This document shows positions 1 through 64,000 of a stretch of 64,000 bases of DNA, piece after piece. Within the stretch, counting starts at the first letter, position 1. Each line of letters starts with the position of its first letter. This DNA is from Macrostomum lignano (Eukaryota): contig NIVC01001597.1 in assembly GCA_002269645.1 (NCBI GenBank), positions 62,001-126,000 on the forward strand. The letters are read 5' to 3'. The translations under genes and the position numbers were made by a program. Under the pieces are notes generated by a model. It saw only the letters and a program-made list of their open reading frames with translations, did no database searches and was not told the DNA's origin.

Positions 1-1989
1 TCGATGAAGTCACCAGCGCAGATGTCAGCAGCCTGCAGTTGCTGTTCGGCAACTACTGCCCAAGTCGGCGGTTGTGTAGTGGTGGCATTGCCTACCCCTC
101 GGAGTTGACCGCCAGCTGAAATGGGATTAAATATGAAGATTGTTCGTTTGCAGAAATGATCGGGCACTGTAGCAAATCTATAGGCGACAGTCAATCTACA
201 CGGACAGTGATGATCGGCAAGCAGTCACGCAAGAGACACACGTGTGCGACCTGAGAATCATTGGTTAATGGACCTAACCAAAGTTATAGCTTGTATACAA
301 AAGATTGTGCAGAAATGGAATTGTTATAAAAGGAAGTCAAATAAGTACAGTAATTTGATACCTGTGTGTACTCGTAGATAAGAAAAATTCGGGGCATTTT
401 CGAAAGAAACCTACGGTAGCCTTGTGTAACAATGCCCTTATTTGTACAAACAAAACTATGAGGGCATTACCTGGGTAGTGACGTCTTCTGCTTGCCCTCC
501 TTTCTAATCTTTCATCTGTCATCCTCGCGCTCTCCATTATATTTTTGGCTAAACCAACTGCAGGCCTTTGCCGACTGTTTACTGACAGACCCGCGGCTGG
601 ATTCATATACTATGAATATTAGTAACCTTTTGCCATTTCAGTCGATGACTGCATGCGCTGTGGCACACATTATGTGAGTGTACGGTAATATTCTCGTGGA
701 CAACTGCAGTAGAAGGATCCTATAATCTCACAATTTGTGCAAATTTCCTGGATTACGAGCTCATTCATCTATGGTGTAAACTCTGGGGCTGATCTTGCTC
801 CTCTGCAGCAGTTGCAAATGAGGCTATGCGCCGGCCTTGCTACCATAGACAAAAGCTCCGTCACACTGGCAAATGTATCTTGGATTAAATTCAATGCGCG
901 TAGGCCCAAATGGCTGCAAAATGCTATGGCTACTAGAGTATCTAGATAAGTAGTCTTAGAAAAATATATGAAAATATGAAAGTATAAATATATTATTGAA
1001 AACCCTGTTTAATTTGATTAACTGGCCTAAACTTCCCGTCGGTTTAAAAACCAGATTTCATTGTTATGCTATCAACATCGGGCAATGAGTTTGTGGCCGA
1101 TGAATACTTTGCCGCGTTCATCAAGTTTTTAGAGAATGGTCCGATGGAATAAGAAGACTTAGAGAAGATGAAGAATTGCCATTCTCCACCGAAGAGCCAG
1201 CGATGTTAGCATAATCTCTTCCTATCTCTTCTCTTCCTAGCAAGACTCGTGTCGGCCCATGGCTCGAGTTTTGTGAACGCTTACATTTCCGGCGCTAATC
1301 GACCTTTTCGTACTTCAAAGTTTCGTAAAACTGCCGATGCGACTCAGGGACTGGGAGAAGGGGCCGAGAGCATTCGGCTAGCTTGGAGTCAAATAATTAG
1401 CTGGAAAAAGTGATAGCTGGCTCCAATCATTTTTACCCATACTTCACACCTAAACAGACATGATTGCTTATTTTGGAATGCGCGAAATTCTAGGTGGTCT
1501 CCAGTGAGATTAACACGATTTGCAACTGTATCAGATAGAGTCCTTCTATCCTCGGTTGTCCATGAGTATAGTTCAGAATATGCAGCTTAATAGTCTCTTG
1601 TCGAAATTCAGAACCAGAACAGAACTTTAGAAAATTTTCCTTTCTCTTTTATAAAAGATAAAAAAACGACTTATGAATTATGAGACTCAGCCCAAACAAA
1701 CAAAACAAAATACTCGTACAAGTATGCAGTTTTAAAATTGTATTAGCAAAGTAGAAAATAAAATAATTGTCTTTAAATAGAAACATACATTACCTCAAGA
1801 CAACTTTACGGGTACATGTAATAACGACATTTTACGACTTCGGTGAAAATCTATCCAGTGGGTTTTCATACAGCTAATTTGAATTTGCCAACGAAATGCA
1901 TGTTTATAGCTGCAGCTTGAAGGCGAGCAGTCCCAAGCAATTTGGTTTTAAAGTTTATTGTCTCTCTTGCACTTTTTTGGCTAATTAAT

Positions 1990-3215
1990 TCACGAAATTA
2001 TTTCTCTGCTGCGGCAGCCAAGAGCTTGTTGCGGGTCGACCTGCACCTACAAGTACATGCTCGCTGCATCCGGCTGTTCTGCACGTACTCATTCACAGCT
2101 GCTCATCCAGAGGAGGCACGAGTGTTCTTGACCTCCTAGCTGGGCAGCTGGAGGAAGTGCCAAACCGGGACACACTGGTGGTGCTTGGAGACCTAGTTCT
2201 TTTGTCACCGGACGCGAGAACGCCAACACGGTCACGCTGAAGTTACCTGCTAAACTGGCTAGATCTAGTGTCCACTAACACCCAGTTCCACAAGCCTTCC
2301 TCCTGCCTGGTCACTTAATTTGCGCTCTGCAAGAGGAGGCGGCAGGATGCACGTGGGCGGAACGCGGAGGGAACGCCACTCGATCGCTTACTGCGTTACT
2401 AACTGCGACACAGGGGGGGGGGGGGGGCGTAGCCCAGCGGTCTAGCGCAGGCTCTGGTGTGCCAGCGACCCAGGCTCGATTCCAAGTGCAGTCACATTAA
2501 TTTGGGGCTGAATTGGAATCTCGGCTTGGCTCTGCTCGTGCAATTAACGGCCTTGAGAGCCAACCCCCCAAGGTGCAGTGAAGTGTACATGCCTAACGAT
2601 AAAATAAAGTTAGGGCCGCTGTACACTCCTGTGTGAGTGTGTGCCTGCGTACGTATCCGCGCGCTTGTATGCCTGCTCAGGGGAGTCGGCGGAATGGGCA
2701 GAAATGCCTCTCGCCGGTTGTGTGCCTATGTGGCTTAAAGTGCGCCAGGGTGCACACAACCCCCCTGTCTCTAATAAAAAAACTGCGACACCATGGCATC
2801 GCGCTTGGCGATCAGCGCGAGGCGTTGGGATACACAGACATCAGCGCTGCCGTGAGAGCGGTTTATGAACAGACGGTCCCACTGATGCGATCTGCACAAC
2901 GACCCTGCCTATCTGGTAGAGCGACCCCACCCTCGGGCGGACGCGTCTACCTTTGTGAATTGTGCGACTTCCTCTCGTCAGCATCGTGAACGCGCTAGAG
3001 CCGCCTATGCTCATCAACTTCTCGCTCCCGCCAGACACGCCGCTACAAGCCAAGGAGGACTTCTGCAGCAACTTAGTTACCAAGAAGTTCCCAAGACTTC
3101 CCAAGTAGTAGCAAGCGTGTTGAACTGCGTGCTTACTGGCACTCCCGCATCCACTGAGTGGAACACAGGGCACATTGTGACTATCCCGAAGAAGTCCGGG
3201 ACAAAGCGGAAAGAC
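1990..3215 (+). pseudogene. Degenerate LINE ORF2 relic (AP endonuclease to start of RT), split by a SINE
   Basis: Frameshifted peptides LAGQLEEVPNRDTLVVLGDL (~2140-2195), DLVSTNTQFHKPSSCLVT (~2262-2315) and PASTEWNTGHIVTIPKKSG (~3145-3200) match LINE APE and pre-RT motifs. Confidence 0.75.
2412..2780 (+). mobile_element. tRNA-derived SINE, copy 1
   Basis: A box TAGCCCAGCGG, B box GGCTCGATTCC, tail CTAATAAAAA; 11-bp TSD aactgcgacac at 2401-2411 and 2781-2791. Confidence 0.9.
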
Positions 3216-3406
3216 AAGGAAATCTCACCCATGAGGGCCAACCCCAAGGCACAAGAAGTGTACATGACAGGATCAGGATCAGGATCAGGATCAGTTGTGA
3301 TCGAAAAACAATGTGGTTGAAGGCGTTGCGCCAGGTTGCTTATACAGCCCTCCTGTGCATATTTATTATTTGGACGATTTTTACAGACATTTCCGTCCCA
3401 GTAGTG

Positions 3407-3618
3407 CAGGGGTCGACAAACTGCGGCCCTCGGGTCATTAGAAACTTCACAATATTAATCCGGCCAGCTCAAGGATTGTGTCTCTTCTCAGCTTCCTTCT
3501 CTATAATCTCCTCTCCCTTCTCTTTCTCTTTCTCTCTTCTTTCTCCCTTTCTCCGGCCCGCAGTCATGCGCTGGGTTCTCTATCTGGCCATTGAGGTAAA
3601 AAAAGTTAGCCGACCCTT
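3407..3618. mobile_element. hAT-like MITE, short copy
   Basis: Starts CAGGGGTCGACAAAC and ends GTTAGCCGACCCTT; subterminal sequence is homologous, inverted, to the 23003-23805 element; no TSD seen. Confidence 0.6.
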
Positions 3619-3751
3619 TCCAGACTACGGTTGAAAGTTAAAAGCTCCGATCTACAACCCCAGTGTCACATTCCTTGTATTTAGCGCGGTCAGTGCGATG
3701 TACTCTTACTATTCCCTTACTAATTCCCTTACTAATGCCAAATTGACTCAC

Positions 3752-3992
3752 CGACTGCCAGCTCTTCGTCCTCCAACTGCAGTCCCCGAGTCCACATTAC
3801 GCAATAGTAGTCAGTAAGCCTCTCCGGGCAGAACATGCCGTCACTCTTGTAAAAACATCCGGAATTGATAGCGGCAAACTTGCTAGTGCTGTTGCGCAAT
3901 CGCCTGTCCAGCTCGTCTGGTGACTCCGGCGCGTGTCCGGACTTGCTGGCCCGGAACCGGATGCGACCTCCGCCGCCGCCTCCGCGACCCAT
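3752..3992 (-). CDS. Candidate first coding exon of an unidentified gene
   Basis: ATG at 3992, 80 non-repetitive codons, then donor G|GTGAGT at 3751; acceptor-like TTTTAG upstream at 4025; partner exons not found. Confidence 0.35.
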
Positions 3993-4443
3993 CCTGATAC
4001 TTGACTCTGGATGGACAATTCACTCTAAAACTAAAAACAATCCTTGAACAAAGTCTCTATCCAATGCAATAAACCAGCTGGGTTAAGCTACAGCATATAT
4101 GTGTATATATAGACTTGCACGCACCGTGTGCGGGCTTTAGCTATATCCAGTTTATCGTCCCAACTCTTCCCTCCACCCCGTTTCCCATTCGATCAGCATC
4201 CCCTCTCCTTCCTCCTCTGTCTCTCAGCCCCTGTAGAGGCAGCGAATACCGAGGCTCTTCCCTGTTGGAAACGAAGGGTTTGCTATAGCAATATTTTATT
4301 CACCCAGAACCCCCGGAAAATGTGTGCGCTGCAGCTGGACAAAAAACACTATGATTTAAAAAATCCAACTGCATGAAGTTACAGAAAGCTGGGAAAAAAT
4401 GTTGTTTTCATTGCAAAAGTTTTCGCTCCACATCTGCTTGTCT

Positions 4444-4805
4444 TTTATTAGAGGCAGGGGGGGGGCTGTGTGCACCCTGGCGCACTTTAAGCGACATAGG
4501 CACACAACCGGCGAGAGGCATTACTTCCCATTCCGCCGACTCCCCTGAGCAGGCATACAAGCGCGCGGATACGTACGCAGGCACACACTCACACAGGAGT
4601 GTACAGCGGCCCTAACTTTATATTATCGTTAGGCATGTACACTTCACTGCGCCTTGGGGGGTTGGCTCTCAAGGCCGTTAATTGCACGAGCAGAGCCAAG
4701 CCGAGATTCCAATTCAGCCCCAAATTAATGTGACTGCACTTGGAATCGAGCCTGGGTCGCTGGCACACCAGAGCCTGCGCTAGACCGCTGGGCTACGGCC
4801 CCCCT
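4444..4805 (-). mobile_element. tRNA-derived SINE, copy 2 (inverted relative to copy 1)
   Basis: Near-identical reverse complement of copy 1; 13-bp TSD catctgcttgtct at 4431-4443 and 4806-4818. Confidence 0.9.
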
Positions 4806-5377
4806 CATCTGCTTGTCTGTAAATTTAGAAAAGTACACATGAATCGCTTCTTACTGAATTGCGGAACACAATCAATGTCTCTTTCCTGATGTTGCTTTGA
4901 ATGCGCTCATTTCTGCCGTCTTAACGAAAGAACTGTACGTCCTTTACTGACATTTACAAGTGGTTTCTACTCGAAACAGAAATCGTCTGGATTACAATTT
5001 TTTCTTTATTTGCTCAGTGCATTTCTGTCAATCAGATGTTGACCGAATCATTATCGATATAGCTAATATACGCTCGCAGATATCTCTCTTTTAATGGTTA
5101 AGTTAGCTGATTACAAGAAGTACGTTCATTATGTCGATTTTTAAAAGGCCACTAGAGTTTATCTATGTTTGAAGGAATATCGCTTGAATATACAGTAGGG
5201 TTCCTGTGACCCATTTTAACTAATTTATAATAGCGATTTTCGGTGTTGGTTGCACCAAAAAAGGTCACATTATATATGACGTATTTACATGATATTTACA
5301 TGCACGTTATGACACACATGCCACCCAATCAAAACTTTTAAAAGCCCAAACAACTGCTGAAGTAGAAGGATGTAGGC

Positions 5378-6446
5378 TATGCTGGATTTTCTTAGACTTG
5401 ACTTATGCTTGGATTTTCTTAGAAATGGGCTGGTAAGGAACTTATGCTTGGATTTTCTTAGAAATGGGCTGGTAAGGAACTTATGCTTGGATTTTCTTAG
5501 AAATGGGCTGGTAAGGAACTTATGCTTGGATTTTTTTAGAAATGGGCTGGTAAGGAACTTATGCTTGGATTTTCTTAGAAATGGGCTGGTCAGGAATTTA
5601 TGTTTGTATTTTCTTAGAAATGGGCAGGTAAGGAACTTATGTTTGGATTTTCTTAGAAATGGGCTGGTAAGGAACTTATGTTTGGATTTTCTTAGAAATG
5701 GGCAGGTAAGGAACTTATGCTTGGATTTTCTTAGAAATGGGCTGGTAAGGAATTTATGTTTGGATTTTCTTAGAAATGGGCAGGTAAGGAACTTATGCTT
5801 GGATTTTCTTAGAAATGGGCTGGTAAGGAACTTATGTTTGTATTTTCTTAGAAATGGGCAGGTAAGGAACTTATGTTTGGATTTTCTTAGAAATGGGCTG
5901 GTAAGGAACTTATGTTTGGATTTTCTTAGAAATGGGCTGGTCAGGAATTTATGTTTGTATTTTCTTAGAAATGGGCAGGTAAGGAACTTATGTTTGGATT
6001 TTCTTAGAAATGGGCTGGTAAGGAACTTATGTTTGGATTTTCTTAGAAATGGGCTGGTAAGGAATTTATGTTTGGATTTTCTTAGAAATGGGCAGGTAAG
6101 GAACTTATGCTTGGATTTTCTTAGAAATGGGCTGGTAAGGAATTTATGTTTGGATTTTCTTAGAAATGGGCAGGTAAGGAACTTATGCTTGGATTTTCTT
6201 AGAAATGGGCTGGTAAGGAACTTATGTTTGTATTTTCTTAGAAATGGGCAGGTAAGGAACTTATGTTTGGATTTTCTTAGAAATGGGCTGGTAAGGAACT
6301 TATGTTTGGATTTTCTTAGAAATGGGCAGGTAAGGAACTTATGCTTGGATTTTCTTAGAAATGGGCAGGTAAGGAACTTATGTTTGGATTTTCTTAGAAA
6401 TGGGCAGGTAAGGAACTTATGTTTGATTTTTTTAGAAATGGGTAGG
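5378..6446. repeat. 39-bp minisatellite, ~27 copies
   Basis: Unit aggaacttatgcttggattttcttagaaatgggctggta; produces the 13-aa repeat ORFs on both strands. Confidence 0.95.
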
Positions 6447-7359
6447 TAAAAGGAACTTGTGTTTGTCGTATTACCGGCATTCAACTTATTTCTAAGAAAA
6501 TTCAGTGTTTCGTCGTTCTAATGAATTTGGACATCTAGATCCTCTGCTCTGCTTTTACTGTAAGATGTTTATATCGATGCAGTTTATTTTGGCAACACTA
6601 TACAATTCTGCGGAAAAAATTCCTCGCTTGAATAACCAGAGATTATTTATGGGTCAGACTCTATCATAGTGCCGCGATAAATTTTGCAACCATGCGGATA
6701 AACCATAATAAACAAAACGCCCATTAGTTGTATGTCCCAATTCAGCGTCAACAGCAGCATCTCATGCTCGGGTTGTCTTCTTCTCCTTCAATCTGTGGTT
6801 GGATGACAGCTATTATTTATAGTGTATGCGAATTTTAATAGCTTCAAGGTCAATCAATTGACGACCTTATTGATTGAAATCGTTCTCCAGCGCTCACAAA
6901 AGCTTCATGTAAACTTGAAACAGTCGAATTCAACAGCCCGAAAAAAAACAAAAATCGAAGTTCCGTCATGTGTGCCGTGAAGCAGCTGGCATCTGATATA
7001 CTTCCGTTGTTGCTGCTACATGCATGAAGTTGCTGCTGAATGGTGAGAAACCCTAACAGTTCTGGACACTGCAAGTCAGCCTCTACCCAGCCAGTCAGAT
7101 ACATCCACGGTAGCTATGCAGCACAGCACTCCGATTCTGGTATTGATCTCAGCGCGGGATCTTTCTCGATCCCAATTCTCTCAATCCCAATTGCCCTTCC
7201 CTATTCCTTGGCAAATTGATTTCCTATTTGCCTGTAGCCAAGAAGCATCAAGTGGATAGGGTTTCTTAGTTTTTTAATCGAATTATAATTACTTTGCTAT
7301 ATACTGTGTTCCATCGCCTGCTCACCGAGCTAACCCATGCAAGATGAAAAGCCTTGAGT

Positions 7360-10070
7360 ATACTCCTACATATAGTTCGTATGTACACACACTGTGCACA
7401 CACCACCAAGGCTGGAATGCTCAAATTGACGAAAAAATAAGCCACAAAAACACAAAGAAGTTTTATTGCTCACTTCTTTCCGCAAAGAAACGAACTGTAA
7501 AAAGCAGAACACACTTTGACCTGGAGAAGCTGAAAGACGAGAACATCAGGGACAAATTCCAGAGTGAACTTGCATCGAGATTTGCACCTCTGCTACAACT
7601 CGCAAAAGACCAACATTCACGAATAATAGGATATGACAGCGGAAGCAGCAAGGAAAGTTCTGGGGAAGCACTGAAGAATCCAGAAAGCCGTGGATCATCA
7701 AAGAGGTCCTAGCGACGTAAGCTACGAAGCAAAAGACATGAGGGAGAGAAACAGCTGTAAACGAGTACAGAAAAGAAAACAAAGAAGTGCGAAGGCAATT
7801 GAGAAAAGGGAAAGAAGAATGGGTAGAGGAACATTAAGCTAGGCTGGTGGAAAGCAACAACCGCCGTAAAGACGGTCTCTGACTGTTTTTACCCTGGCTG
7901 CCTCTCTGGCGGCATTTCTCGGGTTGTGCGCAATCCAATAAGAGTCCTCACCGGAGGTGATGTACTCATCTAAAAATAACCCTATTTTTTCTTTCCAATT
8001 AATTTTTCGGCCCTCGGCCTTGGTTTAGGGGGTGTACCTGGAGTGAGTGCATACTCTGGACTGCAGTGTGGCTAGAACGCGACTTGAGCCCCCCGGTTGC
8101 ACCCGCCCTGCAGGAAAGAAAATGACCATTCACAAAGGTGTACGGTAGAGCCCAGTTAGCATGCCAGCCCTGAGGCTGAGCCCCGAGTTTAGGGTTCAGG
8201 TGCTCCTCCCTTTGTTTTTTATCCCCTTTGTGTTTTATCATATCTTTGTGCTTTTATTAATGTAAGGCCTTTGAATGCCGTTCCAAAATTCTGGAGTTAT
8301 GAGCTCTGCCCGATCCCTGCCCGGTCCATCTTGCTCTGTCCTTGGTCCATCTGCTGGCTCCTCTGGTTGTCTCCCTGCCCTTGTGTCTTGGCTCTCATCC
8401 TGACAGTGGATTGAAGGGAGTTCTGGGGCTGATGTTCGTCCCGAATCGGGGATACCGGCTGAGTCCGGGTCCTCTTGCTCCTTTTGCCCCTTCCCGACCT
8501 CTTGGCCTGGCCTCCAATAGGTAGGTGATACCCTTGGGCTTGCAGCCCTGTAGGTAGTCGTAGGTCCTGCCTGACAGGAGACTCGCCCTCGGAAACAAGC
8601 CTTCCAGACTCGCTCCAAAATTAAGCCATTTCCGAGACTTCGGGGTTTCCCCGCTCTCGGACCGCTTTCAGTAGTATCCCAAGTTTTTTTCCAATTCTTT
8701 TTTTGCGCACTCCCGGGACTTGTCTGCTGGGTGATGGCTTGGGTGGACTCGGTCTTAGCACCGTCCCTGATACCACTTTTGGGTTGGCGGTGTCTTAGTC
8801 CATAGGTTTGGGTTGGCAGATTCCCCTGGCCTCGACGTCAGGGTCCAATCTCGGGGTATCTCGGGCTATATGCCCCTGGTAGTGCCCCTCAGCGGCAGAG
8901 CCCCTCCCAGGGCTGATCCGCGGGTAGCTCCCGGCTTCCCACCCCCGTTTAGCAACAACAAAGCAACTCGAGAGAAGCTTATAAAACAATCAAGAACTTG
9001 ACGGAAAGACGCAAAAAAACATATGAATGCACGTCGAGATGAAGGCAGCTAGGTTTCAGAAAAGGACCGGAGCACTATATAGAGCAAATTACCAACTAGC
9101 GACTATATGCCAGAAATCACCAAAAGATCATCTGTCACGATTTCATAGACTTCAAAAAGGCCTTTGAAAGCGCTGTCAAATAAAAAATCGGAGAAGACAT
9201 CACAAGAGTAATTAAGCGACTGTCTGAAGAAGTATTTAGCGCGTAGAACTACATGTATGTCTGAAAAACGGTTAATGAATGACAGACACCATAGAGGAAC
9301 TGCATTGAGGTCAGAATCAGCTGCGGAGGCATGAAATCAACAACTCGAGGTTTGCAGATGACATTGATTTGATTGGCAAAGATCGAGGAAGAATGGCAGA
9401 ACTGACAGCAAATCTGGACAGAATTTCAAGACAGTTTGGCATGGAAGTCAGCAAAGAAAAGAGCAAGCTGACAATGGGACAGAGAATGATGAGGAAAATT
9501 AAGTCAGGCTATAGGGATTGTGATTGATGAAGAAGTTTAAATATCTAGGGGCAACCATCATTGAGAATGGGACACCTCGGAGGAAAAGATCAGAATCGGA
9601 ATTGAGCTCGATTTTGGTGGCTCAAAGGAGGTCGGTTTGAAAATCGCCTCAAGATCACAAAGGCGGTCACCTGGACGACACTGCGAGAGCTGGACTATGG
9701 AGAAGACAAGTATGGAGACACAAGATCAAGCGTTTGCTATAAAACGTTACAGAATGCTAAATGGTTTCATGGAAAGAGAGAAAGACAAAGGCCTAGCTGG
9801 ATTTGGAGAAAAGACGGATATTGGGAAGGAACCAGAATCTGTGATCAAGCGGAGAATAAAGCTCAAATAGCTCGTATTACGGGTAGCTCGTATCAGACAA
9901 GGAATCCGAAGAGGAAGACCGAAAAGGCAGTTGGGAAGATGACCTGAAGGAATGGACCAGTTGGACAAGAGGAGTCTAAGAAAAAGCAGCGAACAGGCAG
10001 TGTTGGTGGCGGAATATTACGAGTAGGCTGGTGCATGAATGTGGTGCATCCACGGTCATAACGGCTAACT
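7360..10070 (+). pseudogene. Degenerate RTE-clade LINE, interrupted by a 1.1-kb insert
   Basis: FDLEKLKDENIRDKFQSELASRF (~7515), FIDFKKAF (~9143), FADDIDLIG (~9352), FKYLGATI (~9536); removing 7859-8959 restores ESNSREAYKTIKNL. Confidence 0.8.
7859..8959. mobile_element. Unclassified 1.1-kb insertion
   Basis: Flanked by direct repeat aaagcaac (7851-7858, 8960-8967); GC-rich, no convincing ORF, no TIR or TG..CA ends. Confidence 0.6.
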
Positions 10071-10665
10071 GCTAAGAACTTTTAGCCTCGATCTGGCCCT
10101 ACATGTTCATGTACATGTATGCATGCGAGCCGTTATAGGTGTCGTCACAAAATACACGTGTACACAGTATAATGCACATGATTTAGGGGGTAAATGGGGG
10201 CGGTAACTTACGCAGAGAATTAATATGCGATAACAAGCTGTACATGTACATGTATAGACTGTATAGTAGCTAAGGTTATTGTGTCTCAGACTTTAAGTTG
10301 TAAACGACTAAGAGTGTACATTTTTCTGAAGTTACTGGGAAAAACGTTTCTTACATAAAATTTTAGGTGGATATATATACAATGTTGCAATTGTACTCCG
10401 CGTGCGTTGATCGAGACACGAATCAAACAACGAATCACTTTACTTTTAATTAGCTTTTACATTATACCCACGTATTACGTAAGTGAAAATGCAAATGCAA
10501 ATACAAATGAAAAATTTGCGATTTGCCAATGACCATCCATCGACGTCGGAAAATCATTTCTTCATGCAAGAAATGCTGCTGAAAGAGTCCGGCAAAATTT
10601 TCATTGTTACGAACTGGACAGATTTTTAACAGTAATACGTTGCTCGTGCTCATACATGTACGTAA

Positions 10666-11455
10666 ACAGCAACAACAACAACAGAATACGCAGTTAGCGT
10701 CACAGGGCGCGCTTCAAAGCCAGGTCGCGAATGAACGCCACGCCGCCAGCCGAATCCGGGGCGCCGGCGTCAGCCAGTAGGCAGTCGACGAAACGCCGAG
10801 TGCGGGCCTGCCCCCGTCGGTAGGGTTCCTGCAGCGTTAGCAGCAGCACCTCCTGCACCGGCTCTGGGCAGTACGACTCGGCGCGGATGATGTGGCCTGC
10901 CAGCTGGAGTCGCCGACGGCGCAACAGGTCGCTTTGGACGGACCAGGCCGGCGCGGTGATACAATAAAGCCGCGTTGGTGACTCGCTCGTAGCCGATCTT
11001 GAAGGCAGCGCGCAGCAGGCCAGCGTGCGCCGCGTCAACTTGCTGCTCGAGCGACTCCGTCAGCGTCCATGTATCGGCGTTGTACAGCAGGACGGTCTCG
11101 ATCACCGCCTGGAACAAATGCCGCCCTCTGGCGGTCAGAAGGCCTCGGACTGCAGGACTGCCCTCACAGAACGAAAGGCAGCCCAGGCAAGCCCGCGGCG
11201 ACGCCGCAGATCCTCACGGACGCCGGGAACCAGACCGCCGAGGTTAGACGAACTGCACTGACAACGCGGCCGGAAGCTCTGTCGCCTGTCTTATCAGCGC
11301 CTCGGCATAAAATTGCAGCCTCGATGTCGTCCGTCACGCAGAGCATGACGGTTTTCTGCGTGTTGACAACCAGGCCGCCACTCGCCGCAACAGCAACTAG
11401 CTTGTCCAGTTGTCGCTGGGCGCCCTCGACAGTTAGGACAGCAGATGTGTAGATG
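10666..11455 (-). mobile_element. 5'-truncated RTE-like LINE (RT C-terminus)
   Basis: MFQAVIETVLLYNADTWTLT and RRRLQLAGHIIR motifs with frameshifts; (GTT)n tail; 13-bp TSD tacatgtacgtaa at 10653-10665 and 11456-11468. Confidence 0.9.
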
Positions 11456-12406
11456 TACATGTACGTAAGCTTAAGCTCGACCGATCTGTGGCTAGACCTA
11501 TGGGCCACTGGAAAATACTGTAAAAATAAGTTAAATTTTAGGCTAATTTGAAGGAGTGTATAGCAGGAGTGCTAAATATAGCTGCCAGCAGGTTCTCGAT
11601 CTTTTAAAAGTGCATGGCGTTTGACTATATTGCAGCATATAACGCATTAAAAATCAGTGAAATCCCTTAAACTGTAGACATATGCTAGAATACAGCATTG
11701 TAAACATACAACACTCGGGGTAATACTTCTATGAATAATTTTTCGGGGATCAAGCTGTTGTTCAACCAAAGGACTAACGTAAAAGCCTCCTTGATAAATA
11801 AACCCAAAAAAAGAAAACTCTTATAAATATTTTTTAACTCTAAGCTTTTTAAAAATACTTAAGCGACACATACCAGCGAAAACCTAGTTGAAAAAGGCAG
11901 GAAGTAGCTAGTTTTGTTTTAGTTTCTAAAGTTCTTTGCAACATTTTAAACCAATAAGTTAAATATCGCGGAATATTATATAATTACGAGAAATGAAAAT
12001 TCCCCGTCATTAATATATATTAATTGTAAAATTTTTGACTAAAATTGAAAGAAATTCTGGACTGATAACTGTGTCTTGTCTGCACTGTGAATAAAATGAG
12101 GCTCGCTAATTGAAACTGCTCTTTTGCTATATTCTGGCGAGTTAATTTTGGTGTTACCAAAAGGCAAAAAGTCTAAAGTCAAAATCCCAAGCCATTAAAC
12201 GTACAGTCCCGAATTTTCCTTGTTGCAGTTATTACTTTTCTAGCTTTAATAAACTTGCTTTCGATAGCTCTGAAGCTTTATTCTATTTTTAGTACCCGCT
12301 GGCCGCTGGTGTATTTTTATAAGCCTATCATCCCTTAGACTTAGAAATATCCTCTCAAAAGCAAAATCTTAAAAGTGAGCTTCGTTCAGTATTATCAAGT
12401 AAAATT

Positions 12407-12622
12407 ATGGCCACAGCTGGTGACTCACTTAAATGGCAAGATCTTTTGGAGAAAGAGTTTGACAAAGCATTTGTTGATTTGGATGTATTACTTGGTGATG
12501 TAGATCCTGATCAATCAGATATAACTGAAGATGGACGGCAGCATTTAACAGCACTTAGTGGATCATTTGCTCAGTTGGCTCAGAAAGCACAGACTATATT
12601 TCATTATAATGCTAAGCTGGAG
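12407..12622 (+). CDS. GOPC: GOPC (Golgi PDZ and coiled-coil protein) exon 1
   Basis: LEKEFDKAFVDLDVLLGDVDPDQSDIT matches the GOPC N-terminus; donor GTAAGT at 12623. Model join(12407..12622,14763..15294,17812..18184,19226..19406) = 433 aa. Confidence 0.93.
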
Positions 12623-14438
12623 GTAAGTTTGGTAATTTAAGATCTTTTTATAATCTACAAATGCTATTATGATACTAGGCCTACTTAGCCTTATTGGAAA
12701 TCTTTTAGTTTGCTATATTAAATTATTCTTGTTTTTCACACAGAGATGGTCAGAACAAGTGGAATATGACTAGATAAATAGGGCCTAGCAGGCACATTAT
12801 AAGTGTTAGGTTATTAGATAAGTGCTAGATTAGTTAATATGCCTAATAATAAACCACCTAGTATAAGAAAAAAAGTTTCTAAAAACCTTTCTTGGAAACA
12901 AGTGGCACCATAAATATTCACTGAGGTGGCTTTCAAAAATTATACCTGAAGTGCAATGCAGGGCTCTGAACTTAGCCTTGATGTAGGCCCAAGACCTTTC
13001 AATGATATCAATGTAGATTGTTAAATCATTTTAGGGTTATTCAGGTTATTAGGACCTATTGATTTCTAGTTAAGTCAGCAAATTGGCTGAAAAGTTTGAA
13101 AGAAACTAAAAAAAATTCAATGCAATTCAATAATATAATATTGTATTATTAATCAAATGTTGCTTAGCACATTGAAAGCCATTGGGAGCTAATAAAAGCC
13201 ATAAGAAAGAGATTGAAGTTCTGCATAAGGTAAGGAAGCCCAGCAAGTGATGGAGGAAATGCTAAAGTGGAAGGCACATAAGCTGTCAATGGCTAGCTTG
13301 GAGGTTGCTATGACCCCTGTGAGCAAGCTGCCAAAAATCCCAAAAGAATTGACAATTTTCTAGAGTGTTGTTTAGGGTTAGGACTAAACTAGCTTGTGTT
13401 TCTACTTTGTGACTCTGTTTTTTTATGAAAATACAAGACAGCCAAAACAAGAGACAGCCAAAAACTTTTTTCAATTAAAATTTGATGGAAAGGAAAATTG
13501 GCATTTGCTCTTCTTTGTGCTTTTGTCATTTTATAGCACATAGAAAGCAAAATATTCAACTAGTGGCTTTTTTATCTAGTTGAGCATACAATATACCTGC
13601 ATATAAACTTCTAGAAACTAAGGTGCAAAAATTTTCAGCAGGCACCAAAAGTTGCGCTATGTGTTGCTCCAAGCACTGATTATAATAAACAAATAGTTCA
13701 AAAATTAATAGCCAAAGACAAAAGGAAAAAGAAAAAAACATTTTGCAAAAAGACTGAACCTAAGTTGCATAGCTAATATAATTTAAACATTCTATATATA
13801 ACCACTATAATCAATAGACTTCTATAACTTTTGTAAGCCAAATGAGGTTCACAATAAAGCTCATTGTTATTTTATTTTTTTTGTAAACAATTTATTATTT
13901 AAATGCTTGCTAGGCTAGATCTAAGTCCCTAGGAATTAATAGCTTATATTGGATATTAGTATAAACAAATAAAGCTAACTCTTGTGATATATACATAGTA
14001 TCATTTGAATAAAATATTTCCCAAGTGGCTTTATTCCTTACTAGGTACTATATAATTTGTAAAATAGTAGATTTTATTAAGGTTTTTAAGGTTAGAATCA
14101 TAGAAATATTTAGTATCTCTTAGATCTAAATTCAGGGAAATTCTACCAACTGTTTATACTAGACTTTTAAGCCTCTTTGATACATAAAGGTTGCAGAATT
14201 CTGGAGACTCCATGCTTGTAAAGACTACCTAAATTAGACATTTATAGAAAATCCCAAGAATCTTAATAAACCAATAAATTCATTGATACTCTAAATAAAA
14301 TATGAATTTTATAAAATATGAAGCTTAACTTTTATCTAGCTTGGAAAAACAAAGTGCCAATTTGGTATCTAGGGTCTAAATTTAGGATGCCAAAATTAAT
14401 TTTTATGTCTTGGCACAAAAAATACATAGTGATTGTGC

Positions 14439-14610
14439 CATACGTGCGCAACCTTGGGAATCACCCGGCCATTTCTATTGGCAACACACACATGTAAGTC
14501 GCTATTGGCTGAGAGCAGTCACGTGACTACTATTCCATCCAATAGCGACTTACATGTGTGTGTTGCCAATAGAAACGGCCGAGTGAATCCCAAGGTTGCG
14601 CCCAAGCATG
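14439..14610. mobile_element. 172-bp palindromic MITE (P-like), copy 1, in GOPC intron 1
   Basis: 63-bp inverted arms spanning 14446-14601; 8-bp TSD gattgtgc at 14431-14438 and 14611-14618; second copy at 52867. Confidence 0.9.
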
Positions 14611-14762
14611 GATTGTGCATTGCTAGCAGCATTGAGGTCTCAGAGCTGCATACAAATGCCACCCAGTTTTGATATTTTTTATGGGTAAACAGTAGGAGTA
14701 AAATTCTTTTTAATGCCTCGCCAGCTAATTAGTTCAACCTTATCATTCACTAATTTCTCTAG

Positions 14763-15294
14763 GCCCAATTAGTAGCCCTAAAAGCAGACCTAAGCGAGGC
14801 CACCTCAGCTAAGCAGGCACTTGAGCAGGAGTGCCAGAGTCTGCTTCTGCAGCTCCACTCTGCCCAGTTAGCTCAAGCGGCCACCGCTGCTGGCTCCTCG
14901 GCTCTCCACCCGGATGCCACAGCTGGGGCTCATAAATCCGGCGAAGAGATCCGCAAACAGCTGGCCACCGACTCGGAGAGAAGGCGTCAACAGGCTCAAT
15001 CTGTGCACCTGGTGGCAGCCGAGCGGGATCTCCTAGCCAAAGAGAATGCCGATCTCCGCCATTACTGTCTGGCACTGCAGAGTGAAGTCTATGGAGCCCG
15101 ACTGGCTGCCAAGTACTTGGACAAAGAGCTGGCTGGCAGGATTCAACAGATACAATTGCTCGGCCGCAAAATGGAAGGCCCGGAGCACGACAAACTGTGG
15201 GCCCAGCTTGAGGCTGAAATTCATCTGCACAGGCACAAAACCGTGATCAGGGCTTGTCGGGGTCGGAGTCTTGGCAAGCTCACTAGGCCTAGCG
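14763..15294 (+). CDS. GOPC: GOPC exon 2 (coiled coil)
   Basis: [10 protein letters not shown]...[27 protein letters not shown]...[19 protein letters not shown]; acceptor TCTAG, phase-1 donor GTAAGT. Confidence 0.93.
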
Positions 15295-15339
15295 GTAAGT
15301 GAACACCATGTTTTAGAATTTTGATGGTAGAGATCCCTA

Positions 15340-16425
15340 ATCCTTTGGTTTCAGGTGTGAATCCCGATCCCTCAGGTGTGAATCACGATTCCTCAGGTGT
15401 GAATCTCGATTTCTCAGGTGTGAATCCCGATTTCTCAGGTGTGAATCCCGATTTCTCAAGTTTGAATCTCGATTCCGCAAGTGTGAATCTCAATTCCTCA
15501 ATTGTGAATCCCGATTTCTCAAGTGTGAATCTCGATTTCTCAGGTATGAATCTTGATTCCTCAAGTGTGAATCCCGATTCCTCAGGTGTGAATCCCGATT
15601 CCTCAGGTGTGAATCCCGATTCCTCAGGTGTCAATCTCGATTCCTCAAGTGTGAATCCCGATTCCTCAAGTGTGAATCCCGATTCCTCAGGTGTGAATCC
15701 CGATTCCCCAAGTGTGAATCTCGATTTCTTAAGTGTGAATCTTGATTCCTCAATTGTGAATCCCGATTTCTCAAGTGTGAATCTCGATTCCTCAAGTGTG
15801 AATCTCGGTTCCTCAAGTGTGAATCTCGGTTCCTCAAGTGTGAATCTCTATTCATCTGCTGTGAATCCCTATTTCTTAAGTATGAATCCCGATTCCTTAA
15901 GTGTGAATCTCTATTCCCCAGGTGTGAATCCCTATTCAAGTGTGAATCCCGATTCCTCAAATGTGAATCCCGATTCCTCAAATGTGAATCCCGATTCCTC
16001 AGGTGTGAATCCCGACTTCTCAGGTGTGAATCCCAATTTCACAAGAGTTAATCCCGATTTCTTAAGTATGAATCCCGATTCCTTAAGTGTGAATCCTGAT
16101 TCCTTAAGTGTGAATCCCTATTCCTCAGGTGTGAATCCCGATTCCTCAGGTGTGAATCCCGATTTCTCAAGTGTGAATCTCGATTCCTGAGGTGTGAATC
16201 TCGGTTCCTTAAGTGTGAATCCCGATTCCTCAGGGGTGATACCCGATTCCTAAAGTGTCATCAGGATTCTTCAGGTGTGAATCCCTATTTCTCAGGTGTG
16301 AATCCTGATTCCTCATGGGTGATACCCGATTCCTAAAGTGTAAATCAGGATTCCTGAGGTGTGAATCTCGATTCATTAGGTGTGAATCCCGATTCCTCAG
16401 GGGTGATACTCGATTCCTCAACTGT
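15340..16425. repeat. 21-bp intronic minisatellite
   Basis: Unit gtgtgaatcccgattcctcag. Confidence 0.95.
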
Positions 16426-16949
16426 AAATCCCAGCCATTAAAATCAATTTTCTAACCTTCGTGCATACTGTTAAAAATCCATTTGTTTATCCTTAATAAA
16501 ACTCAATATTTTCAATCCAGTCTCCAGTTAAAGAGGATATAAAAATGAAAATTGTTCGTCCTGGGAAGTCAGTATTTAAAAAATACCTGCTTGAGTGAAC
16601 AGGCACGTTTCTGTTTTGCGCAGGTGTACTTCTGCCATCTTGTTGCTCCGTGTATAATTATTAAATCGAGCAGGTGGCTTCATTCGTCAATAAGAAGGAA
16701 AAAGCATTCGTGAAAAAACGCCATAGTCTTTATTGTCCAGCTTTTTGAGTAATTATATTCCTAATTGCTGTTCAAGGAGGCTCTGGGAGTTTTGAGTTGA
16801 CAAAATATTTCTGTCGGTTCATACTGAACACGCAAACGTGCTAAACACGACAGAATTGCTTCTGGTTAAGTTTAAAATGCAAACTGCTTTACTGGTGTTA
16901 ATAAGGCTAGTTTTATTTTAGTTGTTTCATGCTGTAAATGCCGCTCTGA

Positions 16950-17762
16950 AGAGGCCCTCCACTGCAGGACCATAAGAGGGGGCAGGGGCCCTCCACTGCA
17001 GGACCATGAGAGGGGCAGGGGCCCTCCACTGCAGGACCATGAGAGGGGCAGCGGCCCTCCACTGCAGGACCATAAGCGGGGCAGCGGCCCTCCACTGCAG
17101 GACCATAAGAGGGGCAGCGGCCCTCACTGCAGGACCATAAGAGGGGGCAGCGGCCCTCCACTGCAGGACCATAAGAGGGGCAGCGGCCCTCCACTGCAGG
17201 ACCATAAGAGGGGGCAGCGGCCCTCCACTGCAGGACCATGAGAGGGGCAGCGGCCCTCCACTGCAGGACCATGAGAGGGGCAGCGGCCCTCCACTGCAGG
17301 ACCATAAGAGGGGCAGCGGCCCTCACTGCAGGACCATAAGAGGGGCAGCGGCCCTCCACTGCAGGACCATAAGAGGGGCAGCGGCCCTCCACTGCAGGAC
17401 CATAAGAGGGGGCAGCGGCCCTCCACTGCAGGACCATGAGAGGGGCAGCGGCCCTCCACTGCAGGACCATGAGAGGGGCAGCGGCCCTCCACTGCAGGAC
17501 CATAAGAGGGGCAGCGGCCCTCACTGCAGGACCATAAGAGGGGCAGCGGCCCTCCACTGCAGGACCATGAGAGGGGCAGCGGCCCTCCACTGCAGGACCA
17601 TAAGAGGGGGCAGCGGCCCTCCACTGCAGGACCATGAGAGGGGCAGCGGCCCTCCACTGCAGGACCATGAGAGGGGCAGCGGCCCTCCACTGCAGGACCA
17701 TAAGAGGGGCAGCGGCCCTCCACTGCAGGACCATAAGAGGGGGCAGCGGCCCTCCACTGCAG
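16950..17762. repeat. ~33-bp GC-rich intronic minisatellite
   Basis: Unit aggaccataagaggggcagcggccctccactgc (32-34 bp variants); ends ~50 nt before the exon 3 acceptor. Confidence 0.95.
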
Positions 17763-17811
17763 CGTCTTTTATTCCATCCCCGAGGCCTCTCACCCTCCGT
17801 TGCTCCCACAG

Positions 17812-18184
17812 GCCACGACTTCAACGCTCTCCGCCGTCAGCAAGGCGTCGGCGAGCTCCGACACGTTGTAATCCGACGCGGCCCCACAGAAGGCCTGGGC
17901 ATGTCGGTCACTGGCGGCAAAGAGCACGGAGTCCCTGTGCTTATCTCTGAGATACATCCGGGCCTTCCGGCCGCCCGAACCCAACGACTGTACGTTGGCG
18001 ACGCCATCGTTGCCGTCAATGGCGTGTCGCTGCGCGACGTTCGCCACGCCGACGCTGTGAGGCTGCTTAGCCAGCAGGCTGGGCCGGAGGTCGCTCTGGA
18101 CGTGGTCTTCGTTACGCCGGACGATGATAGCGACGAGGAGGCTGGGGAAGAGGGCAGCTTCACGGATCCAAGCACTGGCTATAG
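17812..18184 (+). CDS. GOPC: GOPC exon 3 (PDZ domain)
   Basis: [25 protein letters not shown]...[12 protein letters not shown]; acceptor CCCACAG, phase-2 donor GTGAGG. Confidence 0.95.
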
Positions 18185-18296
18185 GTGAGGCTGCGGTCTA
18201 TGTGCCTGTCCTTTTCATTCGTTTTTCTCTCACACTATAGTTTTTTAAGGGTTTTTCTACTCCTTTAGTGTGTTCACCTCAGGCAAGATATTGTAA

Positions 18297-19170
18297 CTCT
18301 TGATATCTCCGATTGTCACTCCTCAGATCTCCTATTGTCACTCTTGAGATCTCTAATTGTCACTTCTCAGATCTCCGATTGTCACTCCTCAGATCTCTGA
18401 TTGTCACTCTTAAGATCTCCGACTGTCACTTCTGAGATCTCCATTTGTCACTCCTGAGATGTCTACTTGTCACTCCTGAGATATCCGTTTGTCACTCCTG
18501 AGATCTCTAATTGTCACTCCTGAGATATCCGTTTGTCACTCTTGAGATCTCTAATTGTCACTCCTGATATATCCGTTTGTCACTCCTGAGATATTCGTTT
18601 GTCACTCTTGAGATATCTAATTGTCACTCCTGAGATATCCGTTTGTCACTCCTGAGATCTCTAATTGTCACTCCTGAGATATCCGTTTGTCACTCTTGAG
18701 ATCTCTAATTGTCACTCCTGATATATCCGTTTGTCACTCCTGAGATATTCGTTTGTCACTCTTGAGATCTCCGGTTGTCACTCCTGAGATGTCCGTTTGT
18801 CACTCTTGAGATCTCTAATTGTCACTCCTCAGATCTCCAATCGTCACTCCTGAAATCTCTGATTGTCACCCTTGAGATCTCCGATTGACACTCCTCAGAT
18901 CTTCGTTTTGTCACTCTTAAGTCACTCCTGAGATCCTTAATTGTCACTCTTGAGACCTCCGATTGTCACCCCCGAGATCCCTGATTGTCACTCTTGAGAT
19001 CTCTAATTGTCACTCCTGAGATCTCTAAGTGGCACTCTTAAGACACGATATTGTCACTCCTCGTATCCCACTCTCCAGGTGTCACTCCTCAGATCCATTT
19101 TTCACTCCCTAGATAGCTTTTGTCACCCTTGAGACCTCCGACGTTGTCACTCCTCAGATCGCTCATTGTC
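18297..19170. repeat. 22-bp intronic minisatellite
   Basis: Unit ttgtcactcctgagatctctaa. Confidence 0.93.
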
Positions 19171-19225
19171 ACACCGGCCAGCTACCACTGGCTGAATTGA
19201 AACGGCAAATCTCCAAACCCTTCAG

Positions 19226-19406
19226 ATTTCGTCTTTACGACGAGAGAAAGTCGGCGCCACGGGAGCAACAGCAGCCGGGAGGAGCTGCCAGCAGTTCAGT
19301 AGTCACTCGCTTTACCAACAGTAACGGCAACGACGTCTCTAGCGGCGCCGCCAACTCAGCTGAGTCGCCCGACAGCGGCCGGCCGGCTGCTCACAAAGCT
19401 CGGTAA
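19226..19406 (+). CDS. GOPC: GOPC exon 4 (last)
   Basis: Acceptor CTTCAG; phase restores GYRFRLY, similar to the HRYRLY segment of GOPC; stop TAA at 19404. Confidence 0.8.
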
Positions 19407-19423
19407 TTTAAAAAAAATCTTTT

Positions 19424-21040
19424 CCTAGTACCAAATATTACTGTGAGTAGTGAAAAGTCTGAATTTTTATGTAGCTTTAACTCAGTACCAAATACTACTA
19501 TGAGTAGTGAAAAGTCTGAATTTTTTATGTAGCTTTAACTCAGTACCGAATACTACTATGAGTAGTGAAAAGTCTGAATTCTTTTATGTAGCTTTAACTC
19601 AGTACCGAATGCTACTATAAGTAGTGATGAGTCTGAATTTTTTATAGCTTTGACTCGGTACCGAATACTACTATAAGTAGTGAAAAGTCATGTTTTACAT
19701 AGCTTTCACTCAGTACCGAGTATTACTATAAGTAGTGAAAAGTCTGATTTTTATATAGCTTTGACTCAGTACCGACTGCTACTATAAGTAGTGAAAAGTC
19801 TGAATTTTTTATATAGCTTTCACTCAGTACCGAATACTACTATAAGTAGTGAAAAGTCTGATTTTTTATGTAGCTTTAACTCAGTACCAAATATTACTGT
19901 GAGTAGTGAAAAGTCTGAATTTTTATGTAGCTTTAACTCAGTACCAAATACTACTATGAGTAGTGAAAAGTCTGAATTTTTTATGTAGCTTTAACTCAGT
20001 ACCGAATACTACTATAAGTAGTGAAAAGTCTGAATTTTTATGTAGCTTTCACTCAGTACCGAATCCTACTATAAGTAGTGATGAGTCTGAATTTTTTTAT
20101 AGCTTTAACTCAGTACCGAATACTACTGTAAGTAGTGATGAGTCTGAATTTTTTATAGCTTTAACTCAGTACCGAATCCTACTATAAGTAGTGATGAGTC
20201 TGAATTTTTTATAGCTTTAACTCAGTACCGAATACTACTGTAAGTAGTGATGAGTCTGAATTTTTTATAGCTTTAACTCAGTACCGAATACTACTATAAG
20301 TAGTGATGAGTCTGAATTTTTTATAGCTTTGACTCAGTACCGAATACTGCTATAAGTAGTAAAAAGTCTGATTTTTTATGTAGCTTTCACTCAGTACCGA
20401 ATACTACTATGAGTAGTGAAAAGTCTGATTTTTTATGTAGCTTTAACTCAGTACCAAATATTACTGTGAGTAGTGAAAAGTCTGAATTTTTATGTAGCTT
20501 TAACTCAGTACCAAATACTACTATGAGTAGTGAAAAGTCTGAATTTTTTATGTAGCTTTAACTCAGTACCGAATACTACTATAAGTAGTGAAAAGTCTGA
20601 ATTTTTATGTAGCTTTCACTCAGTACCGAATCCTACTATAAGTAGTGATGAGTCTGAATTTTTTTATAGCTTTAACTCAGTACCGAATACTACTGTAAGT
20701 AGTGATGAGTCTGAATTTTTTATAGCTTTAACTCAGTACCGAATACTACTATAAGTAGTGATGAGTCTGAATTTTTTATAGCTTTGACTCAGTACCGAAT
20801 ACTGCTATAAGTAGTAAAAAGTCTGATTTTTTATGTAGCTTTCACTCAGTACCGAATACTACTATGAGTAGTGAAAAGTCTGATTTTTTATGTAGCTTTA
20901 ACTCAGTACCGAATACTGCTATAAGTAGTAAAAAGTCTGATTTTTTATGTAGCTTTCACTCAGTACCGAATACTACTATGAGTAGTGAAAAGTCTGATTT
21001 TTATATACGTTTGACTCAGTACCGACTGCTACTATAATGA
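19424..21040. repeat. 57-bp minisatellite just after the GOPC stop
   Basis: Unit agtagtgaaaagtctgaatttttatgtagctttaactcagtaccgaatactactata, ~28 copies. Confidence 0.95.
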
Positions 21041-21789
21041 GTAGTAGTAATGAGTCTGCATTTTTCAACAGAAGCATCTATATACCAAAAATTCAATCCT
21101 ATTCATCTAACACATTCGACTATTGTTTGAAAAGAGGAAAAATGTTTGTTTATTAGCTTGTAAAGTCTTGCATAAGATACGCATAGGAACTAAGCAATCA
21201 GAGTGCTTAGTTTGGATATATGCATCTAATACAACAATCTTATTTTATTACTGTAGATGTTAAGAATCTAGCCCAAGTCTTGTCAGTAGTATCGTTGAAA
21301 TATGAAATGTAAGAAATTAGTAAAGTTTTTTCTATACAAATTTGTCTACTATGAGTAGCTTGATAGCATCTGATTGGTTTAGGGTTTGACAATTTAAATT
21401 TCAATCATGAATATATTTAATTGCCTATGTTTTCAATTAATCCATTTAGCGGTTGGTTTAGAACTGCTGCGCAATAATCTAACCAATAAAAAAGTTGAGT
21501 TCTGACCAAGCAGGCAAGTGGTGCTTTTGGGACGTGTTTTGGCAAGTTTTATTCCCTTGGTTGGCAGTGCAAATGATTCTGTTTTTATCTTTATTTACGA
21601 ATTATGAACGGGATTGTGGAAATGTTTTGGTATTAATTGAATTCTTGGCATGGTTCATCTGTTTTATATGTATTATAATTTCCTATAAGATTAGCTATTT
21701 CAGTGACAGCTTTTATTTTTGCACACATTGGACATGTTTTGCTTATCAGTTTGGTGGTTAAATCTGTTTTTATTGTTGAAGCGAAAACG

Positions 21790-22219
21790 AGACCCACAGA
21801 ATAGAGTGACACACAATGGAGAGAATGACCCACAGAATGGAGAGTGACCCACGGAATGGAGAGAGACTCACAGAGTGAATGACCCACAATGAAAAAAGTG
21901 ACCCAAGGAATTAAGAGAGACCCACAGAATGGAGAGTGACCCACAGAATGGAGTGTGACCCACAGAGTGGAGAGTGACCCACAGATTGAAGAGAGACCCA
22001 CAGAGTGGAGAGTGACCCACAGAGTGGAGAGTGACCCACAGAATGGAGAGTGACCCACAGAATGGAGAGTGACCCACAGAATGAGGAGCATGACCTACAT
22101 GATGGAGAGTGACCCACAGAATGGAGAGAGACCAACAGAATGAAGAGCGTGACCTACAGAAAAGAGAGTGACCCACAGAATGGAGTGAGTGACCCACCGA
22201 ATGATGAGAGTGACCCACA
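21790..22219. repeat. 19-bp minisatellite
   Basis: Unit gacccacagaatggagagt. Confidence 0.9.
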
Positions 22220-23002
22220 AGAAATTAATGCACTACGTTATTATCATTAGCCTCAAAGCTGTCAGTCACTTCTATCCATAAATCGCAGGAGCGTCAACAG
22301 CGGCTGCGACAGTGGACAAGATCAACAGAGCGACACAGTGGCACCAGAAAGCTCCTCAGTGACCCAGTTAAACAGTGGACAGTCTGTTTCTTAAACTTGT
22401 TAGCAACAGTTTTTGTTTTTTAAGTTGTTAAAACTTTATTTTTGCGTTTTTTCGTTGTCAGTTCAGTCTCTGTCTGTTTGCTCCTGGAAGACTATCGGCA
22501 CGCATCCAAGGGTTCTTTTGTTGTTGTTGATCCTCTGTTGCAGTCTCACTAACTCTAAAAGTTCCGTTTTGTAACTTATTAATATATTCTAATTTGTCTA
22601 CTTAGCAGGGTGATTTTCAGTAGTCAGATGCGGTTTTGAAAGATAATTTAAACCGAAAAAAATTGCTCTTAAATTTCTGGAACGCCTGAAAAGTGCCATT
22701 TTTTAATAGTAACTAATAGTACTTTAAACTAATGGATATAAACTGCTTTCATAATAATATAAGGCTCGAGTAGATGATAACTATTTTGAATATGCCTTAA
22801 TTTGGATATCTTTGAATTCTAAGAGTTATTATATGCTGCATATAAATACTAATAAGTATGTCGGTAAATTCTTAGTTCTATATTACCAGATGTTTGTTTG
22901 TTTATTAATATTTATTGAAAAATTACTACTTTATACGTGTACGCACTTTCTGCAAAGCATTCCGGTTTTATAATGTCTCTTTTTGTATAAATACTGTTTG
23001 AT

Positions 23003-23805
23003 CAGGGGTCGGGCCAACTTGCTTACTTCAAGGCCACATCAAAGAGGAAAGGAAAGGAGAGATGAGAGAGACGAGGGAGGAGAGGAGGTGAGAGGATAGA
23101 TAAGATGAGATATAAAAGGACAGAAAGAGATGAGAGAGAGACAAAAGAGGTGACAGGATAGATGAAATGAGAGAAGAGATGCAAGTGAGACGAGAGGGGG
23201 GGGTGAGACGATAGATGAGATTAGAGATGAAAGGAGAGTAGAGACGAGAGAGGAGGTGGGAGGATAGATGGGATTAGAGATGAAAGGAGAGAAGAGATTA
23301 GAGAGAGGTGAGAGGATAGATGAGATTAGAGATGAAAGGAGAGAAGAGATTAGAGAGAGGTGAGAGGATAGATGAGATTAGAGATAAAAAAGAGAGAAGA
23401 GACGAGAGAGGAGGTGAGAGTATAGATGAGATTAGAGTTGAAAGGAGAGAAGTTGATGAGAGAGACGAGAGAGGTGAGAGGATAGATGGGATTGGAGATG
23501 AAAGGAGAGACGAGATGAGAGAGAGACCAGAGAGGTGAGAGGATAGATGAGATTAGAGATGAAAGGAGAGTAGAGACGAGATAGGAGGTGGGAGTATAGA
23601 TGAGATTAGAGTTGAAAGGAGAGAAGTTGATGAGAGACGAGAGAGGAGGAAGGGAGAGGTTAGATGAGATTAGAGATGAGAAAGAGGATAAGAGAAGAGA
23701 GCAGAGGAGAGACAACCCTTAAGCGGGCCGGATTGCTATTGTGAAGTTTCAAAGGACCCGAGGGCCGGATAAAGAAGCTTTGGGGCCGGAGTTGGCCGAC
23801 CCCTG
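23003..23805. mobile_element. hAT-like MITE with GA-rich interior
   Basis: TIRs CAGGGGTCGGGCCAACT / AGTTGGCCGACCCCTG; purine-rich degenerate repeats inside; no 8-bp TSD match. Confidence 0.7.
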
Positions 23806-24217
23806 ATCTGTATGAGATAAGTTTCGCTTGCTAAGTCTGATGGATTAAAGAAACTAAATCTTTTCCCGTTGGTCATTTTCTTTTCTTATCTGGCCTGCCT
23901 TCTGTCTTTGACAGAGCGCAGTCATCTGTAACTCTATCTGAAGTACAATTATATTAAAGCAACTCTGAAGTTTCCTCATATTTGGTATTTAAGTACAAGT
24001 GTGTAGCTTTATTCATTGGTTGTTTCCGAATCTTACTAACTCCCTTTTATAAGCTGCTTGTATTGTCTCATAAAAATTGGTTTTGAGGTCTGGTTTCAAT
24101 TTTTGTTTAATTTGTTTATTCATGTTGGCAAAGTAAATTTGTTAAGAACACCGAGAAATATTGCCACAATATTTATTTATCCAAGTCCGTGCTTGTCTGC
24201 ACTTGTTTTAGTGATTT

Positions 24218-25138
24218 TTCTGGGCCATTGATTAGCTCTGCCTAAACTACATAGCCTCCAATATCTTCAGTTGCTGGGCCAGCCTCCCAGAGTGTCTGTT
24301 GCTGGGCCAGCCTCCCAGATCCTCAGTTGCTGGGCCATTGACTAGCTCTGCCTAAACAACATAGCCTCCAAGATCTTTAGTTGTTGGGCCATTGACTAGC
24401 TCTGCCTAAACAACATAGCCTCCAAGATCTTTAGTTGTTGGGCCATTGATTAGCTCTGCCTAAACAACATAGCCTCCAAGATCTTCAGTTGCTGGGCCAC
24501 CAGCCTCCCAGATCCTCAGTTGCTGGGCCACCAGCCTCCCAGATTCTCAGTTGCTGGGCCAGCCTCCCAGATCCTCAGTTGCTGGGCCACCAGCCTCCCA
24601 GATTCTCAGTTGCTGGGCCACCAGCCTCCCAGATCCTCAGTTGCTGGGCCACCAGCCTCCCAGATTCTCAGTTGCTGGGCCAGCCTCCCAGATCCTCAGT
24701 TGCTGGGCCACCAGCCTCCCAGATCCTCAGTTGCTGGGCCAGCCTCCCAGTTTCTCAGTTGCTGGGCCAGCCTCCCAGATCCTCAGTTGCTGGGCCAGCC
24801 TCCCAGATCCTCAGTTGCTGGGCCAGCCTCCCAGATCCTCAGTTGCTGGGCCACCAGCCTCCCAGATTCTCAGTTGCTGGGCCAGCCTCCCAGATCCTCA
24901 GTTGCTGGGCCAGCCTCCCAGATCCTCAGTTGCTGGGCCACCAGCCTCTCAGATCCCCAGTTGCTGGGTCAACAGCCTCCCAGATTCTCAGTTGCTGGGC
25001 CACCAGCCTCTCAGATCCCCAGTTGCTGGGTCAACAGCCTCCCAGATTCTCAGTTGCTGGGCCAGCCTCCCAGATCCTCAGTTGCTGGGCCAGCCTTCCA
25101 GATCCTCAGTTGCTTAGCCAACCTCCCAGATCCCCAGT
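24218..25138. repeat. 28/31-bp minisatellite upstream of HSF
   Basis: Unit ctcagttgctgggcca(cca)gcctcccagatc, preceded by longer related units; ends a few nt before the acceptor GCTGCAG at 25146. Confidence 0.93.
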
Positions 25139-25205
25139 CGCTGCAGCTCTAGAACACGCACCGAATCCCGATCAAAATTGCAGCCAGTCACTCTCCAGCG
25201 CTAGC

Positions 25206-25907
25206 ATGCCAGCAGTGGTGGGATCCGAGCAGCTGCCTGAGTCCCAGCCAGGCCAACAGCCCGCCGCAGGTGCCTCTCCAAATCTTCGGCGCGGACTGCC
25301 CGGCGGCCTGCCCGGCTTCCTGGTGAAGCTATGGACTCTGGTCAACGATCCCACTATCGATTCGATAATCAGCTGGGACTCAACCGGCGATTGCATCCTC
25401 ATCTCGGATGGCAACGCTCTCGCGGCCGAGGTTCTGCCATTGTACTTTAAGCACAACAACTTGGCCAGCTTCACGCGCCAGTTGAACATGTACGGCTTTC
25501 ACAAGCTGGCATCCGCCGATAGCAGCGGTCAGATGCACTTTCAGCATCCGTACTTTCGGCAGGGACAGCCGGAGCTGTTGCCAAGCGTCAACCGTCAGAT
25601 GCTTGGAGGCGGCGGCCGGTACAGCCTGGCTCTGACTACTAGGCATGGCGGTACTGCGGCAACTACAGGCGACGCTATGGATCCGCAGCAGCAGCCATCA
25701 GTGTCAGGGGGCACCGCACCGTGTGAGGGCACCTCTGACGGAGTCGACCCGGTGTCGCTTAACGGTCGCGACGCTGTGCAGGCCGCGCTGACCGAGATGC
25801 GCACGCGGCAGTCGGCTACTGACCAACAGTTGAGGCGGCTGTGCGATGAGAATCATAAACTGTGGCTGGAATTGGATAACCTGCGGGTGCAGCACCAGCA
25901 GCAGCAG
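25206..25907 (+). CDS. Hsf: Heat shock transcription factor exon 1 (DNA-binding domain and HR-A/B)
   Basis: FLVKLWTLVNDP...YFKHNNLASFTRQLNMYGFHK...FQHPYF plus heptad region; first ATG at 25206 (an upstream coding exon is not excluded); donor GTGAGG. Confidence 0.92.
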
Positions 25908-25913
25908 GTGAGG

Positions 25914-26685
25914 CTGGGTGTCTAACACAGAACAGGCTGTCTAACACACAGAACAGGCTGTCTAACACACATAACAGACTGTCTAACACCCAGAACAGGC
26001 TGTCTTAACACACAGAACAGGCCATGTCTGACACACAGAACAGGCTGTCTAACACACATCCGGCTGTCTAACACACAGAACAGGCTGTCTAACACACAGA
26101 ACAGGCCATGTCTGACACACAGAACAGGCTGTCTAACACACATCCGGCTGTCTAACACACAGAACAGGCTGTCTAACACACATCCGGCTGTCTAACACAC
26201 AGAACAGGCCATGTCTGACACACAGAAAAGGCTGTCTAACACACAGAACAGGCTGTCTAACACACAGAACAGGCTGTCTAACACACATCCGGCTGTCTAA
26301 CACACAGAACAGGCCATGTCTGACACACAGAAAAGGCTGTCTAACACACAGAACAGGCTGTCTAACACACAGAACAGGCTGTCTAATACACAGAACAGGC
26401 CATGTCTGACACACAGAACAGGCTGTCTAACACATATCCAGCTGTCTAACACACAGAACAGGCTGTCTAACACACAGAACAGGCTGTCTAACACACAGAA
26501 CAGGCCATGTCTGACACACAGAACAGGCTGTCTAACACATATCCAGCTGTCTAACACACAGAACAGGCTGTCTAACACACAGAACAGGCCATGTCTAACA
26601 CACAGAACAGGCCATGTCTAACACACAGAACAGGCCATGTCTAACACACAGAACAGTCCGTCTAACACTTAGAACAGGCTGTCTA
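25914..26685. repeat. 21-bp minisatellite filling the HSF intron
   Basis: Unit gctgtctaacacacagaacag; begins ~6 nt after the donor. Confidence 0.95.
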
Positions 26686-26774
26686 GCAACTGAAAATAGA
26701 TAAAATTTTTGTACAAACTGATGACAGACTATTATATAAAGTTAACCTGTCCATGAAACCCACCATCACTGCAG

Positions 26775-27506
26775 GTGGCTGTCACCTGGCTCCTGGACTT
26801 CATCAAAGCCGCCATGGTGAATCGAAGCGCCAATCAAGGCGTCAGCGGCGGCGGCATCCGGGGGCCTCGAATAAGCGAGCCCGACCTGCAGTCTGCTGCT
26901 GACAGCTCCGCCGCTGCCGCCGCCGCCGCCTCCTCGATGGGGCCGCTGGGCGCTGCCACCTCTAGCGGCTCTGTACCGTCCGACACTTCCGGTTTCAACC
27001 GGAAGCGGCCATATCCGTTCCCCTACCCGCAGCAGCAGCAGCAGCTGATGGCTATCGAGATGCCGCCTGCGGCGCCAGCCATCGAGGCTCCCCGTCAGCG
27101 TCGGGCCATCACGCAGCTGCCGCCAACGCCGACTACCCCGCAGCCGCCGCCGCCGCTGACGCCGACAGCCGTGTCGACCTCCGCCGAGTCTCCCAGCATC
27201 GCCGACTTCTGCCCGGAGGCATTCAGCGCAGATATCAATTCCCGACAAGCCGACTTGGACGGCATTGTGAATGCTTTGGAGACGGACGAATCGTTGGACT
27301 TCGATGTTGACAGGCTGTTGGCTGAGCTGGTGCAGTCGCCGCCGACTCCACAGCAGCAGCAGCCGCAGCAACCGCCGGCTTCTGTGCCAGCGGCGGTGAC
27401 CGGTTTAACCAAACAGCAACCGCCTGGTTCAAATAACTCTGAAGACGCTGAGCCGCCACTACTGGACAGCTGTTTGATTGAGGATCCGGGACAATTGTTT
27501 AAATAA
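26775..27506 (+). CDS. Hsf: Heat shock transcription factor exon 2
   Basis: Acceptor CTGCAG, phase 0; junction reads QHQQQQ|VAVTWLLDFI, like HSF1 HAQQQKVVNKLIQFL; total 477 aa. Confidence 0.85.
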   Translation: MAVTWLLDFIKAAMVNRSANQGVSGGGIRGPRISEPDLQSAADSSAAAAAAASSMGPLGAATSSGSVPSDTSGFNRKRPYPFPYPQQQQQLMAIEMPPAAPAIEAPRQRRAITQLPPTPTTPQPPPPLTPTAVSTSAESPSIADFCPEAFSADINSRQADLDGIVNALETDESLDFDVDRLLAELVQSPPTPQQQQPQQPPASVPAAVTGLTKQQPPGSNNSEDAEPPLLDSCLIEDPGQLFK

Positions 27507-27701
27507 ATTTTGTATATGAACTATTGTGTTTATTATTATATGTATTATTATATTATCGTCATATTTTAATTAGCCCGTATTTTGCATACATGCAAATATA
27601 TATGCAGTAAACTATTTTGTGCATCATTTTATATTTAGCTACTACTTGTTTGTGTATATAATAGTAGTATATAGTCGATTTAACGACATACAATTTTAAA
27701 C

Positions 27702-27836
27702 CGATTAACATCCGAGGGGGTCATCTGACCCCACCGATTAACATCAGAGGGGTCATCTGATCCCACCGATTAACATCCGAGGGGGCCATCTGACCCCACC
27801 GATTAACATCAGAGGGGGTCATCTGACCCCACCGAT
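27702..27836. repeat. 33-bp repeat x4 with internal palindrome
   Basis: Unit cgattaacatccgagggggtcatctgaccccac (GGGGTCA-TC-TGACCCC). Confidence 0.85.
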
Positions 27837-28249
27837 CTACATTTTTAATGGAAAAAAATTAAATTTAGGACTATATACAAAATATGAAGCTACTTTAAGT
27901 AGCTAATTAAACGACTACCTGGTAGATTAATAAAATTGTCTATAGATTTATCCGTTATTTTTTGTCGGTTAATGTAAATCTAAAATCTAAAATTTGTTTT
28001 GAGTATTGGGCATCGTTGTATTTTTTTCATCATTTTTTTTATCTGAACATTGCTTCGGTTACCAACGCAAGATGATTTCAAACATTTGCAGACAGCAAAC
28101 TGCCCCTTCATATCCACACTCAGACCACACTCGACATCACATATATTTCAGCATTTCTTGTAGCTCCCGTGTCGGCACTAAGTTTTAAACGCCTTAAATT
28201 TCCAACCTTCAGATGTTTTGAGCTGGCATTAATGTTTTGAGAGAATCGC

Positions 28250-29035
28250 CCTTCGGAGTCTACCCAGATAATCGCCTTTTGAATCTACCCAGAAGATCGT
28301 CTTTAGAGTCTACCCAGATAATCTCCTTTGGAGTCTACCCAGATAATCTCCTTTGGAGTCCACCCAGATAATCTCCTTTGGAGTCTACCCAGATAATCTC
28401 ATGTGGAATCTACCCAGATAATCTCCTGTGGAATCTACCCAGAAAATCTGGAATCTACCCAGATAATCTCCTGTGGAATCTACCCAGATAATCTCCTGTG
28501 AAGTCTACCCAGATAATCTCCTGTGGAATCTACCCAGATAATCTCCTGTGGAATCTACCCAGAAAATCTGTGGAATCTACCCAGATAATCGCCTTTGGAA
28601 TCTACCCAGAAAATCTCCTGTGGAATCTACCCAGATAATCTCCTTTGGAGTCTACCCAGATAATCTCCTTTGGAGTCTACCCAGATAATCTCCTTTGGAG
28701 TCTACCCAGATAATCGCCTTTGGAATCTACCCAGAAAATCGCCTTTGGAATCTACCCAGAAAATCGCCTTTGGAATCTACCCAGAAAATCTCCTGTGGAA
28801 TCTACGCAGAAAATCTGTGGAATCTACGCAGAAAATCTCCTGTGGAATCTACCCAGAAAATCTCCTGTGGAATCTACGCAGAAAATCTCCTGTGGAATCT
28901 ACCCAGAAAATCTCCTGTGGAATCTACCCAGAAAATCTCCTGTGGAATCTACCCAGAAAATCTCCTGTGGAATCTACCCAGAAAATCGTCTTTGGAATCT
29001 ACCCAGATAATCTCCTTTGGAATATATCCAGAAAA
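28250..29035. repeat. 25-bp minisatellite
   Basis: Unit tctacccagataatctcctttggag and variants. Confidence 0.93.
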
Positions 29036-29584
29036 TCTAAAGTTCAGAACCCAAAAATTCCTTACTTCAAGAGAGCCCCGGTTTTGCACTCATAAATAGA
29101 TTGGATTACTGTATGGTCAGATGGCTTCAGAGCAAAGTAACTTCACTCGTAAAGGCCCGCTTTGCGTTGCACTTGACTCACTATTTTCACCTTGTCAGGC
29201 AGTGATTGGATGTAACTTCATAATTGTATGCTTATCTAGTTATTGTCTGCTTTCTCTAGCATAGCAGCAAAGAATGCGCTGTTTCTGCTTGTTGCTGTTT
29301 CTGAGAACAGAAGTTGCTTTTGTTGCGTCTGTCAGCACACGTGTTTAAATTTGCATCTTTAAACTGTATTTTCCCTGTTTGCGTACAATACTCGTATGCT
29401 TGTCTGTTGCTTCTGCTGTGGAAAATATGTATATTTTGTCTGAACTGTAACTAATACATTTTCAATAGAAGACACTTGCTTGTTTTCATAACGTAAAATG
29501 TTGTTATATTTTTGTTGATAGCTTCAGCCGTAAACATTTTTTATTTAAAATTGGATTTATCTTCTCTTGGGGTCATCGTTTGGA

Positions 29585-30180
29585 AGGTCTTAAAGGTCGT
29601 CGGATCAGTGGATATTCCAAAAATCATCGTTTTAACTGCCCCGAAGGTCACAGCTTTGAAGCTCCTGAAGATCACTGCTTTGAGGGTAGCAAAAGTCACG
29701 TGTTGAATGTACCCACAATCATTGCGTTGAAGGTTTTAAAGATCATAGTGTTGTAGGTCCCGCAGACAATCTTGTTGAAGGTCGCGAAGACGACCGAGTT
29801 GAATATCCCGGAGATCATTGTGTTGAGTGTCCCGAAGATCATTGTATTGAATGTTGCGAATATCATGTGTTGAATGTCCCGAAGATCATTGTATTGAATG
29901 TCCCAAAGATCATCGAGTTGAATGTCCCGAAGATCATCTTGTTGAATGTCCTGAAGATCATCGAGTTGAATGTCCCGAAGATCATTGTGTTAAATGGTTC
30001 GAATATCATGTGTTGAATGTCCCGAAGATCATCGAGTTAAATGTCCCGAAGATCATCGAGTTGAATGTCACGATGATCATCGCATTGAATGTCCCAAAAA
30101 TAATTATGTTGAATTTTGCAAAGATTTTCGGGTTGAATGTACCGAAGTTCACGCGTTAAATATCTCGAAGTTAATCGATC
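29585..30180. repeat. Degenerate 24-bp minisatellite
   Basis: Unit gttgaatgtcccgaagatcatcga. Confidence 0.85.
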
Positions 30181-30700
30181 GTCTTGACTGTCGTGAAGGC
30201 CTTAGCGGAATGGGCGCCCGCGCCTTCCCGCTGTGTCCCCTCCGGGACAGCCCTGCAGCTAAGTCAAGTCGTGAAGGCCTTAGAGATCGTCGGAGGTGCT
30301 GGACATCATCTGCAACTCAGAAGAGGGTCTTACAAAAGCACCAACTGAAATGTGCTATACAATAAAATTGACTAAACGCGAAGACCAGGATTCTTTGAAG
30401 ACAGAAGAAAGATAACAGTGTTTAAGTCAGAAAATGTCGAGTGTCATAGCTATATATTAATTTACGCACAAATATTAGTGTTGTTCTATGTCTACTATTA
30501 GTAGAGCAGGATGAGTATCATTCATTTGTTATCGTATCAAGAGTATCGAAGGTCAAACTAACTTGATCCAAGCAAAATCCAGCAATGTACCTTCATACGA
30601 GCGTAATGAATATCGGAGTAGAACATTATTGAGAGGCGTCAACGGCCTCCCCTGCTTGATGCATGGCCCCCACACCGGTTCCGACACCTATGCTAGCAAT

Positions 30701-31396
30701 TCAAGCTAGCCAATCATTGAAATCCGCTCCCAGCTTGAGGTCCGGCACAATCCGCCTCAGGTCTACCAGATTAGTGCGGTACTCCTGTCGCTTGGGCCCG
30801 TTGTAGTCCCAAACTGGTCCGCTCTTGCGCACATCGTGAACGGCAAATACTGGCTGGGACGAGTCCGTGATTGGATTTAAATTCGTCACGTCTGAGCACA
30901 GGTTAGTGAGATTCTTCACCCGGCGCAGACGGCGCACTTTTGGCTCGGAGCCTGTGGCGATCCTCTTGCAGGCGCTTTCCAAACTGGACGCCCGAAATTT
31001 CCTGAAATCAGCTGAACTGCTGTTCAGGGTGTTGTTCAAATACGGATAGAAACTGAACGACGGTGGCAGGTAAACGGTTGACATGGAGTTGTTAGTCAGC
31101 GGTGTTCGATTTGAGTATTTCTCAATTATTCTTGTGAGTCCGAACGGTCCCGCAAAACCGAGAATGTCGAACTTTGGATCCACCATGGCCAGCTGCTCAA
31201 GTGCAAACCGGAAGAAGCCGTGATTCGGTGCCGACATGAGGAAGGCCGGATTCGCCAGCGGCTTGACTGGCCAGTTCAGGCCGAGAAACGTCAGCGAGTG
31301 CGCCTCCGGCTCTCGAGTCACCACCGCAGGGAAGCGGCGAACTTCGTCCAGACTCTGGACCAGACTGTAGTCCAGGTCGGCGTACGTGCCTCCGAA
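30701..31396 (-). CDS. GT32 DXD-motif glycosyltransferase exon 2
   Basis: Acceptor CAACAG, then FGGTYADLDY (DXD motif) and NPAFLMSAPNHGFF; model complement(join(30701..31396,32067..32585)) = 404 aa. Confidence 0.85.
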   Translation of the reverse strand, partial: FGGTYADLDYSLVQSLDEVRRFPAVVTREPEAHSLTFLGLNWPVKPLANPAFLMSAPNHGFFRFALEQLAMVDPKFDILGFAGPFGLTRIIEKYSNRTPLTNNSMSTVYLPPSFSFYPYLNNTLNSSSADFRKFRASSLESACKRIATGSEPKVRRLRRVKNLTNLCSDVTNLNPITDSSQPVFAVHDVRKSGPVWDYNGPKRQEYRTNLVDLRRIVPDLKLGADFNDWLA

Positions 31397-31438
31397 CTGT
31401 TGAGGTGTTCCAGTGTTGGCTTTTTGTTGCTCAGTTTC

Positions 31439-32015
31439 TTAAGCAAGAACCAAGTCGCCAGCCCTTGAGACCGTCAGGATATTCAACGATTCTGCCAGAA
31501 GGTCGGATTTCATCAGCACGTCGATCCACGTGTCTGCATCAGCTTTGATTTCGTTGGTTACTGGTCTTCATCTAGACGGAGCTTCTGGACCTTCAACAGG
31601 TGGCATCAGGTGACTATGGACACCTTGCTGCAAATGTCTCTGATGTCTCTGATCAAGAATCAACAGTGGGCCAGCCTCAACTGCTGCGTATCCTCAATCA
31701 GTATCTCTGCCTAGTGCCGTAGAAGAAGGCGACGGCGTCGGGATGATGACGGAATGCTTGAGATACAGTTGAGGCTTCCCCACTGTTGATTCTTGATCAG
31801 AGACACCATGTAGAGACATTCGCTACAGGGTGTTCATAGTCACCTGATGCCACCTGTTGAAGGTCCAGAAGCTCCGTCTAGGTGAAGGCCAGTAACTAAC
31901 GAAATCAGAGCTGATGCAGACACATGTGATCGACGTGCTGATTAAATCCAACCTGCTGGCAAAATCGTTGAATAACCTGACGGTCTCAAGGGCTGGCGAA
32001 TTGGTTCTTGTTTAA
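31439..32015. mobile_element. Foldback / long inverted-repeat element in the glycosyltransferase intron
   Basis: Arms 31439-31683 and 31766-32015 are highly similar reverse complements; TTAA at both outer ends. Confidence 0.85.
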
Positions 32016-32066
32016 CAGCAATTTAGTTTTCGATGATTTTGTGTGGCACAGCAAACAGACACCAAC

Positions 32067-32585
32067 CTTGAGCAGTAGCATGTAGCGAATATAGTCAACC
32101 CGTTGGATTTGCAGTTTCAAAGATTTGAACTGCTTCAGCACTGCCGGGAAATTCGCGGCCACAAACGGCTCCAGATCCTGGTCGCGCCAGAGCACGTAGG
32201 TCCAGTCAGGGTGAATTCTGTGCCAGGTTCTCAGCTGCTCAGCGAAATACGCCGAAACGGATTCATTGCGCCACAGGATGTGTCGAATCTTCGGTATCGG
32301 AAATGTGTATCTTCTGTGCAGATGCTCTACGTACTCGCGCCTGCAGATCTGGTTTGTGCAGACAGTTGGCAGCAGAATTCTCGTCGTGAAATTCACATTC
32401 TGACTCGCCAGCGCAGTCTGGCTGCTATCAACCGTGCTGAACAATGCCGCGATGAGTAGCCTGTCCCTGGCTGGCTTGTCCAGCAGCGCGACCAGCTGCG
32501 CGACAAATGCGTAACCCAGCAGCAGACCGAAGGTGACGGCCGCTACAGAGCGCCACTTGGAGCAGAGTTTTGCACACGGCTGCAT
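32067..32585 (-). CDS. GT32 glycosyltransferase exon 1
   Basis: N-terminal hydrophobic anchor; IPKIRHILW, HPDWTYVLWRD and IQRVDYIRY motifs; phase-0 donor GTTGGT. Confidence 0.87.
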
Positions 32586-33176
32586 GTGATCTATCTAGTC
32601 TAACTAGTCTCACACAGAAGGACGTTCCCTGTGTCTTTTATATATACACAAATCTATCCAAGCTACAGTAACTGTATGTGACTGGTTTGTCATTATGGCC
32701 GTACGAATCAATTTTCGTTTGGCTTTATAAAAACAGCAACGTGCAAAACTGTTTATTGATTCTTGTTTACATGCATCGAAATTTGTCAACCATAGCTATA
32801 AACGTCTTTTTCATTGATCCACTCAAGATGTGATTTCTACCATGACAAGATATTGTAGAGAGGAATAAACTATTGCATAAGTTTCCAAAGTAGAAGAATA
32901 ATGGGTACCTAATGTATTATATCCTGACTTTCTAATCCTTTGACTAAGGAATCAGGATTGGACTAATCCTCTAATGACTTTCTAATAGTCGGACGCGTTG
33001 ACCGCTGACCCCTGTTATTGAAAATTTATGTAGACAGCTAAAAATAAACTTAATTACAAGCCTTAGTCTGTGTCTTAAATTAACGTGCTCATAATTAGCT
33101 AGATAATTTATTCCAGTTGCGCAACAGAGCTTGCTGCTCAGAGTAAATTAGCTTTAATATTATAGTTTGAGCAAGC

Positions 33177-36100
33177 ATGACAACTGTGACAGCAACAGGC
33201 TGCTCGAATAAGACCAACTGCAGCAGGAGTGCCAGCGCGTTGACTGCCCACAACGAGACGGATGTGATGAGCTGTGACGATGGCGACAGTCTGCAGGGCC
33301 TGCTGCTCAGGACGAGGTCGGCTCTGCTGCGACTGCGGGATTGCCAAGGCAATGCTGAGAATGATGACGAATGCGGACAGATCGATCTGGAAGCGGCACT
33401 GGCTGAGGTTAACACCTGGCTGCAAGCTGTCGAACTGCAGCTTGATGCTGATGGCTATGATGATGAGGTGAGCTGGAGTTGTCTGGAGGGCGAGCAGAAG
33501 AGAGGGAGGGAGCAGATTAGAGAGGAGAGAGAGCGGATAAGAGAGGGAAGGGAGCGGATAAGAGAGGGAGGGAGCGGATAAGAGAGGGGAGGGAGCGGAT
33601 TAGAGAGGGAGGGAGCGGATTAGAGGGGAGAGAGCGGATAAGAGAGGGAGGGGGCAGATTAGATGGAAGGGAGCGGATTGGAGAGGGAGGGAGCGGATAA
33701 GAGAGGGGAGGGAGCGGATTAGAGAGGGAGGGAGCGGATTAGAGAGGGAGGGGCGGATTAGATGGAAGGGAGCGGATTGGAGAGGGAGGGAGCGGATAAG
33801 AGAGGGAGGGAGCGGATAAGCGAGGGTAGGGAGAGGATCAGAAAGAAGAAGCAGCGGATCAGAGGAAACTGTTGAACACGAACGCCCCTAAAAAGTTGAG
33901 CACAGCAGTGGCAAAAGACCAGCAAACTGATCACGCCACAATCAGCGAGATTCGAACCTGGACTCCGGACACCAGATGCTGCTGCGACTGCGACATCGCG
34001 AACGCTGAGGAGAGGGACACCGCATCGAGCATCGAATTCAGCTTGCAGTCGGCATCCCGCCTGATTCCCAGCGAGCTGCTTCAGAGGCTGGACCGCCGCA
34101 TCAACCAGCTGTGCGGCCAGAGGGGGGCAGCAGCGGCGGGGAAACAGACAGCCAAACAGGTTAGATTAAATTTGCGGCTCGTACCCGGCAAATTCTGCAA
34201 ACTCCACGGTCTTCTGTAGATGCCGATCAAATCTGCTTCAGAGACTTCTGTAGATCTCTGGATTGTCTGCCTGTAGATTTCTAGATCGTCTGCCTGTAGA
34301 TTTCTAGATCGTCTGCCTGTAGATTTCTAGATCGTCTGCCTGTAGATCTCTGGATCGCCTGCCTGTAGATCTCTAGATCGCCTGCCTGTAGATCTCTAGA
34401 TCGCCTGCCTGTAGATTTCTAGATCGTCTGCCTGTAGATTTCTAGATCGTCTGCCTGTAGATCGCTGGATCGCCTGCCTGTAGATCTCTAGATCGCCTGC
34501 CTGTAGATTTCTAGATCGTCTGCCTGTAGATCTCTGGATCGTCTGCCTGTAGATTTCTAGATCGTCTGCCTGTAGATTTCTAGATCGCCTGCCTGTAGAC
34601 CTCTGGATCGTCTGCCTGTAGATTTCTAGATCGCCTGCCTGTAGATCTCTAGATCGTCTGCCTGTAGATTTCTAGATCGTCTGCCTGTAGATTTCTAGAT
34701 CGTCTGCCTGTAGATCTTTGGATAGTCTGCCTGTAGATCTCTGGATAGTCTGCCTGTAGATTTCTAGATCGTCTGCCTGTAGATTTCTAGATCGTCTGCC
34801 TGTAGATCTTTGGATAGTCTGCCTGTAGATCTCTGGATAATCTGCCTGTAGATTTCTAGATCGTCTGCCTGTAGATTTCTAGATCGTCTGCCTGTAGATT
34901 TCTAGATCGTCTGCCTGTAGATCTCTGGATCGCCTGCCTGTAGATCTCTAGATCGCCTGCCTGTAGATTTCTAGATCGTCTGCCTGTAGATTTCTAGATC
35001 GTCTGCCTGTAGATCGCTGGATCGTCTGCCTGTAGATCTTTGGATAGTCTGCCTGTAGATCTCTGGATAGTCTGCCTGTAGATTTCTAGATCGTCTGCCT
35101 GTAGATTTCTAGATCGTCTGCCTGTAGATCTCTGTATCGTCTGCCTGTAGATCTCTGGATCGCCTGCCTGTAGATTTCTAGATCGTCTGTCTGTAGATTT
35201 CTAGATCGTCTGCCTGTAGATCGCTGGATCGCCTGCCTGTAGATCTCTAGATCACCTGCCTGTAGATTTCTAGATCGTCTGCCTGTAGATCTTTAGATCG
35301 TCTGCGTGTAGATTTCTAGATCGTCTGCCTGTAGATTTCTAGATCGCCTGCCTGTAGATCTCTGGGTCGCCTGCCTGTAGATTTCTAGATCGTCTGCCTG
35401 TAGATCTCTGTATCGTCTGCCTGTAGATCTCTGGATCGTATGCCTGTAGATCTCTGGATCGTCTGCCTGTAGATCTCTGGATCGCCTGCCTGTAGATCTC
35501 TGGATCGCCTGCCTGTAGATTTCTAGATAGTCTGCCTGTAGATCTCTGGATCGTCTGCCTGTAGATCTCTGGATCGTCTGCCTGTAGATCTCTAGATCGC
35601 CTGCCTGTAGATTTCTAGATCGTCTGCCTGTAGATCTCTGGATCGTCTGCCTGTAGATTTCTAGATCGTCTGCCTGTAGATCTCTGGATAGTCTGCCTGT
35701 AGATCTCTGGATCGTTTGCCTGTAGATTTCTAGATCGTCTGCCTGTAGATTTCTAGATCGTCTGCCTGTAGATTTCTAGATCGCCTGCCTGTAGATCTTT
35801 AGATCGTCTGCGTGTATATTTCTAGATCGTCTGCCTGTAGATCTCTGGATCGTTTGCCTGTAGATTTCTAGATCGTCTGCCTGTAGATTTCTAGATCGCC
35901 TGCCTGTAGATCTCTGGATCGCCTGCCTGTAGATCTCTAGATCGTCTGCCTGTAGATCTCTGGATCGTCTGCCTGTAGATCTCTAGATCGCCTGCCTGTA
36001 GATCTCTGGGTCATCTGCCTGTAGATCTCTGGATCTTCTGCCTGTAGATCTCTAGATCGTCTGCCTGTAGATCTCTGGATCGCCTGCCTATAGATCTCTG

Positions 36101-37626
36101 GATCGCCTGCCTGTAGATTTCTAGATCGTCTGCCTGTAGATCTCTGGATCGTCTGCCTGTAGATCTCTGGATCGTTTGCCTGTAGATTTCTAGATCGTCT
36201 GCCTGTAGATCTCTGGATCGTTTGCCTGTAGATTTCTAGATCGTCTGCCTGTAGATCTCTGGATAGTCTGCCTGTAGATCTCTGGATCGTTTGTCTGTAG
36301 ATTTCTAGATCGTCTGCCTGTAGATTTCTAGATCGTCTGCCTGTAGATCTTTAGATCGTCTGCGTGTAGATTTCTAGATCGTCTGCCTGTAGATCTCTGG
36401 ATCGTTTGCCTGTAGATTTCTAGATCGTCTGCCTGTAGATCTCTGGATCGTCTGCCTGTAGATCTCTGGATCGTCTGCCTGTAGATTTCTAGATCGTCTG
36501 CCTGTAGATTTCTAGATCGCCTGCCTGTAGATTTCTAGATCGTCTGCCTGTAGATCGCTGGATCGCCTGCCTGTAGATCTCTAGATCGCCTGCCTGTAGA
36601 TTTCTAGATCGTCTGCCTGTAGATCTCTGGATCGTCTGCCTGTAGATTTCTAGATCGTCTGCCTGTAGATTTCTAGATCGTCTGCCTGTAGATCTCTGGA
36701 TAGTCTGCCTGTAGATTTCTAGATCGTCTGCCTGTAGATTACTAGATTGTCTGCCTGTAGATTTCTAGATCGTCTGCCTGTAAATCTCTGGATCGCCTGC
36801 CTGTAGATTTCTAGATCGCCTGCCTGTAGATTTCTAGATAGTCTGCCTGTAGATTTCTAGATCGTCTGCCTGTAGATCTCTGGATCGCCTGCCTGTAGAT
36901 TTCTAGATCGTCTGCCTGTAGATCTCTGGATCGTCTGCCTGTAGATCTCTGGATTGTCTGCCTTTAGATCTGTAGATCTTGTCTGTAGATCTCTAGATCT
37001 TCTGCCTGAAGATCTCTAGATCTTTTGCTTGTAGATCTCTAGATCTTATGGCTGTAAATCTCTGAATATATTGTATGTAGTTCTATGTATCTCCTGCCTG
37101 TAGATCTCTTGATCTGCCTGTAGATCTCTGCATTCAGTATATGTAGATCTCCAGATCTACAGCTCGTGCAGATCTCCAATCTGTCTATAGATGACTGAAT
37201 CCTATGTCTATAGAGCCCAAATCATTTTTTCTGTTCAACTCCCAAATCCTCTTGTTTTTAGTCCTCGAATTTTCTGTCAATAAATCGATGACTAATTTGT
37301 CTGTAGATCATGTTATCATTTGCCTTTAGATATCCTAGCACTTCAGTCTGTAGATCAGTAATTAACATCTCCCAACAACACGGATCCCCGGTTTCCTTCA
37401 CTCAGCCGGTTGCCAGCTCCGCCAATCCTCGTCCAAAACCGGCCGCTTCGCTGCATCCCTGCCTGCTGGCCCGGCCACCCTCGGCCGCTCTGTCCGGTCG
37501 CCTGTTGCGAGGTCGAGGTCTGATTAAAACAAAGACTGAAAACTTTGCGCCCGCTCAGAGCCAGAAACAGTCGAGAGTGCCGCCTCTGCAGCGCACGCTT
37601 TTCAGCACCCTCTGCAGCCACCCTCT

Positions 37627-37658
<32 letters not shown>

Positions 37659-37786
37659 CAAAGATTCAGTCATCGTCAGTTTCAAATTTTACAAAATCGA
37701 AATTTTCGACAGCGCCAAGAATTCGCGTGATGGCAGTTGTGCGGCACAATGAGGCGGCTGGACATCAGCTGATGGGAGGCATTTAG
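33177..37786 (+). CDS. Hypothetical 3-exon gene
   Basis: Tentative join(33177..33467,33923..34159,37406..37786); all junctions phase-0 GT-AG; 302 aa with helical segments and polyQ; no family recognised; first acceptor is weak. Confidence 0.35.
33490..33850. repeat. ~18-bp purine-rich minisatellite
   Basis: Unit agagggagggagcggata. Confidence 0.85.
34245..37180. repeat. 23-bp minisatellite, >120 copies
   Basis: Unit cctgtagat(t/c)tct(a/g)gatcgtctg. Confidence 0.96.
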
Positions 37787-38208
37787 CAGGCCGACTAGCT
37801 GGTTGTACTCGCAAAAAATTAGGTTTCAGATGTTGAATATAGCAGCTACCTGCAGCACTCATTCATCCCATTTTTTAATTGAGCAATTTTGTTTCAAAGT
37901 TAAATAAATATTTTCAGTCACTCGAGGCTGCACAGATAAGTCAAGTCATTTTTCAAAGAATGAAATGTGTTTTTTATAAAGCAGAGAACTCTAGTAGAAA
38001 GTTTATAAATAATTAAGGAAGTAAATCTGCAATTACAGACGTTTTCATTCAGTATCAATTGTCTAATTTTTATTCTTTGATGCAGAGGCGTTCGTTCACG
38101 CACAGGGCCGCGGCCCCCGCACCCTATTATTGCCCCCACGAAGATATCGCTTCCCTAGGTTAGGCATCCACTGGCGTAGGAGACACAGAGTAGGGAGAGG
38201 TTGTTGCC

Positions 38209-38600
38209 TACCAAGAGACAGGAGCGCCAACCAAGAGACAGGGGCGCCCAACCAAGAGACAGGGGCGCCCAACCAAGAGACAGGGGCGCCAACCAAGAGA
38301 CAGGGGCGCCAACCAAGAGACAGGGGCGCCCAACCAAGAGACAGGGGCGCCCACCAAGAGACAGGGGCGCCCACCAAGAGACAGGGGCGCCCAACCAAGA
38401 GACAGGGGCGCCAACCAAGAGACAGGGGCGCCCAACCAAGAGACAGGGGCGTCAACAAGAGACAGGGGCGCCAACCAAGAGACAGGGGCGCCCACCAAGA
38501 GACAGGGGTGCCCACCAAGAGACAGGGGCGCCCACCAAGAGACAGGGGCGCCAACCAAGAGACAGGGGCGCCCACCAGGAGACAGGGGCGCCCACCAAGA
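38209..38600. repeat. 20-21-bp minisatellite
   Basis: Unit ccaagagacaggggcgcc(c)aa. Confidence 0.92.
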
Positions 38601-39071
38601 GCACTAAAATTACATGTAGAATTCCTGCGTAGCCAAGCTGCTTTGATAGAGACTTAGGCCGCCATGCATATATACTACATGTACATGTAAATGCTTGATC
38701 TCATCGATTATAAGATGTACATGCAGTTTTCAGTTTGACTATCAAAGACCTTGCATGCATAAATTCAGCTGATATTCAGTAATAAAAATTTTTCAATTGC
38801 CGTCCGCCTAAGACGCTGTGAATGAAGACACATGTCAGAGCTGATAAAGATAAGATAAGCTAATGTAATTACGAGTCAGTATTGATATTGTAGCATATGT
38901 GCAGTGTACATTCGTAGGAGGGCTGCCGGCAACCCTGGCGCAACGCCATCGTCTCGCAAACCAGCGCTGACTCCCATTCCGCGGACTCCTGAGTACGCAT
39001 GTACAGTACCATAATGTATGCATAATCCAGCAGTATACATCATGTATGTATCATGTATGCACAATCCAGCA

Positions 39072-39603
39072 GCAGGCTGGCCTGCGACTCCGCTGCCTCC
39101 ATGGCCCTGGCCACCCGGACCGCCTGGCCCAGGTCCACGTTGTCCATGGCCAGCAGCTTCCTGCGGAGCTGCTCGGAGTTGCAGCCGGCGATCAGCTGGT
39201 CGCGGATCAGAGAGTCCCTGAGGCCTTCGAATTTGCAGCAGTCTGCGGTGTCGTTGAGCCGCCGCAGCCAGTCTTCCAGGGACTCTCCGGTCTGCTGGAT
39301 CCACAGACGGAACTGGTAGCGTGTGAAGGGCAAGTTGAGCTGGCTGATGAAGTGCTCATTGAGAGCCTTAATGAGCTTGTCGACGTCATCTCCGGTTTCG
39401 GCGAGACCGGCTGCAATGGCCTGTAGGTCCTCGCCCGCTGTGTATAGAAGGAGTTGGCGAAGTCGCTTCTTGTCAGAGATGTCAGCGGCCGCGGCGAACA
39501 GCTGGAACTGAGCCAACCACTTGCTCCACTTTGTATGTGCCGCATGGGGCTCCTCGCGCAAGTTCAATGGCGGCGGTGTGGGTAGGCTAGCTTGCCACGC
39601 CAT
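39072..39603 (-). pseudogene. 3'-truncated Ty3/Gypsy gag
   Basis: KWSKWLAQFQLF, RYQFRLWIQQTGESLEDWLRRL and LIRDQLIAGCNSEQLRRKLL; breaks off into a CATG-rich repeat. Confidence 0.85.
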
Positions 39604-39795
39604 TGTAGTGCGCTTGTGTGTGGCGAAAAACCTGGTCTCGTGGACCGTATATTAGAGCTATTATATCAACTCACTTCCGACGTGCGGCTACAGTGTTACG
39701 CAATGGTTGACGGGGCCAGTGCTAGTGCACGTTGGACAAGAGGGCGAAAGCTAGTCAGAGAAAAGCGTGAAGGCATAGAGGGGGCGTACACTACA
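39604..39795 (-). mobile_element. 5' LTR (192 bp) of the Gypsy fragment
   Basis: Ends TGTAGTG...CACTACA; followed after 1 nt by the PBS-like TGGCG. Confidence 0.75.
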
Positions 39796-39983
39796 ATCAT
39801 GTATGTATCATGTATGCATAATCAAGTATGCATCATATATGTGTCATGTATGCATAATCCAGTATACATCATTTATGTACAAGTATGCATCATGTCTGCA
39901 TCATGTGTTTATCATATACAAGTATGCATCATGCCTGCATCATGTGTTTATCATGTACAAGTATGCATCATGTCTGCATCATG

Positions 39984-41293
39984 ACTACTATGGACTGCAA
40001 AATCCGTTGATTTTGGAGGTGGGGTGGGTGTCAACCCTCCTCGCCTCTCATTGGCTGGCGCCCTGATCACTAGGTGATCGATACGCGTATCGATATCGGC
40101 GCTTGGCGCGCGCGCGCCGCAGGCGCGTGGCGCCAAGCGCCGCAGGCGCACCCTCCCGATATGTACCCCGATATGTATGCCCACCCTCCCGATATGTACC
40201 CCGATATGTACACCCTCCCGATATGTATACCCACCCTCCAGAGCAGCAGGCGCCCATGCCGCAGGCGCCCCATGCCGCAGACGCCCATGCCGCAGGCGCC
40301 CGAGTGTACACTCTCCCGAGCCAAAGGTACACTCTCCCCAGTACGGGTGTACACTCTCCCAATACAGGTGTACACTCTCCCAATACAGGTGTACACTCTC
40401 CCAATACAGGTGTACACTCTCCCGATATGTAGTCAACGATACGTACCCCGCAGACCCCCTATACCTCACACCCTGCCCCCACCTAGCCTCTTCCCCTCTC
40501 TCACCCGCATCTCAACTAGCGAAATCGAACTCAGGTCGCGCCCATACTAGGCCACTACACGGTTGGGTATAGGAAGTTTCAGCCCCGATGCTGACGCAGC
40601 CCTGTACAGTGAGCGTGTACGGGCAGAGAGGGGTGGGTGGACAGAGAGCCAGCCACTAGGTTGTTATACTGTTGAAGCATAGGGAGCGAGAAGTTTTAAC
40701 CCCGACGCTGACGCAGCCCTGTACAGTGAGCGTGTACGGGCAGAGGGTGGGTGGAAAGAGATGTGAACAACACAGCCTGCTGCAGGAGCCGGATAGAGAG
40801 GCGCATGCTAGGACAGAGAGGCAGTGTGAGTCACACACACCCCACAGAGAGAGTCGTACAGAGGATAGAGAGCTCCCTCCCCAGTTGCAGGGGACAGAGA
40901 GGCAAGCAGGGTATGCAGGGGCATGCGATCAGTCAAGGGGCCACGCGAGGATAGAGTGGAGGAGCAGAGATGTGTATGGACAGAGAGCAGGCCACGCGTG
41001 CGTAGTGTGAGGGAACAGAAACATATGGAGCAGGAGGGAGATAGGGAGCAAACGCTCTGGGTAAGGGAGCCACACAAGGGAGCCATGCAGCAGGGAGCAG
41101 TGTACAGTGAGACACGGGCAGGGGTGGAGCCGTGCGTGGACAGAGCTGAACGGCCTGCGGCGCGCGCGCGCCGAGCGCCGATATCGATACGCGTATCGAT
41201 CACCTAGTGATCAGGGCGCCAGCCAATGAGAGGCGAGGAGGGTTGACACCCACCCCACCTCCAAAATCAACGGATTTTGCAGTCCATAGTAGT
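39984..41293. mobile_element. 1310-bp non-coding element with 141-bp TIRs and 6-bp TSD
   Basis: TIRs 39984-40124 and 41153-41293 with one mismatch seen; TSD atcatg at 39978-39983 and 41294-41299; termini ACTACTATGG..CCATAGTAGT. Confidence 0.9.
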
Positions 41294-42013
41294 ATCATGT
41301 GTTTATCATGTACAAGTATGCATAATGTATGTAATCTGTATCATGATTTAATCGACATTCCTTCTAGAAGACCCTGGCAACATGCGTGCATGTATTATAC
41401 AAATATGAATCAAGCACAGAAGACATTATCGCTAAGAAGTGTTTAACTGGTGACACAACAACGCCACAGCTTCTATAATAACTAATAATTCCCCTTCATT
41501 TAAGTTCCAACCTCTTTTAAATTCCGCTTTATTTAATAATTAACATTAAACAGCTTAGTAAATAGTTAGTTAAAATTATTTAAACACAACGCAATATGCC
41601 AAGGGTTGCTTTGGAATTTCGAAGAACAGACGGCAGCTACACAGACTAGAGAAGAGATTTTAGACAGAGAACACTGAACCCGTACAGAATACAATACAAA
41701 TAAATAACATTTATTAAGCGTAATAGGAAACACAAACCGGACACCCATAAACACAGCAATATTAACACAATATTATAGTATTATAACATCTCTACTCGTA
41801 AATGAAATAAGAGAACACAGAGAGACAGAATAAGACAGAGTAAGCGAGGGAGCGAAAAACCAACTTTAATAAAACGAAAAAATGAAAAAAACTACAGACA
41901 ATTCAGTTTTTATGGCGTATATTTAAATCCTCTTCTAAAAGGATTTTTTTCTATTGACGTATTTTAATTGATTCTTTTATCAACTGCCAGCTTTCTAAGC
42001 AAGCCTGGGAAAA

Positions 42014-42447
42014 CCTGAGGCCACACCTGAGGATCTGATTGGGGGGGGCAGAGCCTGAGGCCACACCTGAGGATCTGATTGGGGCGGGCAGAGCCTGAGG
42101 CCACACCTGAGGATCTGATTGGGGCGGGCAGAGCCTGAGGCCACACCTGAGGATCTGATTAGGGGGGGGGCAGAGCCTGAGGCCACACCTGAGGATCTGA
42201 TTGGGGCGGGCAGAGCCTGAGGCCACACCTGAGGATCTGATTAGGGGGGGGGGCAGAGCCTGAGGCCACACCTGAGGATCTGATTAGGGGGGGGGGCAGA
42301 GCCTGAGGCCCCACCTGAGGATCTGATTGGGGGGGGGGAGGCAGAGCCTGAGGCCCCATCTGAGGATCTGATTGGGGGGGGGAGGCAGAGCCTGAGGCCC
42401 CATCTGAGGATCTGATTGGGGGGGGCAGAGCCTGAGGCCCCACCTGA
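42014..42447. repeat. ~40-bp minisatellite with variable G-tract, downstream of ARF1
   Basis: Unit gcagagcctgaggccacacctgaggatctgattggggcgg. Confidence 0.93.
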
Positions 42448-42602
42448 AGCATTTGAACAATTTCCAAGGCCACTTAAAAACCCTGCAGCAGTAAAATAGT
42501 GACACCCCAATACTTGCATATCTTATTATAAAAGTCAAATCCCCAATCCCAAAAGTCGGATCTCTTCAACAAGCCTGAGCACTAGTTACCCTCAGCGCAG
42601 AT

Positions 42603-42893
42603 TTACCTAGCCTTGGACTTCAGCGTATTACTTAGCCAGTCAAGGCCCTCATACAGACCCTCTCCGTTCGTAGCGCAGGTGGCCTGGATGTACCAGGTGC
42701 GGTTGCGCAGCGAGTGCAGTCCGAGCTTATCCGTGAGCTCCGCAGCGTTCATGGCATTGGGCAGGTCCTGCTTGTTGGCGAACACCAGCAGGATGGCGTC
42801 ACGGAGCTCGTCTTCGTTCAGCATCCGCATCAGCTCTTCGCGGGCCTCGCCGACTCGCTCGCGATCATTGCTGTCTACTACGAAGATCAGGCC
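42603..42893 (-). CDS. ARF1: ADP-ribosylation factor (class I) exon 2
   Basis: [14 protein letters not shown]...[11 protein letters not shown]...IQATCAT; acceptor TTTGCAG; 182 aa total. Confidence 0.96.
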
Positions 42894-42914
42894 CTGCAAA
42901 TTGAATGTTTTGTG

Positions 42915-42991
42915 CATGATCAATGATCCCTTATCCCCTCAATAATCCTGATCCCTTATCCCCTCAATAATCCTGATCCCTTATCCCCTCA
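42915..42991. repeat. 25-bp minisatellite, left part of an array split by the EnSpm element
   Basis: Unit aataatcctgatcccttatcccctc; resumes at 51451. Confidence 0.9.
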
Positions 42992-43870
42992 CCCGCTGGA
43001 AAATAGGGACGGATATTTGGTTCGGATATAGCGTATCCGGATCCGGATAGGGGCACTTTTCCGAATGAACGGCCGGATATGTCCAGATATGACATTTTAT
43101 CCGAACTATATCCGGACAAGTCGTATCCGGACGAATATCCGGATTATCACCCGGATATATGACTTATCCGGACAAAAAATTCCGGACTTTTCATCCGGAT
43201 ACCAAACCTCTTGGTTCGGATACTCTACTATATCCGGACAAGTCGTATCCGGACGAATATCCGGATTATCACCCGGATATATGACTTATCCGGACAAAAA
43301 TTTCCGGACTTTTCATCCGGATACCAAACCTCTTGGTTCGGATACTTACCGCACTGTTTTTTCAATGCATATATGGCCTTCTTCAATTTTTCGCTCACAT
43401 CAACCCTGGATTTTAGAAAGCTGTCCATGAGAGCTAATGTGGTCACTGAATTTCCAGTTACAACTACCTGACTAAATTTTATCTGCAATGCCTAAAATTA
43501 AGTGTCTGAAATTTTCCTGTGTGCAAATACAATTCGGCACCAATGTCAATGAAAGCTACTTGAACACTGGACTTAAGTTTTTTATTTTCAGTTATTGCCC
43601 TTTAATCAAGTAGTAAAATTGCTGTTAGCTAAACAAGTTGAAATATTAGGATATGGATATACAGTTGGATATTGAATAGGCAGCAAGATTGATTTGCAAA
43701 ATATAGATGAATATTTACTTTCGAGTAATCGGTTTTCATAGTATGTATACATATACGTCTCCTAGTCATAATAGTGAGGTAATTTTTTAGGCAAATTGTA
43801 TGCATGTAGAAATAATAGTGACGCATGAAATGCATTCAACAAATTTTCAGCTACTTTTACTAACGCACAC

Positions 43871-45646
43871 ATGGATCAGAACAGCGAGGCAGAAAAGCAG
43901 CGAGCGTATATGCGAAATTACATGTCTGACTATCGGCGTGGCATAAAAAGACGCAAGGAAAATGCAGTAGCCCAAGCAGGCAGCAGTGGCAGCGCAAGCA
44001 GAATGCGCGAATTACGCCATCGCAGGCTCATGGAAGGGCTAGACAATGTTGCCGAGGACGTCCAAGCCGGTGCTCAAGGTGTTGCCGACCTTGTCGACGA
44101 TGCTCATGATGCTGTCGGCGATGTTCAGTATGCGGCCGACATTTTCGACCATGGCCATGAGGCTGCAGAAGAAGGCGACAATGCCCAAGCAGACGAAGAA
44201 GAAGGCGACGATGCCCAAGCAGACGAAGAAGAAGGCGACGATGCCCAAGCAGACGAAGAAGAAGGCGACGATGCCCAAGCAGACGAAGAAGAAGGCGACG
44301 ATGCCCAAGCAGACGAAGAAGAAGGCGACGATGCCCAAGCAGACGAAGAAGAAGGCGACGATGCCCAAGCAGACGAAGAAGGCGACGATGCCCAAGCAGA
44401 GGAAGCCCTCAGTGCCTTTTTATCGGTGCCGCTATTCGAAGGCAAATCAGCCTCATTGGGCGAGGCTGTAAGGCTTCTTGAGACATTTTCTTTAGCAGCC
44501 AAGATAAAGAGGCCCGACATGAAACTCCTGCTGCTTACGCTGCACAAAATATTTCCAGGCTGCAACCTTCCACGGTCGATATTCAAATACTCGCAGCTTA
44601 CCAAAGCAGTTGCGACTCGAGCTGTGCACGGGTCCACGAAATGCTATTCTGTCTGTACTCAGTGTGGTGGTACATCACCGGGTCGGAACGTCCCGTGTAC
44701 GACTTGTGACACATTAGACGGTCCTGCCCATTTTTGGTCATTCGACCTCGCAGCGCAGCTCCAACAAAAGATTAGCAATGGCTTGCTGACTTACGTCGTC
44801 TGGCCGGAAGATCTGGCGTTAATGGATGCCAATCGACTACACTACGCCACAAGTACTCTGTACAATGAGTTCGTTCAGGGTGTCGACATCCGACGTAGAT
44901 CCGATCTGACGTATAATTTGTGCTGCGATGGTTTTTCTGTGCATTCAACTAGCCACACAGAAGTGTGCCCAGTGTACCTCACCATCACTGAAGTGATTCC
45001 GAGACTTCAGTGGAAGTTCGTAGTACTGTGCGGCCTCTGGGCCGGAAAGGTAAAGGTCCAGGCAGCATCGTTTATTCCCATTATCGCCAAAGAACTGAAT
45101 AAACTGCGGACGTCAGGTGTTTCTGTCGGCGATGGTACAGCACATCGGCTACGGTTCCATCCCATGTTGGCAATATTTGATGCTCCTGCTCGGGCCGATG
45201 CTCTTGGAATGCGTCGTTTCAACTCAGTGTATGGATGTGATAAATGCTACATAAAAACTCGTCCTCAACCGTCAGGATACGGTCGGTATTATCCCACGGA
45301 TATCACACCTGCAATGCTAAACGCTGCTAGAGCGAAAGGGTGCATGGAACCCTCCGTGAGAACACTAATGGACACACATGCAGTAGCTGCGCTCCAGGCC
45401 GAAAGAGTACACCACCCCGGACTGCGTGACGCAGGGGATACTCTGGGAGTCAAGTTCACTTCCCCTCTGAGTGGCATACTCGGATTCGACTATATTCAGG
45501 CCACGCCACCATGCTATCTGCATCAATTTTTGTCCGGCCCGGCTAAGCAGATGCTGTCTCAGCTGTTTCTTATCAGGCGAGACAAGTCTGACCCGAATGT
45601 TTTGCAACCTGATTTGAGCAGCAAGCTGCTGGATGTAGACAGTGAG
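43871..45646 (+). CDS. EnSpm/CACTA transposase exon 1
   Basis: LCCDGFSVH (first D), FDAPARA (second D), FNSVYGCDKC and CYLHQF motifs; donor GTACGT at 45647. Confidence 0.9.
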
Positions 45647-45724
45647 GTACGTTCTTTCATTACTTAGTTCCTAATTGAACTTTGCTTGTCGCGTGTTGCT
45701 TATTTGAACATAATTTAATTTCAG

Positions 45725-46741
45725 GTTGCAAGAATTAAAGTTCCACAAGCTATTCAGCGAATCCCACGCCGACTTGCTGAGTTGAAAAGGTTCCGTGGAC
45801 ACGAATACGAGGCCTGGCTTCTAGTGTATGGCCCTATGGTATTAGATTCATTCCTTGAGGTTCGCTACAGCGATCATTTAAATTTATTTAAAGTGCTTTC
45901 GTCCACGATGTTCTGGCTTAGCCTTCAGAACGGGCCAAAAAGTGAGTTACCTCACGTGCGTACTACACTCCGATACGTGTTTGCAGCGCTGGCTCGCCTG
46001 TACTCCGTTCGAGCGCAGTCTTACAATGCTCATCAAGTGTGCAGTCATATGACGGACTACGCATATCTAGCTGGACCTGTGCACCAACAGTCTGCTGGAC
46101 TCATGGAGTCGATGCACTGCCGTCTCAAAACGCTTCTACATGGTTCTCGCTTGCTTGACGTCGAGCTGGTGAACACTGTCGAACGGCAGCTTGCGGCTGA
46201 CCAAGATTTTGCATGCGTGTCTCGCCTGGAAGCGTCAGCGAATACAAGACCGTGCCGTGCGTTCCGACGCTTCGGAAGTGTTGTGGCGCAACGAAAGAGA
46301 CAAACTCAAGGGCGATTTTGGATGGCTGCTGAATTCGACAATGGACTGTTTGTCGAGACATTTAAATTGCAAATGCGCAACCGTCGTCGCGTCTCCTGTT
46401 TTGTAGCCATACAACATCGCGAAGACCTATCTTTTGAATTCCTTCGTTTGAAATCCATTGTCAACACAGATGATGGTCGGCTGTGCGTTGCTGTGCAAAA
46501 TGTCGCAGTGGAAGTTCCCCCCGCAGTGGAGGAACCTCTCTATAAATTGTCAGGTGTTCCTGATGAAGCTCAGGATCGTGGATGCCGGTTTGCTCATGTG
46601 CGTCGTCTTCTGTGTGATCCATTCGTTGACACTCTGCCTGAACCAACTCAAGAAGTCGACATCAATGAGATAGTTGGCTGCTGTGCGGTGTCCGAAACGC
46701 ACATCGCTCTGCTACCTCACGTGCAGCTTCCAATGGGCTAA
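45725..46741 (+). CDS. EnSpm/CACTA transposase exon 2
   Basis: 78-bp phase-0 intron; FRGHEYEAWLLVYG, YNAHQVCSH and GPVHQQSAGLMES (catalytic E candidate); total 930 aa. Confidence 0.88.
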   Translation, partial: VARIKVPQAIQRIPRRLAELKRFRGHEYEAWLLVYGPMVLDSFLEVRYSDHLNLFKVLSSTMFWLSLQNGPKSELPHVRTTLRYVFAALARLYSVRAQSYNAHQVCSHMTDYAYLAGPVHQQSAGLMESMHCRLKTLLHGSRLLDVELVNTVERQLAADQDFACVSRLEASANTRPCRAFRRFGSVVAQRKRQTQGRFWMAAEFDNGLFVETFKLQMRNRRRVSCFVAIQHREDLSFEFLRLKSIVNTDDGRLCVAVQNVAVEVPPAVEEPLYKLSGVPDEAQDRGCRFAHVRRLLCDPFVDTLPEPTQEVDINEIVGCCAVSETHIALLPHVQLPMG

Positions 46742-47067
46742 ATGCGTTTTATTACTGTTAAATGTCTGCCGCAAGACAGTGTACACCAATTTGAATTGTT
46801 TATTTCGGTTGTCCTCGTACTTAAGTGGACTAGCGTATTGCTCCTAAACTACTTATATACTTACTTAGTTTTATACTTAAAGTTCATCTTTCAGTGGTAG
46901 CTTTATTTGTGTTACAAATCCTGCCAATTTCCTGTGCTTTTTATTCTTAGTATCTCTAGCCTTTGTAATACATTCAGCTACAGTTATCGCGACCGCACGC
47001 GTTGCGTGCCGACTTTTCATTAGTTCAAACTCGTTTCACTCCTCTCGAATTCATTGCAGCGAGTACT

Positions 47068-47823
47068 ATGAAAAGACATAGTAGAGAAATTTCTAATTGC
47101 ACAGGGTGGTTAAGTAAGCGAACTTATGCGGCTTCCCGACAAGCGGCTGCTGCTGCTGCGACCGCCGATGCTGCCTGTGCTGCGACCTTTGCTGGTAGTG
47201 GTGCTGCGGCTGACAGCTGCGAGCACCTTTTTGAGAACCTTTTCTGCGATGATGACTCCGCTACAGCTGTTGCTGCTACACCGAGTGCTGCCTCCGCTAC
47301 AGCTGTTGCTGCTACACCGAGTGCTGCCTCCGCTACAGCTGTTGCTGCTACACCGAGTGCTGCCTCCGCTACAGCTGTTGCTGCTACACCGAGTGCTGCC
47401 TCCGCTACAGCTGTTGCTACTACACCGAGTGCTCAGCATGTGAAAGCACAGCTGGAGGAAAAAGTTGCGGTGGCATTTTTGCGCGTCGAAGTAGCATTGC
47501 AGGTTGGAAATCGGAACTTATTTTTTTCCTTACCCTCTGACACTTGAGTTCTGTTCTTTATTACACAGTAACTGTTGCACAAACAGGAAGCCAGACTGGC
47601 GATTGAAGAACTAGAAGATTGGAAGAGCGCCGATAATGCTCAATCGAAGAGTGACACCCAAACACCTACGCTAGCATCGCCAGTGTTTGCGAAAACAATC
47701 AACGTATGTTCATACAACGACTATGTTGGTGGTGCCAGACACTGGGCTGACGATGGCATGAATGAAATACTCGCTGCTGTAGCAGCTGAATCAGAGGCAA
47801 CTATCTACACAAACGAAGTATGA
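47068..47823 (+). CDS. Possible Ala-rich ORF inside the EnSpm element
   Basis: Tentative join(47068..47502,47587..47823), phase 0; contains a 36-bp repeat (ATAVAATPSAAS); donor is weak. Confidence 0.35.
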
Positions 47824-48615
47824 ACGAATAAAAAATTCGTGTAGTATATTTGTATATTCTGTATTACTAATTTTGTGCAAGTGCTGTCTATGCCACATGT
47901 GTACAACTGTGTACAGTGCTAATTGTGTACAACTAATTGTGTGCAAATAATTATATAAAAGTAACTGTTTACCACTAGTATGTAGTAGTTGTAACAAATT
48001 GTTAACACTTAACTTTCCATTACTAATTGTGTACCACTAATTGAGTGCAACTAATTGTATACAAGTAATTTTAACCACTAATATGTACTAATTATATATC
48101 AACAATTGCATGTAACAAATTTTTATTAGTAGTTGATCAATTTCGGCGTTTCGTCATAACTTCTTGCACCTAATATCGAGAGTAGATAATTTACTATAAT
48201 ATATATTAAGCATCATTCCCTTTCCATCAACATTAAATAACGGGTTTTTATCAATGAGATATATTGTATGTACGGATACATTTGAAAGCATTACATAAAT
48301 AGGTAGCACATACTGCATCGTCATCGTCATTAGTTCGTATTTGTACTTTGTAGTGTCCTGTATTGCATATTTCCTTTTTACAACACACTTGAGGCCTACT
48401 ACCCAGTGTCACATGTCCTTTGATGTCCCCCGAGATCTCGTGAGCAGCTTGACCAGGTCGAAAAGCAGGTATAGAACACGACAGCTGGGCTTTCAGTAGT
48501 AGGCTTTCAGTTAGAGTTTCAGTTAGTTACGAACATTTGCAGGCGAATAGCTACAAACACCTACTGTTTACTTCATACAGTAATTGCGGCATACTGTTTC
48601 AGAGATTGCTAAAGA

Positions 48616-49066
48616 ATGAGAGGAAAAGGTAGCGCAGCAGCGTCATCTTCTACTTCAACAGCTGCAACTTCCAAACGCCGACAGCTTCCGCCCAATTATG
48701 TCGACTTTAAAAGTAGTAGAAAAGAGGATGAATCCCGTTATTGGTGTATTAAATATGACGCGTCAGCCAACGGCGTCATCCAATACGGGCCAGTGCAGGA
48801 GGGCCACATTATTGGCCGCCACGAAGACGAAAAAGGCGATCTGGCCCACAATATGCGTGTTCTTGTGGTGCCAGCAAAAGACATTCGCGTCGGAACGCGT
48901 TACAAAGGCTTGATATGGAAAGGCCCTCACGGAACGCTTGCGGCAGCCCAGGAGGCTGTAGCCTTGGCGAAGCGTCCTTCAGAGACTCCAGCTGCCATCA
49001 GATGCCCATCCTGCACCAACATGTTGCAGCAGATTAACGAGCAAAATAAAGTGGAGGACTCGCTTC
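48616..49066 (+). CDS. EnSpm accessory protein exon 1
   Basis: ATG at 48616, beta-rich segment and CxxC, phase-1 donor GTAAGT at 49067. Confidence 0.75.
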
Positions 49067-49146
49067 GTAAGTCTGGTATCAGTTGACGATAAGCTTAAAT
49101 CAAATGACTATAAATTACTCATTTATCTTTCGTACATCTCCTTTAG

Positions 49147-50105
49147 GCCAAGAACTCAGGCAAGCGCGGCAAAAACTTTCCGAAGCGGACGAAGAAATCG
49201 ACCAGCTGAAGGCCCGCGGCTGCGATGAGTCACTTCGATGCGATTCTGGGACTAGCGATGCAACCTTGTTGCAAATTAAGCAGGTCGTAGCACGCATGCA
49301 TAAGCGCTGTTACCAATCCTGCGTTTTCGCCGAAGAATTGTTTCGGGTCATTGGCGATTTGCCCGGCGAGAACGCTGCCACCGGCGAAGACGAGAACAAT
49401 AATTGCCAGTCAACGGACCTGCAGCCGCCAGAGCATCAATCCCAGCAACGTTCTGCAACTGGTGTTTACGTCCGCGGCAGCCTCAGTTCGGGACAGACTG
49501 ACGCGCTACATCGAAGCATGCAGGCTGTTTTAGAACAGCCTGCTGTCGCCCCGAACACGTCATCTGGCAATCTCGTGCCGATTTCAGAGACGGACGCGGA
49601 GTTTGCAAATTTACTTGTCACGTTGCAGGACCGCACAGCCATAGAGAAAAATTTAACTGAGCTGTTGCCCATGCAGCAACGATGGGGTGCTCAAACAACG
49701 GAGGCGACGGAACAGCAAAAAAGGAAGCTGCAACGGACGAAGTTCGCTTTTATTCGCCGAATTCTTCGCGCGGTCTTTTCAAATGAAGAATTTTTGACGA
49801 CAACGTTTTCAGGTCGCCGCGCCGCCTCCCGTGGAAGTGGAGCCCCTGGGTCACGCGTTCATGCTGCCAATTCAGCAAAACTAGAGCTCGTGGCTGCCTA
49901 CTGCAGTCGAAAAGGCGTGACACTAGAAGAGGACGATGTTCACGATTGTTTTAAACGTTGTCGCGAAACTTCCATTTACAACTCAAAGCCTGAGGAAGAT
50001 CGGAAGCAAAAGAATGAAGCTACTAAGGCGCGTAACAAAAGGAGAAGAGAGCAGATAGAGCCGGAGCAGGAAACACCAGCTAAACAGCCAACGACTACTG
50101 CATAA
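49147..50105 (+). CDS. EnSpm accessory protein exon 2 (coiled coil and BEN-like domain)
   Basis: Acceptor CTTTAG keeps frame (469 aa total); FIRRILRAVFSNEEFLTTTFSG...LELVAAYC...DVHDCFKRCRE fits the BEN domain pattern by eye. Confidence 0.72.
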
Positions 50106-50556
50106 TTCAATAACAAACGTTCTACACGTCCTTTTTGGAAACCACTAATTACTAACTACTTGTTCCCACTAATTGTGCTTATCTTTTTATTTCTATTTGT
50201 ATCCACAGATACTAGAATAACTAGATGAGCCACTCCGGCATATATACTTTGCAAAGCAGCTTTCTACTTTCAGTTCAGTAGCAAAGAAGAATACATAGGT
50301 TATTTATAAAAAATAAGGAGGCAGTTGAAACGACTTTGATAAGTTAAGAAGCATAAAAAGTTGCAGGCGTAAACAACTCGCTAATTAGTTCAGCAGTAGT
50401 GTACAATAAAAATTAGGGATGGGCGGGGAGTAGTGTGGAAATGCGCAAGTGGAGGGTTCAAGCGGGGGTAAGAGCCAATAAAATGAGCTTTGGCTTGAAA
50501 AATATATTAAAATGCTTCTCTTTCACTTGCTACTGAATTGAAAGTGTAGCTGTTTT

Positions 50557-50805
50557 CCACTAACAGCGTTTAACTACTTGTTTTCCACTAACTGCGTTTA
50601 ACTACTTGTTTTCCACTAACTGCGTTTAACTACTTGTTTTCCACTAACTGCGTTTAACTACTTGTTTTCCACTAACTGCGTTTAACTACTTGTTTTCCAC
50701 TAACTGCGTTTAACTACTTGTTTTCCTCTAACTGCGTTTAACTACTTGTTTTCCACTAACTGCGTTTAACTACTTGTTTTCCTCTAACTGCGTTTAACTA
50801 CTTGT
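50557..50805. repeat. 28-bp tandem repeat inside the EnSpm element
   Basis: Unit tttaactacttgttttccactaactgcg, ~9 copies. Confidence 0.9.
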
Positions 50806-51450
50806 TAAATATAAATATAATATACTATTAAATATAATAACATTCTTTCCCTTTTTGTCAACTAAAATGCACAAAAGAATTGCTACAATTTATTCATTTG
50901 AATTAACAGAATCTATCCGTACGAGCGAAGCAGCAGATTATGCTGCATTATCCTTTGGAAAACTAAATTAATGTGAAAATCGGCACGATATAGCCGGATA
51001 CATTTCCGGACTTACGTCCGGATTCAATGCACATATTCGGATGTTTCGTCCGGATAAAAACGTGATATCCGGATGAAACATCCGGATATGTGGCTTCAAT
51101 CCGGCCTTATAGCCGGATACATTTCCGGACTTACGTACGGATTCAATGCACATATTCGGATGTTTCGTCCGGATAAAAACGTGATATCCGGATGAAACAT
51201 CCGGATATGTGGCTTCAATCCGGCCTTATAGCCGGATACATTTCCGGACTTACATCCGGATTCAATGTACATATCCGGATGTTTCGTCCGGATACAGAAC
51301 TACAATATCCGAACAAAGCATCTGGATATGTAAAGTTGGCGTCACTTATCCGAAGAAACGACCGGATATTCTCCCACTGAACAGATGCAGAGAATGTCCG
51401 GCCGAAATTAAAAAAATCCGAACCGAAATCCTGCCCTATTTTCCAGCGGG

Positions 51451-51925
51451 CAATAATCCTGATCCCTTATCCCTTCAGTAATCCTGATCCCTTATCCTCT
51501 CAATAATCCTGATCCCTTATCCCCTCAATAATCCTGATCCCTTATCCCTTCAGTAATCCTGATCCCTTATCCCCTCCCCTCAATAATCCTGATCCCTTAT
51601 CCCCTCAATAATCCTGATCCCTTATCCCCTCAATAATCCTGATCCCTTATCCCCTCGATAATCCTGATCCCTTATCCCCTCAATAATCCTGATCCCTTAT
51701 CCCCTCGATAATCCTGATCCCTTATCCCCTCAATAATCCTGATCCCTTATCCCCTTAATAATACTGATCCCTTATCCCTTCAGTAATCCTGATCCCTTAT
51801 CCCCTCAATAATCCTGATCCCTTATCCCCTCAATAATCCCCTTATCCCTCAGAGTGCCAATCCTGATCCCAAATCCCTCAGTGCCAATCCTGATCCCGAA
51901 TCCCTCAGAGTGCCAATCCTGATCT
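51451..51925. repeat. 25-bp minisatellite, right part of the split ARF1 intron array
   Basis: Same unit as 42915-42991, decaying toward the ARF1 donor. Confidence 0.92.
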
Positions 51926-51928
51926 CTA

Positions 51929-52306
<378 letters not shown>

Positions 52307-52399
52307 TCAGGCTTTTAAACTAAGATTGACTGCAATTTTCATTTTGGATTTTATTTGAAAAATCATATTTTCTTAGCCAGATGTGTTGGAAGCATCTTT

Positions 52400-52567
52400 A
52401 ATGTGTCCAAAGCAGCTCAGATGTGTCTCTTAGTATGTCCAAAGCAGCTCACTGAGCTCAGATGTGTCTCTTAGTGTGTCTAAAGTATCTCAGATGTGTC
52501 TCTTAGTGTGTCCAAAGCAGCTCAGATGTGTCTCTTAGTGTGTCCAAAGCATCTCAGATGTGTCTCT
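52400..52567. repeat. 32-bp repeat upstream of ARF1
   Basis: Unit gtgtccaaagcagctcagatgtgtctcttagt, ~5 copies. Confidence 0.85.
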
Positions 52568-52866
52568 TTGGTCTTATTTAATATTTTTAATACTAAAATA
52601 GATTTAGAAAAAAAAGTAAGCATTTTGTCTAAAGTTTAGTATTTATTATAAATATATTCTTGGAACTATTCTATATAGGAAAATCAAGATACCTTTATAA
52701 AAACTTTAAAATGTTTACAAAAACTAGAAGTATATAAAAATTTGATCTTAATTCATTTATATTCTAATAATGGCTTTACATAGTCAATTTCAAGATTCAG
52801 GAAGAAAAATCTTTTTCTAGTTCAAATTCTACTAGCCCAAATACTGCAATTAAGCCTAAGAGTGGT

Positions 52867-53038
52867 CATACATGTGCAACCTTGGGAATCACCTGGCCAT
52901 TTCTATTGGCAACATATACATGTAAGTCGCTATTGGCTGAGAGCAGTCACATGAATACTATTCCATCCAATAGCAACTTACATGTGTGTGTTGCCAATAG
53001 AAATAGCCAAGTGAATCCCAAGGTTGCGCCCAAGCATG
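52867..53038. mobile_element. 172-bp palindromic MITE (P-like), copy 2
   Basis: Homologous to 14439-14610; 8-bp TSD agagtggt at 52859-52866 and 53039-53046. Confidence 0.9.
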
Positions 53039-54872
53039 AGAGTGGTTGAGAGAATAAGCTGACAAATCACGGACACGTGTCCATTGCGTTTACAAAATTT
53101 TTCAGTGTCACGTTGCGGTGGAATCTTTAGCAGGTGGTGTTGCATTGTGGAGGAGTCATCAAGCAGCTGGTGTCACATCGCCATAGCAGAGTCCATGGTT
53201 TTGTTTGGTAATGGTAGTGTTGCAACACTGTTGCAGTTGTCAGTTAATTAATGAACATATAGTCAGAAACTGTATCTGGGTCTTCATTTTCCAGGTTTTT
53301 GTTAACGTAAATGTCCTTATGTCAAAAATGAGCTTCTTGTAATTTTTAATTTTATCCTCTTCTTTTTTGTTTCAACTTACTTTTAAGTCATTTACAATAT
53401 AACATGTGAATAGATAATATTTGCTGTTGTGGACTTGAAGTTAAAGTTTCTTGTTCTCTAGTTTTGATTTTGACATTTTTTTGCTAATGACAAACATTGA
53501 GAATTGAGTGAACTGAACTCAGATGAAGTGACCACTAGGCCAGCTGCTAGCCTGCTATGAATTATGAAAAACAAGTAACAAGTAATACTTGTTAGTTACA
53601 ATACATGTGCTGTTTTTCTAACTGCTGTATCGTTGTTGTTTTATTTTTTATTGTTTTTAAATTTCATTTTTTTCTGTGAAATTGAAAGGAATACTCTCAT
53701 CCCTCACCTCATGGTCTCAGTCTCAGGAGTGAATGGCAGAACGGGAATTGTCAATTTAAGTAAATGTTCCCCCCTAGTCATTTGGTCAATAGACATTGGT
53801 GTCGCGTCGCCCCCCCTCCCCAGTCAACAAAATTTGGTACAATTTTGGCACCCATGTTGCGTATCGCATCTGTGGGTTTTTGAAAATTTTTCTAATAGGG
53901 ATATACACTGTCTTTGATTTTCCATCTTTTTAGCAAATATAAATAATATTTTTTTAAACTTGTATGTACAATACTACTAAAAGTAAGCATATGTTAAAAT
54001 AATTACCTTATTTATTTGAAAATTGAACTAATTAGTTAATAATTGAAAGCCAAATAGTTTATAATAAAATATAAATAGGAAGGTTGTTTCAATAGCATTA
54101 GCTGGCACAATAGAAAATTATAAAAGATTGGGAAAGAAATGAATCAAAGCAATTGATGCTTAAATATACAACCAATAAAGTTCACAATTTTAATTTATTA
54201 TTAAAGTTCATTAGTAAGAAATTGTTATATTTGCATGATCATAGTCATAAACAAAGAGATTATTTAGGCATTTTAGGCCCACTAACAATAAGTTTTTTAT
54301 TAACTTACAAAATTATTAATGCAAATTTGTTTAGGCCGATCCATTAGTTCAAAAATATCTTAGGGCCTAATGGTATATATAAGCCCTATTCAATTTCATA
54401 TAAGCAAAATACAAAGCCAAAGGTTTATTTAAATTACATATGTCAGCATATTTACAAATTGCCTACAATTAGGCCTAATATAGGCCTACACTAAGCCAAA
54501 GCTGCAAAGGTATATATACCAAAGCATTAAACAAAGTCAAAGATCTATTAATATAAGTTTGTGTATCAAGTATTCTAGGCTTATTCTATTTATCTAAGCT
54601 GTGTCCAGCAATGTAGGCCTAGAGTGCACCAGTTCTTCCATTTCAAATCAAAGTGGCCATAGCCCATCATAGCTCATAGAGTCATAAATCACTGATTGGT
54701 TAAGTTTTGACTTGGCTCTAATTCATTTTAAGCAGTGAGAATGAGACAATGTCTTGACTATGCCCTGTCCAGCAAAGAAACCTATATTAACTTCAATAGA
54801 ATAGGCTTAGTCAGTCCAAGGTAGGCGGCCTAATCTAACCACATATTTAGTAATAGGTCTAGGCCCTTACAC

Positions 54873-55561
54873 GGTCTGCGGTCATTTCGTCTGCCGCCTT
54901 TTCGTCTGCCAAAGAATTGTAGCAGACGAAACGACTTTTTTATTTATGTTTATTTTGGTTCACTTATTTAGTATTTTTTATGTAGGGAATTAAAATAAAT
55001 TAGTATAAGCAAGTTTTAAGTATGTTTTCTTATTGATACATTTTGTTTTTCTTCATTTTCTACGACGCATCGATGCGAAGTTATTTTCTGAGAAAGTGGT
55101 GTTATCGATAATTTTTTCACCATGGACTCATGCGTAACAAGGACCACTAGAAGTTACCGTTACAACGTAACTTCTAGTGGTCCTTGATGCGTAATTTGTA
55201 AAAAACATTTTACAATTTTACAATTTTACAGTTTACAATTTACAAAATTTTACAATTTTAAAAAATTTGCAATTATTTGTAAAAAGAAAGTTGGAAGGAA
55301 ACTAAACGGTTGGAGATACTTGCTTCTGGCTTTGTGTATTTATATGCAACATATTAGCTCCGGAACTTTCAGAAAAATCCTAGCATTATAATAAATTACA
55401 ATTAATAAGACATTTACATTACACTTCCATGCGAAGCTTGATGGCATAATTAGTTATTCCGATTTATATATTATATATATTGGCAGACGAAACGACTATA
55501 TCGTATATTGGCAGACGAAAAGGCGGCAGACGAAAAGGCGGCAGACGAAATGACCGTCAAC
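54873..55561. mobile_element. Mutator-like non-autonomous element (689 bp)
   Basis: TIR core GGTCATTTCGTCTGCCGCCTTTTCGTCTGCC; GG termini; 9-bp TSD cccttacac at 54864-54872 and 55562-55570. Confidence 0.82.
55138..55186. mobile_element. 49-bp miniature TIR element (P-like)
   Basis: Perfect 20-bp TIRs starting CAAGG, 9-bp spacer, 8-bp TSD atgcgtaa. Confidence 0.85.
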
Positions 55562-55898
55562 CCCTTACACAAACTAGGCCTACTGAATGATAGGCACTAC
55601 CTACAGAGACACACAAAACAAGTTTAAAATACGGAAAATTGATTATTTGACATGAAACGGGCGATAACATTCAAGCTCCAGCTCTGCACATGGGGTCCTT
55701 TTCTTTCTCAAGTTAGCTTCTCACACTAGGAGCTCGGCTGCTCGAGGTGGATCTATTTATTTGCTTAAAAAAGCTCTTTGTTGGAGTAGTTTAAAGTAAT
55801 GCGCTATAACAGTCATGTTAGTTGTATCCGATATCGTTATATCATTCCGGAAAAATGTACGGAAGTTTACCTATCGAAGATATATCAATGGTATATTC

Positions 55899-55991
55899 TT
55901 CTGCAGTCGGGATGCATGATATCGGTATAACACGCGAGCGCCGGTAGGCGCGAGTCGTGTTATTCCAATATCATGCATCCCGACTGCAGAA
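55899..55991. other. 93-nt hairpin with 36-bp stem
   Basis: TTCTGCAGTCGGGATGCATGATATCGGTATAACACG pairs with 55956-55991 with 2 mismatches. Confidence 0.7.
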
Positions 55992-56226
55992 AAGTGCATT
56001 GACTAGTGTTTCCAAATAGGCTATAGTTGTTTATGATCGAGAAAGACAATAACACGCAGTCTCAGTAGAATCTGTATAGTTCAATTTTGTTATGTCATTT
56101 ATCTCTCTCCCTCGCTGCCTTCTGATTGGCTCTCAGTTCTCACCTCTTTCCTCAGTTGCGGAAACCACCCCACCCCCTGTCTTATCTTGCACCCCCCAGT
56201 ATATTTGAATAAATATACCCGTTTAG

Positions 56227-56845
56227 GCCCTGCGCTTCGCTATCGTTTTTTCCGAAGCCTCTTCAAGGACAACCTGAAAACCGTACCGTTTCTCCGAGAA
56301 GACCGCTCGAGGATATCGATTCCTTCAAGAATTTATGAAGAATCTGAGTGCGAAGGCCGGTCTAAGCAAGGTCTACACTAATCACTGTATTAGGTAAGTA
56401 AATTTCGTTTTCCGATATGGTATATAAATACGAGCTAGTTTTAAATAGTTCATATAAAATTACTTTCCTTTGATTCTCCCACAGAGTCACTAGAGTGTGC
56501 GATCTAGTCGCCGCTGGCCATTCGCTGCAAGACATAATGCTTATTACCGGCCAGAAATGTGAGAAGACGGTCAAAAGGTATTTAACCAGGCGCCGGGACC
56601 GCAGTCTGTTCAGGAGTTCCAAGGCAGTGAACTGTGCACTAAGCCGGCATATTTCAAGCACAAGCACAATGCCGTCCAATGAGGCGTCTTTCTCTGCTAA
56701 TGCGAGCGGCTCTATCAGTTCTACTGTCTGCGCGCAAGTGATGACGATCACCAGTTGCAATAATGCCACCCCACAATCAATTGACAAGCCGGTTCCTCGG
56801 CCAGTTCATATCGAGGCCTGTCCGACTAAGAAATATTCGTGTTAG
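56227..56845 (+). pseudogene. Crypton-type tyrosine recombinase C-terminal relic
   Basis: Intron 56394-56484 joins AKAGLSKVYTNHCIR|VTRVCDLVAAGHSLQDIMLITGQKCEKTVKRY; frameshift upstream. Confidence 0.75.
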
Positions 56846-57543
56846 CATTGACGGCAACAACAATTTGTTTTTACATTGTGTTTGAGTAAGGCGTATCTAT
56901 CAAAAAGACTAATTCTTCGAGAGAAACTATGGCTTTAGACATTTCCCCCTCATGTTCATGCTATAAGTAGTTGTTGTTTATAACTTATAATTATAAATTT
57001 AAAAATATTCATTTAATAATTAATATTTGGGTCATCTAATAAACTCGTTAAAGTAATGTTTTTGTCTATATGGACAATAGCACGCATCCCGCGTGCGTGT
57101 TAATGGGTAGTGAAATGCTTGTCAATGACCTGAATGGCGATTGAATGGACATCATGGAAACTTATAAGCCTTTAATACAACGCGGTTATTATGCAAGTGC
57201 ATAACTTCATTTGGACCTATTAGGTGACACAGGCAAAGAGGAATTCAACCCACTTAAGCGAAGGAATTTTCGGCAAAATTCAAAAACGGCGAAAGCTGGC
57301 CATTTCGGCGAACGATTTGTTAAAATTGATCCACTTCGGCGAAGAGTTATTTGAGAGTGCGAGTAATGCGAGTAAGTAACAAATTAAAAAAATGGTGTCT
57401 AAATGATACAAACAATTAAAATGAACAAATTTGGCAATTAAAATTGATTAATACGATTAAAAGTCACTTGCGCTAAAACAGTTAAAGTAAAATTAAATCT
57501 ATTCATTGTCATATTACATCACAATCACAAAGTTAGGGTGCAT

Positions 57544-58898
57544 CTAGGCGACTACACTTCTCCAACAAGCTCTCAGTTGAGCGCAGACAAGCGGTGCTCC
57601 CGCCACAGATCTAAAAATATACGCAGTCGCGCTTTCGCTGTGCTTTTGCGCTGAAATCGTCGTACGCAACTGTCCCTGTGCCATCAGCTGAGCATCAACA
57701 GCGACGAGTCGAGTCGGAGACCAAGGGTTGCACAAGTCGCCATATGGCTTGGGTGAAGTGCCGTTGCACATGAGGCCACACGGATTCAATTCCACAGCTG
57801 TCAATGCAGTTAGCAGTCCTCGGACATGTTAGTACAAAGTTCTATAAAGTAGCAGTACATGTAGTTTATGTATTTTCGCTTACCTGAAATTGGTCAGCAA
57901 CACGCAAAACCTCTTCACGCGAAATTTGTGCCGCCGACTGAAAAACGTTTTCCTGCGCTCTTGCCTCAACGCGTTGGCGCACTAGACGCTTCTCTATCGG
58001 TAGATTTTCTGGCGGATGACAATGCCCACTTGGTCCTTGTCGAAATTTGCCCCCACACTGGACACGACCGCGTTGCTCGGCATGATGTGTGAATTGCGAA
58101 CAACGCAGCGCCAATACGTAGTCTGCTCAGTGATCCGTGACTGGACGAAAGAAAACTGTCCATTAACTACATGTAATAAAACAGGTTTTTTTCTGCTGGA
58201 AGCTGCTTCAATAATGTTGAAGTCCGTTGGCTTCTGAGTGGGTGGCTCTGCTAGCGGTGGCTCCTGATTGGGTGGCTCGGCTAGCGGCGGCTCCTGATTG
58301 GGCGGCTCTGCTAGCGGTGGCTCCTGATTGGTCGGCTCTGCTAGCGGTGGCTCCTGATTGGGTGGCTCTGCTAGCGGCGGCTCCTGATTGGGTGGCTCTG
58401 CTAGCGGTGGCTCCTGATTGGGTGGCTCTGCTAGCGGCGGCTCCTGATTGGGCGGCTCTGCTAGCGGTGGCTCCTGATTGGGCGGCTCTGCTAGCGGTGG
58501 CTCCTGATTGGGCGGCTCTGCTAGCGGTGGCTCCTGATTGGGCGGCTCTTCTAGCGGTGGCTCCTGATTGGGTGGCTCTGCTAGCAGCGGCTCCTGATTG
58601 GGCGGCTCTCGATTGGCACATGGCTGGCACCAGCAACTTATCTGTAGCTCGCCTAGGGTTATATGTGCATGTACACATGTACAGAATAAAATATAGTATG
58701 CAATGAAAAAACAATGTATGCACATCTGCACTGACAAGCTATATCCGTACCTTTCTGTATCTGGACATATTGTTGATGCGAAATCCCTGTTCGACATTTT
58801 CGATGCTGCCATCCACCACATCCGTCACAGCTGATGGCATGTTGACGAGCGCTTACAATTTTCTCACAGAGAAGACATAAATCGCTAGGTGCATTCAT
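57544..58898 (-). pseudogene. PHD-FLYWCH-MULE transposase relic
   Basis: PHD CLLC..CDGCGGWQHRKC|..WCQPC across intron 58653-58750; FLYWCH TTYWRC..GHCHP with a frameshift; HFTQAIWRLVQ; DDE core missing; internal 30-bp EPPNQEPPLA repeat. Confidence 0.75.
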
Positions 58899-60411
58899 AG
58901 TTGCAGGACGCAGAGTTCTATTGTAAGTCGTTTTTTACAGAAAAGTCAAGTGGTTTTTATGAACAACTGAGCATACAGTAATAATCCAGCAGTGCCATTG
59001 TGTTTGTTTAAATAGTGTTCAATCAATTCTAGTGCTTAAATTGATGTGTTGGAATGGAGTCAGCGCCAAGCCCCCGCCCCCATATCCATCCATCGATTGC
59101 ACTTTGCATGTGCATAGCTATAGCTAAGTTATGAGTTTTTTAAATGTAAAACGGTATATATATTTGAAACTTTCTTTCGCCGAAATGTGCATCTCTGTAA
59201 ACTAAACATTCATCTTCGCCGAAATGGGCTGCACCCGTAAAGAGCAGGGGAAGGGAACTTTGTTTATGCTTCATATGCGTGATGGCAACTCTATAGCGGT
59301 AAAGCCGATTTCCCCCAGCTTCCGTGATCTACTGCATGGTTTCGTCGTGCTCAATAGTACAATACTATTATTGTGCCATACACATGTGTCCTCGGCAAAG
59401 TGGGACAGAATAATCGGGCGTTAAATTTCATTAACTGCCCGCTAATTTGCCATTAAATTAAGTTTAAAGCATTAAAGTCCTGCAAGCGGGCTTAAATGTA
59501 GTCTATGTCATTAAAAGGCAAGAATAAGTGCCCAGCGGGCACAAAGGTCATGGTACAATGGCTATTTAACAATTTAGCTGGCTAGAATTAGCTTTACCCA
59601 GGCATGTAAACACACTGCGTGTGTACATGTAGCTTAACACCTACGTACATGTGTGTAGATGTAGCTATATATAAAACGAAAAGTACAAAATCTCGGAGAA
59701 TTTTTGCACTCTTTAGTTTCAGCTTGGCTATTTGAAAGAGTTGCAGTTCAAGCGTTGTAAGAAGTTTGAAAGAAGTGAAAGAAGTTTGCATGTTAATCGG
59801 TTGACCTGAACAAAAATTGTCATAATAAAACGAATCATCTCTCACATATTTTGTACGTAGGAAATTTCTGGATTAAGAAAACAATTGCAAACATCATTTT
59901 GAAAATTTGAAAAAAAAACAGGTGAGGAAATCTATTCATAAAATTTGAGTGAAATAAATATTTGCCAAAATGATAAAAGACGAACTATTACATGGACTAT
60001 TACTCTTAGCATTTGATGATATCCCCGGCGACTAACAGCTAGTTTTATCCTCCAGTTTCGCTATAATCACGATTCCCATGGGACAACACTGAATAATTCC
60101 CCTCTAATTATTTATTGCTTGTTTGTAATGTTTGAGTCAATATAATCCCCCTCGGGGAAGCTACATGTAGGCTCCAATCACTCCAAAGCTAGGCGATCAC
60201 TCTGTCATCCATGCAGTTTGCTAAACCATTGAGACCGACTGCGGCAAGACCAATTGAACATCATCTCTCAGTGGTGTCCCTTCTCTGTCCCTTCCCTCAG
60301 TTGGTGTGGATACCAGCTAGGGGGCGGTCGCCATGGATTTATGGTGGGAATCAGACATGCAAAGCCAAGAATTCAACATGTACATTATTTTGAGAATCGG
60401 TGTTGTTGTTA

Positions 60412-60878
60412 TACCACTCATTTTGGCACCGCTGCAGGCACTCATCTTGGCGCCGCAGACAGGCATTCATTTTGGCGCCGCATACAGGCACTCATTTTGG
60501 CGCCGCAGACAGGCATTCATTTTGGCGCCGCATACAGGCACTCATTTTGGCGCCGCAGACATGCACTCATTTTGGCGCCGCAGACAGGCACTCATTTTGG
60601 CGCCGCAGACAGGCATTCATTTTGGCGCCGCAGACAGGCATTCATTTTGGCGCCGCATACAGGCACTCATTTTGGCGCCGCAGACAGGCACTCATTTTGG
60701 CGCCGCAGACAGGCATTCATTTTGGCGCCGCATACAGGCATTCATTTTGGCGCCGCATACAGGCACTCATTTTGGCGCCGCAGACAGGCACTCATTTTGG
60801 CGCCGCAGACAGGCACTCATTTTGGCGCCGCAGACAGGCACTCATTTTGGCGCCGCAGACAGGCACTCATTTTGGAGC
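60412..60878. repeat. 25-bp minisatellite
   Basis: Unit ggcactcattttggcgccgcagaca. Confidence 0.94.
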
Positions 60879-61704
60879 CGCCACATTTTGACGCGGTTAT
60901 GATCGCATTCGGCAAAAATTGATTCATCTGTGAACACTGTCGAGTCTATAGATTTCTGCCACTTTTGTGGATCAGAGAAGGCACAAGATTTTCCCGCAGT
61001 GAATTGCCCGCAATGCTTTTTCCTGCAGCATATGCAGCCACGCGGCAGATTTTGTCTGCGTTGCCTCCCAAATGCTTATTTAGTAAGGCTGAATAAAGAG
61101 ATTACTAGCGACATATGCATGAATTAATAGCACACAGATATTATATGTTCAGCCATGGCATCGTGCTTTTTAATTTGGTATCCCGAGTTTGTAATATTTG
61201 TAATATATAGCTTAAAAACACAAAACTGTAGTGCAGTAAGCTGTTATGAAACGCTATATAACAGTGTATATTATTGAGTTAGAAGTATCTCAAGTGGCCC
61301 GCAAAAGATGCATTTATAAGTGTACCTTGATTACACAGTATGCACCGAATGCTACTGCTATCATTGCTATAATAGAGAGCTACAAATATAGGAAATAATG
61401 AGGTGTCAATCAAATTGATGAAATTAATATAATTGCTCACTAAAGTGGCACATTAGGTAGGTAAGCATTTATTAAGCTAAGCACTTCTGCTCTTTGCACT
61501 CTTTACTCTATTTTGTATTTCTATATAGAATAAAATATACAGGCTGATGCAGGCATAAAGAGCTATACAGTAATTCTTACACACACTCTAAGTTTACTCA
61601 TCTGATGCTCAATTTTTTTCTATCTTTATGAGTAAAATGAGTGACACGTAATGATACTCTAGCTAAGCTTTTAATGCCCGCATATGCCCCTCTTGGCTAA
61701 TGGA

Positions 61705-62158
61705 AGCTTTTTGGCGCCACAATTGCACTCAGATTGGCGCCACAATTACACTCAGATTGGCGCCACAATGTCAACCTGATTAGCGCCACAATAACACCCA
61801 GATTGGCACCACAATAACACCCAGATTGGCGCCACAATTACACCAAGATTGGCGCCATAATGATATCCCGATTGGCGCCACAATGTCACCCAGATTGGCG
61901 CCACAATGTCACCCAGATTGGCGCCAAAATGTCAAACTGATTAGCGCCACAATAACACACAGATTGGCGCCACAATAACACCCAGATTGGCGCCACAATT
62001 TCAACCTGATTAGCGCCACAATGACATCCAGATTGGTGCCACAATTAAATCCAGATTGGCGCCACAATTACGCCTACATTGGCGCCACAATGACACTCAG
62101 ATTGGCGCCACAATGACACTCAGATTAGCGCCACAATGACACCCTGATTGGTGCCATA
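61705..62158. repeat. 23-bp minisatellite
   Basis: Unit gattggcgccacaatgacaccca. Confidence 0.9.
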
Positions 62159-62624
62159 AGCGTCTAGGTCATTGCGATTTAACAAAACGGATTGACTTTA
62201 AAGAAAGAAATGCAGTTAGTAGCATTACAACAAAAAACACCGGAAGTTTTGCTAGCAATTCAGCCGCTAGCTAGAAGAAGCCGTACCACACAAAGGAGCC
62301 AAAGTCTATAAAGCTTTATTCACAAATTTCAAGTCTTGACGCTTCTCTGAGAAAAGTAGAATTCACAGAAGTTTTAAGGTGAATTATGAAACGGTTCATT
62401 GTGCCAGCTTACTGTGCACTGTGTATGTAACTGCTTAGGGGTTCAAGCAGTTTTTAAATGAATCAAGGCGACCGTACGTGTAGTAGCTTACTCAGTAACT
62501 TAAATGCATAAATTCAAATATTGCTTCTCATGAACCAGACAAGTATTAAATAAATGCGAATGGTCTCGGCCCCAGTCAAGCCTGAGCACCCGGATGCCTG
62601 GAGTCTCTGACTCCTGACATTTGT

Positions 62625-63836
62625 ATGTTGGTGTGTCTGACATCACAGATACTGACATCTCTGACACCCCAGCTACTGACATCTCTGACACCCCAGCTAC
62701 TGACATCTCTCTGACACCCCAGCTACTGACATCTCTGACACCCCAGCTACTGACATCTCTGACACACCAGCTACTGGCATCTCTGACACCCCAGCTACTG
62801 ACATCTCTGACACCCCAGCTACTGACATCTCTGACACAGCAGCTACTGGCATCTCTGACAAACCAGCTACTGACATCTCTGACATCCCAGCTACTGACAT
62901 CTCTGGCATCCCAGCTACTGACATCTCTGACACCCCAGCTACTGGCATCTATGACACCTTAGCTACTGACATCTCTGACACCCCAGCTACTGACATCTCT
63001 GACACCCCAGCTACTGACATCTCTGACACCCCAGCTACTGAGTGTCAGACATCTCTGACACCCCAGCTACTGACATCTCTGGCATCCCAGCTACTGACAT
63101 CTCTGACACCCCAGCTACTGACATCTCTGACACCCCAGATACTGACATCTCTGACACCCCAGCTACTGACATCTCTGACACCCCAGCTACTGACATCTCT
63201 CTGACACCCCAGCTACTGACATCTCTGACACCCCAGCTACTGACATCTCTGACACCCCAGCTACTGACATCTCTCTGACACCCCAGCTACTGACATCTCT
63301 GACACCCCAGCTACTGGCATCTCTGACACACCAGCTACTGGCATCTCTGACACCCCAGCAACTGACATCTCTGACACCCCAGCTACTGACATCTCTGACA
63401 CCCCAGCTATGGCATCTCTGACACCCCAGCTTACTGACATCTCTGACACCCCAGCTACTGACATCTCTGACACCCCAGCTACTGACATCTCTCTGACACC
63501 CCAGCTACTGACTTTTTTTGACACAGCAGCTACTGGCATCTCTGACACCCCAGCTACTGGCATCTCTGACACCCCAGCTACTGACATCTCTGACACAGCA
63601 GCTACTGGCATCTCTGACACCCCAGCTACTGACATCTCTGACACCCCAGCTACTGACATCTCTGGCATCCCAGCTACTGACATCTCTGACACCCCAGCTA
63701 CTGACATCTCTGACACCCCAGCTACTGACTTTTCTGACACAGCAGCTACTGGCATCTCTGACACCCCAGCTACTGGCATCTCTGACACCCCAGCTACTGA
63801 CATCTCTGACACATCAGCTACTGACATCTCTGACAC
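62625..63836. repeat. 24-bp minisatellite
   Basis: Unit ctactgacatctctgacaccccag. Confidence 0.95.
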
Positions 63837-64000
63837 ATTCTACTTTAGTTCTATCTTGTATTCTATTATTGTTCTATCTTGTATTCTACTCTTGTTCTAT
63901 CTCGTATTCTACTCTTCTTCTTCTTCCAAGTTTTCTGTGATTGGTAGGTCCCAATAACCATCCCTTCAGAGCACCGGTTCTCTTATATTCAACTCAAGTT

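Follow-up and report, generated by a model that had tools for sequence, protein, structure and literature searches.

A non-coding insertion in Macrostomum lignano as the likely parasite of a Polinton-type transposon with a split genome

A short insertion without genes and with Polinton-like ends raises the question of which element it derives from and which proteins could have copied and inserted it. The insertion described here lies in a 64-kb stretch of Macrostomum lignano DNA, hereafter the window (Table 1). The initial annotation had described it as a non-coding element with 141-bp terminal inverted repeats (TIRs) differing by one mismatch, a target site duplication (TSD) backed by the host repeat, and an interior of short repeats, and all of these features were borne out. 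The two TIRs are 99% complementary with the mismatch only at TIR position 121, the termini read directly as ACTACTAT..ATAGTAGT, and excision of the element with one TSD in silico restores an intact 39-bp host repeat unit. The 23-nt tip occurs twice in the 64-kb window and in none of 100 shuffles. The interior contains repeats of 33, 21, 15 and 117 nt, from which the reading frames that cross it derive. Within the window tblastn gave no match to Polinton proteins, the element itself carrying neither a protein-primed polymerase (pPolB) nor an integrase, and an Rfam search of the element returned no known RNA. A second contig, C3395, carries this same insertion between the same flanks (99.8% over 3.3 kb); the 1.3-kb form is therefore a single insertion, with no family of 1.3-kb copies.

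Table 1. Features of the 1.3-kb element and its insertion site (window coordinates)
Feature	Position	Strand	Basis
Left 6-bp TSD, ATCATG	39978..39983	.	direct reading and host repeat unit
Right 6-bp TSD, ATCATG	41294..41299	.	direct reading
Host 39-bp tandem repeat, insertion target	39878..39983, resumes at 41294	.	repeat unit comparison
Invariant terminus ACTACTA (ACT repeat; predicted slide-back initiation site)	39984..39990	+	unchanged in 100/100 ends; function predicted
Hypervariable tip of fixed length (positions 8-27), same module set as segments P and S	39991..40010	+	diversity and sharing
Left TIR, 141 nt here, with conserved TTTTGGAGGTG box and GC-rich hairpin-forming palindromes	39984..40124	+	self-comparison
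Part homologous to the P TIR (458 nt)	39984..40441	+	comparison with segment P
Satellite-arm interior; patches 40583-40617, 40698-40734 and 40811-40904 match subterminal DNA of segment S	40442..41154	+	
Deletion junction with GC microhomology: parent arm ends, right terminus begins	41153..41154	.	6 parent loci continue differently
Right TIR, the parent's last 141 nt	41153..41293	-	self-comparison

Several neighbouring features of the window were recorded. At 39040-39796 (minus strand) a single LTR-like stretch (~39604-39796, TGTAG..CTACA) is followed by a gag-like frame (PNMA, 25 bits), together a truncated LTR retrotransposon that likewise sits in the ATCATG host repeat. An uninterrupted fragment of an ARF GTPase (42603-42938, minus strand; Pfam Arf E 2e-35) lies amid repeats and may be an exon, a retrocopy or a captured piece. 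Frames of 612 and 340 codons (43829-46738, plus strand), the first without a Pfam match, are flanked by related repeat arrays (42.9-43.3 kb and 51.0-51.9 kb); we take them to resemble a CACTA/EnSpm-like transposase.

With good though not complete confidence, we read the window element as an internally deleted form of a 6.7-9.4-kb satellite, likely copied by the pPolB of one element, segment P, and likely inserted by the integrase of another, segment S, all three having the same ends. Because the ends of the window element are those of polymerase-only and integrase/capsid-only elements, it is likely a parasite of a virus-like transposon with a split genome. The initial annotation had proposed a non-autonomous satellite of a divergent Polinton-like element, and that proposal is supported. 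Its alternative, an unclassified superfamily, finds no support. The helper split, the 9-kb palindromic parent and the deletion origin of the short TIR were not foreseen in it.

A genome search with the TIR gave 267 candidate matches, of which the best 40 were scored, and the TIR-bearing copies fetched were of two types, non-coding and coding. The non-coding copies are palindromes of 6.7-9.4 kb with arms of about 3-4.6 kb. Fifteen of them are inverted repeats from end to end (96-99.6%) and 97.8-99.9% identical to each other, and all 15 full palindromes have one and the same central loop of ~80 nt, asymmetric and flanked by CA/TG repeats; other satellites lack part of the centre. Within one satellite arm no ATG frame is longer than 145 codons, no GT-AG joint indicating a hidden spliced gene in the arm was among those listed for the public runs, and no transposase was present in the bounded copies examined for open reading frames. 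The TSD is 6 bp in 22 of 23 satellites and 5 bp in one (some being duplicates of one insertion).

Nucleotides 1-1171 of the window element correspond to the left part of a satellite arm (80-99%) and then pass over GC to the last ~140 nt, a junction that is missing from six parent loci. The window copy is an internally deleted satellite and its 141-bp TIR is a deletion remnant, a length true of this copy but not that of the family TIR, the parent arms being ~3-4.6 kb. It is probably a dead-end deletion product. Its junction was not among the listed joints of the public runs, which has no bearing either way. Similar derivatives are a 4.1-kb one-arm form, a single insertion found on three contigs, and a 3.2-kb pair on C190.

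The two arms of a satellite resemble each other more closely than they resemble other copies. Median substitutions per site are 0.0004 against its own arm, 0.0019 against the closest other copy and 0.014 against a typical other copy, with two exceptions among 21 satellites (L107, L113) whose own arms are as different as, or more different than, the closest other copy; for several young satellites another copy is as close as the own arm. Thus the inverted duplication of one end and the templating of the arms on each other, both features of copy-back, are found together (with the 2/21 exceptions). The arm is also a mosaic: nt 1-458 come from the P TIR, and later patches together with a 280-nt block (~71%) come from the S TIR. 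Hybrids of satellite arm and polymerase DNA exist (L056, L057). These hybrids, together with palindromic derivatives of P itself (the whole set being L056, L057, L152, L045 and L178), suggest repeated copy-back events. One clean non-coding palindrome with S2 ends was found (L238), and a second candidate (L237) was dropped as a satellite, since its flanks are mirrored too. A CTACTTATAGTAG hairpin motif with a second ACTACT lies ~400-450 nt from the end in the P TIR and at ~3.1 kb in the satellite arm, with 144 exact genome matches; it is a possible internal origin.

The coding partner whose TIR makes up the start of the satellite arm is segment P, an element of 8.5-9.7 kb with TIRs of ~0.9-1.4 kb that encodes a spliced pPolB and a PC4-like protein. 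One polymerase exon has 50 genome places at 91-100% and ~30 at 66-73% identity (134 candidates, all scored). We scanned 46 P loci, 27 of which have both ends in the fetched stretch (some being duplicates of one insertion), and all 27 bounded copies have a 6-bp TSD. The initial reading turned on TSD length in other copies, and tabulation gave 6 bp in 49 of 50 two-ended P and satellite copies (a few being one insertion on two contigs). Inside these 50 bounded copies the searches found no integrase, capsid, protease or ATPase, all 27 P copies lacking integrase and capsid; as a positive control, the same queries find other Polinton families at ~30%.

The P polymerase matches PF03175 above cut-off with intact Exo and Pol catalytic motifs, and its best fold match is phi29 polymerase (E 8e-11; AlphaFold model, pLDDT 77, of a sister-family database model), the PDB sequence search being empty. 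Residues 750-860 match giant-virus proteins and look, we presume, Vsr-like. The gene has seven exons, and its six GT-AG joints appear in 2-3 of the three public runs that we guess to be RNA and in none of the comparison run. Exon 5 is under purifying selection (pN 0.005 against pS 0.069 over 26 copies). All five long exons are open in 10 of the 27 copies; 17 carry a frameshift in a long exon, possibly from assembly errors. The small divergent gene resembles PC4 (Atlas 0.90; in the sister family, Pfam PC4 at cut-off), and a 359-aa orphan frame gave no Pfam and no Atlas match. A UniRef protein labelled Macrostomum lignano matches the polymerase at 100% identity, 44 of the 51 matches bearing that label, and no relatives outside the species were found above ~40%.

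Several candidates were set aside. A 40.6-kb TIR pair on C271, considered as an autonomous master, is a P copy with a nested canonical AGT-ended Polinton (TIR 350 nt, own TSD GAGATA). Next to the truncated P copies L073 and L170, the integrase matches resemble those of LTR retrotransposons, and the match at L065 lies outside the element. Compact Polintons reached via the PC4 gene were rejected too, having AGTAGTA ends and their own polymerase-like frame. We also observed that some P2 copies carry a dUTPase gene (L081 7016-7546, L176, L186, L188, L189), and that two LTR-retrotransposon gag-pol units fill the ACT-ended element of L046 (C558). The nested Polinton on C271 spans ~32 kb (L040 5828 to L041 6572) and belongs to a PLA2-like integrase family of at least 104 copies. 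At least three further Polinton families bear an integrase (L136, L142, L144, L147; L242-L243; L092-L115), the compact ones having variable tip positions 8-21, and in the C234 Polinton family the polymerase appears interrupted too.

The complementary genes lie on segment S, which was found through a tip-variant pattern and a foreign integrase query. S is ~10.4 kb with a TIR of ~650 nt, encodes integrase, capsids, protease and ATPase, and has two subtypes, S1 and S2. Full interiors were read for one S1 copy (C1711) and eight S2 copies, other S1 copies being known from their ends, four of them with an integrase match. The C1711 copy (10.3 kb) has ends of ACTACTA, tip and TTTTG, an irregular TSD and a broken minor-capsid frame; it encodes Fic, four unknown frames of which one is weakly TBP-like, two small frames that are conserved, and the rve integrase, minor capsid, major capsid, protease and ATPase. 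The integrase scores above the Pfam cut-off (PF00665, 38.2 bits), and the major capsid protein (MCP) and ATPase match resident Polinton proteins at 26-31% by tblastn. The minor capsid and protease are presumed assignments from position and motifs. The S1 TIR has 74 candidate genome matches, mostly paired 10.2-10.5 kb apart; the TSD is 6 bp in 8 of 9 scorable pairs, two of which share flanks, and two further pairs have a damaged tip. The eight S2 copies (8.3-12 kb) have ACTACGTA ends like the second polymerase family and, by script, a 6-bp TSD in seven. No polymerase catalytic match was found in any S copy read (one S1, eight S2). Polymerase-like matches in two S2 copies cover only residues 1-86 of a database gene model, look like intron read-through and were rejected.

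The genes for pPolB, integrase, ATPase and capsid, which the initial annotation proposed to seek on long copies, were found on two separate elements. Neither partner encodes the cut-and-paste transposase that would have spoken against a Polinton-like origin; one encodes pPolB, and the other rve integrase, capsid, protease and ATPase. A metagenome scan gave one distant MCP contig. In segment S1 (L240) the Fic-domain gene lies at 2447-3253 (53.6 bits) and the weakly TBP-like frame at 4791-5327 (E 2.5e-4). In two S2 copies (L224 7909-8154, L234 3654-3804) there is an insert that resembles sequence upstream of the P2 polymerase core, a hint that the segments may exchange DNA.

P, S and the satellite have a common end format of ACTACTA, a 20-nt hypervariable tip and TTTTG. 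Positions 1-7 are invariant, positions 8-27 have a diversity of 0.48 at constant length, and positions 28-60 have 0.02. Among 100 ends there are 36 tip types, all four gametes are present in 117 of 171 tip site pairs, and P, S1 and satellite have five 17-nt tip types in common. Of 50 copies, 37 have two identical tips, seven have tips that differ by 1-2 nt, and in six the difference is larger. A second P/S set, with ACTACGTA ends, shares tips likewise, one 27-nt tip being identical. S and the window element have in common ~32 nt of terminus and short patches only. We conclude that P, S and the satellite share a recombining tip code. Tip variability as such is not unique to the ACT-ended set, since compact AGT-ended Polintons vary at tip positions 8-21 too.

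Together these data suggest how the satellite may be propagated. P transcripts are spliced, and the segment codes for the PC4-like protein and for a pPolB whose catalytic motifs are intact. The pPolB would prime at ACTACTA ends with ACT slide-back. A displaced satellite strand could then fold into a 4.4-kb hairpin with one open origin, with which the arm identity agrees, and copying round the 80-nt loop would restore the inverted dimer; a satellite regenerated in this way would be a copy-back defective genome. The S integrase would insert any molecule with these ends, and the 6-bp TSD is what such insertions carry. Tips may recombine among co-replicating P, S and satellite molecules. In the window copy ~7.5 kb were lost across a 2-nt microhomology, either before the insertion or later. 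Complementation among the three is what their shared ends and complementary gene content point to, whereas the ends, TSDs, gene content, splicing, selection, palindromy and arm homogeneity are direct observations. These proposed steps follow the Polinton model with its single-strand racket intermediate (PMC4196379) and the pPolB layout TP-vOTU-EXO-PALM (PMC11161782).

The best-surviving alternative, which we nevertheless consider unlikely, is that deletions in an ordinary one-piece ACT-ended Polinton, absent from the assembly or the sample, gave rise independently to P, S and the satellites, and that this master moves all of them. P and S together total ~19-20 kb, a normal Polinton size, and distant IMG/VR relatives (L275, L276) have pPolB beside integrase. 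The genome searches give lower bounds and score only the best candidates, so an unsplit master could be missed. However, all 134 polymerase-exon candidates were scored and none lies between the ends of an S1 pair, and integrase is missing from 27 of 27 bounded P copies. Furthermore, the TIR interiors of P and S differ, and the split is present in two lineages whose proteins are 65-85% identical; taken by segment, S1 against S2 gives 82% for integrase and 85% for capsid, and P1 against P2 gives 53-72%.

Still more doubtful is a supply of integrase to P and the satellite by the abundant canonical AGTAGTA-ended Polintons, with S as a parallel dependant and not a partner. Polintons with AGT ends and integrases of their own are by far the more abundant (the family of at least 104 copies and further families), both end types read AxTAxTA, and one P copy contains a nested AGT Polinton. 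Nevertheless the AGT families share no tip modules and no TIR DNA with P, whereas S does, and S has its own integrase, only 34-35% identical to those of the AGT families.

Foldback elements have long palindromic arms with internal minisatellites, and the satellites have this look. Mobilization of a foldback or MITE-type element by an ordinary cut-and-paste transposase is nonetheless very unlikely here: the first 458 nt correspond to the TIR found on a pPolB element, tips are shared with P and S, satellite-arm/polymerase hybrids occur, and the same-ended partners encode pPolB or a Polinton integrase, with transposase absent from the bounded copies examined. The shared ends already contradict that reading. 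That the giant palindromes are long-read assembly artefacts is the least credible explanation, for although one second-set palindrome has mirrored flanks and whole arms are not spanned by any public contig, the flanks are unrelated and bear a 6-bp direct duplication in 22 of 23 satellites, 15 have the same asymmetric loop, and arm DNA is present in four public runs.

The reading of a satellite dependent on P and S can be set beside known systems. In comparison with animal Polintons/Mavericks (PMC8097293, PMC8502044), the 6-bp TSD, long TIRs and trinucleotide terminal repeat are the same, as is the gene set of pPolB, rve integrase, major and minor capsid, protease and ATPase taken across P and S. 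In contrast to the elements described there, the genes lie here on two separately inserted elements, pPolB on one and integrase on the other; the ends are (ACT)2 instead of (AGT)2, (AG)3 or (AC)3A; the P pPolB has six spliceosomal introns where intact vertebrate elements are described as intronless; and there are 9-kb palindromic satellites. The marks by which the initial annotation recognized Polintons were present, except for the 5'-AG start, all ends starting with AC. Swamp-eel Mavericks are reported to have (AC)3A ends (PMC8097293, section 7); AC-initial ends are unusual and not unprecedented.

Mobile Polintons of Pieris mannii lacking polB (10.1101/2025.02.07.637071) likewise spread without it, implying supply in trans; complete elements coexist there, whereas our searches recovered none with ACT ends but did recover a reciprocal element that has the polymerase only. 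The Bidnaviridae (PMC4061559) also have two segments, a conserved terminal structure and a Polinton-derived PolB. P and S are likewise complementary segments with shared termini, as in a bidnavirus-like segmented virus. Bidnaviruses are described as having ssDNA, a parvoviral capsid on the PolB segment and no integrase, in contrast to the dsDNA-type Polinton capsid and integrase on a polymerase-less, germ-line integrated segment here. Polinton-derived cytoplasmic linear plasmids (PMC11161782) resemble P as pPolB replicons without morphogenesis genes, but P is spliced, nuclear and integrates with 6-bp TSDs. The open literature covered, which further included PMC10748475, PMC3014272 and PMC6431247, describes neither a split Polinton nor palindromic Polinton satellites, and no Polintons from Macrostomum.

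The palindromic replicons of phi29 and kalilo share with the satellites the inverted duplication of one end, a predicted hairpin intermediate and the lack of genes. Esteban et al. in 1997 reportedly obtained the phi29 palindromes in vitro, and Vierula and Bertrand in 1992 are said to have described the kalilo hairpin deletion derivative. By comparison, the satellites are nuclear, 9 kb, TSD-flanked, present in dozens of copies, and have a mosaic arm from both helper segments.

Non-autonomous Polintons as such are already known; the additions made here are that the palindromes belong to the P/S system and that the tip code is common to all three. To our knowledge, Polintons have been regarded as elements in one piece, and no direct demonstration of their replication model exists. 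In a laboratory flatworm, a split, spliced and recently active pair now comes with a catalogue of integrated palindromic by-products, and the predicted hairpin intermediates are preserved in its genome. The cis ends are defined, with 7 invariant and 20 variable nt, for work on protein priming and end recognition by the integrase, and the system explains giant gene-less palindromes that otherwise resemble foldback transposons or assembly errors. A broader reading, which we regard as evenly poised, is that of a bipartite integrating dsDNA virus in an animal, with polymerase and integrase/capsid segments that have diverged twice and germline copy-back defective genomes, in which the fixed-length, recombining 20-nt tip code beside the origin would act as a compatibility or competition signal. 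If this is true, genome segmentation and defective-interfering DNA would both occur in this virus class.
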